DNA from: Haliotis cracherodii
Lineage: Eukaryota
NCBI RefSeq assembly: GCF_022045235.1
Contig: NW_027266308.1
Coordinates: 63,240,001 to 63,304,000 of the forward strand
DNA length: 64,000 nt
Reading direction: 5' to 3'
A model generated the notes under the pieces. That model had not been told where the DNA came from. It saw only the letters and a list, made by a program, of their open reading frames with translations, and did no database searches. The stretch's first letter is position 1. Each line of letters begins with the position of its first letter. This document shows, one piece after another, positions 1 to 64,000 of the stretch. The translations under genes were made by a program, and so were the position numbers.

Positions 1-75
1 TTCTGGCGTGCCCAAGGGACGCAACTCTGCACAGCGAATCGCGGCGCCTTAGACCACTAAGCCACCCGTGCCCCC
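1..75 (-). mobile_element. SINE family B head (partial, window edge)
   Basis: Reverse complement of ggggcacgggtggc...cttgggcacgccagaa. Confidence 0.8.
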
Positions 76-575
76 TAAATGAACACAAGAAGACCCTGTC
101 CATATTCATAAGACATCTCGCGTTAAAGTCGATTGTACGATTCCTACCATATGTTTAGCATGAACCACTATCAACTGTGATGATGCCAGGTTTTCGCGAA
201 AAGGTGAGCGTATCCTGCCCCATCGCTGGCACCCGTCACAAACACATGAAAATGAACAAACAAGAAATGGTTTTTCGATGGTGATGTATTTGATACGGTA
301 TCGTAGCTGTGGACCTTTAGTTTGCAGTATTTCGGCGACTGATTTCACTTTTCAACTAGTGACGTTTTTATAACGTTTGTAATTTGTTTTTAACATATCC
401 AATTTTCAAGTGTATAATTTCCTTTGCTCGGCAATTTATATCCTTCCTGGTTAGACATACTGTTAAAAACACTGGTTGACATAAATGACGGAATATATTT
501 TTTAACACAAATAATCATGTGTAGAATAATCATGACAACAATTTGCCGGTGTAAAATGATTGCATTTGGACAGCG

Positions 576-930
576 GTGAGGTGAGGTGAAATGGGGTTTA
601 ACGTCGCGTCCAAGATTATTGCACTTATAAAGCGACGTGCATGCGTGTGTATGTTTGTGTGTGGCTGCTTGTACTAGTCCGGACTGGTGCCGATTTATAG
701 TGCTAGCTCACTGAGATACCATGCCGCAGTTTAACATGAATACCCCACTCAGACACAGTATACTGACTCCGAGCCGACCAGTCCTTGTTTTAGCCCCTTA
801 ATGCCGAACGCCAGACAGGGTAACAACAAGTACCATCTTTTAACGTCTTTTGGTATGACGCGGCCGGGGATCGAACCCCGGACTTTCCGCTCTCCGGGCG
901 GACGCTCTACCACTGGACCACGGAGACGGT
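576..930 (-). mobile_element. tRNA-derived SINE, family D (Meta-type central domain likely), full length
   Basis: A and B boxes (TGGTCCAGTGG, GGTTCGATCCC), central GGTCGGCTCGGAGTCAGTATACTGTGTCTGAGTGGGG, (CACCT)n tail, 12-bp TSD atttggacagcg (564-575 / 931-942). Confidence 0.9.
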
Positions 931-997
931 ATTTGGACAGCGATTCTGACTCGTTTGACAAGGGTGGGTGCTGGTTACTAAGGTTACATAGTCTAAT

Positions 998-1110
998 CTG
1001 GGCCCCGTTCCTCAAAGCGATCTTAGCACTAAGGCGATTGTAATTACCATACTTCAACATAGGCTTACGATCATCGTAGCGCTTGAATCTCTTTGAGGAA
1101 CGGGGCCCTG
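998..1110. mobile_element. Short palindromic MITE (PIF/Harbinger-like ends); relatives at ~17790-17893, 19817-19926, 59050-59160, 59262-59374
   Basis: TIR ggccccgttcctcaaagcgat / atctctttgaggaacggggcc flanked by CWG-like triplets; shared internal ccatacttcaacataggcttacga. Confidence 0.8.
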
Positions 1111-1331
1111 TTTCACAAAACGATCAATGGGCTATGACTATTGAAACACCCATTCTTACGACAGTCGTACACAACCATAGCTTTGTGCAACCGAGTTCTG
1201 AAGGCAAAGAAACATTAGAAGAAGCCGTTGCCTTCAATGTGTAGGTCGCACCAACATTAATCTACTCCTGTTTCGTGGGAATAATCCATAGACGTATATA
1301 CATTTACAGTTCTCTTCTGCCTGTACGCCAT

Positions 1332-1577
1332 ACCCCTGAGGATCCAGGGTAGAAAAGGTCTTCAGCAACCCATGCTTGTCGAAAAAGGCAGATATGCTTG
1401 TCGTAAGAGGCGACTAATGGGATCGGGTGGTCAATCTGGACTTGGTTGATGCATGTCATCGTATCAATGTTCATGATGTCAATTTCTGGATTGTCTGGTC
1501 CAGACTCGATAATTTACAGACCTCCGTCATACTGCTGGAATATTGCTGAGTGTGACGTTAAACAACAAACAAACAAA
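1332..1577 (+). mobile_element. Non-tRNA short retroelement, family C
   Basis: Head ...gatccagggtagaaaaggtcttcagcaacccatgcttgtc...gtaagaggcgactaa; tail gctggaatattgctgagtg-(AAAC)n. Confidence 0.85.
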
Positions 1578-1946
1578 TGCATGAACACCAAAGCCGAATT
1601 CATGTCTTTATTTCCTTCAGATAAAGCCATTGCTTGTGAATACCGCCGAGCGTTCCAGCCAAATACCTTCCCATGATGCCACAGTATGATAATAAGTCAT
1701 ATACTGCATCAAGGGCTTGAATATATCTAACTGATCTTGTCTTTCCTCACATGGCCCTTGTTTGTGTATGAGAAGTTGAAAACAACAGTGTGTTTGTTTA
1801 GAGTGGAACGCCTATTGAAAATGGTATGGTTGAATGTATGTAATTAGCACACGGACCTACTGCTACCAAGCTTATCAGCAAGCCTGGAATATTCCTCCCA
1901 ATCGCTTCCTGTTATATAATATCTTAAGACAAGAGAGGCCACATAC

Positions 1947-2310
1947 TTTTTGCAAACTCGACTCTTGTTCAAAGTCGGCTTGCTTCTTCAAATCTGCCAT
2001 GATAAATTGAAGCCTGATAGCCATGCAATACAACACCAACAATCCATGTAAACTTTTATCGGGGAGATACCCTAGCCCTGATAGTGTATAAATAATACGT
2101 ACATTGAAAAGTGTTGAAATGCCTTTTTCCTGGAACCGAGTTTTTTTGTAGTGGAAATAGTTTCCATAATTATATGCCACCCTTACTTTAGATGATAGAA
2201 GGGCATTCTGGGGAGGAACATATCAATTCAATAATCATAAGATACTGCGTAGACATGTTACTTCCGTCAGCAGGTCTGCTGGGGCGCCGGGGAGTTTAAC
2301 AAGATGATGG
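1947..2310 (-). other. Putative 5' end of an unidentified minus-strand gene that runs off the left edge
   Basis: Candidate exon 1 ~2300-2187 ends at donor GTAAGG. Candidate exon 2 is 2077-1947 (acceptor tatcag, donor GTATGT) and contains an ATG at 2000 encoding MADLKKQADFEQESSLQK. Promoter-like motifs lie immediately upstream. No recognisable homology. Confidence 0.4.
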
Positions 2311-2365
2311 TCACATGAATGAGCACGTTAGTATCGCGAGATGTGCAGAGAGGTATCGCGAGACT
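2255..2365. promoter_or_regulatory. Promoter-like CpG-rich island for the left minus-strand gene
   Basis: ETS-like ACTTCCG (~2260) and two TATCGCGAGA copies (~2332-2341 and ~2354-2363), one mismatch from the TCTCGCGAGA promoter palindrome. Confidence 0.45.
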
Positions 2366-2911
2366 TGATTTTGTTTGATGTGTAGGCAATACAATTGGCC
2401 TATTGTACATTACGGCACGAAACTTGGAACTGTAGCTCTAAGAATGCCGGAAAAACGTGTGCGAAAGCAACATGCGATAGAAGAAATTGGTAATATGACA
2501 CGTTTATTGAAAAAAGAGGAAATGGTACGAGGATTAAGGTTATCTTGAAAAGACAAAGGAAAAGAAAATGGTGGTAACATCGTGTTGAATATAATGCAAA
2601 GGTAATAGTGGGCTTATCTGGACTCACATTCTATAATAATTAGGATCTGTTCATATTTTATATATTCTGATAAACTACCGGACAAAAGAAAGTTTACACC
2701 CATGTTTGATGGTAGCCTAAACGAAGCATGTTTGGTGATGTATTTGTATTTGTGATGTATTTGTATTTGTGATGTATTTGATATCGGCATCATAGCTGTG
2801 TTTTGGGTCTTATGTTTGCAGCATTTTGACGACTGATTCAGTCTGCTTTGAAAACATTTCGTATTTTTTGGTCAAATCTAGTTCAAGTGTAGATTTCGTT
2901 CACTCGGCAGT

Positions 2912-3082
2912 GGGGCGGTTGGGTAGCCTAGTGGTTAAAGCGTTCGCTCGTCACGCCGAAGACCCGGGTTCGATTCCCGACATGGGTACAATGTGTGTAG
3001 CCCATTTCTGGTGTCCCCGCCGTGATATTGCTGGAATATTGCTAAAAGCGGCGTTAAACCATACTCACTCACTCACTCACTC
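2912..3082 (+). mobile_element. tRNA(Asp)-like-headed SINE, family A
   Basis: TAGCCTAGTGG A box, GTC anticodon-like loop, GGTTCGATTCCC B box, tail gctggaatattgctaaaagcggcgttaaac+(ACTC)n. Confidence 0.9.
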
Positions 3083-4701
3083 ACCCTGCAGTTTAGTTAA
3101 CATACACATATACCTTATACTGTTAATTATAAGCGGTGGTATTAATGCACAGAATTGGGTTTTTTTTACACTTTTTCAACAAAAACAACATAGTTTGAGA
3201 GTTATATTGTAATGGAGTATATGTATATATATACCACGTACTATTTATACCCAATAACATTGATACGCCAGTTAGAGGAAGTCGGTGAGTGAGGTAGTGC
3301 TACTGTGGACAGTATTGCAGTTACATCACAATGTGCCAGCATAGTGTAGGAGAAACGCCCAGTGAATTAGGGCATAGACGTTAGACACTAACGAGCACCT
3401 GGTGCTGACAAATCAAGACGCCCTATAATCAGCAGATCCTGCCACGGGACGAAACGCAAATGTAACAAGGGTTGATTGCATGTTTACTAATATTTAGACA
3501 ACAAAACGTGTTTCCTATTCATAAACTAAAACAATATCGTTTAATAACTATCCTATAAAGTTTGTATCAATTATTTTCAAAAAATATTTTTTTGCGACAT
3601 TAATTTTATTTTATAGGTTTCGCTTAAAAATCAACGTCAAATTAGTATCTTCTTGTCTCCTAAATATGTAAAGTAATGCGTATTTTGAATGTTTTAGAAT
3701 CTCACATACAAAATAAAATCTAAATTGGTTATGGTTGCCTAGTCAACTTTGGGGAAAAAACCACGCGCGTGTCTGTGTTGAAGAGGGGATATATCAACAG
3801 AGCAGTTTACGACATGTCTGGGTGACTGGTTAATTGGAATTTATGATTAACTGGCTACCTTGAATGCATTCCAACTTGTGTACTTTGAAACAATGACACT
3901 ACCCGCCTATACCCCGCCCCGTGTGTACGGCGTCCTCTGTCGCCCATCGTGTGAAGCGCGTGTCCATGTCGGCGACGGCAGCTGGGTGGCGAGGTGTTCG
4001 CTAATCCACTTTAAATATAATACGGCACAGGAGAATAAAACCGTAATTAATACAACCTGTTGTAATTAACAAGGAATTAAAAGTGCCCAGTTGTGGGTAA
4101 TACACAGACCAGTCACATTTTAGTGCCAGATTCGACTGTAAAATGATCTATTTCCTAAGATTACAGGGTCCTAATGATAACCTCCAGTCGTATTGCTGGG
4201 CCAAAGAGAACAGCGTCCGCGTGTGTGGGGTAACATAGACTGTATATCTCACACATAGATTTACAGGAATCCCTGATTTATTCAAGTTATTTCTAACGTG
4301 TTGTCAAAAAGTTTGTTTTTATTTAATAACGCCCTTCTAGAACCAATACCAACAAATTGAGTGAGTATTGCTTTACGCCGTACTAGTAATGTTCAGCTGT
4401 GCAGGACCACATTGGAATATTTCGATAAATGTACAGACTGTGTCCCTTAACTGGTGTTTCGATGAGTGAGTGATTTGTAGTATCGGTGTGATCTACACTC
4501 TATTATTAACATGCGGTCGTAGATGGAATATCGCAACTGTGGCTTTAAACAATAACATTCACTCAGTCACTCATAGGGTTTTGTATTACTATTTTAGTTT
4601 AACGCTGCCCTCAGCAATATTCCAGCTACATGCGAGATCTTTAAATAAGCGAATCCTGTGATCGATAGTGTGAATGTTAATCGTCGTCATCGACCTGACA
4701 A

Positions 4702-4983
4702 GGGGTCACGGTCGGCCCAGTCGTCTAAGGCGCCGCGATTCGCTGTGCAGAGTGGCGTCCCTTGGGCACGCCAGAATCCTATGATTGTGGGTTCGAATCC
4801 CGGTTAGCCCCGAATATGTTTCTAGGTTTGTCAGCACCATACCCGTGCTCGTGGGTTTCACTGAGGTGGTAAACGTCTTAGACCTGCACTTCGGGCTTTC
4901 CTCCCACATTAAGCTGACACGCCGTGATATAACTGGAATAGTGTTAAAAGCGGCGTTAAACCCAACTCACTCACTCACTCACT
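4702..4983 (+). mobile_element. tRNA-derived SINE family B, nested inside a family C element
   Basis: A box (tcggcccagtcgtctaagg), B box (ggttcgaatccc), shared tail; TSD catcgacctgac. Both flanks (~4590-4700 and ~4995-5062) are a minus-strand family C copy. Confidence 0.9.
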
Positions 4984-6082
4984 CATCGACCTGACCACTC
5001 TTCGCCTCTTTTGACAAGCATAGGTTGCTGGGGACCTATTCTAACCCGGACTCTCCATGGGTGTATTGCGTTTGTTGAAAACACAGATTCCTTAAGTCCC
5101 TGACACTGCTTTGCTTCTACCTCAGGGACTAATGGTTTGTTAAAAATATTAACATCGCATTTAGCAATGCATCTTAATCGCGGCGGGGAAGTACTAACGA
5201 TGTGAGGATCAAAACACAGGTCTTCATTGTCACAAACGAACACTTTACCCACAAGGCCACTCCAGTGCTAAGTACGGCGTTAAACAACAAACAAACAAAC
5301 AAACAACGCACGATCTCATCCACACTTGGACAATGTCAAGACACTATATACAAATCTTCGATTGAAATAAAACCAAGCCAACAGCAGAAAATGAAAGATA
5401 ATGTCGTATTTACAGATGTGAAGCGAAAACGACAACAATTTATCCACACTGCATCTCATGACGTCACGCTACCCCGTAAGCATATTAAACCCTTTATGCT
5501 TTGATAATAGCGCAAGTTGACAAACGCCGCAATTTATAGACGAAAGTCATCCGTTTATGAGAGGCGATTAGTGCCATACAATAGCAGGCTGAGACATCGT
5601 TTGTGAGGAGAGCGGGCTACCGAGGTGTGACAGTGTGCCTTGTCCATTACCTGATCTCCAAATCACGCCATGATCTTGTGTCTAGCCAAAATAAATACTA
5701 GAAATGTGTGACTCATTAAATACCCCGTCGAATGATGTATAACACATATACTGTTTCTTTAAAGGGAAAAGTTAGGTTGGAAAAATGAAAACTTGATATA
5801 CGCGTTTTCTCGCAAAATTAATTGGTTTGAATAAATGGAGGTCTGAATTTCAAGTTGTTGCTATTTTGTGGGTATTGAGTAACGAACGCTGTGGTTTGAA
5901 AAAAAGCCTGGGGTAGAGTGTATGTTTATAACGAGGCCGTCAGCAGCCTTCACAAACACTGCACCCAATCAAAGCCAACATTGCCCCCAACCGAAGAGAC
6001 AATATCCATTGAAAATCATTTGCCGTGCATGTTTTTGGCCCGGGTCTGATCTTCAGAGATACAGAACATACATATGCTAATA

Positions 6083-6257
6083 CAGTAAACTACGGTTATA
6101 ACAAACACGCTTATAACGAACTGACGGATATAACGAACTTCCTTTTTGGTCCCGACTACTTGCTGTAGTCATGCTGTATATGTACTTATAACGAACTACG
6201 GTTATAACGAACTAAAATTGGTAGTCCCTTTGAGTTCGTTATAACCGTAGTTTACTG
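6083..6257. mobile_element. pogo/Tigger-type MITE
   Basis: TIR cagtaaactacggttataac / gttataaccgtagtttactg, TA on both flanks, internal ttataacgaa subrepeats. Confidence 0.88.
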
Positions 6258-6512
6258 TACAAAATATATTTACCTTTGTTGGAAACACACGATTATACGT
6301 TTTGTCAGTTATATTTTAATCAGTTTAAGTCTAAGGCTTACAACGTGACGAGTCTAGGCTGTGTGTAGAGAGGTGACAGTGATATAACACACACCAAAAC
6401 ACAAATCTAAACAGCCATCTTGATGTACATTTATTATTTATTTGCACTTTGTTCTGCTCTTGTGTCATCTTTGGTGGTTTATGGAGAAATAAAACGAACC
6501 TGAATCTGACAA

Positions 6513-8140
6513 TGTGTGACTGCACCTCACTATAACACTCATCACCATGACAAGCTGTGATTGCACCTCACTATAACACTCATCACCATGACAAGCTGTG
6601 TGACTGCACCTCAGTATAACACTCATCACCATGACAGGTTGTGTGACTGCACCTCTCTATAACACTCATCATCATGACAAGCTGTGGCTGCACCTCACTA
6701 TAACACTCATCACCATGCCAAGTTGTGTGACTGCACCTCACTATAACACTCATCACCACGACAAGCTGTGTGACTGCACCTCACTATAACACTCATCACC
6801 ACGACAAGCTGTGTGACTGCACCTCACTATAACACTTACCACCATGACAAGCTGTGACTGCACCTCACTAAAACACTAATCACCATGACAAGCTGTGTGT
6901 CTGCACCTCAGTATAACACTCACCACCATGACAAGCTGTGTGTCTGCCCCTCACTATAACACCCATCACCATGACAAGCTGTGACTGCACCTCAGTATAA
7001 CACCCATCACCATGACAAGCTGTGACTGCACCTCAGTATAACACACATCACCATGACAAGCTGTGACTGCACCTCACTATAACACTCATCACCATGACAA
7101 GCTGTGTGACTGCACCTCACTATAACACTCATCATCATGACAAGCTGTGACTGCACCTCACTATAACACACATCACCATGACAAGCTGTGTGTGTGCACC
7201 TCACTATAACACTCATCACCATGACAAGCTGTGTGTCTGCACCTCTGTATAACACTCATCACCATGACAAGCTGTGTGTCTGCCCCTCACTATAACACTC
7301 ATCATCATGACAAGCTGTGACTGCACCTCAGTATAACACTCATCACCATGACAGGTTGTGTGACTGCACCTCTCTATAACACTCATCATCATGACAAGCT
7401 GTGACTGCACCTCACTGTAACACTCATCACCATGACAAGTTGTGTGACTGCACCTCACTATAACACTCATCACCACGACAAGCTGTGTGACTGCACCTCA
7501 CTATAACACTCATCACTATGACAAATCGTGTGACTGCACCTCACTATAACACTCATCACCATAACAGGTTGTGTGACTGCACCTCTCTATAACACTCATC
7601 ATCATGACAAGCTGTGACTGCACCTCACTATAACACTCATCACCATGACAAGTTGTGTGTCTGCCCCTCACTATAACACTCATCACCATGACAAAATGTG
7701 ACTGCACCTCAGTATAACACTCATCACCATGACAAGCTGTGACTGCACCTCACTATAACACTCATCACCATGACAAGCTGTGTGTCTGCACCTCAGTATA
7801 ACACTCATCACCATGACAAGCTGTGTGACTGCACCTCACTATAACACTCATCACCATGACAAGCTGTGTGTCTGCACCTCACTATAGCACTCATCACCAT
7901 GATAAGCTGTGTGACTGCACCCCACTATATCACACATCACAGTGACAAGTTGTGTGACTGCACCCCACTATATCACACATCGCCGTTATAAGCTGTGTGG
8001 TTGCACCTCACTATACCACACATCACCATGACAAGCTGTGTGACTACGCTTCACTGTGTCACACATCACCCTCACAAGCTGTGTGAGTATAAATTGTGCA
8101 ACAGTGACGTGACACTGTCATAACCTGTTTTGTGACTGCA
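6513..8140. repeat. 41/43-bp minisatellite, roughly 38 copies
   Basis: Unit tgtgactgcacctcactataacactcatcaccatgacaagctg. Confidence 0.96.
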
Positions 8141-8224
8141 CATCAACCCACTGGTTTGGTAAAGTTAATATTTACTTTCTCCTTGCTTGTAAAAATTAAC
8201 TTTACCAAACCAGTGGATTGATGT
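8140..8224. repeat. Short palindrome / MITE remnant (~36-bp arms)
   Basis: acatcaacccactggtttggtaaagttaa ... ttaactttaccaaaccagtggattgatgt. Confidence 0.8.
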
Positions 8225-8994
8225 TTACAGACCGCCGTCATATAGCTGGAATATTGCTGAATGCGGCGTTAAACAACCAACCCACCAACTTCCTCCATTA
8301 ACGCCGGGGTCTTAATAACACAACACCAACAGATACAAAAAGTGTTCAATTTATGAGCAGGAATTTAAAGCTCCACCAGGAATTGTTATATTGAACAGTT
8401 CACGTCTGGTTCGGGAAAGCGCTCATCTCCGAGGGCTGGGTATCTGATAAAGACATAATGCCAGTCAACGAGTTATTCTGAAGAAAATAAGAACATGATC
8501 GATTGCTCGTAAGAGAGTAATCCATCGCCCGCAAGAAAATTTACATAAATCAGAAATATTGTGATAAATTATGGTATTTCAATAATAATGCGTGCGTTTC
8601 CAAGCTGAATTTGCTGATAGTAAATATCTTTGGAACTTTTTTAAAAATTCAGCCTTACTCATAGTTATTTCAGAGATAGCTTTTAGACAAGCCAGTTCGT
8701 ATCGTGTCTTTTTTAAATCAATCGACTGAATATTCTAGTGGGTTTTATTAGAAATTTAGGAAAACATCTCGGCATTGCAGAAGGGTGGGGAAAAGATACT
8801 CTAAGGGAAATAACCCTTCCAAACTTTTGGAAGTGCATCGTCGGAAGAGTTATTGTCCTTTAAGACTCGTTGAAGATTTTACGAATGAATCTTTTTGTGA
8901 GCGCTGGCTCAAAGTGTTTGTTCGTTGTCAGAAGAAAACAACGACTTAAGCCGTCCAGCACTAACCACGGTAGCTGTCTCTTTGTGTATGGAAT

Positions 8995-9245
8995 TCGTGA
9001 AGATCCGGGGTAGAATTGGTCTTGGGCAACCCATGCTTGCCGTAAAAGATAGAGCTTGTCGTAAGAGGCGACTAACGGGATCGGGTGGTCAGGCTCGCTG
9101 ACTTGGTTGATGCATGTCATCGATCCCAATTGCGTGGATCGTTGCTCATGATGTCATTCACTGTATTGTTTGGTCCAGATTCGATTATTTACAGACAGCC
9201 GTCATATAGTTGGAATATTGCTGAGTTAAATAACAAACGAACCAA
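8995..9245 (+). mobile_element. Family C copy
   Basis: Homologous to 1332-1577. Confidence 0.85.
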
Positions 9246-9267
9246 ACTTTGTGTATGGAATCTGCAA

Positions 9268-9520
9268 CTGTCGTCTAAGGCGGCGCACATCGCTGTGCAG
9301 AGTTACGTCCCTTCTACACGCCAGAAACCTATGATCGTGGGTTCGAATCTCGGTTCGCCTCGATTTTTTTCTCGGTTTTTCAGCACCATGCGGGTGCTCG
9401 TAGGTTTCACCAAAGTGGGAAATGTCTGACACCTGCATCAGTTCGGGCTTTCCTCCAACATTAAGATGACACGCCGTTATATACACGTTCTAAGCGGCGT
9501 TAAACCCAACTCATTTATTC
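9268..9520 (+). mobile_element. SINE family B copy
   Basis: Homologous to 4702-4983; directly follows a family C copy. Confidence 0.85.
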
Positions 9521-9798
9521 AGCCATGCACACGGATAGCTCTATAAATTCACTGTCTTCCCGTCCCACCGTCCTGACATAACGTCAACTTAGTATTACAT
9601 CACTACATAAACTGCCGTGCAAAATATATCCTACACCCATGTTTGTTTGGTGCGGTTTCAAGAGTTAAACAAACAAGAATAGGTTATTCGATGGTGACGT
9701 ACTTGAAAGGGAATCATAGGCGATATTACATGCATCACATTAATGAGAATCTCACAGGCCACTGTAACGTTTGTGTAACCTTTTGGACAAATCCAAAT

Positions 9799-10053
9799 GA
9801 CCCGTGAAGATCCGGGTTAGAATAGGTCTTCAGCAACCCATGCTTGTAAGAGACGAGTATACTTGTGGTAAGAGGCGACTAACGGGATCGGGTGGTCAGG
9901 CTCACTGACTTGGTTGATGCATGCCATCGTATCCCAATTGCGTGGATCGATGAACATGACATCAATCACTGGTTTGTCTGGTCCAGACTCGATTATTTAC
10001 AGACCACCGTATTATAGCTGGAATATTGCTGAGTGCGGTGTTAAACAACAAAC
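9799..10053 (+). mobile_element. Family C copy (best-preserved head)
   Basis: gacccgtgaagatccgggttagaataggtcttcagcaacccatgctt... Confidence 0.88.
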
Positions 10054-11375
10054 AGTTTTCAAGTACATACATCATTCTGATAAAAACGATATTGAAATGC
10101 CCATTCTCTTATTATTATTTGTTATACAGACTATCAACAAAATAATCGGTGGCTGAAATAGACAGATTTGACAATATTGTTCGCCGGGAGGCGGGATTAA
10201 AAAATAAAACAAATAAAATGTTTTTTTATGTCTTCCTTTCCGCCTATAATTGAAGACGGAAACAAATCCTCTGAATATTTTAACCCCATCCACATTTGTG
10301 TAATGTCACATCGGCGCACCCTTAGACAAACTAATTTGAACGCCTTAATCAATGTCAGAAATGTGTTGGCTATTGAAATTAGTCCGCCATCATGATCATT
10401 CCTCACCCTAAGAAGTAACCTTTCCCTACATCGAATGACGGATTCAAATGCACCAAACTACCTATTCTTCCCGCCACGCTGTGATCCCAAATGAGGCTAA
10501 TTTGGCACATGACAAATTTGGATCTTGGGCCCCGACAACGAAACCGTACTTGCCCTGGGTAACCAATTCCATCATTGATTAAAACTGCATATCAACACCT
10601 GCGAGTTGTCTGCCCTTGGCTTCTAAATCCGACACCAGGTGCCCACGTGTCGACATTTTGGCATGAACTCGTTCCTTTCCTTAGACTATGCAATGATTTA
10701 TTGCGCTTCCTCCTCTCAGAACGTTTTTGGCAACAGTTTAAAGAGGGGATGAAAGAAACGGAAATTTTCTGACGGAGCCGTTTGTCTTAGGCAGACATGT
10801 AGTTGGAGAAGATCCTTCAAACTTCAATTTTAACGGATCGAGTCAGAAATATAACACAAGATCATACATCGTTCTAAAACAAAACAGATTTTTTTTTAAG
10901 ATAACACAAAAACTCACCTTAAATGCAACAAGATCTATACGTCATGTGTTTAGGTGTATTTTATTGGTGGATATCGTGTTATCTTGCCATTTTCAGAACT
11001 ACTGTCAAACAGCAACGCAAAGTGGTGTCAGTTGAAAACGTATCACAATATGTATGCTGGAGCCTCGATTATCCAGTGTGTAATACTACATAATAACATA
11101 ATGGATTTAACACACTGGGAAATCGAGGCTGATGAAGGAGTATCTGCTTTTGCATACATTTAACATAGTGAGTGAGTTAATTGTTTAAGCCAGTCTACTA
11201 TTCCAAAACGACTTACAATTAGAATGTCTTTACTTTGTTAGATAGAAACTGGATGTGTTGGTTTGTTTAACGCGCTGCAATTCGACTGCGGCCTGTAAGT
11301 AATCGAGTGTGAAACAGAAATACCAATGACTGATACCCGGAGTTACGATCTACCCCGTCGGGGTACATGACAAAC

Positions 11376-11633
11376 GAAGATCCGGTTTGGAATAGGTTTT
11401 CAACAACCCATGCTTGCCGTAACAGACGACTTTGCTTGTCGTAAGAGGGGACTTATACGGGATCGGGTGGTCAAGCTAGCTGACGTGGTTGATACATGTG
11501 ATCGTATCCCATGGATCGATGCTCATGCCATTGTGTCAGTTACTGGATTGTCTGGTCCAGACTCAATTATTTACAGACCGCCGTCATATAGCTGGGATAC
11601 TGCCGAGTGCGGCGTAAACAAACAAACAAAACG
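11376..11633 (+). mobile_element. Family C copy, followed by an inverted C fragment (~11635-11700)
   Basis: Homologous to the other C copies. Confidence 0.8.
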
Positions 11634-11764
11634 ATGACATGCAATACACCAAGTCACTCGCCGAGTCCGACCACCCGATCCACAAAGTTGCTTCTTACAC
11701 ACAATTGCTTTTCGACATAATCCCTCCGACGTCTACACACATCTTTTAGCGATGCTGGATTGAG

Positions 11765-11930
11765 AGAGTGAGTGAGTTGGGTTTAACGCCGCTTTTAACA
11801 CTATTCCAGTTATATCACGGCGTGTCAGCTCAATGTGGGAGGAAAGCCCGAAGTGATGCAGGTCTCGGACGTTTACCACTTCGGTGAAACCCACGAGCAC
11901 GGGCATGTTGTTGACAAACCTAGAAACATA
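11765..11930 (-). mobile_element. SINE family B, 3' half
   Basis: Reverse complement of the family B body and tail; abuts the mariner fossil. Confidence 0.85.
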
Positions 11931-11934
11931 ACGA

Positions 11935-13200
11935 TGCTGGATTGCCTTGGACTGACTGGTGGAGTAACAAGTAAAAAGACAGTCTGGCATTGCAGCCATC
12001 GTGACAACACTTCGCACTGGTTCATTGTCCTGGTGGAGCGACACACCTTTGTGAGTTTGTCGCGTTTAGTCTTGATATTCACACGCAGGTTAACATTATA
12101 TCGGCCATGACCGGTCTGACCTGGGAGATCGTCCACCAGTAGGATTTCTTTGGAATCCCAATAAACCAAAGCCATGACCGCGGCAGCTGATGGAACAGAC
12201 TTCCCCTTCTCCTTCGGAGACGTTAGATGTTTTCACTGTGTTAACTGTTGTTTATACTGTTGTCTTTGGCTGGTAGCAGTGAACGCAATACTCATGCATG
12301 GTCACAAATCGCTGAACAAAATCAGCTGGGTCTGCTTTAAAACCACGTAAATTCTCACGAGATGACAAACCTGGGGCTTTTCTGATCTGGAGTCAGAAGC
12401 CATGGAACACAGCATGCTGAAACCATTGTCATGCACAGTTCATTCCTTTTCAACTGCTTTTAGCGGAGATGTCTTGTGGCTATGGAAAGAGTTTTGTCGC
12501 TTTTATTATTCTGAAAGTTGTCAACTATCCCCTGAGAGATGTTGACTGTATTGTCTATATGGAGTGTGGTAAGTTGTCATTGTCCATATTCATATGTATA
12601 TTATCAACATATACAATAGTGGTGGCAGCTGAGGGTCTTCCTCATCTTGGATCAACGTCGAGGATCTATCTTCCTCTCTTGAACTCTGCCTAGCCACAGT
12701 AGCAAGGGGTGGGGGAGAGAGTGTTGGTTCGTCTCTATACATCGAGTGAGTGATGGTTCATCTCTATACATCGAGTGAGCGTTGTTTCGTCCCTATACAT
12801 CGAGTGAGTGTTGGTTCGTCTCTACACATCGAGTGAGTGTTGGTTCGTCTCTATACATCGAGTGAGTGTTGGTTCGTCTCTATACATCGAGTGTGTGTTG
12901 GTTCGTCTTATACATTGAGTGAGTGTTGTTTCGTCTCAATACATCGAGTGAGTGTTGGTTCGTCTCTATACATCGAGTGAGTGTTGGTTCGTCTCTATAC
13001 ATCGAGTGTGTGTTGGTTCGTCTCTATACATCGGGTGAGTGTTGGTTTGTCTCTATACATCGAGTGAGTGTTGGTTCGTCTCTATACATCGAGTGAGTGT
13101 TGGTTCGTCTCTATACATCGAGTGAGTGTTGGTTCGTCTCTATACATCTAGCAGATCACCATCATACAGCAGCAATTTTCACAGGTGATTTTCAACATAT
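11935..13200 (-). pseudogene. Degenerate mariner (Tc1/mariner superfamily) transposase fossil, interrupted by a minisatellite
   Basis: Frameshifted remnants: AEFKRGR..DPR.GRPS (HTH region), PWLLTPDQK (WVPRLL-like), ADPADF, MALVYWDSKEILLVD, IKTKRDKLTK, HQDN, and a degraded PPVSP (YSPDL-like) motif. Confidence 0.82.
12716..13148. repeat. 29-bp minisatellite, ~15 copies
   Basis: Unit gagtgagtgttggttcgtctctatacatc. Confidence 0.95.
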
Positions 13201-13256
13201 ACTGCTAAAAAGAAGTTAAGGACCAACCAATTCTTTTATATTGATATAGTTAATTT

Positions 13257-13423
13257 GTGAGTGAACGAGTTATATTTAATGCCATTTTTGCAATATGCCA
13301 GCAATATCAAGGCGGGGGACACCAGAAATAGGCTTCACATATTGTATCCATGTGGGGAAATCAAACCTTGGTCTTTGGCATGATGAGCGAACGCTTTAAC
13401 CACTAGGCTACCCCAGTGCCCCC
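13257..13423 (-). mobile_element. SINE family A copy
   Basis: Diverged reverse-complement match to 2912-3082. Confidence 0.85.
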
Positions 13424-14994
13424 AGTTAACCTGTGATGCTATGACAGATTACTATCGCAATATGAAAGAATCAGGTGAGCCTTAAAATCTTTTGAGTAGC
13501 ACAGAATACAAACTACACACATATATAAAAGCTATGAAAATAAGGCTCACATTGTTCACAATAACTAGCATTCATTTTAATTTTCATATTAATTTTTACA
13601 AAATTGTACATAAATGATACATGCTCTTCCACTGACACGTTTCAGTGCATTGAACACTCATTGCATAACACATCTCCAGTAAACTCAACCATTACACAAC
13701 AATTTCATCAATTGTGGAAAGTCGGCCAAAGAAGTCCTTTTCCAACAGATGCATCTTGGCCTCAGTTGACACAAATAAAACATACAACACAGGCTTAATC
13801 CTTTATGTGTAACCTGCACGCGGGTCGTTGTCAGTCTGTTTGTGTGAACAGGCTTTATCCGATATCTTGTTTGGGAACAGATTTTATTTGATATATTGTT
13901 TGTCAATCTGTGTTTGTCAATCAGTATTGGTTTTATCAGTAAGTCACCAGTAAGTTTTGTTGCACGTCTTATCAAAATCTTCCGAAATTTCATCATCAGA
14001 CGCTGCACTGAACTAGTTTTGGTTTCGTAGCTCTTGTAGAATACTGACAACAGACACAAACATACAATGTTTCCTCTATTAATAATAATTGTGTGCAAGC
14101 TGTTGACTCAGCATCTATTAGAGGCCCGGCATTTAGAATGTGGCAACTCACTATCTCACCCAATCCCAAATGTTACAGTCATACCCAAGGATACATTTAC
14201 AGGAAACAGTGATTATACAGTGAAGGGAGTAATCATTACATGCCGTAAGATAATGTGACAGGGACATTTAATTTCATCAAATGATGGACCCAGCCTCTAT
14301 TAGAGGTCTGGCTCCTCGTCACTGGAGAGAGAATGACCCACAGCAACTGGAGGAAATACAGTATCTGCATGTTATTTCAACCTTGACCTTCTCCATCAGC
14401 ACATCCTGATCCGTGTGACGGGCAGAGTGAGCCCATGACTCATGTCTCCCAAGTTCACACAATCACCTCAACACTACTCCAAGATTAGCCAGGCCATTTT
14501 CATACACACAGATCCTCCATGTTTGCGTTCACTCACTCAAACACTTTTGTGTCTGTGTGAAGTAAACATTTGATGAACAGTCATCGATTTATCAAAGAGA
14601 ATTTTTTTATGTCCAGAGTAATATCTAAACAGAAACTAAAGGCAATTATTTCTAATATTGTTTCAGACTATTTAATTGATTTGACCATTTTTTTTACCAA
14701 AATGAAAAAACACTTGTCAATGAACAACATGTTTAAGATATATCGACAGACTTGTTTGCCAAGTGAAACTTATGTTTCACACAATAACTTGCATCCATAA
14801 GTTCCAAGTCAAGTGTGCCTGGGCAGGAGCATCACCTACACGATGTGACTCCTGGAACATCCTCCTGCTCCTAGCGCTCAGAAGCAATACACAGACGTAC
14901 AATCTCTCATCCACTGTTGTCTTTTGAGGGATATGGGTTGGAACATTGGACATAGGACAAGGGTTGGAACATGGGAGTGGACTAGGGCTCGACA

Positions 14995-17900
14995 TCATGA
15001 GGCATCCCCAGCACCGCTGGAATCGGACATCTCCTGCAAGAAGCGGTTACACTTCCCGATGAGGACCTTGATGGACTCCACCACCAGGGCATCCGGGGGC
15101 AACACACCAGTGCTTTCTACACAAACTGCAAACACACAAACCAAACCCTACTGAACCACCAAATATAAAGAGTGGCATACACATCTAAAACTGTTTTTTA
15201 TCATTTTCATAATGGCTAATCATCATCCAGGAAGAAGAAAGGCAGGGATGCTGCAGCTAAATGTGGTGTGAAAATGTCGAAACATCTGATGTATTGACTT
15301 ACAAATGAAGTGATCTCTGACTTTGCTGAGCTGGACATTGTCCTTGAGGTGATCATGTCTGAAGACCTCACGGCTGCCGGTGTCACGACGAGCATGTGCT
15401 ACACGAGCCTTCTTCCTACCTGTGAAAACAAGAATATCTAATGCCAGCAAATCTCAGGTAACACATTAATTCCGAAGTGCAAACGGAACAGCACATCCAA
15501 GATGTCTCCCATTTTGGACCCTGTGTGTTTCAAAATATATCTAATTTTCTTTAGCGTGTAAGTTTTGTTTGTTTGTTGTTTAACGCCGCACTCAGCAATA
15601 TTCCAGCTATATGACGGCGGTCTGTAAATAATCGAGGTGGACCAACAATCCAGTGATTGACATCATGAGCATCAATCCATGCAATAAGGACCGATGACAT
15701 GCATCAACGAAGTCAGTGAGCTTGACCCCACAATCCCATTAGTCGCCTCTTATGACAAGCATTGTGCCTGTTACGACATGCATGGGTTGCTGAAGACTTA
15801 TTCTAACCCGGATATTCACAGGTGTAGTGTGTAAGTAAATGAGTATAATGCCAGTTTGAACCTAGTGGGGATTCTGGGATATAATTGGTCCCTAGCAATC
15901 TATGCTCAAGGTAAGAGGCAACTAAATGAAATAGGAGGTCAGACTCTGTGACTTTGCCGATTGTGTATCCCAACAGTGTGGATTAAGCTCATGATGCCTT
16001 ACACTAGATTGTCTGGTATCATTATTTTCAGGACACCATCAAGTTGTTTGTATACTGCCTAATACTGCATTGAACAACAAACAAACATATGCCCAATTGA
16101 ACAACTGTTCTGTTCTGTTGGCTTAGAATGGAGTGAGTGGGTGAGTGAGAATGTCCTTACACCGCTTTTAGCAATATTCCAACAATATCACGCCCGGGGA
16201 CACCAGAAATGTGGCTTACACATAATACACATTTTGGGAATCAAACCCTGGTCTTTGGTGTGATGAGCAAACACTTTAACTACTGGGCTAGCACTTCTGT
16301 AGCCCCCAGCAGGTGTGACCTACCATGGACATTGTCCACCTCAATGACCCCAGGGGAGAAGCACTTCTGTAGCCCCTAAATGTGACCTACCATGGACATT
16401 GTCCACCTCAATGACCCCCGGGGAGAAGCACTTCTGTAGCCCCCCAGCAAGTGTGACCTACCATGGACATTGTCCACCTCAATGACCCCCGGGCAGAAGC
16501 ACTTCTGTAGTCCCCCTAGCAAATGTGACCTACCATGGACATTGTCCACCTCAATGACCCCCGGGGAGAAGCACTTCTGTAGCCCCTAAATGTGACCTAC
16601 CACGGACATTATCCACCTCAATGACCCCCGGGGAGAAGCACTTCTGTAGCCCCCCAGCAAGTGTGACCTACCATGGACCATTGTCCACCTCAATGACCCC
16701 TGGGGAGAAGCACTTCTGTAGCCCCTAAATGTGACCTACCATGGACATTATCCACCTCAATAACCCCCGGGGAGAGGCACTTCTGTAGCCCCCCAGCAAG
16801 TGTGACCTACCATGGACATTGTCCACCTCAATGACCCCCGGGGAGAAGCACTTCTGTAGCTCTTCAGCAGAATCACCCTCAACAGGATGAGTCAGTCGGA
16901 TCTCTGGCAGGAGGCGGTACGAGGCTGTGGCTGAAGATAAAGAATGTCTTGAAGTGAATTCTGTGAATCCATGTGACAGTCCTTATGGGGACTCAGGGAA
17001 GGTCAGAATAGCTTCCAGCAACCTACGCTGGTTGTAAGAGACAACTTAATGATGATGTGTCATCATACCTCAATGTCATTGGGCATTGCTTAAAACATCA
17101 ATTACTAGTTTGTCTAGTTCGGCATTATTTACAGGTTGCAATCATATAAACTGGAACATTGCTGAGTGAGGCGTTAACCAACAAACAAACAGCATGAAAT
17201 TTTTACAACACAATTTGATAGTTATAATTCCCGACAATGCTATACGGTATACATCGTGGCCATCACATTTTCATTTGGAATACAAGAAGCTGAATAATAC
17301 TCCTTCAAAGTCTGTGAATGGACATGATTACAGGTGTGGTATCATCTACTAACCCACAGGTGAGAACTTGGCATGGTCCTTCCCAATACCCTTCACACAG
17401 TGTAACTTGAGGTCCAGCTCCTGTAAACATCAACACACAGTTACACATTGTCTTGAGGACAATCGCACCTAAACGCTTCTCATCACAACAGAACACAAAG
17501 TGAGTGAGTGAGTTTGATCTTACACCGCTTTTAGCAATATTCCCGCAATATCACAGCGAGGGACACCAGAAATGGGCTTCACACATTGTACCCATGTCGG
17601 GAATCGAACCCGAGTCTTTGGCATGACATGGACGCTTTAACCACTAGGCTACCCGACTGCCCCAGAAGACAAAGAGTGACTGACCCCTGCTGTCTGAGTG
17701 TGTGAGTGAGAGCTACAATTTAATGTCACATCAGCATTCTTTCAGCATATAGCTGTTTGAGACGATGTAAGGAAAGGAGGAACAATGTCAGGCCCGGATC
17801 CTGTTCCACAAAGTGATTGAAGAGTTATGACGTAGTCTCTGTTAAAGTATTGGTGTACGATCGTCTTAGCCCTTCAATCGCTTAGTGGAACAAAGTAATC

Positions 17901-20900
17901 TTCACATTATGATCAGTCTGTGAAGGTTATGCTTAAATCATTTTGTGGAAGAGGGTTAGTGAACAAACGGAAACTTAAAGTCAGATAAAGTCCTTGATTT
18001 TCAAGACACTTTCACAACAGAAAAGTAATTCAGCCTGTCTGAAGACAGATATAAATATTCTCAAATTCAGGCTTGAGTTCAAATTGAAATTGCAAGCAGG
18101 CAATGGAAGAATACTCATATCCCCTGCCGATGGTATGTTGTACTAAGTGCAAGAATAAAAGCCCTTGGGCACAAAAACTCTCTGGGTCTTGTTCTATAAT
18201 CAATACAGCTGAGATATTCCATGCAAAAGATATATTCTTCAAATATCATAAACATCATCAGTTGACCACTCGACTGAGGAAGTACAAATGGTTCAGGATT
18301 ATGCTCTGGAAATAATCCCTACATCGATTGGAATTTGTTGTCGCTGTCTACCCAACTAATTGTCATGGAAACCAAAAATATTAAGAAATTCCTTAATAGC
18401 AGAAGGCACCAGTCAGATGCAGGACTGATATCTGGGCAAAGTTTGGTCAAGAAATCTTAAACAGTCTTTGAATTATGCTCTGGAAACAAAATATGATGGA
18501 AGGAAAGACAGCACTCATTCCTATAACATCACCCTTATCATTCAGTCATCTTTTAGTGTTATTATTCCGTCATCAGGAGTCCCCCCTACACTCACCTGGC
18601 CCGGCCGCAGTTTAGCTATGAGGATATCATCTACCACAGGCTTCAAGTCCCCTGGTTTGAACTGCAAGAACAGGTTAACATTAGTATTACCACAGATCGA
18701 CTTCAGTTTGCATGATACATGAACTGACATTGACCAAACTTTAAAAGATGATACTTGAGGACTTACAATGCTGGTCTGGTCTCCTATAGGCATCCACTTC
18801 ATGAACTCCGTTGTAACTGCAACAGGCAAGTGGGTGAGTTGGGTTTAACGCCGCTTTTAGCATTATTCCAGTTATATCACGGCGTGTCAGCTTAATGTGG
18901 GAGGAAAGCCTGAAGAGATGCAGGTCTCAGACATTTAACACTTCGGTGAAACCCACGAGCATGGGTATGGTACTGACAAACCTAGAAACATAATTGGGGC
19001 AAATCGGGATTTGAATCCACAATCATAGGTGTCTGGCGTGCCCAAGGGACGAAACTCTGCGGCGCCTTAGACGACTGGGCCACCCGTGCCCCCAATGCTG
19101 CTTTGAACGGTATTTCAGTCACATTAGGTGTAATGATGGGGAAAGCCGTGTAAACACAGATCCAAGACATTTACCAACTCTGCCCTTGTTGTTTTACCAA
19201 ATTGTGGATTAAGATTTAACTGAACTCAACAAAGTTGTCTTTTCTTTGATATATTTGATATCAAAAGACACAAGGGTGAGATTCTCTATATGCACTCACA
19301 ACTTGATGATGTCATATATTGGACGACGTTATTTTTGAGAGGGAAGTGTCTGGTAAGTTGTTCCCCAGAGATGTAGCTGGGCTACGCATATAAACCTCAG
19401 TGGCTACCTATCGCATCCAAAAGTGGGAGAGATATGACAATCAGTATTAAGAGAAAAGGTACAGATAATCAACATGAGGATTATGAGAATATGCAGGACA
19501 TACCAAACGTAACCAACCTGTTCATAAAATAGACTTGTCCAACATTGCCGAGCTCGGATTCTAATCAGGTAGTCATCATTTTTTATATACAGGTAAATAT
19601 TTTTAAAGTTTCAAACTTTCAGTAACATCCTTAAAGAGGCTGTACGTAATGTTGATATCTCATATAAAATAAACTCGTAGTCCTTGTTTAACGTACAATA
19701 AAACACTGCTGGGACAATAAATCACTCGGGAATGCGCCTATCACGGTTCATTCACCCTGCTGTGTTTTATGGTACAATAAACAACTCCTACTCGTCGTTT
19801 ATTTCTTAACTAACATGAGCCCACTTGCACAAACAGATCTTACTGCTAAAACCATTGAAACGAACATACTTTAACATACACTTAAAACAGTCTTAGTGCT
19901 AAGATTTCTTTGTGCAAGTAGGCCCAGGTACTTAATGCATGTTTGTCTGCCATGATGTACCCTTGTGGTCCTTGTACATCTCGTCAGGGTCGGTAGCGTC
20001 CTTGCTCTGTGGCTTTCTGGCACACTTGACCTTCAGCTGGAACTCCACTGTGTCCTGGGCTGTGCCCTCCAGCTCACCTGCAACAAACACAGCCATCAAG
20101 GCCTGTCGGTTGCTTTATGCCCGTGGATGGCTGGGTGGGAGGGATGGGAGGATTGATGTTTGAGTGGGTGAGTGAGTGGTGTTTGATGCTGAGCTTGAGC
20201 CACACATTGTTCATAGATGGATCCATAGGGAGGGTCTGGACCCCCCCCCCCCCCACTCCTTCCTTTTTGAAAACCAAATGATGTAGTATGTAGAAAGTAA
20301 AATCATCTGAGAGGATTTTGATATCATGGACCCCTCCCTTTAAAAAAAAGCAGGATCTGTCCTTGTTGTGCTTACTCAAGCAAATATATATTTATGGCAG
20401 CCCATTCTGTCCCAGAATCCAAAAGGGTAGTCAACAATTAGTGGGGGGTAGGGGTGGTCGAGAGCCACTTGATTTGTTTGTTGTTTAACGCCGCACTCAG
20501 CAATATTCCAGCTATATGACAGCGGCCTATAAGTAATCTTGTGATTGATATTGTGAATGCTGCACACCTCAAGGTTCATGCTTTTGTGAACGATGATCAC
20601 ATGGGGGTGCGTGATATTGTGAACGGCCTACGCCTAGGGGAACAATCACATGCTGTCCACCAAGTCACCTGACCATCCGATCCATTGGTCACCTCTTTTG
20701 TTTTTTCTTGTACAACTTGTCAATGTCTCAGAAAGCCCCAGGTACCGAAGGGCACATGCACTGACCTTACCTACATGGTTATACCCACGAGCCCTCATAT
20801 GCCGCTGACAAACCTAGGATCAGTATTGGGCAAATTTGGGATTTGAACCCATAATTAGCACATCCTGGAACCTAAGGGACAGAACTCTGCTGAGAAAGAG

Positions 20901-23180
20901 GCACAGTCTGCACTACACTAGCACTAACACTTGGTACAGCTTTCAACAATAAAGAAACTAAATCTCAAAAAAACACATTTCTTCAAATACATTTATCTTT
21001 CCCCTATGCCTTACCTTCCTGTCGGTATTCGAACAGCCTTGGATCTGCCTGGATGGGGATGAGGCCAAGTCTGTGTGCTAGCACCTCATCTTGGATGATG
21101 GAGGTGTTGTTATACACAAACACCTTCTCTATTGCCATAGTAGGTACCTAGAAAGACAAATATGAAAGGTCTAGAGTCAAAGTCTCCGCACAATATTACT
21201 TGACCCACAAATATTGCCAGTTCATAGAAGAAATGCAACAAATTGAATTTAAGAAGTTGACAATAAAGATGGAGCTAAAAGTACGGTGACCTATTGGGGC
21301 CATTTAACCAACTGCAATAGTACTGCATTACCCCAAAACACTTTTGAGATAAGGATGCAAAAATGGTACAGCTTTTGCAATAGTATTGCGACCCGTAAAG
21401 ATCCGGGTTAAAATTGATCTTCAGCAACTCATGCTGGTCAAGAGAGGCAACTAAGGGGAATCAAGTGGTCAGGCTCGCTGACTTGGTTGATGCATGTCAT
21501 TGTATTCCAGTTGCGTAGATCGATGTTCGTGATGTTAATCACCGGACTGTCTGGCCCAGGCTTGATTATTTAAAGACCACCGTCATATAGTATGAATATT
21601 GCTGACAGCAGCTTTAAAAAACACACAAAAAAAACCAATCAAACATACAATAGTTCTGCGATAGCCTGATAAGCATTCACCATCCAACAACATCGACTTC
21701 CTGTCATTATTCCACCTGATGAAAAAGTCTAAAATATATGTCCAATGTTACATTCAGCAGATTGCTTGGGACATTGTTATGGAATAAGAGGGGTACCTCT
21801 GATCTTTAATGTCTGATATATAATTATGAATTTTTCTGTATTGATGGAACCCATGTGTCTCTTCAAGCATGGTGTATTTGGGATCTGAACATTTTTGTAA
21901 GTGTAGAGTAGCATTATGGAAACTATAAAGAATTCAACTTGTCATTAATCACTGTTAATGTATTGTATTGACCATGAACATTGGTAGTTTGATCAATTGT
22001 CACACAACTTAGTGACTAGCGACGTTATTGTTTGCTTCACAACTTCAACCACTTTCACAACAATACTATACCTCAGCAAGCAAAATTCTTCGGAAGGCAT
22101 TTGCAATGGCAGCATCGATACCAACCATATCAAACTCCAAAACATCCCCTTCCAATTTCACAACATCAATCCGGAATTTCTGTTAACAGATAATATGTTG
22201 ATAACCAGATGACAAGATACTCAGGAGTACTTTATGTAAATGGAAAAGGTAAGGGTATCTTACTGAATGCACAGAATTAATCCACAAATATCCAGTTTAA
22301 ACTTCTCTAAACTATCCTGTACTTTACAGCTAGTATCACTGACAATAAGACTAAAGAACAATTAAAAAGTCAAACAACTTTGTATGTTGAAGGATTTTTA
22401 AGGGACTTAACTGGTTTCATGCTATGTATATTTTTAAATTACCTTTTTAAACTTGCTGTGGCTCCACGTATCATCATAACCTGAATAGTTCCCAGGGAAG
22501 TCAGTGCTGTGTACCTAAAATCAAGAACACAAAAACCTAGATGTTATATCCTCGGACTGACCTGCTCACAATCACAGGCTACACATCAACGTCATGTCCA
22601 GGCCATACAATCTAAACAGGAGTTTGGCCATTGTGGTATCATAAACTGTATAATTGTCAATGTACACGAGAAGCAGGATTTTACCCGACACAGAAATGTG
22701 TGTCCAGAACGCATAAACATATTGAATGGACATAGAATATGATATATGTTGTCCTAAGGGACCCACAATAATATCCACTGTACCAAATGCTTCTAAAGAA
22801 ATATAGAGTTGATGTAATTAAAGTAAGTATTTAATGTTACAGCAATACACTACAGCATTTATTTCCATTACATACATGAACCCCATGTTGCGGGACGAAT
22901 ATGTGCACTCTCAATGATAATATAGAGTTCAGTGATACTTTAACCATCTGACTGCCATAGTACCTCTGCCACATTCAGCGTACAACATGGTACCAGGTCA
23001 AAAAGTGTCTGAAGCGTCAGTTAAATCAACGGTTGTATTCCCTATGCCAAAGACCAAAAACGACACTGACTTCATAAGCAGAATATGTGGGAAGAAAATT
23101 AAAGCAATAATGTAAATTACATTGTCAACACCATGTTCGTTCAACTGAACACGTGTTCGCAATTCATCGATCCTGTCCAT
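14995..23180 (-). CDS. POLR1C: DNA-directed RNA polymerases I and III subunit RPAC1 (AC40), 11 coding exons, 346 aa
   Basis: Exons (minus): 23180-23121, 22514-22443, 22179-22072, 21147-21015, 20077-19961, 18816-18767, 18661-18596, 17420-17354, 16930-16811, 15419-15303, 15125-14995 (TGA). All introns are GT-AG with compatible phases; total 1041 nt. Translation [35 protein letters not shown]...[55 protein letters not shown]...[45 protein letters not shown]...[24 protein letters not shown] matches the AC40 family motifs. Confidence 0.97.
15563..15824 (-). mobile_element. Family C copy (older plus-strand copy follows at ~15865-16086)
   Basis: Reverse-complement match. Confidence 0.85.
16130..16290 (-). 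mobile_element. SINE family A copy, 5' end lost at the exon-derived tandem array
   Basis: Matches family A up to ...tactgggcta, then abuts the array directly. Confidence 0.85.
16291..16860 (-). repeat. Tandem array (8 copies, 67-72 bp) of the POLR1C exon 9 3' end plus its 5' splice site
   Basis: tgtgacctacc recurs at 16314, 16381, 16452, 16524, 16591, 16662, 16730 and 16801; the last copy is the genuine exon 9 donor. Confidence 0.95.
17500..17663 (-). mobile_element. SINE family A copy
   Basis: Full length; TSD-like agaacacaaag / agaagacaaag. Confidence 0.88.
18829..19093 (-). mobile_element. SINE family B copy abutting the POLR1C exon 6 acceptor
   Basis: Full-length copy; its tail ends ~12 nt upstream of the exon. 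Confidence 0.9.
21390..21640 (+). mobile_element. Family C copy (single third hairpin variant)
   Basis: Homologous; lacks the internal hairpin duplication. Confidence 0.85.
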
Positions 23181-23340
23181 GCTGTTGGATGTGCCGTTAG
23201 TGTCAAACAACACTCATAACAATATTTTCATGCTGCAAGCACGTTGTAATGACCGGAAGCGGAAATAAACACGTTCGTGTTCAGTGCGCATGCTCTTTTG
23301 TGGGAGGAGTCACTGCCGGTTACACTATTACACTGTCAAA
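23181..23340. promoter_or_regulatory. Bidirectional promoter shared by POLR1C and AP2S1
   Basis: 160 bp between divergent ATGs; tandem ETS/GABP-type CCGGAAGCGGAAAT at 23253-23266 and NRF1-like TGCGCATGCTC at 23285-23295. Confidence 0.8.
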
Positions 23341-26171
23341 ATGGTGAGTTTCTGTAAATATGATCCATTATTTCAGTTACAGTAATTACAGATCGTGGTG
23401 AAACCTTTACATATGTCAATTTCAGTGTGTTCTGGACATATGTTCCACGTTATATGCGCTGATTCGTTTGGAAGCACGACGTTAATCGACCATCATATTC
23501 ATCAAATCTTGCAGAAGGCCTAGATCACCCAGTGAATCAAATACTCTACCCATATTACAAACAATTTTTTTTTATATCTGGTGGATAAAATGGTTCCCAC
23601 TGTCTCAGTATCATGGTTGTAGACATTTATACACGTTTGGTCCACATGTAACACTGTCTGTCTCTTGTCACTTTTTTGTATAAATTATGTAGCCTAAACA
23701 ATATTGGACTCAAGCAACTTGTAATGAATATTAAAATTTAGATCACGAAAAATCAATAACGAGGGTTATGCTCCTGCACCAATCAATATTGTTGGTAATG
23801 TTTCTATAAATAAATGGTGACTTATTTTGATGACCATTACAAGCGTAAATCAAACTTTCCGCAGTCATGTTTTGTGGATGTGTACATCTGTCTGTTGTAC
23901 ATTGACTCCTTCAGCTTAACTCATAGTGATGTATAAACAAAATGAACCAATATCACTTTATGCTTATGGAAATTTAGAACTGAACACTTCATGCTGGCAT
24001 CACAGGAAGGTCTGAAAGCTCTGAAAAAGATAATGTACTGTTGCAAGGTGTGAAGCCATCCTACAGATACATCGTACCTTGTAATCTTAGGCATGGAGTT
24101 AAGTCTCTATGGTGATGTGAACAAGGTGTCACGCCTCAGATACAAAATATCCAAGGTTTGATTCTCAGCATGCGAAACATTATGGCTGCTTCATTACATT
24201 GAACTTCTGTATGAATATTATTGATCTTTAGCATTAGTCAATTTGAATTCCAAACATAATTCCAAACATTTTCTGTTTTCCTCCACAGATCAGGTTTATT
24301 TTGATCCAGAACAGGGCAGGTAAAACCCGCTTGGCAAAGTGGTACATGCACTTTGATGATGATGAAAAACAGAAGCTTATAGAAGAAGTCCATGCTGTGG
24401 TCACTGTGCGAGATGCAAAGCACACAAATTTTGTAGAGGTGAGTCAAGATTTTGGACATATTTGCTGCCACAGCAACACTTTCAATTTCTATTTGTTTCC
24501 TTTACATATCCATCTGATGATGTTTTATAAACATACGGGCAAGAGGAAAAAATTCATCCAGCATGTATACAGAGTACTCTACACATGGTATAAAAATAAA
24601 AACATATGTTGAAATTTATCTGATAACCTTGATTTCCATAGTAAGGATAGTTATTTGGCACGGTATTTTTATTATAAAATTGTCCACAAGATAAGGAGTC
24701 AAACAGGTTATCAGCATCACAACAGTTTAGACATTTTGATTATCTCCACTCACTGGTCACTAGTGCAACCTTGGAAAACATTTTACACTTGTATGTGACA
24801 AACGACATTCCAGTTTCACCTTAAACTGGACAAAGACGTAGTGTGATCTAGCATTTTGCAAAGGTACAAAGCTAAAATGTTGATGTGACTAACTGGTGTT
24901 TTTCTGTTTTCTAGTTTAGGAATTTCAAGATTGTGTACCGTCGCTATGCTGGCCTCTACTTCTGCATCTGTGTTGATGTCAGTGACAACAATCTGGCATG
25001 TTTGGAGGCCATCCACAACTTTGTAGAAGTTCTCAATGAGTTCTTCCACAATGTGTGTGAACTTGATCTAGTCTTTAATTTTTATAAAGTAAGTACATAC
25101 TAAATGTAAGTAGGATTTGGGTGGGGCAACTGATCACTGACAGTGTGATACATTAACTGATCACTGACAGTGTGATACATTATCATGATTACCTCCAACA
25201 CTTTCTCTTTTCCAAGTTTGCATGTGAGATAGATAGTTGAGATGTATATCTAAATATTATATAAAATTGTTATATTGTCCACAAGTAAGTATTGGATTTG
25301 TATTGGATCTTCTAAATTATTACCTATGTGGAAGGTTGATGGTCATTAATTATCAAAATTAAGCGCTTGTTCCAATAAGTGTCCCTTGACTAAATTCCAT
25401 TATGTAAGTTATCTTTATAATCGGAAACCTTGCAGTCCAGACAGTCTTGTTTGGAATGTCTCTGTATCTCTGATGTAACACTGCTCTGCATGCATGAGTT
25501 GTCCATCTGTAAGTGTGTTACAAGTTACATGAGGAATGGTACATTAACATGGTGTCACTGTATATTGTATATGTGCCAATACTTGTCATGTGATATTCTA
25601 GGCTATTCATGTGGTAGGGAAATTCCAGTAAATGTTATGAATTAAATATTGCAATCAGACCTTACAGGATATAATAATTCTCAGCAAAAAAGCGTTTTGT
25701 TCATTTAACATATTTCTTACATCACCATGTTCACATCATCAGCTCAGGTCAGCAGCATGGGTGACCCAGTCGTTTAAGGTGTACCAGTTCACTATGCAGA
25801 GATGTGTCCCTTGGGTGTGCAAGAAACCTATGATTTTTGGTTTGAATCCCATTTCGGTCCAATTAAGGTTTTCAGGTTTGCCAGCACCATACCCTTGCCC
25901 GTGGGTTTCACCAAAGTGGTAAACATCCGAGACCTGAATCAGTTCAGATTTTTCTCCCAGCTGGCATGCCGGGATATAACTGGAATACTGTTTAAAGCGG
26001 CGTTGACCCCAACTCACTCACTCATACCATCCATCATGTTCTAATTGAAATTTGATTTTGGTGTTTCAGGTGTACAGCGTTGTGGATGAGATGTTCTTAG
26101 CAGGAGAAATACGAGAGACGAGCCAGACGAAAGTGTTGAAGCAGCTGTTGATGTTGTCGTCACTAGAGTGA
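23341..26171 (+). CDS. AP2S1: AP-2 complex subunit sigma, 4 coding exons, 142 aa
   Basis: Exons: 23341-23343 (ATG only, followed by GTGAGT), 24289-24438, 24915-25088, 26070-26171 (TGA); 429 nt. Translation [72 protein letters not shown]...[45 protein letters not shown] is near-identical to sigma2 adaptin. Confidence 0.98.
25752..26024 (+). mobile_element. SINE family B copy (AP2S1 intron 3)
   Basis: Diverged full-length match. Confidence 0.85.
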
Positions 26172-26273
26172 ACAAATAGACTTGTGTATGTTAGGTACAA
26201 CATAGCCAATGTTATCAACTTGACTGTAGACTGCAGTACATCACTGTTGGTATATCACACTCTGTAGAAACAT

Positions 26274-27151
26274 GCAATCTCATTATTATCAGATCTTAGT
26301 GCTTGCTACCGCCACACGAAGATCTGAGGACATCCCATTACAGGTCATGTCAGAATGGGCTTTCATCCAACCAATCAGGTGTCTCTTACGAGATCGCAAA
26401 AGTAGGAGTCCAAATCTGTTTTCTAATCTTGCAACGTCAAAAAGTTTACTGGCTTTCCAAATGACAGTTACGTGCTGTACGACTGATTCCAAAATGCTGA
26501 CATCATCTGTCTCTCTCTTCGGTGTCATAAACATTTGAACTTGCAAGTACTGCCATATAGGGGGCACGGGTGTCCCAGTCCTCTAAGGCGCCGCGATTCA
26601 CTGTGCAGAGTTGCGTCCCTTGGGCGCGCCAGAAACCTATGATTGTGGGTTCGAATCCCGGTTCGCCCCGATTATCTTTCTAGGTTTGTCAGCACCATAC
26701 CCATGCTCGCAGGTTTCACCAAAGTGGTAAACGTCTGAGACCTGCATCACTTTGGGCTTTCCTCCCACATTAAGCAGACACGCCATGATATAACTGGAAT
26801 AATGTTAAAAGCGGCGTTAAACCCAACTCACTCACTCACTCACTACAGCCATATAGTCTGAGCCATCTGTTAGACATTCCAGAGTTTTCTTCTGTTTGGT
26901 TTTTAAAATTGGAATCGATAACTTTGTCCAAATATTTTTAATGAGTAGTTTGGACTTGAAGTCTCCATTTTGAAGCTGGTGCTGTGAAGCTCGAGAAAGC
27001 TGCTTTCTGACTGGCTAATGTAGACTTACTGTTAGTCATTTCATTGGTCAATTGGTGATAGGTCGCTCTGACATGACCTGTTATGGGATGTCCTCAGATC
27101 ATTTGTGTATTGGTAGCAAGCACTAAAACCTGATGATCTAAATGAGACTGA
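26274..27151. mobile_element. MITE with ~80-bp TIRs immediately downstream of the AP2S1 stop codon
   Basis: Left arm caatctcatt...gatctgaggacatcccattacaggtcatgtcaga matches the reverse complement of 27068-27150; flanking 8-bp direct repeat agaaacat (26266-26273 / 27152-27159). Confidence 0.85.
26560..26843 (+). mobile_element. SINE family B copy nested in a MITE
   Basis: Full length; TSD-like tactgccatata / tacagccatata. Confidence 0.9.
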
Positions 27152-27987
27152 AGAAACATTTGGCACTCCCAGTAGGATGTTCCAGTCTTTTCATTTGCAT
27201 AACTATGTGTTTGTTACTGGTGTTAGGATTTGGTTAAAGTCGCCAAGTCGATCATGAGTTCATTATAATCGAATATGTAATTCTTACTTCCAGTAGTCTA
27301 TGGTCATCATACAATCTTTGTTGCAATAGAATCAGGAAGGTGATATGGCCATCAGCCTGTCTGCCCCCTTGCTCTGTATCTACAAGAGTCTGTTTTATGT
27401 TTGTGTGTCTTGAAAAGCTGTATTGAAGTCGGCAGTATGGGATGTAAGGATGTTTTGTCATGTAATAGGACAATATCTTTGGAATATGATTACAAAAACT
27501 TGTAGTTCCCAACCAAACCTTTGATATTAATGTAGATCATCACACATTACTGACAGAATGACGAGTAGACAGGTATTTGTATATATTATAAGTGGGGAAT
27601 CGTTTCTTGTTCTGTTGGTATGTTTCATACACAACAGTGATGCACCATGTCCCTGCATCAACAATGTAGTTTTACATAGCTGTAATTATCAGGGAAACAT
27701 TACGCCTTCACCTGAATGCTACCGACTCATATTAAATGTGTAATTATTATTTGGGTTGAGAAAATGTTTCTCCCTGAGTTATAGTGTATTATTATGCTTT
27801 TTGTTTGAAAAGCAGCCAGAAAATCATTGCTTTCTTCAAAGACAAGTGCAAAATTGTGGATCTGTGTGTGTTGAAGTGAGGTGTTTTTGTAAACCTCTTG
27901 AATGTGTTTTTGTTCAGTGATGCAACTCATTACACTCCTGTTATTTTACTGAATACTGACTTTGTTAAGTTATATCTGTTCAAAGGC

Positions 27988-28290
27988 CATCTTCTTGAGG
28001 CAAGGGAATTAACTATTTTTTTTAAAGTCATGTTTCGACCCTTGCCATAGCAGGCTGGAATTTCTGGGCTCGTTTGTAGCGCCACCAGTGGCTGTAATAC
28101 GAGTTTTGTCCCCACAACTGACACTCAGAATTTGGAAGATATCTGTTGACACCTAGTTGATGGTACACATGCTCTGCAATGCATTGACTCGTTAGTCCAG
28201 CAGAAATTTAACTCCATAATTCCAGCCAAGTATGTCAAAGGTGGAAACTGGACTTTAAAAGTCAGTTAACTCCTTTGCATCGGGAAGATG
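27988..28290. mobile_element. MITE with ~70-bp TIRs
   Basis: catcttc..gaggcaagggaattaact...ggctggaatt and its inverse; longer relative at 59589-60065. Confidence 0.8.
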
Positions 28291-28714
28291 TACGAAGGCT
28301 TGTCCAACCAATCATGTATCAGTCAAATACTGTCATAATACAATATGTGTAATGTACACAAGATTGAGGTTACAACAGATTTCAAATTTTGAAAACATCA
28401 AATATTCACATGTAAATATTGTCATTTTGTGAGTAGATAATATGAAGTGGATTCGGTATCATTCCAGGTACAAAGCACTGTTTGAATTGATGTCTGTATT
28501 ATGATTTTGACTCAAGAATGGCTGTGTAGCTTAGCATGTGCTAGTACCATTATCATGAGCAAGTTGTTCCTCTTTAATTCAAAATCACTGCACAAAGAAA
28601 TTCAGTATATCTTTAGAAGAAATGTATTTCATATGTATGCTAGGATCAGAAAACTGCTATACACCCATGTATTCATAGTGATTGTGACTTGTGTATCAAT
28701 GTGCAATGTTAACT

Positions 28715-28720
28715 ATTAAA
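28715..28720 (+). terminator. Candidate poly(A) signal (ATTAAA) for AP2S1
   Basis: ATTAAA followed by GT-rich sequence (cttgtctgtgtctt); implies a ~2.5 kb 3' UTR. Confidence 0.4.
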
Positions 28721-28950
28721 ATAATTGAATCTTGTCTGTGTCTTAATGTGAGAATTTGAATGAAAATGTAATGAAGGTGACATATTCTTGCTAATTCTGT
28801 GAACAGGTCTCGGAGACATCCGTAAAATAATCATCCCTGTTTGGCCTTGAAATTGTGAGAAAAATGGTTCTTTCCTTTCAGAGGAAAGCTAATCCATTTT
28901 ATAATTCCTGCTGTTAGAATTCATAAGACAAACAATTTCAAATATGATAT

Positions 28951-28956
28951 TTTATT
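28951..28956 (-). terminator. Candidate poly(A) signal (AATAAA) for ARHGAP11A
   Basis: TTTATT on + at the end of a repeat-poor, AT-rich ~3 kb stretch downstream of the ARHGAP11A stop codon. Confidence 0.4.
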
Positions 28957-31950
28957 GCATATATTCATACAAAGATTGCAGTCCAAACTGAGATGTTGAG
29001 ATACGGATGGCTAGAGGATGGACAGGGTAGGAAAAGATGCAAAGATGAAAGTGCCACTGTCTTGTCCATGTGACATTATGCTAAACTGAAACGAGAATCA
29101 AACCGGTGGGTTGGACTTAAACTGTATGCTCAAGTACAGATGCAAGTAGGACTTGGCTGCTGTATCACCTAAGTATTGCAGGTAACAACAGTAAATGGAA
29201 CTTGCATTTTAATCTCAATTAGGCCAGGAGAAGTTGAGTTTTTCTAGACCAATAAGCAATGATAGAGTGCACATGGAAAATAAGTGTCAGGTTGATTACA
29301 AATAAAGAGGAATTTGATAAATTCAGGACATCAAGTTTCAAATGTTGGTTAATAAGAAGGGCTTTTTGTTGTTTGTTTGAACAAAAAAAATTGAACTCAG
29401 AGATAATTAATCAACAAAAAAATAGGGTTTGACATGTTTTGACCTAAGCATATCAGGTAAGCTAATCTATAAAACATGATCTGGTCTTAATGAAATACAA
29501 AAATAGTTAATTTTTGTGTAGTGAAGTTGCGAATCAGATTATGTTTCACAGTAGTTACATGAATATCATGACAATTTTTCTTTTTGTTCTATCTCTAGTT
29601 GATATCATACATGGATTTGATCCAAATAATATAGGCCACCAACATAAATAATAAACATGACTAATAAAGTTTATCTACCTCTAACTTAGATACATGGATA
29701 TAATAAATGTTCAACAAAATAATTGTAATATCACAACACCAGGAGGACAAAATCTCGACTAAACATGGTACAAGAGCAGCATTCTGACAAGTGTATGTTG
29801 CAGCAACAGGCATACCTCTGGCAGCATCCAGTGTACGAGAAAGATGTAAACTATACATTATATACTACATAAGGCATTATTTCCATAAGCTACTGCCAGT
29901 AAACATATGATGGCAAAACATTGCTTTTGTGTCAAAAGAATATAATTCAGTGTGGACATTCAGCATTCTTGGAAATAATACATACTTGCTGCTAACTGTC
30001 TTTGGTTGACAACAGACAACCCCGAAAGGAATGATTATGTCATCAGATAGTTATGCGGATAGCCCCCAACATACACTTTGCATAATACTCAGTCTGTATA
30101 CGTACTATAACAGTATATGATGATATATGTATGCTTTGCTCTACAGTTTCAAGATATACATATATGGTTCTACTTTGTATAATCTGTACACTGGTATATG
30201 TGCATGACTGGTATTTGCACACAAATGTTTTAATACATATTTGGTTTTACTATTGATATGAAGCAAATCACAACAGTTTTTGATTGGTCAACAGATGTAT
30301 TCATGTCTGTGTAAACATGTAATCAAGAACTATGAGCAATAAGTCGGAAATGTTGGCAATAGGTGCATCATACACTTCATTTTACACAATTGAGAAATGA
30401 AATCAATTTGTCAAAAATGGTAAAATGGTAAAACAGATTTAAAAAACGCCTATATAATACAATTACTTACAATAAAAACCGTTTGAGCAATTTGTTGGCA
30501 AAATTCAGTAATACATACTGAGGCCTTAAAGGTAAACTGCATTCATGACTTGATTTGCTATGAGACCTTTTTGTTAACTTTGTATAAAGGTTGCAAAGAC
30601 AGCCAAGTTCTATAACATGAATAAAGAAGATATTTGATATCGCTGTTGAGAAAAAAAAAAGAAATAACGATGACCTCAAACCTTGAATAATAATACAGCA
30701 TGCTTTGATTTATCAATGAAGAAAAATGAACCTTTAGATTATAGGATGTAAACAAATACTGTTTAAAATGACAGTTTACAAAAACCCAAACATGAAATAT
30801 ACTACTCAAAAGAACACCCGATTTTTTCATACAACTATAGTTAATAAGTCCTATCCAATCAAACAAGCCATGTTCAACATGTTAGTTGTTCAACACTGTT
30901 ACTATGCAGTGTTCAAAGTCAAGGGGGCCCGGGTATCATTAGGATCTGGGGACTCCTTAATCTTTGACAATGGGTACATCACCAGAAACCCATGACTTGC
31001 TTTATTTCGAACACAGCCATAGCTACTGTATCCCCCCGTAGTTCCAGTGATGTTTCTTTAATGTAATACTGCAGAGAACCACTGATAACTTCAATCCTAT
31101 ACAACACATTTCATTCTTTTATTTTCTTTCAACCAAATATTCATCTATATCATTTTTCATTTCATATGAGAGATAAGCTGTCTGTTGACTTCTGATTATC
31201 ATGAACATTGTAACATATAAATCAATAAATATTAGATCAACTTTATACTCCTCTGTACAGATAACAAGAATCCTTAAGCATCTTCCAAAAGCATATTTAC
31301 ATGTTCAGAGGATAAAACTGGTTGTCAAAGAAAACATTTATAGATTTATAAAATTGTATTCCTTGATCACTTGATCCCACCAGTGAGGTTTAACAAGATT
31401 TGCACATTGCACATGGATTAAAACTATGGACACAACAAACACAATAGAACAAGAAGCTGCCATATGTGGGTATGGCAGTGTAAGCACTAATCATTGATAC
31501 AGGAGACCCACAAGGGAAGGAAGCAGGAAGCATGTTGTGGAGGAATAGGGAGCAGACGAAAATAATGCCCATCAATAACTTGTTCAGAAATCACATTTAA
31601 GATTGTTAATGTTAAAATAACAAATTCCCCGATTCAGTAAACTCCAGACACTAAAGACCTCATGACCATCAAAAGCAGTTTATCATCTATTTCAATCAGA
31701 GGTGTTTTCTGTGATTTGAAACCTAAGAATGACCAATCAGAATTGAGTATTTCCAAAACTATTGGCACAACCACACTTGTGTCCACTCAAAGGATATGAG
31801 ACATTGGTGTGTTATAGATGACTGTTCGAGGACTGTACATATGACTTCATTATATTCAAAGCTGACTTTAATTGATACCCCGAGTTCAAGGAACAATTAA
31901 CCATTCTGAGATCTGTTCACTATTCCCCCAAAACAATATCTGCACCATTA

Positions 31951-34900
31951 TTACATAGCTTGAGCTGTGTTATCAGGAAGCGATGTTGAAGACTGTTTGT
32001 TTGGAGATCTCGAGTTCCTTAGTGTTTGTCCTGGAGAACTCAGTCTCTTCACAGGCTTGTTGGGCACAGTCTTTGAGGTGCTGCGTGAAGGCTGAGAAAA
32101 ACGCAGTACCTGACGTGGCGTCATCCCACTCGCAGTCCTGAGGACAACATGGTCCGTGATCTCCATAGGTTTCGTAGGGCTCGGACCACCCATATTGTTA
32201 CCACAGTCTTTCAAAGGTGATCTACTGCTGGTCTTCCGCTGTATCTTTGGAGTGCAGATGTCATTGATGGTGTCCAGCAAAGAACAGCTGAGGTCAACTT
32301 GCTGACCTTCAAATGAAACCCTACTCCCTACATCTGTTGTGATGTTGACACTGTCATCAGGGGAGGTAACTGACATGGAAACCTCAGATTTCGCTGTCAA
32401 GGTCTTCCCTGTGCTTACAGAAGCTGGATGTTTGAATATGTCAGTTTCGGAGTCGGTGAGCGTCGAGATGGAGGAAAGACTGCCATTCGTCACACATGAT
32501 TGGCTTGTCACATCACTTTTATTTGACAGCCTATCATCTGAAGCCAGTCTGCCCCTCTCTATGGCTGCTTGGGCCATGTCTCGATATCGTGCAGACATGT
32601 CATTGTTCTTTGCAAATATTGTTGGTATCCTGACCGGGGACATGCCTCTTTGCTTTGGAGCACACATGGGACCAGTCAATAACTGTTTCTCCACAACATC
32701 AGTAAACTGCTTCACATTCTCTGCAACCTTTCCAGCATTTGACACATGCATTTGTGTAACACTTTCATGCTTTGGAAGTGGCATCTCGGCTCGTTTTATC
32801 TGAGGCAGCATTGTGTGTCCTTCTGGCAAAAGTTCCATTTTTTGCATGCCTGGTTGTATTCTTCCATTGTTTGAAATACCAGATATTTCACAGGACTGCG
32901 GTCTGCTAGACGTTTCACTGACATTGTGTCTCTTTGGTGTTTCACAATATGACCTTTGTGAAATGTCTTGTATTTCGTGAACGCTTTTGCTACACACCTG
33001 GCTTTCATCCAACATGGACTGATCAGCCAGAGTAGTATTTCTTCTAGACACATTAAATGAATGAGACCTCGGTGGTGACTTGACAGGGAGACGGAAATCT
33101 TTGCCACTTGGCTGTGGTGCTTTGTCAGGAAAGTAACCAGCTCGTGACAAGATTTTGTGAGTTTCGGCTGAGATTAGCAAGTTCGGTTTAATGTTGTGTT
33201 TGCGTGCCTCTTGGTGAGAATACATGCTCTGTGAACGTACAACTCCAGTTCGGGGTGGAAGAGCTAGCTGTTGTGCGGAATGGGACTTCTTTACTACTGG
33301 TTGGTGTGGGTGGGCCTGATCAGATGGTTTCGCTGTATCCGAATCCATGTATTCTGACTTCCTCATAATGGTTGTATCTAGAAGCATACTCTCATCAGCA
33401 ACAAAGGCAACGTCAAGAGAGTCCTTTGGCTCATGGGCTGGAGGCTGTATTAATGTTTCATCAAACAAAGATCCTTTCCCACTGTCAGTGGACAGACATC
33501 TTTCTAACTTGGAGGTGTTGCTCTCAACAGACATCTCAGATCCTGAGCTCAACAGACTATCTGAGCTGTTACTGGTCTGAAGACTCTTCTTAATGCTTTC
33601 TCTGGATGTCTGAGCAGACATTCGCCCCTGTCCTCTGTGGCTGCCCTGGGACTTATTGGACTGCAGGCTTGTTGAGGATGAGGACTGTTTGGGAATGTAG
33701 ATGACAGTATCACCTGATATTGTCGAGAAACCTGCCTCAGACTCATCTGAGTCATACCCCGTCTGCTGTATTGTGTCATTAAAGCCATCAGGAGGGGGAA
33801 GGACTACATTCATCAGGCTACTGTTCTGGTTCGGGGCAGAGAGAGGAGGTAAAGGAGGAACCTTCTGTATCTTCTCCCCTTCCATCCTCTGCTTGGACTC
33901 TGTCCCATCACCAATTGCTGGTACAATTATAGGTATGGGACCACTGATGTCAGACTTGTCAAAACTTTTTCTCAACTTTTTCAACTGATTTTGCTGACCC
34001 TTTAATAAGCCGTTATGGATGGTGTTTGGCTGTCCTCGTCTGAGATTCATCCCTTCAGCAGAGAGCGACCTCTTATGTGAGTTGCCCTCTGTGTTCCTCC
34101 CCGCTACCACTGGATCAGACGCTGATGCATGGACAGGCCTATACAGGCTGTGAGATCGCTGCAATCCAGACCCAGCATCGGTGTGATCCAGATCAAGATG
34201 AGATTCATTAATGAATCCTTCATTTAGTGTCTGCTTGATGTCCATATGCGAGACAACAGAGGCGTCAGGCATGTAGGTAGTACTCTGAGCCAGTGCCGAG
34301 ATGGGAGAGTCGGATTCGGACTGACTTCTCCTCATAGATGTTGCGTCCATGGCTTCATCTTTTTTGGTGGGACTGGCCAGACGCTCACCGATATGCAAGG
34401 AGGAGTCGGATGCAGATGACTGCGGGGAAAAAGGAGATTTATTTAACATCTTCATCTAATCTTTTAATTATCTCAGCATTAAAACTATCCTAAATCATAC
34501 ACTTCAGCAAAACTTCACATTGGTCAAACAGGCTTAATGCAACTGGACTATTATCTTTCCAAGAAAAACAGAATACAATGTAAATATATTAAAGTACATT
34601 AACATACAGTAGATGTATATGAACACGATCAAGTGGTCAAATAATTGACAAACACAAAAATCGTTTGACAGAGTAGATGACAGTTTAAGCAATCTACACA
34701 CCTTATCAGCCTTGCTGCCACTAAGTCTTCTGAAGATGTTCTTTCCCCGTCCGCTCTTCTTGGTAGATCCAGTCGAAATATTGGAGAATGATGGGCTCCT
34801 AAAAACAGATGCTTAATGGTTTAATATAGTCAACTTCAGTTCGTATAATATTTAATTGGCCAAAGTGGACGTTCACAATCTTTTGCTGTTTAAATGTGCC

Positions 34901-37900
34901 ATGATTACAAACTCAGCTCATACTGATTCTGATGCCAGTGTTGTACCCACCTTGCCATCTTCTTCTTGCTGCTGCTTGGACTGAACAGGTTGAGCTTCTT
35001 GCGCGGAGTCTTTATGTTGTGAGATGGAGTGGCTGTAAATGGCATATGTTGCTTGTCCCCAAAGCTCAGACTAGGAGTATCCAAAACGCCACCTCTCCTA
35101 GGATCTGAAATAAACAAAACATCCTTAGACGTGGAAACCAGGGATAGACCCCATGGGCATAATTGGGGCTGGGTTTTTTTTTCATCAATGGGATTTTGGT
35201 AGAAAACAATCTAGTCTGAGTTTCACAAGTCTTGGACTGACGAACGAGTGGCCTTGTATAACCTTGGGAACATGGCCTGGTCAAGTAACAACATAGGTAA
35301 TGCTAATAGATACTCCTTGCAGTTGTCTCCCTTTATGTGGTCTGTTCACTGCTTGCCCCAGTATCTTCACACTGTGTGATTGAGTGAGAGAGTATGGTTT
35401 TACGCCGCTTTTAGCAATATTCCAGCAATATCACGGCGGGGGACACCAGAAATGGGCTTCACACATTGTACCCATGTCGGGAATCGAACCCGGGTCTTCG
35501 GCGTGACGAACGAACGCTTTAACCACTAGGCTACCCGACCGCCCCTATCTTCACACTGACCTATCGCACTACCTCCATTACATGGATAGACACGGCCATG
35601 AGACTAGTTGTTTTCTTCCAAAATCTAGCTATTTTACACAAACCTCTAGTCCAAAATGAACCACAAACTAGTTGGGATTTGACCACTGGTGGCTACCTCT
35701 GCATTATTTCTCTATTTCTTAAAGGAGTAGTGATATTATAGATTGTTATCATATTTAATGAACACAATTGCTTCATGTTTGGTACCAAGAAATCTGGTAC
35801 ATACATTTAGCATTGCAAGCACGGCAGCCACCAGAACCGGTAACACACAGGTGTTCAACCATATGGAAGCTACATGTAATATCATGTAGTTAAAAGGAGT
35901 ATAATGTGAATAACTCTAAGAACAGCCAACATGTGTGCATCTATTTTCTGCATACAAATAAACAAAACTGTTCCAAAACAGGATATGGATATTTCATGCA
36001 GATGTGAATACCATTTATATCCATCTTCCTGATGGCTGAGGCAGGGGTGAAGGGGGTGTGTCCCAGTGCTGACCCCTGGGGGAGGTGTTGCAGAATGGCC
36101 TTTCTGGAGGGGGAAAACAACACAATGATGCAATCAGAAACAGAAGTGGGAACAAGTAGATTCACAAACAAAGAATATTAACAAAAATGAGTAATTCGGG
36201 ATAAATACAATGTTTTTATACTTACCTGATGCTACACCTTTAGCACTGTGTAGCTTCAGGTAAGGTACAACTGGTATTATTGTACTTTGAATAAAACATT
36301 TAATAGAAAACAGCATTTCTTGTTAACATTTACAATAGTAATACATAGATCTTGATAAAGTTGGAGGAATATTCCATGATCATGATGATAACATAACATC
36401 CATACTTCTAACCTGTCTAATCATCCTTATAAAAACATTCATGTCATATATCTTACTTTTTAGATGCTGAAAAGGGAATGACCTCGCCAGAGGCTTTGCG
36501 TTTTCGTATGACGACAGGTGTGGTTGTTGGGTAGTGGGTTTGTTCAAGGGATCCGGAGAGAGACTGGGCACTTTCATTTGAGGCAGTGGTCATATTCTGA
36601 CTTGAGTTTCCATTCTTGCCATCTGTACTTCTCCGTAACTTTGCCAGGCCATTTGCTATAGAGCTGACAATACCTACAACACACAATGCATTACAGTTGG
36701 GTTCAGTTCACCTTGTTTAGGACACAAAGAGGTGTTCAAATCAATTGAAATAAGTGAAGATTAATTGGAAGGTTTAAAATAGGGCTCAGATGGGTAACTC
36801 GGGTCGGTACTGAGTAGGACCCAGGTACCCACATGACAACCCGGCTTGGGGTTAGTCACATGCTTTATTGTTTAATGAGCACAATACACTACTATAACTC
36901 CATGGTTACCAACAAGTTGCTAATGTTTGGATATCTTTCTGACAATTTGCACATGCATTCTGTCTTTTATATGTTTTGAGTAAAGATACGGCTTCAGTCA
37001 ACTTCAGTGTATGCATGACCAGATCAGTTTTCTATGTGTCTGAATACTTTTTGTCAGGGGTCCGGTAAAACAATTCCAAATTCGTGTAGGATCTGGTATT
37101 AGGGAGTCGGGTAGTAAATTTGGACTCGTCCCCGCCCTGGTTTAAACGACCAAACAAATGCAATTTTCCACAATCAAACAACTGATTTGCCCCTCGGAAG
37201 TTCTGAGTTTCACTACTTACTATTTAGTATGTGAAGAAATAAAAGTGAGAAAGAGCGAGGCCAGTGTCTTTTTTAAATGCTTTTGTTTGTTTGTTGTTTA
37301 ACACCTCACTCAGCAATATTCCAGCTTTATGACGGTGGTCTGTAAATAATGGAGTCTGGACCAGACAATCCTGTGGTTGGCATGAGCATCGACCTATGCA
37401 TTTGGGACACAACAAAATGCATCAACCAAGTCAGTGAACCTGACTACCCAATCCTGTTAAGTCGCCTCAGTCTTATGACATGCATACTCTCCTCTTATGA
37501 CAAGCATGGGTTGCTAAGACCAATTTTACACAGATCTCCACAGGTCTTTTTGAAAACTAAAGTTCTGAAGTCAGTATTAGTGTTTATTTGGTGTGATCTA
37601 GTTTTACTGAACTTAACACTGAAACTCAGGAAAGTGACTCTAACCAATTAATCTTGAAGCTTGATCGGGATGATCCATTCATCAAACATGACTGAACAAT
37701 CAATTCCCAAGACTAATGACAGACGTTGTATGATGTAAGGAACATGCATCATGATATTTGTACATGTTGTAAAGCTAATCTGATTTTTATGCTGGCAAGG
37801 CATTAACCAGGACTCTGAACATTTTAGAACTCCTCTCACCACTAAAACATCCTTACACATTGTTACATGCACTCTGAGATTAAATCTTGGTCTCCATTTG

Positions 37901-40900
37901 CCTCATTTCATGGTGATTTATGAGCAAATAGAGATCTTGTTGTACACAACATGACAGAATGGCAATCCGTTGTGTCATTCTACTGAGATGATCGGGATAT
38001 ATCTTTCTTTTGAGTTAACCATTAAATCTTGGTCTCCATTTGCCTCATTTCATGGTGATTTATGAGCAAATAGAGATCTTGTTGTACACAACATGACAGA
38101 ATGGCAATCCGTTGTGTCATTCTACTGAGATGATCGGGATATATCTTTCTTTTGAGTTAACCATTCACACGAGCTCATACCCCCTAAAAAAGGTTCATCC
38201 AAATTACATGCTTCACTAGCAGTGTCCAATTGAAAAAATTAAACATACACAGAGAAGAAATAAATTTTTTGCAAGCCAGATGACCACTGTGCCTAACTAA
38301 ATATCTAAAAATTCAGGGCCTAGATTTTCGAAACAATCTCAGCTAAGATAAATCTTAGCAACTTACGTTCAAAGATAAGATATCTTAAGGTTAAGATAAG
38401 ATAGATTTTCGAAACTATCGTAAACCAGTCGCAGATCGTTCAGAGTTACGATACCTATCGTAACTCTGACAAAAAACTCATTTGTGTTAGAGATTGAAAA
38501 AGCGGGGTGTTTCCCAATGACGTCACAGGGATTTCCCAGCTGCTGACAATAACAACAACATATATAAGTGACATGGAATTCATGATCACATTGTCAGGTC
38601 ACATTGTTTAACATGCACATACTTGAGTGAAATCCTTGATGCGTTCTTCGTGTGTTCGAAGTGTCAATTTGAATCACACGGTTTTACAAAATAAAATGTC
38701 AATGTTTGGACATAAAGCAGACTAATTGTTTGTCAAAATATCTATGGAAAAGTATGCCGCCATCTTGGATGAAGATAAAATTAACTTACGACAGGTATGG
38801 GCTATCTTAGATTTACGACAATCTTAAGATATCTTAGGGCTACGATAGTTTCGAAAATATGCTACGATAGCCTACGATTTCCTTATGACAAATTTACGAT
38901 AATTTTAGGGCTACAATCGTTTCGAAAATCTAGGCCCTGAGCTCCAGACAAGTTTTAGAGCAATTGAGTTTTTATTCTAGGGTTTCTATTTTAATTGGGT
39001 GATTTCATGTTTCATTGGGTGACCAATATTTTTTTCACTCATCTATTCATCACTCTATTGGGTTTTCCCCAAAATTAGTGAACATTTTAAAAAAAATATG
39101 AAATAATGTTTTTAAGATGTATATAAGTGTTCTGAATATATAGGCTTGACTCGGAAAGCAGATTAGCTCGTAATTGTGTTTCAGAATGCATGCGTTTCTG
39201 TACGCAAGTTAATTGAAAGTTATTGGGTTTTGAATGGGGTTGGGGGTGGGGGGTGGTGGGAATTTTATGCAAATACGCTGCATATCTGAAGCTCTGATAT
39301 TCAATTAAAATAAAGTTAAAAATTGGAAGTTTTCTTGTGCCAATCATTCTCCTTGTATTGTTACCTTGCAGTGACCCGCTCCTCTTTCTCTTCTTCTTTT
39401 TCTTCATATCCTTGGAATCCTCTAACGTATTGTCATCACTAGCATCCAACTCATCATCTGTCTGCACCCCAAAACACTCAGTCATGAGGGTAGTTCGCTG
39501 GTACAGACTTGACGAAACCATGCCCACTTTCTCAGCATCCTTTATAAGTAGTTCCACAATGGCTGTCTGGATCTGCAGCAGTTTTTCCTCAGTCGAGTTC
39601 ATCTTTTCACTTTTGCTGTTGACATGCATGATGTTAGGGGCAAGAACAACCGCTAGATTGGCAGCGTCCATCTTGTTATCATCTGAGTGGGAAGCTATGA
39701 AGTTGAGAAGCTGCATGATGAAGCGCAGGGTGCTGAGATGCTCCGCTGGGAGGAGAAGGCACAGAGCATGGATTGCTTCTGTCACTGACTTGGTGTTATC
39801 AAGCTGGTAGCATTTGATGAAAGTGTCGTGGTACAGGCTTGTGAACAGGGGCTCGGGCAGCTCACGAAAGAACTGTTTGATGAGGGTGGTCAGGTCGTAG
39901 ATGCTGGATACATCCATATTAACACCTTCTTCAATTTGTTGCTGAAAATTTAACATTTCAAAATTGATCATTTTGATTATTAGTCAGCTCCAGGAAGATG
40001 TCAGATATAATCATTAGGCATCTAGTCAAATCCTGTGTAATCAGTGATTATGTTTTAACATTGTTAACATTAACTTATTGTGGGGAAACTTCAAATAATA
40101 TCATGAACATGTTTACCATATTGGTGACTCCAGATCACATCATAATTCATATCATGTATATACCAAACAGAATAAATGAAACTTCATGAAAGCTTCATGA
40201 AAACCACACTTTTGTACTATGTTGTGGTAAGAAAAGACCACTTTACACAAATTACAACCCATTTAAAATATGTGAACATTCAAATATGCATAACGTTGTT
40301 AAGTGCAGGGCAGTTTGTGGCCATCTTGTGGCCAGAAGCCACAGTCCCCATGATCCAGCATAATGCTTGAGAGTCTAATAAGCTCAGCCAATAGTGTTAA
40401 CAAATGTTTGGTTCAAAATCTACTGAAACTAATATTGAAGGACAAATTTTGGCTGCTAGATTCAACATATTTTGGCACAGACATCAATACAAATTATGAC
40501 ATTAAACACCTTAAGACTAAAGTCTCTTTTAGACTGATCTGTCTTAAGTTGACTGCATAACTTTCTTGACATTTTTAACATAACATTCAATTTCAAAATA
40601 ACACACAGCATTTCACTGTTTTTTAGCAGATTGAAATTTTACCTTGAGTTCCTTTTGCCTGCTGACTGATCCAGATTTCCGAAATATACCTTCAGTTTTG
40701 AAATGGATCTTAATATGCTCTGCTGAGTCAACCAAAAATCTGGAAGGAAGAATTGATTTATAAAAGTAACAACACTGTATGAAAAACAGATTGGTAACTA
40801 TACTTTTCAATATGAATGTAATTTTGTAAAGAAACTGCACTAAGAAAATGTATCACGTTTGACTGTACAATGTGATGCTTCATATCATGTGACAATGGAT

Positions 40901-41896
40901 GCAACAGACATATTTCTAAATCTAATTTATAAGGACAATACAGTGTATCAACATCAAGAACGTTACACCATAAACCAATCACTATCAACATGATTAATAT
41001 GCAATGGCAAGAAGTCTTAACTTTTCACATTATCAAACCATTAATATGCTACAAACCACATTATTACGAAGATACTGTCAAAGAAACTTACTTGGGAACA
41101 TATCCACAGTCTGTGACATATTCGCAAGGGACGTGAGCAAGATAATTACCAAATATACCACTAGGAACAAGGATTCCATCCTGCAAAACAAAGACACTCA
41201 TTTGACGTTGGTCCTGTATCTGTGGTAATACAAATGTTAAATTCACAAGGATCAACAAATTGAGGTTAATCGCATTATTATGACAGATTCCAGGCACGAA
41301 ATAAAATAAATTCTCACTGTAGTCTGAAACATAATCAGAAACTGAGAAGACAGCAGTGGTTTATCAGTGTTTATATACTGGTTACAATCACTGTATGGAA
41401 GATCGAGCTAGGCCACATAATGGAAGGCTTGATAAGTCACCAATATTCGATATTATTGTGATAGTAAGAAATTAATTCATAAAATTCTGCATTGTTTTCG
41501 GTGAAAGTCACTGGAATTGGTATTATGTACATCTCTTTTTGTAAAGCACCCGCACATCTGACCCACAAACACATGGCTGTATTTTTGTGATTATCTCACC
41601 AAGCTGCTTTCAACATCAAACATTCGATCTGTTTCGTTTTGTAGAATGATAGACGAGGTAAGTAAATCAAACATCCACACTTCCAAACGCAGCTTTGACA
41701 TATGTTGTTAGCCAGAATTAAAACTTACGAAGATTCACAATAATTTCCTCACCTGTGATGGTCCTCTTGAATTGTTGAGTTTCTTGGCTTTCTTATTTTT
41801 CGGAAGTTTGACACCACAGTTAAGTAGATCGTCTTTTATAAATGTCCTTAGATTATTAACCTTTTCCACACAGCTAATATGCCTATATCCGTCCAT
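31951..41896 (-). CDS. ARHGAP11A: Rho GTPase-activating protein 11A-like (N-terminal RhoGAP domain, long Ser-rich disordered C-terminus), 9 coding exons, 1311 aa
   Basis: Exons (minus): 41896-41753, 41180-41092, 40739-40643, 39941-39365, 36673-36457, 36103-36012, 35104-34951, 34798-34702, 34419-31951 (TAA); 3936 nt with consistent phases. RhoGAP motifs IFG, EGIFRKSGS (arginine finger intact), KQFFRELPEP and NKMDAANLAVVLAPN, followed by the EKMNSTEEKLLQIQTAIVELLI and KKRKRSGS segments typical of ARHGAP11A. Confidence 0.88.
35375..35545 (-). mobile_element. SINE family A copy (young)
   Basis: Near-consensus; perfect 13-bp TSD tatcttcacactg (35362-35374 / 35546-35558). Confidence 0.92.
36780..37139. 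mobile_element. hAT-like MITE; second copy at 60186-60568
   Basis: tagggctcagatgggt ... ggactcgtcccgccctg; collinear with 60186-60568. Confidence 0.75.
37282..37546 (-). mobile_element. Family C copy
   Basis: Reverse-complement match. Confidence 0.82.
37879..38165. repeat. Perfect 142-bp tandem duplication in ARHGAP11A intron 4
   Basis: attaaatcttggtctcc... starts at 37879 and again at 38021. Confidence 0.95.
38316..38937. mobile_element. PIF/Harbinger-like non-autonomous element (~620 bp)
   Basis: Perfect TIR gggcctagattttcgaaac / gtttcgaaaatctaggccc; subterminal cttacga/taagat repeats. Confidence 0.85.
38938..39296. mobile_element. hAT-like MITE (CAGAGCTCCAGA TIR family) whose left end is hit by the Harbinger-like element
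   Basis: gagctccagacaag ... gctgcatatctgaagctctg; the ends match 61583-62073. Confidence 0.7.
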
Positions 41897-41974
41897 GTTA
41901 TCTCACGTTTCGTAATACGATAAACAAAATATCGCGTTATTAATTGCAGCCACCTGTTCATGCCTTCATCCTTG

Positions 41975-42010
41975 CCGTCTTCAAACATCCCACACAAAGT
42001 TTTGATTGGC
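41975..42010 (-). promoter_or_regulatory. CHR element and CCAAT box upstream of ARHGAP11A
   Basis: Minus-strand TTTGAA at 41985-41980, ~85 bp upstream of the ATG, and CCAAT at 42009-42005. Confidence 0.55.
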
Positions 42011-42254
42011 CTGCGTTTGTAAAATATTATACTATCTTCGTAGCAACTAATTATAAATAAATGTATTCTGGACGATTTCTTGATGTGTTTATCTTAATTA
42101 TGAACTTAAAATAACATCTTTAAAAATCAATATGAGCGTTTATGTATAATTTTAAATGTGCAGTTGTTTGATGACATATGTACAAGATATATTGATGTTT
42201 AATTAAGAAAATAAAAGATAGTTTTAAGGAAACTAGTTCAAAGGGAGATAATTG

Positions 42255-44372
42255 GCATTTCCGGGTTTCATAAAAAGGAAGTAAACATGGATTGCTGTTT
42301 CCTCCAAAAGGATGTCAATAATCAATTAGATATTTTCAATTCCAATCCACACACTATTAATAAATACCTTCTTGTAGATAAAACAAACTATCATATTCTC
42401 TCAGAAACACGGTGATCAAGTTATAAAATTCTCATCCTGAAGGTCAAAGGTTAGGCAATGGCCGATGCGCAGATGCTCAAGATGTGACAAGAGCAAGGCC
42501 ATAGTGGATTGATAATTATGAATTCCTTCCTTTTATTAACGACGTTCTGCTGGACATAGACCATCATGGCACCATTGCACTGACACGGTTTAAAATGCGA
42601 AAGCCTGTACTGCGTGTAAATAAATAGGTGAGTCCCCAAAGAATTGGATAGCAGCCTTGCATTTGCTGTCAAAACAGGCTCCAGAACGTGGCTGTAACCG
42701 AGAAGAACGCTACATGTACTTAAGCACGACCTGTCGCAAAATGAATTTTGTTCACACAAACAGAATATATGGTTTTATTAACTTTTGTTTATTGATTACA
42801 TACGTGTTTGTACCACAATATTATTACCAGATCTTGATAATTGGCCTCGTACCATTTTGATAGGAAAGTAGTTGACAACCACATAAAAATGTCAATAATT
42901 GATAATTTCATCACTCTTGGTCAGATCTTGATTGTATTCCTGGCATATATTGCATTGTTATCAGTTCTAAATATATTTCTTCATTGTGTAGATCAGACAG
43001 TTGGTTTTAATGCTGGCTATATTGGTCTAATTCATCAGTGGTGGATCAAAATCTATAGTGTAGCAGCTGATATGGAAAATTGAAGGTCATTGTGCCATTC
43101 TACAGGTAATTTGAAGGTGGCATCATAACCACAAATCATCCAATGTACTGGGCTATATTAGATTTATGCACCACATACAGTTTCCATTACAATGTTTCTG
43201 TTTCTCCCAGGATGTAGTTGTGTATTAAGAGTGATTTCATCACTCATAGCTTCAGTTTGGCATGTGTGTTTTCTCAGAATAATAAGCAATAGTAACATTA
43301 AAGGGGAAAATAGGAAGTTGGTATATCATGTATATTCTTCAGGAATTAGGCTGTAGGTGAATTCCTTACCAAACCAATTCGAAGCCATCTGTTCAACCTG
43401 TTTCAATGTAAACGTCCTTTTTGTGTTTCAGTTTGAATAATGCCACACATAAGAACAGATCTTTGACTGACACACTCAAAGATTGTTTTCATTAAATGTT
43501 AATTTCTAAATACATTTTCACAAGGCGATTTGTTTTAAATGAAAAGGACAAAGGTTTTACTCAGTGTTCAAAATTTAAGAATTCATTCCACTATCATGCT
43601 ATGGGGCTTCTCTAGATTCAAATACAGAAGCAGTATACCCCCAAGGATGCCAGGACTCCTGTTAAGTTCTCACACTCATATGTAAAATAAAAGTAAAACA
43701 TTCTTCAATGTTCATATTCAGGGACTTCAAAATATAATATTTCATGTTATCATCATTTAGAATATAGTAAGGGTACGTATTTGGACATGTTTGTTTTGTA
43801 TGTGGTCTAATACAAATTATGAAAATAATTGTACAGATTACAATCAGCACAAATCAATAAAAACATAATTTCCCTCCTCCATATTTTGTGACATAATAGG
43901 TACTACCAATATCCTGTAAATACCTTGAGGCAATGCCAATTGATCCGATTGTAATTAGTCATACCTCACCTAATGAGTAAATATTTGCCCAAGGTATTGT
44001 CCAGGCAGGTTGTTTGAGTATGCAATTTATCTGTCTACACAATCCCACTGGCAGACAAACATGATGTAACTTTGTAATGCTTTGGGCTATGTTAAGGAAC
44101 ATAATATTTCGTTCTTTTTGTTTCTTGGTGTCTGTTTCCAATGTCCCTATTTCATAAAAACAACAACTATTATTGGTAATGGAATAATGCCATATCATAA
44201 GTATCACCCCCAAATTCTTAAGAAATTATCAAGCAGCTAGGTGTGTATTTTTTAGTTTTTAAACTGCCTTTTAATTTTAACTCTGCAATTTTCATATTTC
44301 CTTTGTTTTCCAGACTCAGTTGATATAAGCAAACGGGGGAACGGCTTGTTGATCCTCTGCAACTCACTAATG
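42255..44372 (+). other. Putative promoter and first exons of an unidentified plus-strand gene divergent from ARHGAP11A
   Basis: ETS-like TTTCCGG/AGGAAGT at ~42258-42282 and a strong donor AG|GTGAGT at 42627/42628. A well-formed internal exon at 44314-44372 has a long polypyrimidine tract plus CAG and ends in ATG|GTAAGT. No downstream coding exon could be recognised. Confidence 0.4.
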
Positions 44373-46744
44373 GTAAGTGGAAGTGTTCATCAGTCTACTC
44401 ACCTGAGTTGTGTCGGGTACATATTGTGTTAGCACAATGGGATCATGTTCATGAGTCATCTAATCTATGCATGCATGACCTGTTAATTTGTTGGATACAC
44501 AAGGATATTGATCAGAGGTAGACATATTGAGTTTATCTTAAAAAACACTTTTAATTTCGTACACATTGCTTATTACGTCGAATACGGTATTTCAATTTAG
44601 GGACCCCCAAAGTATGTAACTGTTAACATTGGGGTTATGTCACAGACCTGTAGACTTCCATAAAAAATTTCGAACACTACATTGTTTTGGTAACAAAATA
44701 TTTAAGGAGAACATCACTTCACTAGCCTTGACCTGGTAGACTAGTGGTTGTGTAGGACCCTGTTGATATATAAACAAAGGCTATTATTTGCCCACCTTAT
44801 GATCCATATCACACTGGATGAAACTGACCAATGTCAGTTACTTGACCTATTTTATTTTATTTTATTTCTATTTTAAATTTTTATCTTATTGATTATACAT
44901 TTTAACATCAGTATTGGAATTTCAATGATTTTTTTTACACTGATTACATTGGATAGTATAGCCCTACCACACTAAACAAGCACGACTTCATGTTTATGAA
45001 ATTAATTAATAATTTCTGTAATAGTGAATATGAATGTACTCATGTAAATTATTTTGGGGACTTTCTTTATAGAAATTTGCCAAAAATGCCAGAAAGGATA
45101 CTTTTTTCGAGAAAAATCACATGTAAAATCTGTGCACAATACTGCACATGATGATGAAGATATAATAGCATCTTTAGTCCCGTGCAAATTGTTTCTCTTA
45201 TTAATTATGATTCACACTGATTAAAATAATGTTGGTTTGCATATTGAGACACTTTGAAAATACACATACAACTCGCAATAAGAAGAGATTTATATTTGTG
45301 CTCAAGTCCATCTCTAATTGCATTGATTGAGATCTAAACGCATACAAGAATATTGTTGTATTTGATTATCTCATGCCTCAATACTCAGAACAACTTATTT
45401 TTATTTTTTGTGGCCATTTTGACAAATATTACCAAAAATCCAATAATCTATCAGCGATAGGTACTAACGTTTAGTCCTCCATTCCTTATAATGATAACAC
45501 ATAGCAAGCCCCTTAAAAACGGCAAATTTCCATTTCATCTCGTCTGTATGATACCCAAAGTATCAGGCTGTTACGAGGGACTATAGGACTAGTGCCAATT
45601 CGCTGATATGTGCAGAAAGTTAAAAGTTATATGCTGATATTATTTTTGATTTATTTCCGTGTTTGACACTAAAAAACATTATTGTTCCCATTGGCTAAAG
45701 TTTGTATTGTTCTAATGTATTCGTTTATAAATACCCAATCAGACAGTGTTAGGAAAGTTGGGTCTGTTTTCTGAACACTTGGTTCGCTAATGTTGACTTC
45801 CTTTGTGTTTTCACTAAGTTGTTGTGTGCATTATAGATGAAGGTTTGTGGCCAGATAGGCTGCTTGTGACTTGATGAGATTCGCTTGATCGCCAACACAG
45901 CTGGTTTTGTGATGTGGTTATTGACAGAAAAGCACTCACAATGGTTACTGTTTACTTATGGATGATCTGTCAAATGTCTCCACAGAAGGAACTGTCATAA
46001 TCATTCTGTTAATTTGAACACTAACAATTTATTATTCATTCGTCTGTTAGAAAAATGAGTAATTTATCAAACCGTGCAAATGTGATAACAGTAGAACATT
46101 TTTGAGTATTTAAACAAAGGAATGTGCTCCTTTACAAAATATCGAATGATTGTGTCTTGTGTATACTTGTTCTATTTATAATTTATGCCATGTATGATGT
46201 CAATTCTATAAGTAATACGTCTTTGCAGAAAGCAACGAATAGGCAGGTTATATTCACATGGTTATATTCACAAGCAAGTAATATATTCAATTGTATATTT
46301 AGTAAAAATATTGAATTTGTGATTACACTTAGTTTAGAGAAAGGGGACCTAATGTGCTTGTATTCACGCAGGCAAACAAATGGCAAATACAATGTTGCAG
46401 TACTGACAGGAGATGATAATATGACATTCTATTTACAGAACAGGTTTCCCTTAGAACTGACATGACACAGACTGATAGCACGATTAACTTTGTTTAGAGT
46501 TGTGGTTGGAAAGGGTTGAAATGGCCATTTATATGAATATTTTATGTTAAACTGTTTTGGACTTTTTTCATGGTTGGGTTGTAATGGTGGTATTGTCAGG
46601 CTGTGTTGACAGCAGAGGTACATGCAGAGTTGCTGACGTCAGGCTTCAGTAGACATGTGTTGTGTTGGGATGTTTGAATCTGTTGAAATCAATGTCTTCA
46701 GTATCAGTTATGTGGAATACTTCATTAACGTTACAGTTTATCAC

Positions 46745-49180
46745 CTGTAGCTATGATGAAGCCAGTCACATGTCTGTGTGTAGCTATAATGAAGCCAGTC
46801 ACATGTCTCTGTAGCTATGATGAAGCCAGTCACATGTTTGTGTGTAGCTGTGATGAAGCCAGTCACATGTGTGTAGCTATGATGAAGCCAGTCACATGTC
46901 TGTAGCTATAATGAAGCCAGTCACATGTCTCTGTAGCTATGATGAAGCCAGTCACATGTCTGTGTGTAGCTGTGATGAAGCCAGTCACATGTTTGTGTGT
47001 AGCTGTGATGAAGCCAGTCACATGTCTCTGTGTGCTGTGATGAAGCCAGTCACATGTCTGTGTGTATCTGTGATGAAGCCAGTCACATGTTTGTGTGTAG
47101 CTGTGATGAAGCCAGTCATATGCCTGTGTGTAGCTATGATGAAGCCAGTCACATGTCTGTGTGTGCTGTGATGAAGCCAGTCACATGTCTGTGTAGCTAT
47201 GATGAAGCCAGTCACATGTTTGTGTGTAGCTGTGATGAAGCCAGTCACATGTCTGTGTGTAGCTGTGATGAAGCCAGTCACATGTTTGTGTGTAGCTGTG
47301 ATGAAGCCAGTCACATGTCTGTGTGTGCTGTGATGAAGCCAGTCACATGTCTGTGTAGCTATGATGAAGCCAGTCACATGTCTGTGTGTAGCTGTGATGA
47401 AGCCAGTCACATGTCTGTGTGTAGCTGTGATAAAGCCAGTCACATGTCTGTGTGTGCTGTGATGAAGCCAGTCACATGTCTCTGTAGCTATGATGAAGCC
47501 AGTCACATGTTTGTGTGTAGCTGTGATGAAGCCAGTCACATGTCTGTGTGTAGCTGTGGTGAAGCCAGTCACGTGTGTGTGCAGCTGTGATGAAGCCAGT
47601 CACATGTCTGTGTGTAGCTGTGATGAAGCCAGTCACTTGTGTGTGTAGCTGTGATGAAGCCAGTCACATGTCTGTGTATCTATGATGAAGCCAGTCACAT
47701 GTTTGTGTGTAGCTGTGATGAAGCCAGTCACATGTCTGTGTGTAGCTATGATGAAGCCAGTCACATGTCCGTGTGTAGCTGTGATGAAGCCAGTCACATG
47801 TCTGTGTAGCTATGATGAAGCCAGTCACATGTTTGTGTGTAGCTGTGATGAAGCCAGTCACTTGTGTGTGTAGCTGTGATGAAGCCAGTCACATGTCTGT
47901 GTATCTATGATGAAGCCAGTCACATGTCTGTGTGTAGCTGTGATGAAGCCAGTCACATGTCTGTGTAGCTATGATGAAGCCAGTCACATGTCTGTAGCTA
48001 TAATGAAGCCAGTCACATGTCTCTGTAGCTATGATGAAGCCAGTCACATGTCTGTGTGTAGCTGTGATGAAGCCAGTCACATGTTTGTGTGTAGCTGTGA
48101 TGAAGCCAGTCACATGTCTCTGTGTGCTGTGATGAAGCCAGTCACATGTCTGTGTGTATCTGTGATGAAGCCAGTCACATGTTTGTGTGTAGCTGTGATG
48201 AAGCCAGTCATATGCCTGTGTGTAGCTATGATGAAGCCAGTCACATGTCTGTGTGTGCTGTGATGAAGCCAGTCACATGTCTGTGTAGCTATGATGAAGC
48301 CAGTCACATGTTTGTGTGTAGCTGTGATGAAGCCAGTCACATGTCTGTGTGTAGCTGTGATGAAGCCAGTCACATGTCTGTGTGTAGCTGTGATGAAGCC
48401 AGTCACATGTCTGTGTGTGCTGTGATGAAGCCAGTCACATGTCTGTGTAGCTATGATGAAGCCAGTCACATGTCTGTGTGTAGCTGTGATGAAGCCAGTC
48501 ACATGTCTGTGTGTAGCTGTGATAAAGCCAGTCACATGTCTGTGTGTGCTGTGATGAAGCCAGTCACATGTCTCTGTAGCTATGATGAAGCCAGTCACAT
48601 GTTTGTGTGTAGCTGTGATGAAGCCAGTCACATGTCTGTGTGTAGCTGTGGTGAAGCCAGTCACGTGTGTGTGCAGCTGTGATGAAGCCAGTCACATGTC
48701 TGTGTGTAGCTGTGATGAAGCCAGTCACTTGTGTGTGTAGCTGTGATGAAGCCAGTCACATGTCTGTGTATCTATGATGAAGCCAGTCACATGTTTGTGT
48801 GTAGCTGTGATGAAGCCAGTCACATGTCTGTGTGTAGCTATGATGAAGCCAGTCACATGTCTGTGTAGCTATGATGAAGCCAGTCACATGTTTGTGTGTA
48901 GCTGTGATGAAGCCAGTCACATGTCTGTGTGTAGCTGTGATGAAGCCAGTCACATGTCTGTGTGTAGCTATGATGAAGCCAGTCACATGTCCGTGTGTAG
49001 CTGTGATGGAGCCAGTCACATGTCTGTGTGAAGCTGTGATGAAGCCAGTCACTTGTCTGTGTGTAGCTGTGATGAAGCCAGTCACATGTTTGTGTGTAGC
49101 TGTGATGAAGCCAGTCACATGTCTGTGTGTAGCTATAATGAAGCCAATCACATGTGTGTGTGTAGCTATGATGAAGCCAG
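46745..49180. repeat. 29-33-bp minisatellite with a 1092-bp higher-order duplication
   Basis: Unit tgtgatgaagccagtcacatgtctgtgtgtagc; matching variant patterns and ORFs at 47030 and 48122. Confidence 0.96.
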
Positions 49181-49710
49181 TGCTAGGTGTCAGTGTGTGC
49201 TGGGTGTTAGTTTGTGCTGGGCGTCAGTGTATGCTGGGTGTCAGTGTGTGCTGGGTGTCAGTGTGTGCTGGTCATCTGTGTGTGCTGGGCATCAGTGTGT
49301 GCTGGGCGTCTGTGTATGCTGGTCAACTGTGTGTGCTGGGCGTCTGTGTGCTGGGCGTCTATGTGTGCTGGGCGTCTATGTGTGCTGGTCATCTGTGTGT
49401 GCTGGGCGTCAGTGTGTGCTGGGCTTCTGTGTGTGCTGGGCGTCAGTGTGTGCTGGGCATCAGTGTGTGCTGGGTGTCAGTGTGTGCTGGGCGTCAGTGT
49501 GTGCTGGGCATCTGTGTGCTGAGCGTCTGTGTGTGCTGGGGGTCTGTGTGCAGGGCATCAGTGTGTGCTGGGCGTCTGTGTGTGCTGGGCGTCAGTGTGT
49601 GCTGGGCGTCTGTGTGTGCTGGGTGTCTCTGTGTGTGCTGGGCATCCATGTGTGCTGGGCGTCTGCGTGTGCTGGGTGTCCATGTGTGCTGGGCGTCCGT
49701 GTGTGCTGAG
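49181..49710. repeat. 18-20-bp GT-rich minisatellite
   Basis: Unit gtgtgtgctgggcgtc(a/t); abuts the previous array with no spacer. Confidence 0.93.
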
Positions 49711-50394
49711 CGGTTGAGTGCATAGAGACTGTAAAGCCAGTCACCAGAGACACGACAGTGGGAACCTTCACATATGATTGCTGGGATTAGCAGCAGTATC
49801 TTTAACATAATTGATTTTATACACCTTTGGCCCAGACAATGGCTATCTTTAGGAACACCCAACTAAAAATACACTCCAGAGCTCAATTTAGCTGTGTGTA
49901 CATTAGTTTTCCACCGTTAAGCAGCATCAGATTTCGGTGTAATTTCATGAATATGGCTGTCATGGACTATATTGGGCGAGATTTACTACAACTGTCCATG
50001 TCGTTACACACCTTTCTAAGAATGGCTGTACCTCTCTCATTTAGACATGTTCTACAAACATGAGAGCCGAGTTGCAGGATGTCAATAATGTGTGATGGAT
50101 GGCTTCATAGTCCTCACCCACTGGACTAGAGGCCGAGGTGGTCAGAGGAAAGTACTGTTGGGTTGGGTGCTGCAGAAATTAGCAGTGTTGATTATTGATG
50201 TTGTTTGACTGGGACAAGGTGAAGTGTCCATGTGATACGTTGCTTCACGTCAGTGTCACCAGTGGGCCAGGCAGTGTTTACATAGGGAGTTAGCAGACAG
50301 GGAAAATTGTATAGTGGTACACCAGTTTCAGGAACCTGTTAGGGACTGACACATCAGCAGCTGGTCATATAGAACATAGGGTCATATAGTGACA

Positions 50395-51320
50395 TGCCTC
50401 AACATACCTCAGTATCAGGTGATGGAACTCAACATCAGGTCACTTACTTCTACATCAGGTCATGTATATCAACATCAGGTCATGGACATCAACATCAGGT
50501 CACTTACTTCTACATCAGGTCATATATATCAACATCAGGTCATGGACCTCAACATCAGGTCACTTACTTCTACATCAGGTCATGTATATCAACATCAGGT
50601 CATGGACATCAACATCAGGTCACTTACTTCTACATCAGGTCATATATATCAACATCAGGTCATGGACCTCAACATCAGGTCACTTACTTCTACATCAGGT
50701 CATATATATCAACATCAGGTCATGGACCTCAACATCAGGTCACTTACATCAACATCAGGTCATATAAATCAACATCAGGTCATATATGTCAACATCAGGT
50801 CATATACATCAACATCAGGTCATATAAATCAACATCAGGTCATATATGTCAACATCAGGTCATATACATCAACATCAGGTCATATAAATCAACATCAGGT
50901 CATATATGTCAACATCAGGTCATATAAATCAACATCAGGTCACAGACCTCAACATCAGGTCACAGACCTCAACATCAGGTCATGGACATCAACATCAGGT
51001 CATATACATCAACATCAGGTCATATATGTCAACATCAGGTCACAGACTTTAACATCAGGTCATGGACATCAACATCAGGTCACTTACTTCTACATCAGGT
51101 CATATACCTCAACATCAGGTCACAGACCTCAACATCAGGTCATGGACCTTAGCATCAGGTCATATACCTCAACATCAGGTCACAGACCTCAACATCAGGT
51201 CATGGACCTTAGCATCAGGTCATATACGTCAATATAAGGTCACAGACCTCAACATCAGGTCATGGACCTTAGCATCAGGTCATGTACCTCAACATCAGGT
51301 CATATACCTCAACATCAGGT
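50395..51320. repeat. 20-bp minisatellite with 60/120-bp higher-order periodicity
   Basis: Constant acatcaggtca plus a variable ~8-nt segment. Confidence 0.95.
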
Positions 51321-52171
51321 GACAAATGCTTGAGCAAAATCAAATTTGAACAAGAGAAATAACGTAAAACAGACAATTAAAAGTGAAAGGCTAAATCATC
51401 ACCCAAACGAAAAGATTTGCCACTGGGGTTAACACAGGTTTCCGTTGTTTGTTGCACTGCGCAATTCAACGATTTGGTCATCCCCCAGTCTGCCCACTTC
51501 CGCCTTGGATTTTTTAATTGCATTATGTTTTTTTTTCTGTTTGAGTACCGTGTCCACAACTTGGGCCAAGAATTAGTAACAAAACAGAAAATGCCTTCAG
51601 TTGTCTACTCACGTGATAAATCCCTTTCCGGCGTTCATTTTGGAATAGGACTGAGGGCAGCATGTGGTTTATTATCCAAAGAGGATGTTAGTTATGAAAA
51701 GCTAGTTAGACATTAATTATTACTTTAATTATTCACAATGTCCAGATCAAAGGTCATTTTACTTTCAACCATGTATGCAAAGTTGATATTTGTGTGGGAA
51801 TAACAGAAATAACCCCAGATTTGCTCTTAATTGATGTTTGAGTTGTGTGTGACCACTTTCTGACTTATCCGTATCACATCACAAACATCACAAGATAGAC
51901 CATATAGTTATTGGACGCTGTAAGTCTACCTATCAGTCAATGAAAGCATAAAATAATATATATAAACCAATATTATATCATGCTTTGTCTCGTCACCTTA
52001 AGGACACCTATACCAGTATATACTTTGTCTCGTCACCTAAAAGTCTTTCGAGTACACCAAAGGGGATTGAGAAGTAAATACTTAGAACATACCAGCTAAC
52101 TTTTCCGATAGGGGTATGAATCTTTAGTTCTTAGGACTTATAAAAGGATTTGAAATAACATCTGACTAAGT

Positions 52172-52504
52172 GAGGTGAGGTGAAATTGGTTTTAACGTCA
52201 CGTCCAAAATTATTGCACTTTTATAGTGATGTGCATGCATGTGTGTGTGTGTGGCTGCTTGTACTAGTCCGGACTGATGTCGATTTATAGAGCTAGCTCA
52301 CTGAGATACCATGCCACAGTTTAACATGAATACCCCACTCAGACACAGTATACTGACTCTGAGCCAACCAGTCCTTGTTTTAGCCCCTTAATGCCGAGCG
52401 CCAGACATCTTTTAACGTCTTTTGGCATGACGAGGACATGTATTTGAACCCCGGACCTTCCGCTCTCCGGGCAGACGCTCTACAACTAGATAACGGAGGA
52501 GGTC
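52172..52504 (-). mobile_element. SINE family D copy
   Basis: Homologous to 576-930 with an internal deletion; TSD tctgactaagt (52161-52171 / 52505-52515). Confidence 0.88.
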
Positions 52505-52583
52505 TCTGACTAAGTAATAATGTGCAATACTTTTTGTAAACACTCTTTGTTTGAGTGACCTGAAATGAGGCTGACTTTGTTCT

Positions 52584-52916
52584 TCTCCGTGGTCTAGTGG
52601 ATAGAGTATCTGGCCGGAGAGAGGAATGTTGATTGTTCGATCCCAGGTTGTGTCGTACCATAGGGATGTTAGAAGATGGTACTTGTTGTTACCCTGCCTA
52701 GCACTAGGCATTAGGGGCTAAAACAAGGACTAGTTGGCTCGGAGTCTGTATTCTGTGTCTGAGGGGTGTTAAACTGCGGCATGGTGTCTGAGTGGGCTAG
52801 GGTAAAAAAAACCAGCGTGTCCAGACCTGTAAAAGGAGTCAAACAACCACATACATGTGAATACACATAGCAATAAATGTGCAATAATCTGTACCCCATT
52901 TCACCTCACTTCACCT
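52584..52916 (+). mobile_element. SINE family D copy, inverted relative to its neighbour
   Basis: Homologous to the reverse complement of 576-930. Confidence 0.85.
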
Positions 52917-53148
52917 TGGTCATCAGACTTAGATCACTGTTTCATGGTAATGGACATGTCATAATCCCACTCATGTTCCTTTGTCTGAAAAGGAATATGA
53001 CATAGTGACATTCCTATTGTGATAGCAGTAAGTTATGTAAGCTCTACAGTGTCAGTGTGTACAAGGTGTGTGTGTTATATGATCTATATGGGCTAGTTGA
53101 AGAGTAACAAACACAATATAGCTCTAATGAATGCCGTATGTTTATGGG

Positions 53149-53220
53149 GTCTGGTGTCCCCCGCCGTGATATTGCTGGAATATTGCTAAAAGCGGCGTAA
53201 AACCAAACTCACTCACTCAC
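53149..53220 (+). mobile_element. 5'-truncated SINE family A copy
   Basis: 3' tail only, flanked by a 12-bp TSD tatgtttatggg; signature of target-primed reverse transcription. Confidence 0.88.
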
Positions 53221-53354
53221 TATGTTTATGGGTACACAGATTGATAATGAATAATAAATGGTGTGGCACATCGGAGCTCATGGAATACAGAGGATGGATT
53301 GAAGCTTCTAATCATAATGTGCAATTCTTTGCTTTGAATTAATTAATTGTCCAT

Positions 53355-53700
53355 TGCACACTCTACTTTGTTTTTTATCACATACTCGCACATTCTACTT
53401 TGTTTCTGATTACATATTCTAATTTGTTTCAAATTATATACTTGCACATTCTTCTTTGTTTCTGATTACATACTTGCACATTCTTCTTTGTTTCTGATTA
53501 ATTAATTGCACTTCTACTTTGTTTGTGATTGAAAAATTGCATTTTCTTCTTTGTTTCTTTTTAATGAATTGTTCATTGACTTTGTTTCACACTCATTAAA
53601 TGAACTTTCTTTTTTGTGTTTTCTTATTAATAAATTGCGCGTTATACTTTTTTTCTGATTAATTAATCATCTTTCACATTCTACTTAACTTTGCTTCTGA
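53355..53700. repeat. Degenerate AT-rich ~32-bp tandem repeat
   Basis: Recurrent cacattct(a/t)ctttgtttctgatt. Confidence 0.65.
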
Positions 53701-53856
53701 TTTATTGCCCATCTCATTTTCCACTTACAAACCTTGAAGTTAAATTTGGATTCATTTCCTTCAATTAATTATTTGGACCGTGTACACTCTACTTTGTTGT
53801 AAACAATGCTCACCTTCATCGATGGCTTGAATTGGGAGATATACTTTGCTGAAAGC

Positions 53857-54157
53857 AGTGTCTGAAATAACTACCTGCCTGCTGGCCCGTGGCTGGTAAC
53901 TTTTCTGTTGGGCTGCATGATTTTCCTCCACTGTCTTAATTTTAAGACTTCTTACGTATTCAGTTTTATTATATTCTTATAGAGTCTCTTTGCATTATGT
54001 CTACTGAATCAAGTGCAATTTGTCTCTAATGTTTTGCAACTTTTCAATATTTATAATGTTCTGAATGCAGGCAGGTAACTTTGAAGATGGGCAGGCAACA
54101 TTTATGGGTCATATGCCCTTCTGTCTTGTTGGGTTTTAAGATTATTTGAAACACTAG
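53857..54157. mobile_element. hAT-like MITE
   Basis: cagtgtctgaaataa ... ttatttgaaacacta ends. Confidence 0.55.
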
Positions 54158-54712
54158 CTGAATGTTCCTGTTATTTCACAAGCTTCAGACATAAGGTGGA
54201 AACAATGAAACCCTGTGTATACTGTCCATGTTGTTGCCTTCGAGAAGGCAAGGAAGATACCTGGAGGGGTGGAAATATGATTTGATGGATGTGGGCAGTC
54301 TATGAGTCACAAAGTATGACGTATGTACATAACTCAGTTAATTACACCTGCAGAGGCAGGTGACATGATGCTGGAATACTAACTGATTGTCCTAAATGGC
54401 TTTCTAATGAGGATCTCAAACATCACACACAAGCCCCGCCAGGGTACAAGCGGAATTCATGTACTCCGTAGAAGTGTGTTCAATAACCCTGTACTTACTG
54501 AGAGCATATGCTGTTCACGTGTTCCAACCGATTTCATCAAGTGGGAGTTCGTGAACTTAAAACTGTTTTACGGTCAAGTTGACACTAGAACATTATGTTT
54601 TCTTAATTTTGATAACCTGTATTTTTGTATAAATTGACAGACACAGTTTTATTGTTATGTCAAGGGGTGGCTTCAACATGTTAATAGCTGACATCTGAGT
54701 GACGTAGCCCCA

Positions 54713-54956
54713 CACACTTTGTCTACTCATCTCACAATTAAAACCCTAACCATATATCTTTTTTTTCCAACCCAAAGTAAAATTAGAACATATGTTTTAA
54801 TCAAGCTTTAAGTTTGATCTTCAACAAGATCAAAGGAAATAAGCGAACTTAAAACTTAAAGCTTGATTAAAACATATGTTCTAATTTTGCTTTGGGTTGA
54901 AAATACATAAGACATATGGTTAGGGTTTTAATTGTGTTCAGAGAAGACAAAGTGTG
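54713..54956. repeat. Long AT-rich palindrome (~100-bp arms)
   Basis: caacccaaagtaaaattagaacatatgttttaatcaagctttaagttt versus aaacttaaagcttgattaaaacatatgttctaattttgctttgggttg. Confidence 0.9.
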
Positions 54957-55229
54957 ATTGTTTCTTGCATTTTCTGGGTGTTTTTGCTATTTAAGGAAAC
55001 TGAAAGAATATCTTTTGTTCTCACAATTTGAATGAAAAAAATCCTTTTTGTTGCATTTCAGCTGTGACATTTCAATGTTGTTAGTTTTCTGTTGTGCCCC
55101 CAGTTGCTTCCTCATAAAGAACAAGATGTTTTCAAACAGTGCTTTTTGGGATCATATTAACATTGAGTTCATAAAATACTTATTTCTCAAATGTAAATCA
55201 CAATGATACAAATTTTGTGTGTGGAAATT

Positions 55230-56772
55230 ACTATTAGTGTTATAACTAGTGTTATGTTGAGGTTGCTGTATATGAGAGTGTTGATCAGTGTTATTGTGAA
55301 GCTGCTGTGTATGAGAGTGTTGATCAGTGTTATACCGAGGCGGCTGTGTGTGAGAGAGTGGATCAGTGTTATGTGGAGGTGGCTGTGTGTGAGGGTGATG
55401 ATCAGTGTTATACCGAGGCGGCTGTGTGTGAGAGAGTGGATCAGTGTTATATGGAGGCGGCTGTGTGTGGGAGAGTGGATCAGTGTTATGTGGAGGCGGC
55501 TGTGTGTGGGAGAGTGGATCAGTGTTATGTGGAGGCGGCTGTGTGTGGGAGAGTGGATCAGTGTTATGTGGAGGCGGCTGTGTGTGGGAGAGTGGATCAG
55601 TGTTATGTGGAGGCGGCTGTGTGTGAGAGTGATGATCAGTGTTATGTTGAGGCGGCTGTATGTTTGAGTGATCATCAGTGTTATACCGAGGTGGCTGTGT
55701 GTGAGAGTGGATCAGTGTTATGTGGAGGCGGCTGTGTGTGAGAGTGATGATCAGTGTTATACCGAGGCGGCTGTGTGTGAGAGAGTGGATCAGTGTTATG
55801 TTGAGGCGGCTGTATGTGAGAGTGATCATCAGTGTTATACCGAGGCGGCTGTATGTGAGAGTGGATCAGTGTTATACCGAGGCGGCTGTGTGTGAGGGTG
55901 ATGATCAGTGTTATGTTGAGGCGGCTGTATGTGAGAGTGATCATCAGTGTTATGTGGAGGCGGCTGTGTGAGAGAGTGGATCAGTGTTATGTTGAGGCGG
56001 CTGTATGTGAGAGTGATCATCAGTGTTATACCGAGGTGGCTGTGTGTGAGAGAGTAGATCAGTGTTATGTTGAGGCGGCTGTGTGTGAGAGTGATGATCA
56101 GTGTGATACGGAGGCTGCTGTGTGTGAGAGAGTGGATCAGTGTTATGTGGAGGCGGCTGTGTGTGAGGGTGATGATCAGTGTTATACCGAGATGGCTGTG
56201 TGTGAGAGAGTGGATCAGTGTGATACGGAGGCTGCTGTGTGTGAGGGTGATGCTGATAGTGTTACTGTGAGGCTGCTGTGGATGAGAGTAATGATCAGTG
56301 TTATAGTGAGGGACCTGTGTACAAGAGTGATGGTCAGTGTTATACTGAGGCTGCTGTGAGTGAGAATGATGATAGTGTTAGAGTGAGGTAGCTGTGTGCT
56401 ATGGTGATAAGTGTTATAGTGAGGGACCTGTGTCCAATGGTGATGATTAGTGTTATAGTGAGGGACCTGTGTACTATGGTGATGATTAGTGTTATAGTGA
56501 GGGCCTGTGTACCACAGTGATGATTAGTGTTATAATTAGGGACCAGTGTACAACAGTGATGATTAGTGTTACAGTGAGGGACCTGTGTACTACAGTGATG
56601 ATTAGTGTTATAGTGAGGGACCTGTGTACCACAGTGATGATTAGTGCTATAGTGAGGGACCTGTGTCTCACTGTGATGATTAGTGTTATTGTGAGGGACC
56701 TGTGTACTATAGTGATGATTAGTGTTATAGTGAGGAACCTGTGTACTACAGTGATGATTAGTGTTATACTGA
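55230..56772. repeat. 37/39-bp minisatellite with two sequence-variant domains
   Basis: gatcagtgttat(accg/gtgg)aggcggctgtgtgtgagag grades into gtgatgattagtgttatagtgagggacctgtgtac after ~56290. Confidence 0.95.
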
Positions 56773-58412
56773 GATAGGTGTGTATGGAGATATTCTTAGG
56801 GCCCTCCCCAAGGGGATCTTGTCCACCAGACACAGGTGTGATTCAGAAATGAAAACTCGTCACTCATATGATTGATAAGGGTCTATTTTCTGTTGTGGTT
56901 CATGTTTAAATAGTCCCACCAGCAAAAAGGAAAAACTTGGGTCAGTGTGGAGGTCCCTGGTCTACAGCTGGCATGAGATTCTCTGTGTCTATACTATGTC
57001 TACTCTATGTAAGCCCCACCTTTCAGAGGAGTCTGTCATGTGTTAGACTTTCACTGACATCAGGATACTGTCAACAAAGTGTTTACCATCTGCAGGGAAA
57101 GTAGTGTTTTGGATATACCCACCCCACTGCGGCCGTGGCTTGGGACAGGTGTGTACATTTTTTGTTTCTCGGTGAACCTGTTTTATTCCAGTTTTCAAAT
57201 GAATATCAAAGATAGATCATTTATTTTATCAATTTCAGTAGTTGACTGAATATTTCCGTACATTGACGATGGTTACAAATTAGTGTTGGTCTTAGGATCC
57301 CCCTAGCTTTTTGCCCTTCTGTTTTTGATTCGGACCATCATAAAGTTGTCATGATGTAACTTCAAATGTGCGACGAAGTTGTCAAGTTGTTTCTACTGGT
57401 TTGATACAGAACTTGCTGTGACAGGAGCAGCCTGGACTGGGTGTTTATACCCAGCTCAGCTTTAAATGTGACAAACCATGAGATCGGGGACCTTATGGGT
57501 GAAATATCACATTTTGACTTTTCACTATGTTTTAAAACTACAGCATCTTCAAACACATAAGACGATTTATAAGTTTGAATTCATATTTATTACAGAGATA
57601 CATAACATCAAACAGGCCATCTTCAGTGAAGTAAGCTGACGTCAAATGTCTTTATGTCACAGCACAATTATATCCTTGCACCCATAAGGCTCCTTTCTCC
57701 TGGTGGGTCACAAACGTCCCTTCCAGATTACCCCCAAGATAATTGTAAAGGGACCTGTCCCCAGGACTCAACAGACCCCTAATTTTTTTAAGTTTTTATA
57801 TATGGGCTATGACATATATGACAAGGACTCTTGACCCTTGTATATTGTTTCTAAAAAGTTTAGAAGGGGCATACCGATATGTCACAATTGCTCATGGGCT
57901 GATGTTAGTACATTGATGACCAGTTAAGATTTCAATAGTCGACGTCAATGCTACCCTACACTGTCAAAAGCATCAACAGACGGAATGAAATGAAAACAAA
58001 CATATATTTAATCATTTACTTTTCCATTCATTTTGTCCAAAACACACTTTGCTTGAAGAGACACATAGATGTCTATTAAATACCCTGTTCATTATCACAG
58101 ACACTAATCCGATGTAATCTCCAGGGCTCTCTAACAACTTCGGCAATGTTTTCTGGGTCAGGGACTAGGTGGATGTATTACTGTAATTAGCTTTTATGGT
58201 AGTGATTATGATACAAGGAAGTCTGTGATCTATGGAGGTAATTAGCAAATGATTGCAGTACTATTTCAGCAGTTGTACCGATATTTTATTGTGCATATAC
58301 ACCCATTAGGTGCCGGGTATAGACATAAATTAAACACCTTTTACATAACGACAGTTAGAACTATTATACAGTTATGATAATATATGAGTTAGTACACAAC
58401 TATCATAATCAT

Positions 58413-58759
58413 CAGCGTTAAAAACTAACAGTTTTAGACCACTAGTCCTTATAATGATAACATATCGCAAACCCCTTAAAAAGGGCAAATTAGTTATTAT
58501 GATACCTTAACTATTGGGCAGTTTGGCAAGGACTATAGGACTAGTGTCAATTTCTAACGCTGTTCATATAACTTTGCTTCATTTTCGGAGTTTAAAACTG
58601 CTTGTCCTAACTGCGTTAGAAACTGGCACTAGTCCTGTCATCCTTGCCAAACTGCGCAATAGTTAGGTATCATTAGTAGAAATTAGCCCTTTTTAAGGGT
58701 TTTGCTATATGTTATTATCATAAGGACTAGCGGACTAGAACTGTTAGTTTCTACCGCTG
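58413..58759. mobile_element. Inverted pair of ~150-bp MITEs (58413-58562 and 58611-58759); third copy at 45452-45605
   Basis: TIR cagcgttaaaaact / tttctaacgctg; the second copy is the reverse complement of the first. Confidence 0.82.
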
Positions 58760-59049
58760 CCTACTGTCACTAGTACGAGAGGACACATGGCTCTGTCAAA
58801 TCTTGAACTCTGACTTTCAATACAGAACAGAAATGCAACAAGACAGCTCTATGTCATACTTCATTGTATAAGAATCGGGTGGTCCTTTAACGTTTTGTGA
58901 GTAATGTTTCATCCATGAAGTACAACAGTATGATTATATGAGAACATTGTAAGGATATAAATCAACGTCCCCATGCTGGAACCCTTGCAAGTCTCATCTG
59001 TATGTTCTCTTTGGGAAATGAAGGTAAACCTTGCAGAAGAAACATTGCC

Positions 59050-59374
59050 TGGGCCCTGTTCCACAAAGCGATCTTTGCTATGACTGTCGTAAGCCTATGT
59101 TAAAGTATGGGAGTTACGATCATGTTAGCGCTAAGATCGTTTTGTGGAACGGGGCCCTGGTGACTGGTTCCTAGGGCTATGTATTGGAAAAACAATTTTT
59201 TTGCAATATATTGAGATACAGGTATCAGTATTGTGATATGTGTTCTAATATACTGGGAGATCAGGGCCCACTTGCACTAAGCGATCTCAGCGCTAAGATG
59301 ATCGTAACTCCCATACTTTAGCATAGGCTTACAATAGTCTTAGCGCTAAGATCGCTTTGTGCAAGTGGGCCCAG
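59050..59374. mobile_element. Two short palindromic MITEs (59050-59160 and 59262-59374)
   Basis: Same family as 998-1110; the second has TIR gggcccacttgcac / gtgcaagtgggccc. Confidence 0.82.
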
Positions 59375-59588
59375 GTGTTTGACAGTGGTTGACACTCACT
59401 GTACATGCCAAACCTGTATTCCACATACTGAAGTAAACATTACGATGTCAGCGAGGACGGCATGGTCAGTCTCGGCTGGTGGAAAGAAATATTCTGCATT
59501 TCTGCCGTCTTGTGAATCCGTTTTGAAGAAAAACATGATTTGTTGAATGAATTTCTGTGAAGATTTTAGGTTAAACAATACAATAAAT

Positions 59589-60065
59589 ATCTTCCAGAGG
59601 CAAGGGAGTTAACTGACTATAAAAGTCCAGTTTTCACCTCGCCGAACTAGGCTGGAATTTTGGCTTTATATTTTGGCTGGACTAAAGATACAAAATCTTG
59701 GTAGTAACAAAATCAACATCCCATTAGAAAGCTGCAGTGCAGATATCGGTCGATTGCAGGATTTGCAAAGCATCAAGAGCGACGGCGTCTACAGATATTT
59801 TCCAAATCTTTTCATGTTTTTGATGAAGGTACTCACTCACCTGACTTGATGCACTTTGCGAATGGAGAGAAGATCAGATTGTTTTAAGCAAATGGAAGTT
59901 ATATGAGAGGTGGAATCTGATGGGGTAATAGGAGGGTCATACAAGGGACATAACTCGTAATTGCCACTGGTGGCGCTACGATCGAGCACATTAATTCCAG
60001 CCAAGTTCGGCAAGGGTGGAAACTGGACTTTTATAGTCAGTTAACTCTCTTGCCTAAAGAAGATG
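59589..60065. mobile_element. MITE, same family as 27988-28290, opposite orientation
   Basis: Same TIRs; internal gccactggtggcgctac is reverse-complemented relative to ~28077-28093. Confidence 0.82.
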
Positions 60066-60185
60066 AACAATTTATAACGAAACTTGTTATATGTTTTTTA
60101 GACAATATACATGAAAAAATATTGCAATAGGTATTGTTTGAAAAGCTGATATCAGTATGGTCCTGCTGGTTTCAGTGATGGACAT

Positions 60186-60568
60186 GAGGGCTGAGACGCG
60201 TAACTCGGGGTACCCGGCCCTGAGTAGGACCCGGGTACCCACAGGACTACCCAGACTCGTGGTTAGTCATGTCATATATTGTCTAATGACAAAAATGATC
60301 TGGAACTCTATGGTTACACTACAAGTCATTAATGTTCGCGTTCGATTTTTCATATGGTTGAATAAAGATATAACTTAAGTCAACTTCATTGTTTGCATGA
60401 CCAGTTTGTTTAATACATGTTTCTAAATACGTTTTGCCAGGGCTTTGCTAAAAGAGTTCCCAATCGGACATTTTGAGACATCTCCTGAGACCTAGAGTGG
60501 GTACCCAGGTAGGGTCGGGTAATAGGGGGCGGGTACCCAGGTAGTAAATTTGGACTCGTCCCAGCCCT
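60186..60568. mobile_element. hAT-like MITE with gggtaccc subterminal repeats
   Basis: agggctgagacgcgt / actcgtcccagccct ends. Confidence 0.78.
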
Positions 60569-61101
60569 AATGGACGCAACAATTCTAAACATGATAACAA
60601 TATAAAGTGTGACACCTGCAATGAGTGTGTTTATGAATACTGGTCAGCACTAGTACAGCCGACACACAACATCACGAGAATTGCACATGGGACACCACCA
60701 ACAGCACTGATGAGCTGACCGAGATAATATGTAGGTATGGACTGCTTGAAATATGACATTAATATATAATTCACAGAGACAAGGGGTGCAGTATAAAAAA
60801 TTTACAAAGTTCAAACTGACCTGCTCTTGAAATGTCATGAAATATAGATTGGAGATACTTGTCATTGTCCCACTTGAAACTAGACATCAAGTACTTAATC
60901 AGATCCTGGGGCGCAGTTAAAGGCGCTAAAATTTGTTTAGCAGACGTTTGACCCAAATTTGTGCCTGAAATCCCGGTTAAATAGGTTAAAATCCTGATTC
61001 GCCCTGATTGTATTTCTGGGTTCATTAGCAACATTGGTCCATGGGTTTCACCAAAGTTGTTAACACCCCAGACTTGCATCATTTCACTTTCTATCATCCA
61101 A

Positions 61102-61378
61102 GGGGCACGGGTGTGGCCCAGTCGACTAAGGCGCCACGATTCACTGTGCAGAGTTATGTCCCTTAGGCACACCAGAAACCTATGATTGTGGGTTTGAATC
61201 CCGGTTCGCCCCGATTATGTTTCTAGGTTTGTCAGCACCATACCCGTGCTCGTGGGTTTCACAAAAGTGGTTAATGTCTGAGACCTGCATCGCCTTGGGC
61301 TTTCCTCCCACATTAAGCTGACATGCCGTGATATGACTGGAATACTGTTAAAAGCGGCGTTAAACCCAACTCACTCAT
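61102..61378 (+). mobile_element. SINE family B copy, preceded by an older degenerate B fragment at ~60920-61090
   Basis: Full-length match. Confidence 0.88.
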
Positions 61379-61582
61379 TAACTCCCATACTCTAACATCA
61401 GGCTGACACATGGTGATATAACTGAAATTCTACATGTTCAAAGTGAGTTTAACCAAAGTCACCACTGGACCAAACATATTGATTAAATATTGATTTGAAA
61501 ATCCCTTGATTGTCTGATCCAGGTTTGAATATTTACATGCCTCTGTCTTGTAGCTGGAATATTGCTAAAAAAACACAAATGA

Positions 61583-62073
61583 CAGAGCTCCAGATAAGCT
61601 TTTGGTGTTATGGGTATTTTACCCATGCATTTTAAAATCATTGGGTATCAGTAATTCTATCTGGGTATTCAAATTTCTGTTACCCACAAGTTTTTACACA
61701 TGTGGGTATTTAAGTTAAATATTTAAAAACACTTGCAACTGGTGTCGTGTGGGTTTGAGAGCTTTATAGGCCTCAAAAATACCACGATACTTCCACAAGA
61801 AAGTGGGATGGCAAATGATCATGATGTAACTGTCATCGTGGAGTTTGGCAAGGTTGACGGAATGCCCGTTTATAATTTCAAAATAAGTTGCTGATTTGCT
61901 AATCGAATACTCAGGGTTACTTCACAATATTTTGATGATACGCACAAGTTTTATTTTTGTAGCGCAACTGTAATGTTCATTGAGTATGTGATACGCTTGG
62001 ATTCTATTTTACTGCATATTTCTGCATTTCTGATGCGTATTTTACGCAGATACGCAGCTTATCTAGAGCTCAG
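61583..62073. mobile_element. hAT-like MITE
   Basis: TIR cagagctccagataagct / agcttatctagagctcag. Confidence 0.78.
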
Positions 62074-62809
62074 AAATGAACAAACAAACAAATGACTATG
62101 TTGTTGAAATAACGTAATATTTTCCCTAAAACTGTTGAGGAAATGTTTTTGACCTCATGTTGAGGGGGTAGATTTATATCTAGATAAGATACTGTGTACA
62201 TCCTGGAACACGTTTACACCAGCCATCATTCAGCCAAGCGGGAGGGTTATGATTGGCCGGACAGTCACGGAACTATCAAGTTCAGATCCGGAATAACAAT
62301 TAAATTAAAAGTCCATTGATACTTATTTGTGACACATGGCTTTACACACACGGGCGGCCATGAGACTTACCAAGTCCCGTGTACAACCAGCACAAGGCTT
62401 GGTGTAGTGTTACACACACAGATGTCCTTATTACTGATGGCTATCTTTCCTGTTGACATAATACCTGAAACCTGGGTCTGTGGTTCCTTGTGTGAGCTGT
62501 TCCCTGGCTTTGTAAAGCCTTCCTGTAGATCTTGTGTTGGGAGGTTTTCACCACAATGAGAGTTGCCTTTTCATGAGAGATAGAGCTGTTTTGGGAATAG
62601 GATAACATTGTTTCACATGAACGCGTTCTTTTGTCTACGAGGGCAGTTTGAACGTTTTTGAGGTACGTTGTTTGATTCATATGTTATCTCATTTGTCATC
62701 ATGGCTTCAGTGAGGCGATGGGTGCAGTTTATGTTTCATTCACATTGTGATTTAACCCCCAGGGGTTTTCAGGACAATCCCTGTGCATCATCATACTCAC
62801 TGTTGATTG

Positions 62810-62981
62810 AGGCGGTGGGTACAAGTGGTTAAGCGTTCACTTGTCATGCCGAAGACCTGGGTTCAGTTCCCCACATGGGTACAATGTGTTAGCCTATTTC
62901 TGGTGTGCCCCACCTTGATATTGTTTGAATATTGGTAAAAGTGGCATAAAACCACACTCACTCACTCACTCACTCACTCAC
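62810..62981 (+). mobile_element. SINE family A copy
   Basis: Diverged match with (ACTC)n tail. Confidence 0.85.
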
Positions 62982-63554
62982 TTCAACATGTGCTAAGGTT
63001 CTCCCTCAAGTCAGAGCTGTGTTTGGTCAGCCTTTTCCCCAGGCTGAGCATCCCTAAAATTTCTCAATACCATTATGGGATTCGTACCATGGACCATGGA
63101 TCTGAAGTCGGATGCCTTGTCCACATGACCAGAGAGGTTAACCCCATCACCAAGCCGGTATGGATGTCGTCTGTGGGATTTTTTATGACTCCGCTCCCTG
63201 GGGTGATTGTGATGCAACATGTATTTCAATGCGAGTTACAACGTGCACACAATGCACCAAAGTATATTAGAGGCCGAGTTTGTTTAGTGGCAGGTGATTT
63301 TTTAGACAAACTGTTCAAAGTGGTGTAAAGTTACAATACTGCGATTGTGTTCAACTTGTGTAGGCCCTCCTTGTGGAGCTCACGAGAAGTGGGTTTGTCA
63401 GCCACCATGTAGAGTTGTTTGGGGAATACAAAGCACTAACACATGACAAGCTTACCCAAATATTTATTTTCAAACATGCCATGCTTGTATGTACATGTAC
63501 ATATTTGGATTTCCTGGTCAGCGTGTGTCTGTATGTCTGGTATTACAGCGATGT

Positions 63555-64000
63555 CCAGTTCCTTGAAAGTATGTGACATCTTATGTCATGCTATAATAGA
63601 CAATATGCATGTCCTTGAAAGTATGTGACATCTTATCTCATGGTAAAATGACAATATGCATATCCTTGAAAGTATGTGACATCTTATGTCATGGTATAAT
63701 GGATAATATGCATGTCCTTGAAAGTATGTGACTATAATAGACAATATACATGTCCTTGAAAGTATGTGACTATAATAGACAATATGCATGTCCTTGAAAG
63801 TATATGACTATAATAGACAATATACATGTCCTTGAAAGTATGTGACTATAATAGACAATATGCATGTCCTTGAAAGTATATGACTATAATAGACAATATA
63901 CATGTCCTTGAAAGTATGTGACTATAATAGACAATATGCATGTCCTTGAAAGCATGTGACTATAATAGACAATATGCATATCCTTTAAAGTATGTGACAT
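63555..64000. repeat. 38-bp minisatellite (first units ~51 bp), continues past the window end
   Basis: Unit tccttgaaagtatgtgactataatagacaatatgcatg. Confidence 0.95.

Follow-up and report, generated by a model that had tools for sequence, protein, structure and literature searches.

A predicted tandem-pseudoknot head of Haliotis retroelements recurs in viruses and a phage and may act as an exonuclease roadblock

Introduction

What does the 5′ head of a tRNA-less short retroelement do, and how does such an element come to begin where it does? The question is posed by an element at position 9,799 of a 64,000-nt stretch of the Haliotis cracherodii genome (GCF_022045235.1, NW_027266308.1, positions 63,240,001–63,304,000, forward strand; the whole stretch is hereinafter designated the window, and its own numbering is used throughout). 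A first-pass annotation, made from the letters alone, proposed that the head folds into a compact multi-way junction with a kissing-loop pseudoknot and is a candidate ribozyme or other structured RNA.

As a sequence the domain is not new. Matetovici et al. (2016; PMC4758252) described LP-SINEs in gastropods and bivalves, which carry a ~70-bp LINE-derived head (LP, ‘LINE promoter’) common to the 5′ ends of Nimb-17_LMi, I-3_DR and RTE-9_CPB. They proposed that the head is a promoter and, in section 10 of that paper, drew an analogy with the dual promoter/ribozyme of L1Tc; their section on LP names no partner LINE, gives no fold and does not mention viruses. The head at 9,799 is this LP head, and the novelty that the first pass had hoped for at the level of the domain is thereby lost. 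In the literature searched, the motif string is absent from the main texts, and we found no description of the tandem fold or of the viral occurrence (some queries may miss primed spellings of 3′ UTR or CITE), nor of the phage occurrence or of a LINE that combines a ribozyme with the motif; the 26 HRIMA motifs of PMC10085705 could bear on novelty.

Results

An LP-SINE with a sharp 5′ end

The element at 9,799–10,055 (+ strand) is a whole, decayed copy of a ~257-nt non-tRNA SINE of the LP-SINE type, at which no TSD was found. The family's first base, a G at 9,799, lies one base 5′ of stem S1 (see below), and the 3′ tail at 10,010–10,055 shares homology with that of an I-group LINE of the genome before it runs into (CAAA)n. 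A search of the 1.18-Gb own genome returned 3217 SINE candidates, the best 30 of which were taken as full-length; these 30 are 89–100% identical and share the starting G and (CAAA)n 3′ ends. When copies were chosen regardless of their 5′ end (n = 26), 14 started at position 1 and 4 one base later. In the 40 of 60 own-genome copies whose head was anchored, the first two positions hold A in 40 and G in 35, with random bases upstream, which amounts to a sharp 5′ end and bears out the earlier remark that several copies share roughly the same start. TSDs were found in 13 of the best 30 copies, abutting G1 in 9 and leaving one extra base in 4. The head contains no tRNA, no B-box match and no Pol III boxes, again as the first pass had stated.

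The family thus shows the features of an LP-SINE, namely a ~70-nt head shared with a LINE, no tRNA or Pol III boxes, TSDs and a (CAAA)n tail. From the parts of PMC4758252 that describe Hdi_LP and Hmi_LP, these too have a ~70-nt tRNA-less head, TSDs and a tandem-repeat tail, and Hmi_LP measures 255 bp, compared with 257–260 in the 9,799 family; head, length and layout together suggest that the 9,799 family is Hdi_LP/Hmi_LP. The invariant hairpin motif described below also occurs in the scallop copies of the supplement of that paper.

Within the window, the head's 15-mer occurs 9 times at ≤3 mismatches, against 0.4 expected. Further head copies lie at 1,329–1,428 (+, 58 bits), 8,990–9,086 (+, 49.6 bits), 15,728–15,826 (–, 49.9 bits) and 37,447–37,548 (–, 27.1 bits), together with a variant at 4,990–5,065 (–, 41 bits), a 5′-truncated copy at 11,376–11,431 (+, 27.6 bits), a diverged copy with a compensated S2 at 15,858–15,936 (+, 37.7 bits) and another diverged copy at 16,978–17,059 (+, 33.3 bits). 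The copy at 21,388–21,465 (+, 41.4 bits) lacks a degenerate tandem duplicate of the P3-3′/hairpin segment that the 9,799 copy carries at 9,845–9,864 (+). This duplicate, left out of the first-pass fold, is a subfamily feature: it is present in 30/30 of the best copies and absent from many others, and single-hairpin heads are common, with 299 pattern matches in the genome and most of those listed being single. Eight own-genome variant heads traced over 8 kb showed no LINE-sized ORF. The window also holds a tRNA-headed SINE family with a similar 3′ tail (856–927, –; 2,923–2,981, +, with its tail at 3,017–3,059) and, at ~16,290–16,880, a tandem array with units of ~55–60 nt.

Covariation favours two tandem pseudoknots

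The fold first proposed consisted of a closing stem (9,801–9,805/9,882–9,886), hairpins at 9,806–9,812/9,825–9,831 and 9,832–9,835/9,841–9,844, and a last hairpin (9,865–9,879) followed by TAA (9,880–9,882), with loop 1 (gggt) kissing loop 2 (accc). All these letters and coordinates are correct, and the variant first helices cited near 21,398 and 15,867 are present. Covariation nevertheless favours two tandem H-type pseudoknots, in which the C-runs and G-runs have swapped partners, over a kissing-loop four-way junction.

In pseudoknot 1 of this model, the 5′ strand of S1 (9,800–9,804; all features on the + strand) is predicted to pair with 9,813–9,817, a pairing that rests on the family swap described below (p = 1e-4) and on pair counts (85% paired). 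A one-base loop, L1 (U, 9,805), follows; it is U in 4 of 5 well-parsed held-out families under a parser with no bonus for U. The 5′ strand of S2 (9,806–9,812), which is the first hairpin of the earlier fold, pairs with 9,825–9,831 and has changed on both sides in 4 of 6 pairs. Loop L3 (9,818–9,824) ends in a conserved AGAAU and tolerates long 5′ insertions in other families. Pseudoknot 2 comprises 9,832–9,844, where stem P3 (9,832–9,835/9,841–9,844) encloses a loop (9,836–9,840) predicted to pair with the G-run at 9,884–9,886, and the UAA junction plus 3′ strand at 9,880–9,886. Between these lies the invariant hairpin D (9,865–9,879), of 4 bp and a 7-nt loop, with one mismatch in the 9,799 copy. 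Its loop has U first and A fifth, by which pattern (as given in the sections of PMC12397905 consulted) it would be a T-loop.

A metagenome scan for the motif yielded at least 122 matches in at least 120 loci. Once 30 own-genome and 6 viral copies had been added, 153 copies had full context and fell into 23 clusters. A family swap was run on the 15 families (80 copies) in which S2 and P3 are intact, leaving out 73 copies and 8 clusters. In this test pairing partners are swapped between families, which asks whether a pairing is family-specific; because the families are related, its p-values are optimistic. The pairing of the 5′ run with the start of loop 1 (p = 1e-4) and that of loop 2 with the 3′ run (p < 1e-4) are family-specific, whereas across the 15 families neither the closing stem (p = 0.29) nor the kiss (p = 0.08) is. 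Pair counts on a MAFFT alignment of 16 sequences agree for the hairpins first proposed, with S2 91.6% paired, P3 90.6% and the invariant hairpin D 100%, but not for the closing stem (48.8%), whose pair 9,804:9,883 is broken in 14 of 16; S1 is 85.3% paired in 17 sequences. Taken together, covariation supports the five predicted helices of the head. The claim of a structured RNA therefore survives, with conservation and compensatory changes, and its junction and kissing topology does not.

The earlier fold might still be a real alternative conformation of an RNA switch, whose C- and G-runs would pair in one way or the other. The tandem model outscored it in 13 of 15 families, in 11 of 15 in a register-free version with one copy per family (p = 0.028 and 0.014) and in 5 of 7 loci fetched later (two of the seven mis-parsed), leaving 2, 4 and 2 cases in which the earlier fold scored higher. 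One locus, L386, has, by eye, a 9-bp closing helix, and the MFE structure of the 9,799 copy forms the closing stem; that copy by itself folds no better than shuffles (z –0.95) under this method, which does not model pseudoknots. Against a switch, the closing stem and the kiss are not family-specific, and two clusters (L244 and L214, 20 copies) that have lost pseudoknot 1 retain AGAAU and pseudoknot 2, keeping the loop:3′ pairing with a compensated pair (score ≥9 in 18 of 20 copies). We consider such a switch remote. Elsewhere, a metagenome repeat (L199:1365–1518) carries two diverged motif copies in tandem.

An I-group LINE carries the motif behind an HDV-like ribozyme

With a LINE ORF1 from a metagenome assembly as query, we obtained 20 own-genome loci chosen by protein alone, 18 of which carry the motif upstream of ORF1 in the sense orientation. 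These 18 start 57 nt before the motif with an HDV-like ribozyme that has all canonical parts: a 7-bp P1 with G1·U, P2, P3, L3, a GG P1.1 and the C of J4/2. The 57 nt match Rfam RF02682 at E = 0.0027, below gathering, and from their sequence we regard them as a canonical HDV-like ribozyme that is putatively self-cleaving. ORF2 of the LINE encodes an endonuclease (APE), RT and RNase H. TSDs abut the ribozyme G1 in 4 of 5 full elements, and of 185 motif copies searched with a ribozyme descriptor, 15 have the unit upstream, all 15 in this LINE.

All 18 loci chosen by ORF1 retain the upstream ribozyme sequence. Among 30 further copies chosen by the motif alone, the ribozyme is included in 30/30, from G1 in 28, and none starts at the motif (0/30, upper bound 9.5%), which makes it unlikely that the motif is the ribozyme that cleaves the 5′ end. 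The motif is nonetheless 93% identical across LINE subfamilies, compared with 48% at ORF1 third positions (16 copies). Within it (47 of 50 loci in register, 38 distinct), 2 of 48 stem sites are variable, against 8 of 23 sites elsewhere (p = 0.0013). In the HDV-headed LINE, then, the motif appears neither to cleave nor to set the 5′ end, yet it is kept under selection.

The LINE and SINE tails match over 30–55 nt; for the SINE copy L005 the match was reached by 0/300 shuffles for each of 5 LINEs, and for the tail of the 9,799 copy it was equalled by 0–5 of 300. This shared tail makes the I-group LINE family or a relative of it the probable SINE partner, and the SINE is likely copied by this LINE, with which it shares head and tail. 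The LINE is young (L388:762–818; full elements L408–L413), and one pattern of its head has 495 exact matches. I/Nimb is not among the six clades for which the part of PMC5786205 consulted lists ribozymes.

Two further features were seen in these elements. About 100 nt after the motif (L388 element positions ~131–230) are also conserved (89%) and are shared with a LINE of another assembly (L386), possibly as a further structured domain. The LINE copy at L395:2736–2810 (–) has many A-to-G changes in both its ribozyme and its motif, which suggests that the RNA was edited before it was inserted.

The motif in RNA viruses, a DNA virus and a phage

Eight scans of viral contigs gave at least 10 contigs with the full motif, the remaining matches being chance; loose scans returned mostly chance matches. 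Seven small RNA-virus-like contigs, two of them near-identical, carry the motif, in every case in sense, after the last ORF and 27–119 nt from the contig end; it begins 5–100 nt past the last stop codon. In four distinct contigs the Pfam domains just upstream of the motif are RdRP_3, RdRP_4, Peptidase_A21 and nodavirus capsid. Contigs L036 and L451 have no Pfam match; each carries two tandem motif copies whose paired stems differ. Another copy is intergenic in a 212-kb DNA-virus contig.

A covariance model built from retroelement copies only scored the RNA-virus-like contigs at 40–69 bits, against ≤16 for chance loci of the same search. Contigs L044 and L170, which a four-helix score did not separate from chance (≤12 and 16, the latter tied with the best chance match), were set apart by the covariance model at 47 and 62 bits, as was L451 at 42.5 bits.

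Two contigs with terminase, portal, head and tail-sheath genes share one phage copy; this is one sequence, and the phage claim accordingly rests on a single lineage. Its stems differ and all helices are present, with a four-helix score of 20/21 against 16 for the best chance match (122 sites scored). By the covariance model it reaches 25.5 bits and two chance loci with an exact 18-mer reach 25.1, so that the phage call depends on the four-helix score. Among annotated phages and plasmids, BLAST returned no match to the motif. Seven matches in ‘prokaryote genomes’ look like contamination by eukaryotic repeats and were not counted as bacterial; the corresponding loci, L381–L387, are eukaryotic repeats in prokaryote assemblies, likely from a host, and L386 has a LINE gag-like ORF1. 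The phage motif lies in a hairpin-rich intergenic region of ~450 nt (L450:600–1060; G001, G002), where the Shine-Dalgarno sequence of the next gene sits inside a hairpin.

Comparison with known RNA classes

No Rfam family corresponds to the motif in the window (gathering threshold), in five viral loci (E ≤ 1) or at the phage locus L450, where no family reached its gathering score and no ribozyme family was found. Models of twister, twister sister, pistol, hatchet and hairpin ribozymes likewise gave no match in the window, the five viral loci or the phage locus, and mapping the head by eye onto HDV, twister, pistol and hairpin topologies failed. The hammerhead core CUGANGA is absent from the head and its 100-nt flanks in both copies examined. 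The earlier statement that the fold suits no known ribozyme topology thus holds.

The nearest likeness among ribozymes is to the HDV-like ribozymes of non-LTR retrotransposons, which are also 5′-terminal and whose P4-J4/2-P2 resembles the succession of hairpin, C-U-A-A and 3′ pairing strand in the head. HDV-like ribozymes have nested pseudoknots, an L3 motif with a consensus of the UYCNCGY type, and P1.1; the head has tandem pseudoknots, without the nested double pseudoknot, P3/L3 and P1.1, and with no L3 match.

Exonuclease-resistant RNAs offer another parallel. In class 3 plant-virus xrRNAs, a pseudoknot and a conserved T-loop halt Xrn1 at the base of P1, according to the portion of PMC12397905 consulted, and xrRNAs occur in 3′ UTRs and intergenic regions, where the first P1 base can match an RNA 5′ end (PMC6299227, likewise in part). 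The head resembles class 3 in its compact pseudoknot, T-loop-type loop, 3′ UTR and intergenic sites, and a first stem whose base coincides with the RNA 5′ end. Class 3, as described there, places the T-loop within an apical loop and closes its ring by one 9-bp pseudoknot to the 3′ end; the head instead has its T-loop-like hairpin in the second of two tandem H-type pseudoknots, and it occurs in retroelements and a phage, unlike class 3. Its topology differs from all three xrRNA classes.

Unrelated RNA viruses and invertebrate genomes also share another short, highly conserved RNA element, s2m (bioRxiv 10.1101/2020.06.29.177030); its fold differs, and the head is tied to retroelement 5′ ends and occurs in DNA viruses as well. 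Likeness or complementarity of the head to host rRNA did not exceed shuffles (36 and 130 of 200). We therefore place the head in no ribozyme or xrRNA class that we compared, and its action may be xrRNA-like.

Discussion

We tentatively favour, with somewhat less than even confidence, an interpretation of the head as a non-catalytic 5′→3′ exonuclease roadblock, akin to xrRNAs, that sets the 5′ ends of the elements. Exonucleases would trim read-through transcripts back to the base of S1, which would become the element's 5′ end, and hairpin D would dock on the conserved AGAAU and brace the 5′ strand in the 3D fold that we envisage. In the viruses such a block may yield 3′ non-coding RNAs, and in the DNA virus and the phage it may set or protect the 5′ ends of downstream mRNAs. 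It is possible, short of probable, that one device, a double pseudoknot plus T-loop hairpin, serves retrotransposons and SINEs as well as animal-type RNA viruses, a large DNA virus and a bacteriophage, in each case fixing and protecting the 5′ ends of RNAs non-catalytically.

The base of S1 marks the start of two unrelated families: in the own-genome SINE G1 lies one base before S1, and in 53 metagenome copies conservation starts at the first base of S1, the sequence being random two bases earlier. The spacing between the 5′ end and the conserved core differs by tens of bases, as expected if the structure, and not a promoter, sets the end, and the phage copy favours a mechanism without a factor confined to eukaryotes. 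A roadblock would cover the starts at the S1 base, the viral 3′ UTR sites (sometimes doubled), the DNA-virus sites upstream of genes, and the phage. Counted against it are the short viral 3′ RNAs that it predicts (~100–190 nt); moreover, ordinary H-type frameshift pseudoknots do not stall Xrn1, according to the part of PMC10321173 consulted. Judged by insertion ends, the 5′ ends of two SINE-like families fall at the first-stem base and that of the HDV-headed LINE does not, and a roadblock alone does not explain selection behind the LINE ribozyme. A pure exonuclease block benefits only trimmed RNAs, which lose the ribozyme; a second function on the intact RNA is therefore implied, unless 5′ modules are swapped by recombination.

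A rival explanation is recruitment of the translation machinery (ribosome or initiation factor), in the manner of a 3′ CITE or small IRES, which would serve the LINE RNA that the HDV-like ribozyme leaves uncapped and, from the 3′ UTR, viral RNAs, and would let SINEs dock on ribosomes making the LINE protein. In its favour, selection persists behind the ribozyme, where the motif would act while internal; 12, 15 and 19 ATGs precede the inferred ORF1 start in the 3/3 LINEs in which a start was found, LINE RNAs that begin with a ribozyme probably depend on IRES-like initiation (PMC6765202), the viral copies lie just past the last stop codon, and the invariant hairpin suggests a binding site. We find it rather unlikely, since it leaves the sharp 5′ ends of the ribozyme-less families unexplained, the gene ~185 nt downstream of the phage copy has a Shine-Dalgarno sequence of its own, and the head has no significant likeness or complementarity to host rRNA; a dual role, roadblock plus translation, is possible. 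The motif might instead be bound by a protein that the element itself encodes (ORF1p/ORF2p, or a viral polymerase), which would help full-length copies to be completed. This would suit a motif that is retained while internal and adjoins the ribozyme, and R2 protein binds a 5′ pseudoknot (PMC6765202). It is very unlikely, given that the motif is common to unrelated polymerases: I-group and RTE RTs (from the LP section of PMC4758252), several RdRps and DNA viruses.

The sharp 5′ ends would also follow from a new class of self-cleaving ribozyme that cuts at its own 5′ edge and is inactive or redundant in the HDV-headed LINE. The spread, size, pseudoknots and invariant loops of the motif resemble those of small ribozymes, and its junction bases are fixed in the first six viral copies and variable among HDV-LINE subfamilies, which could mean lost catalysis. 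Yet the phage copy varies at these bases too, the would-be cleavage site has no conserved base across families or viruses, none of the 30 LINE copies is cut at the motif and all 18 chosen by ORF1 keep the upstream ribozyme, and cutting in a 3′ UTR would presumably strip the 3′ end of linear RNA-virus genomes. Such a ribozyme is distinctly unlikely; the LINE starts and viral 3′ UTRs speak against the self-cleavage first suggested, and the wider wording that came with it, a different 5′-processing or recruitment RNA, stands. Hardly credible is an internal promoter acting at the DNA level only, as the published LP hypothesis has it. The terminal position, the L1Tc dual promoter/ribozyme precedent (section 10 of PMC4758252) and the invariant, non-covarying hairpin, which could be a DNA site, fit a promoter; five covarying helices, RNA-virus contigs, variable spacing and the lack of any LINE copy starting at the motif do not. 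A promoter role may exist in addition to an RNA role.

For the exonuclease roadblock, the most informative system is the LINE that carries the motif in series behind an HDV-like ribozyme, which separates cleavage from the motif's own job and allows the latter to be tested directly; this LINE may also be the partner that went unfound in PMC4758252. A 75-nt motif that has no Rfam family and is conserved across mollusc repeats, RNA viruses and a phage must touch something very general in RNA metabolism. If the roadblock interpretation is right, the head would be the first exonuclease-resistant RNA in cellular retroelements to replace a promoter or ribozyme, with a second role on the intact RNA, and it would provide a third route to exact retroelement 5′ ends besides promoters and ribozymes. 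The SINE/LINE head that has stood as an unexplained ‘promoter’ since 2016 would thereby gain a structure and a testable RNA-level mechanism.
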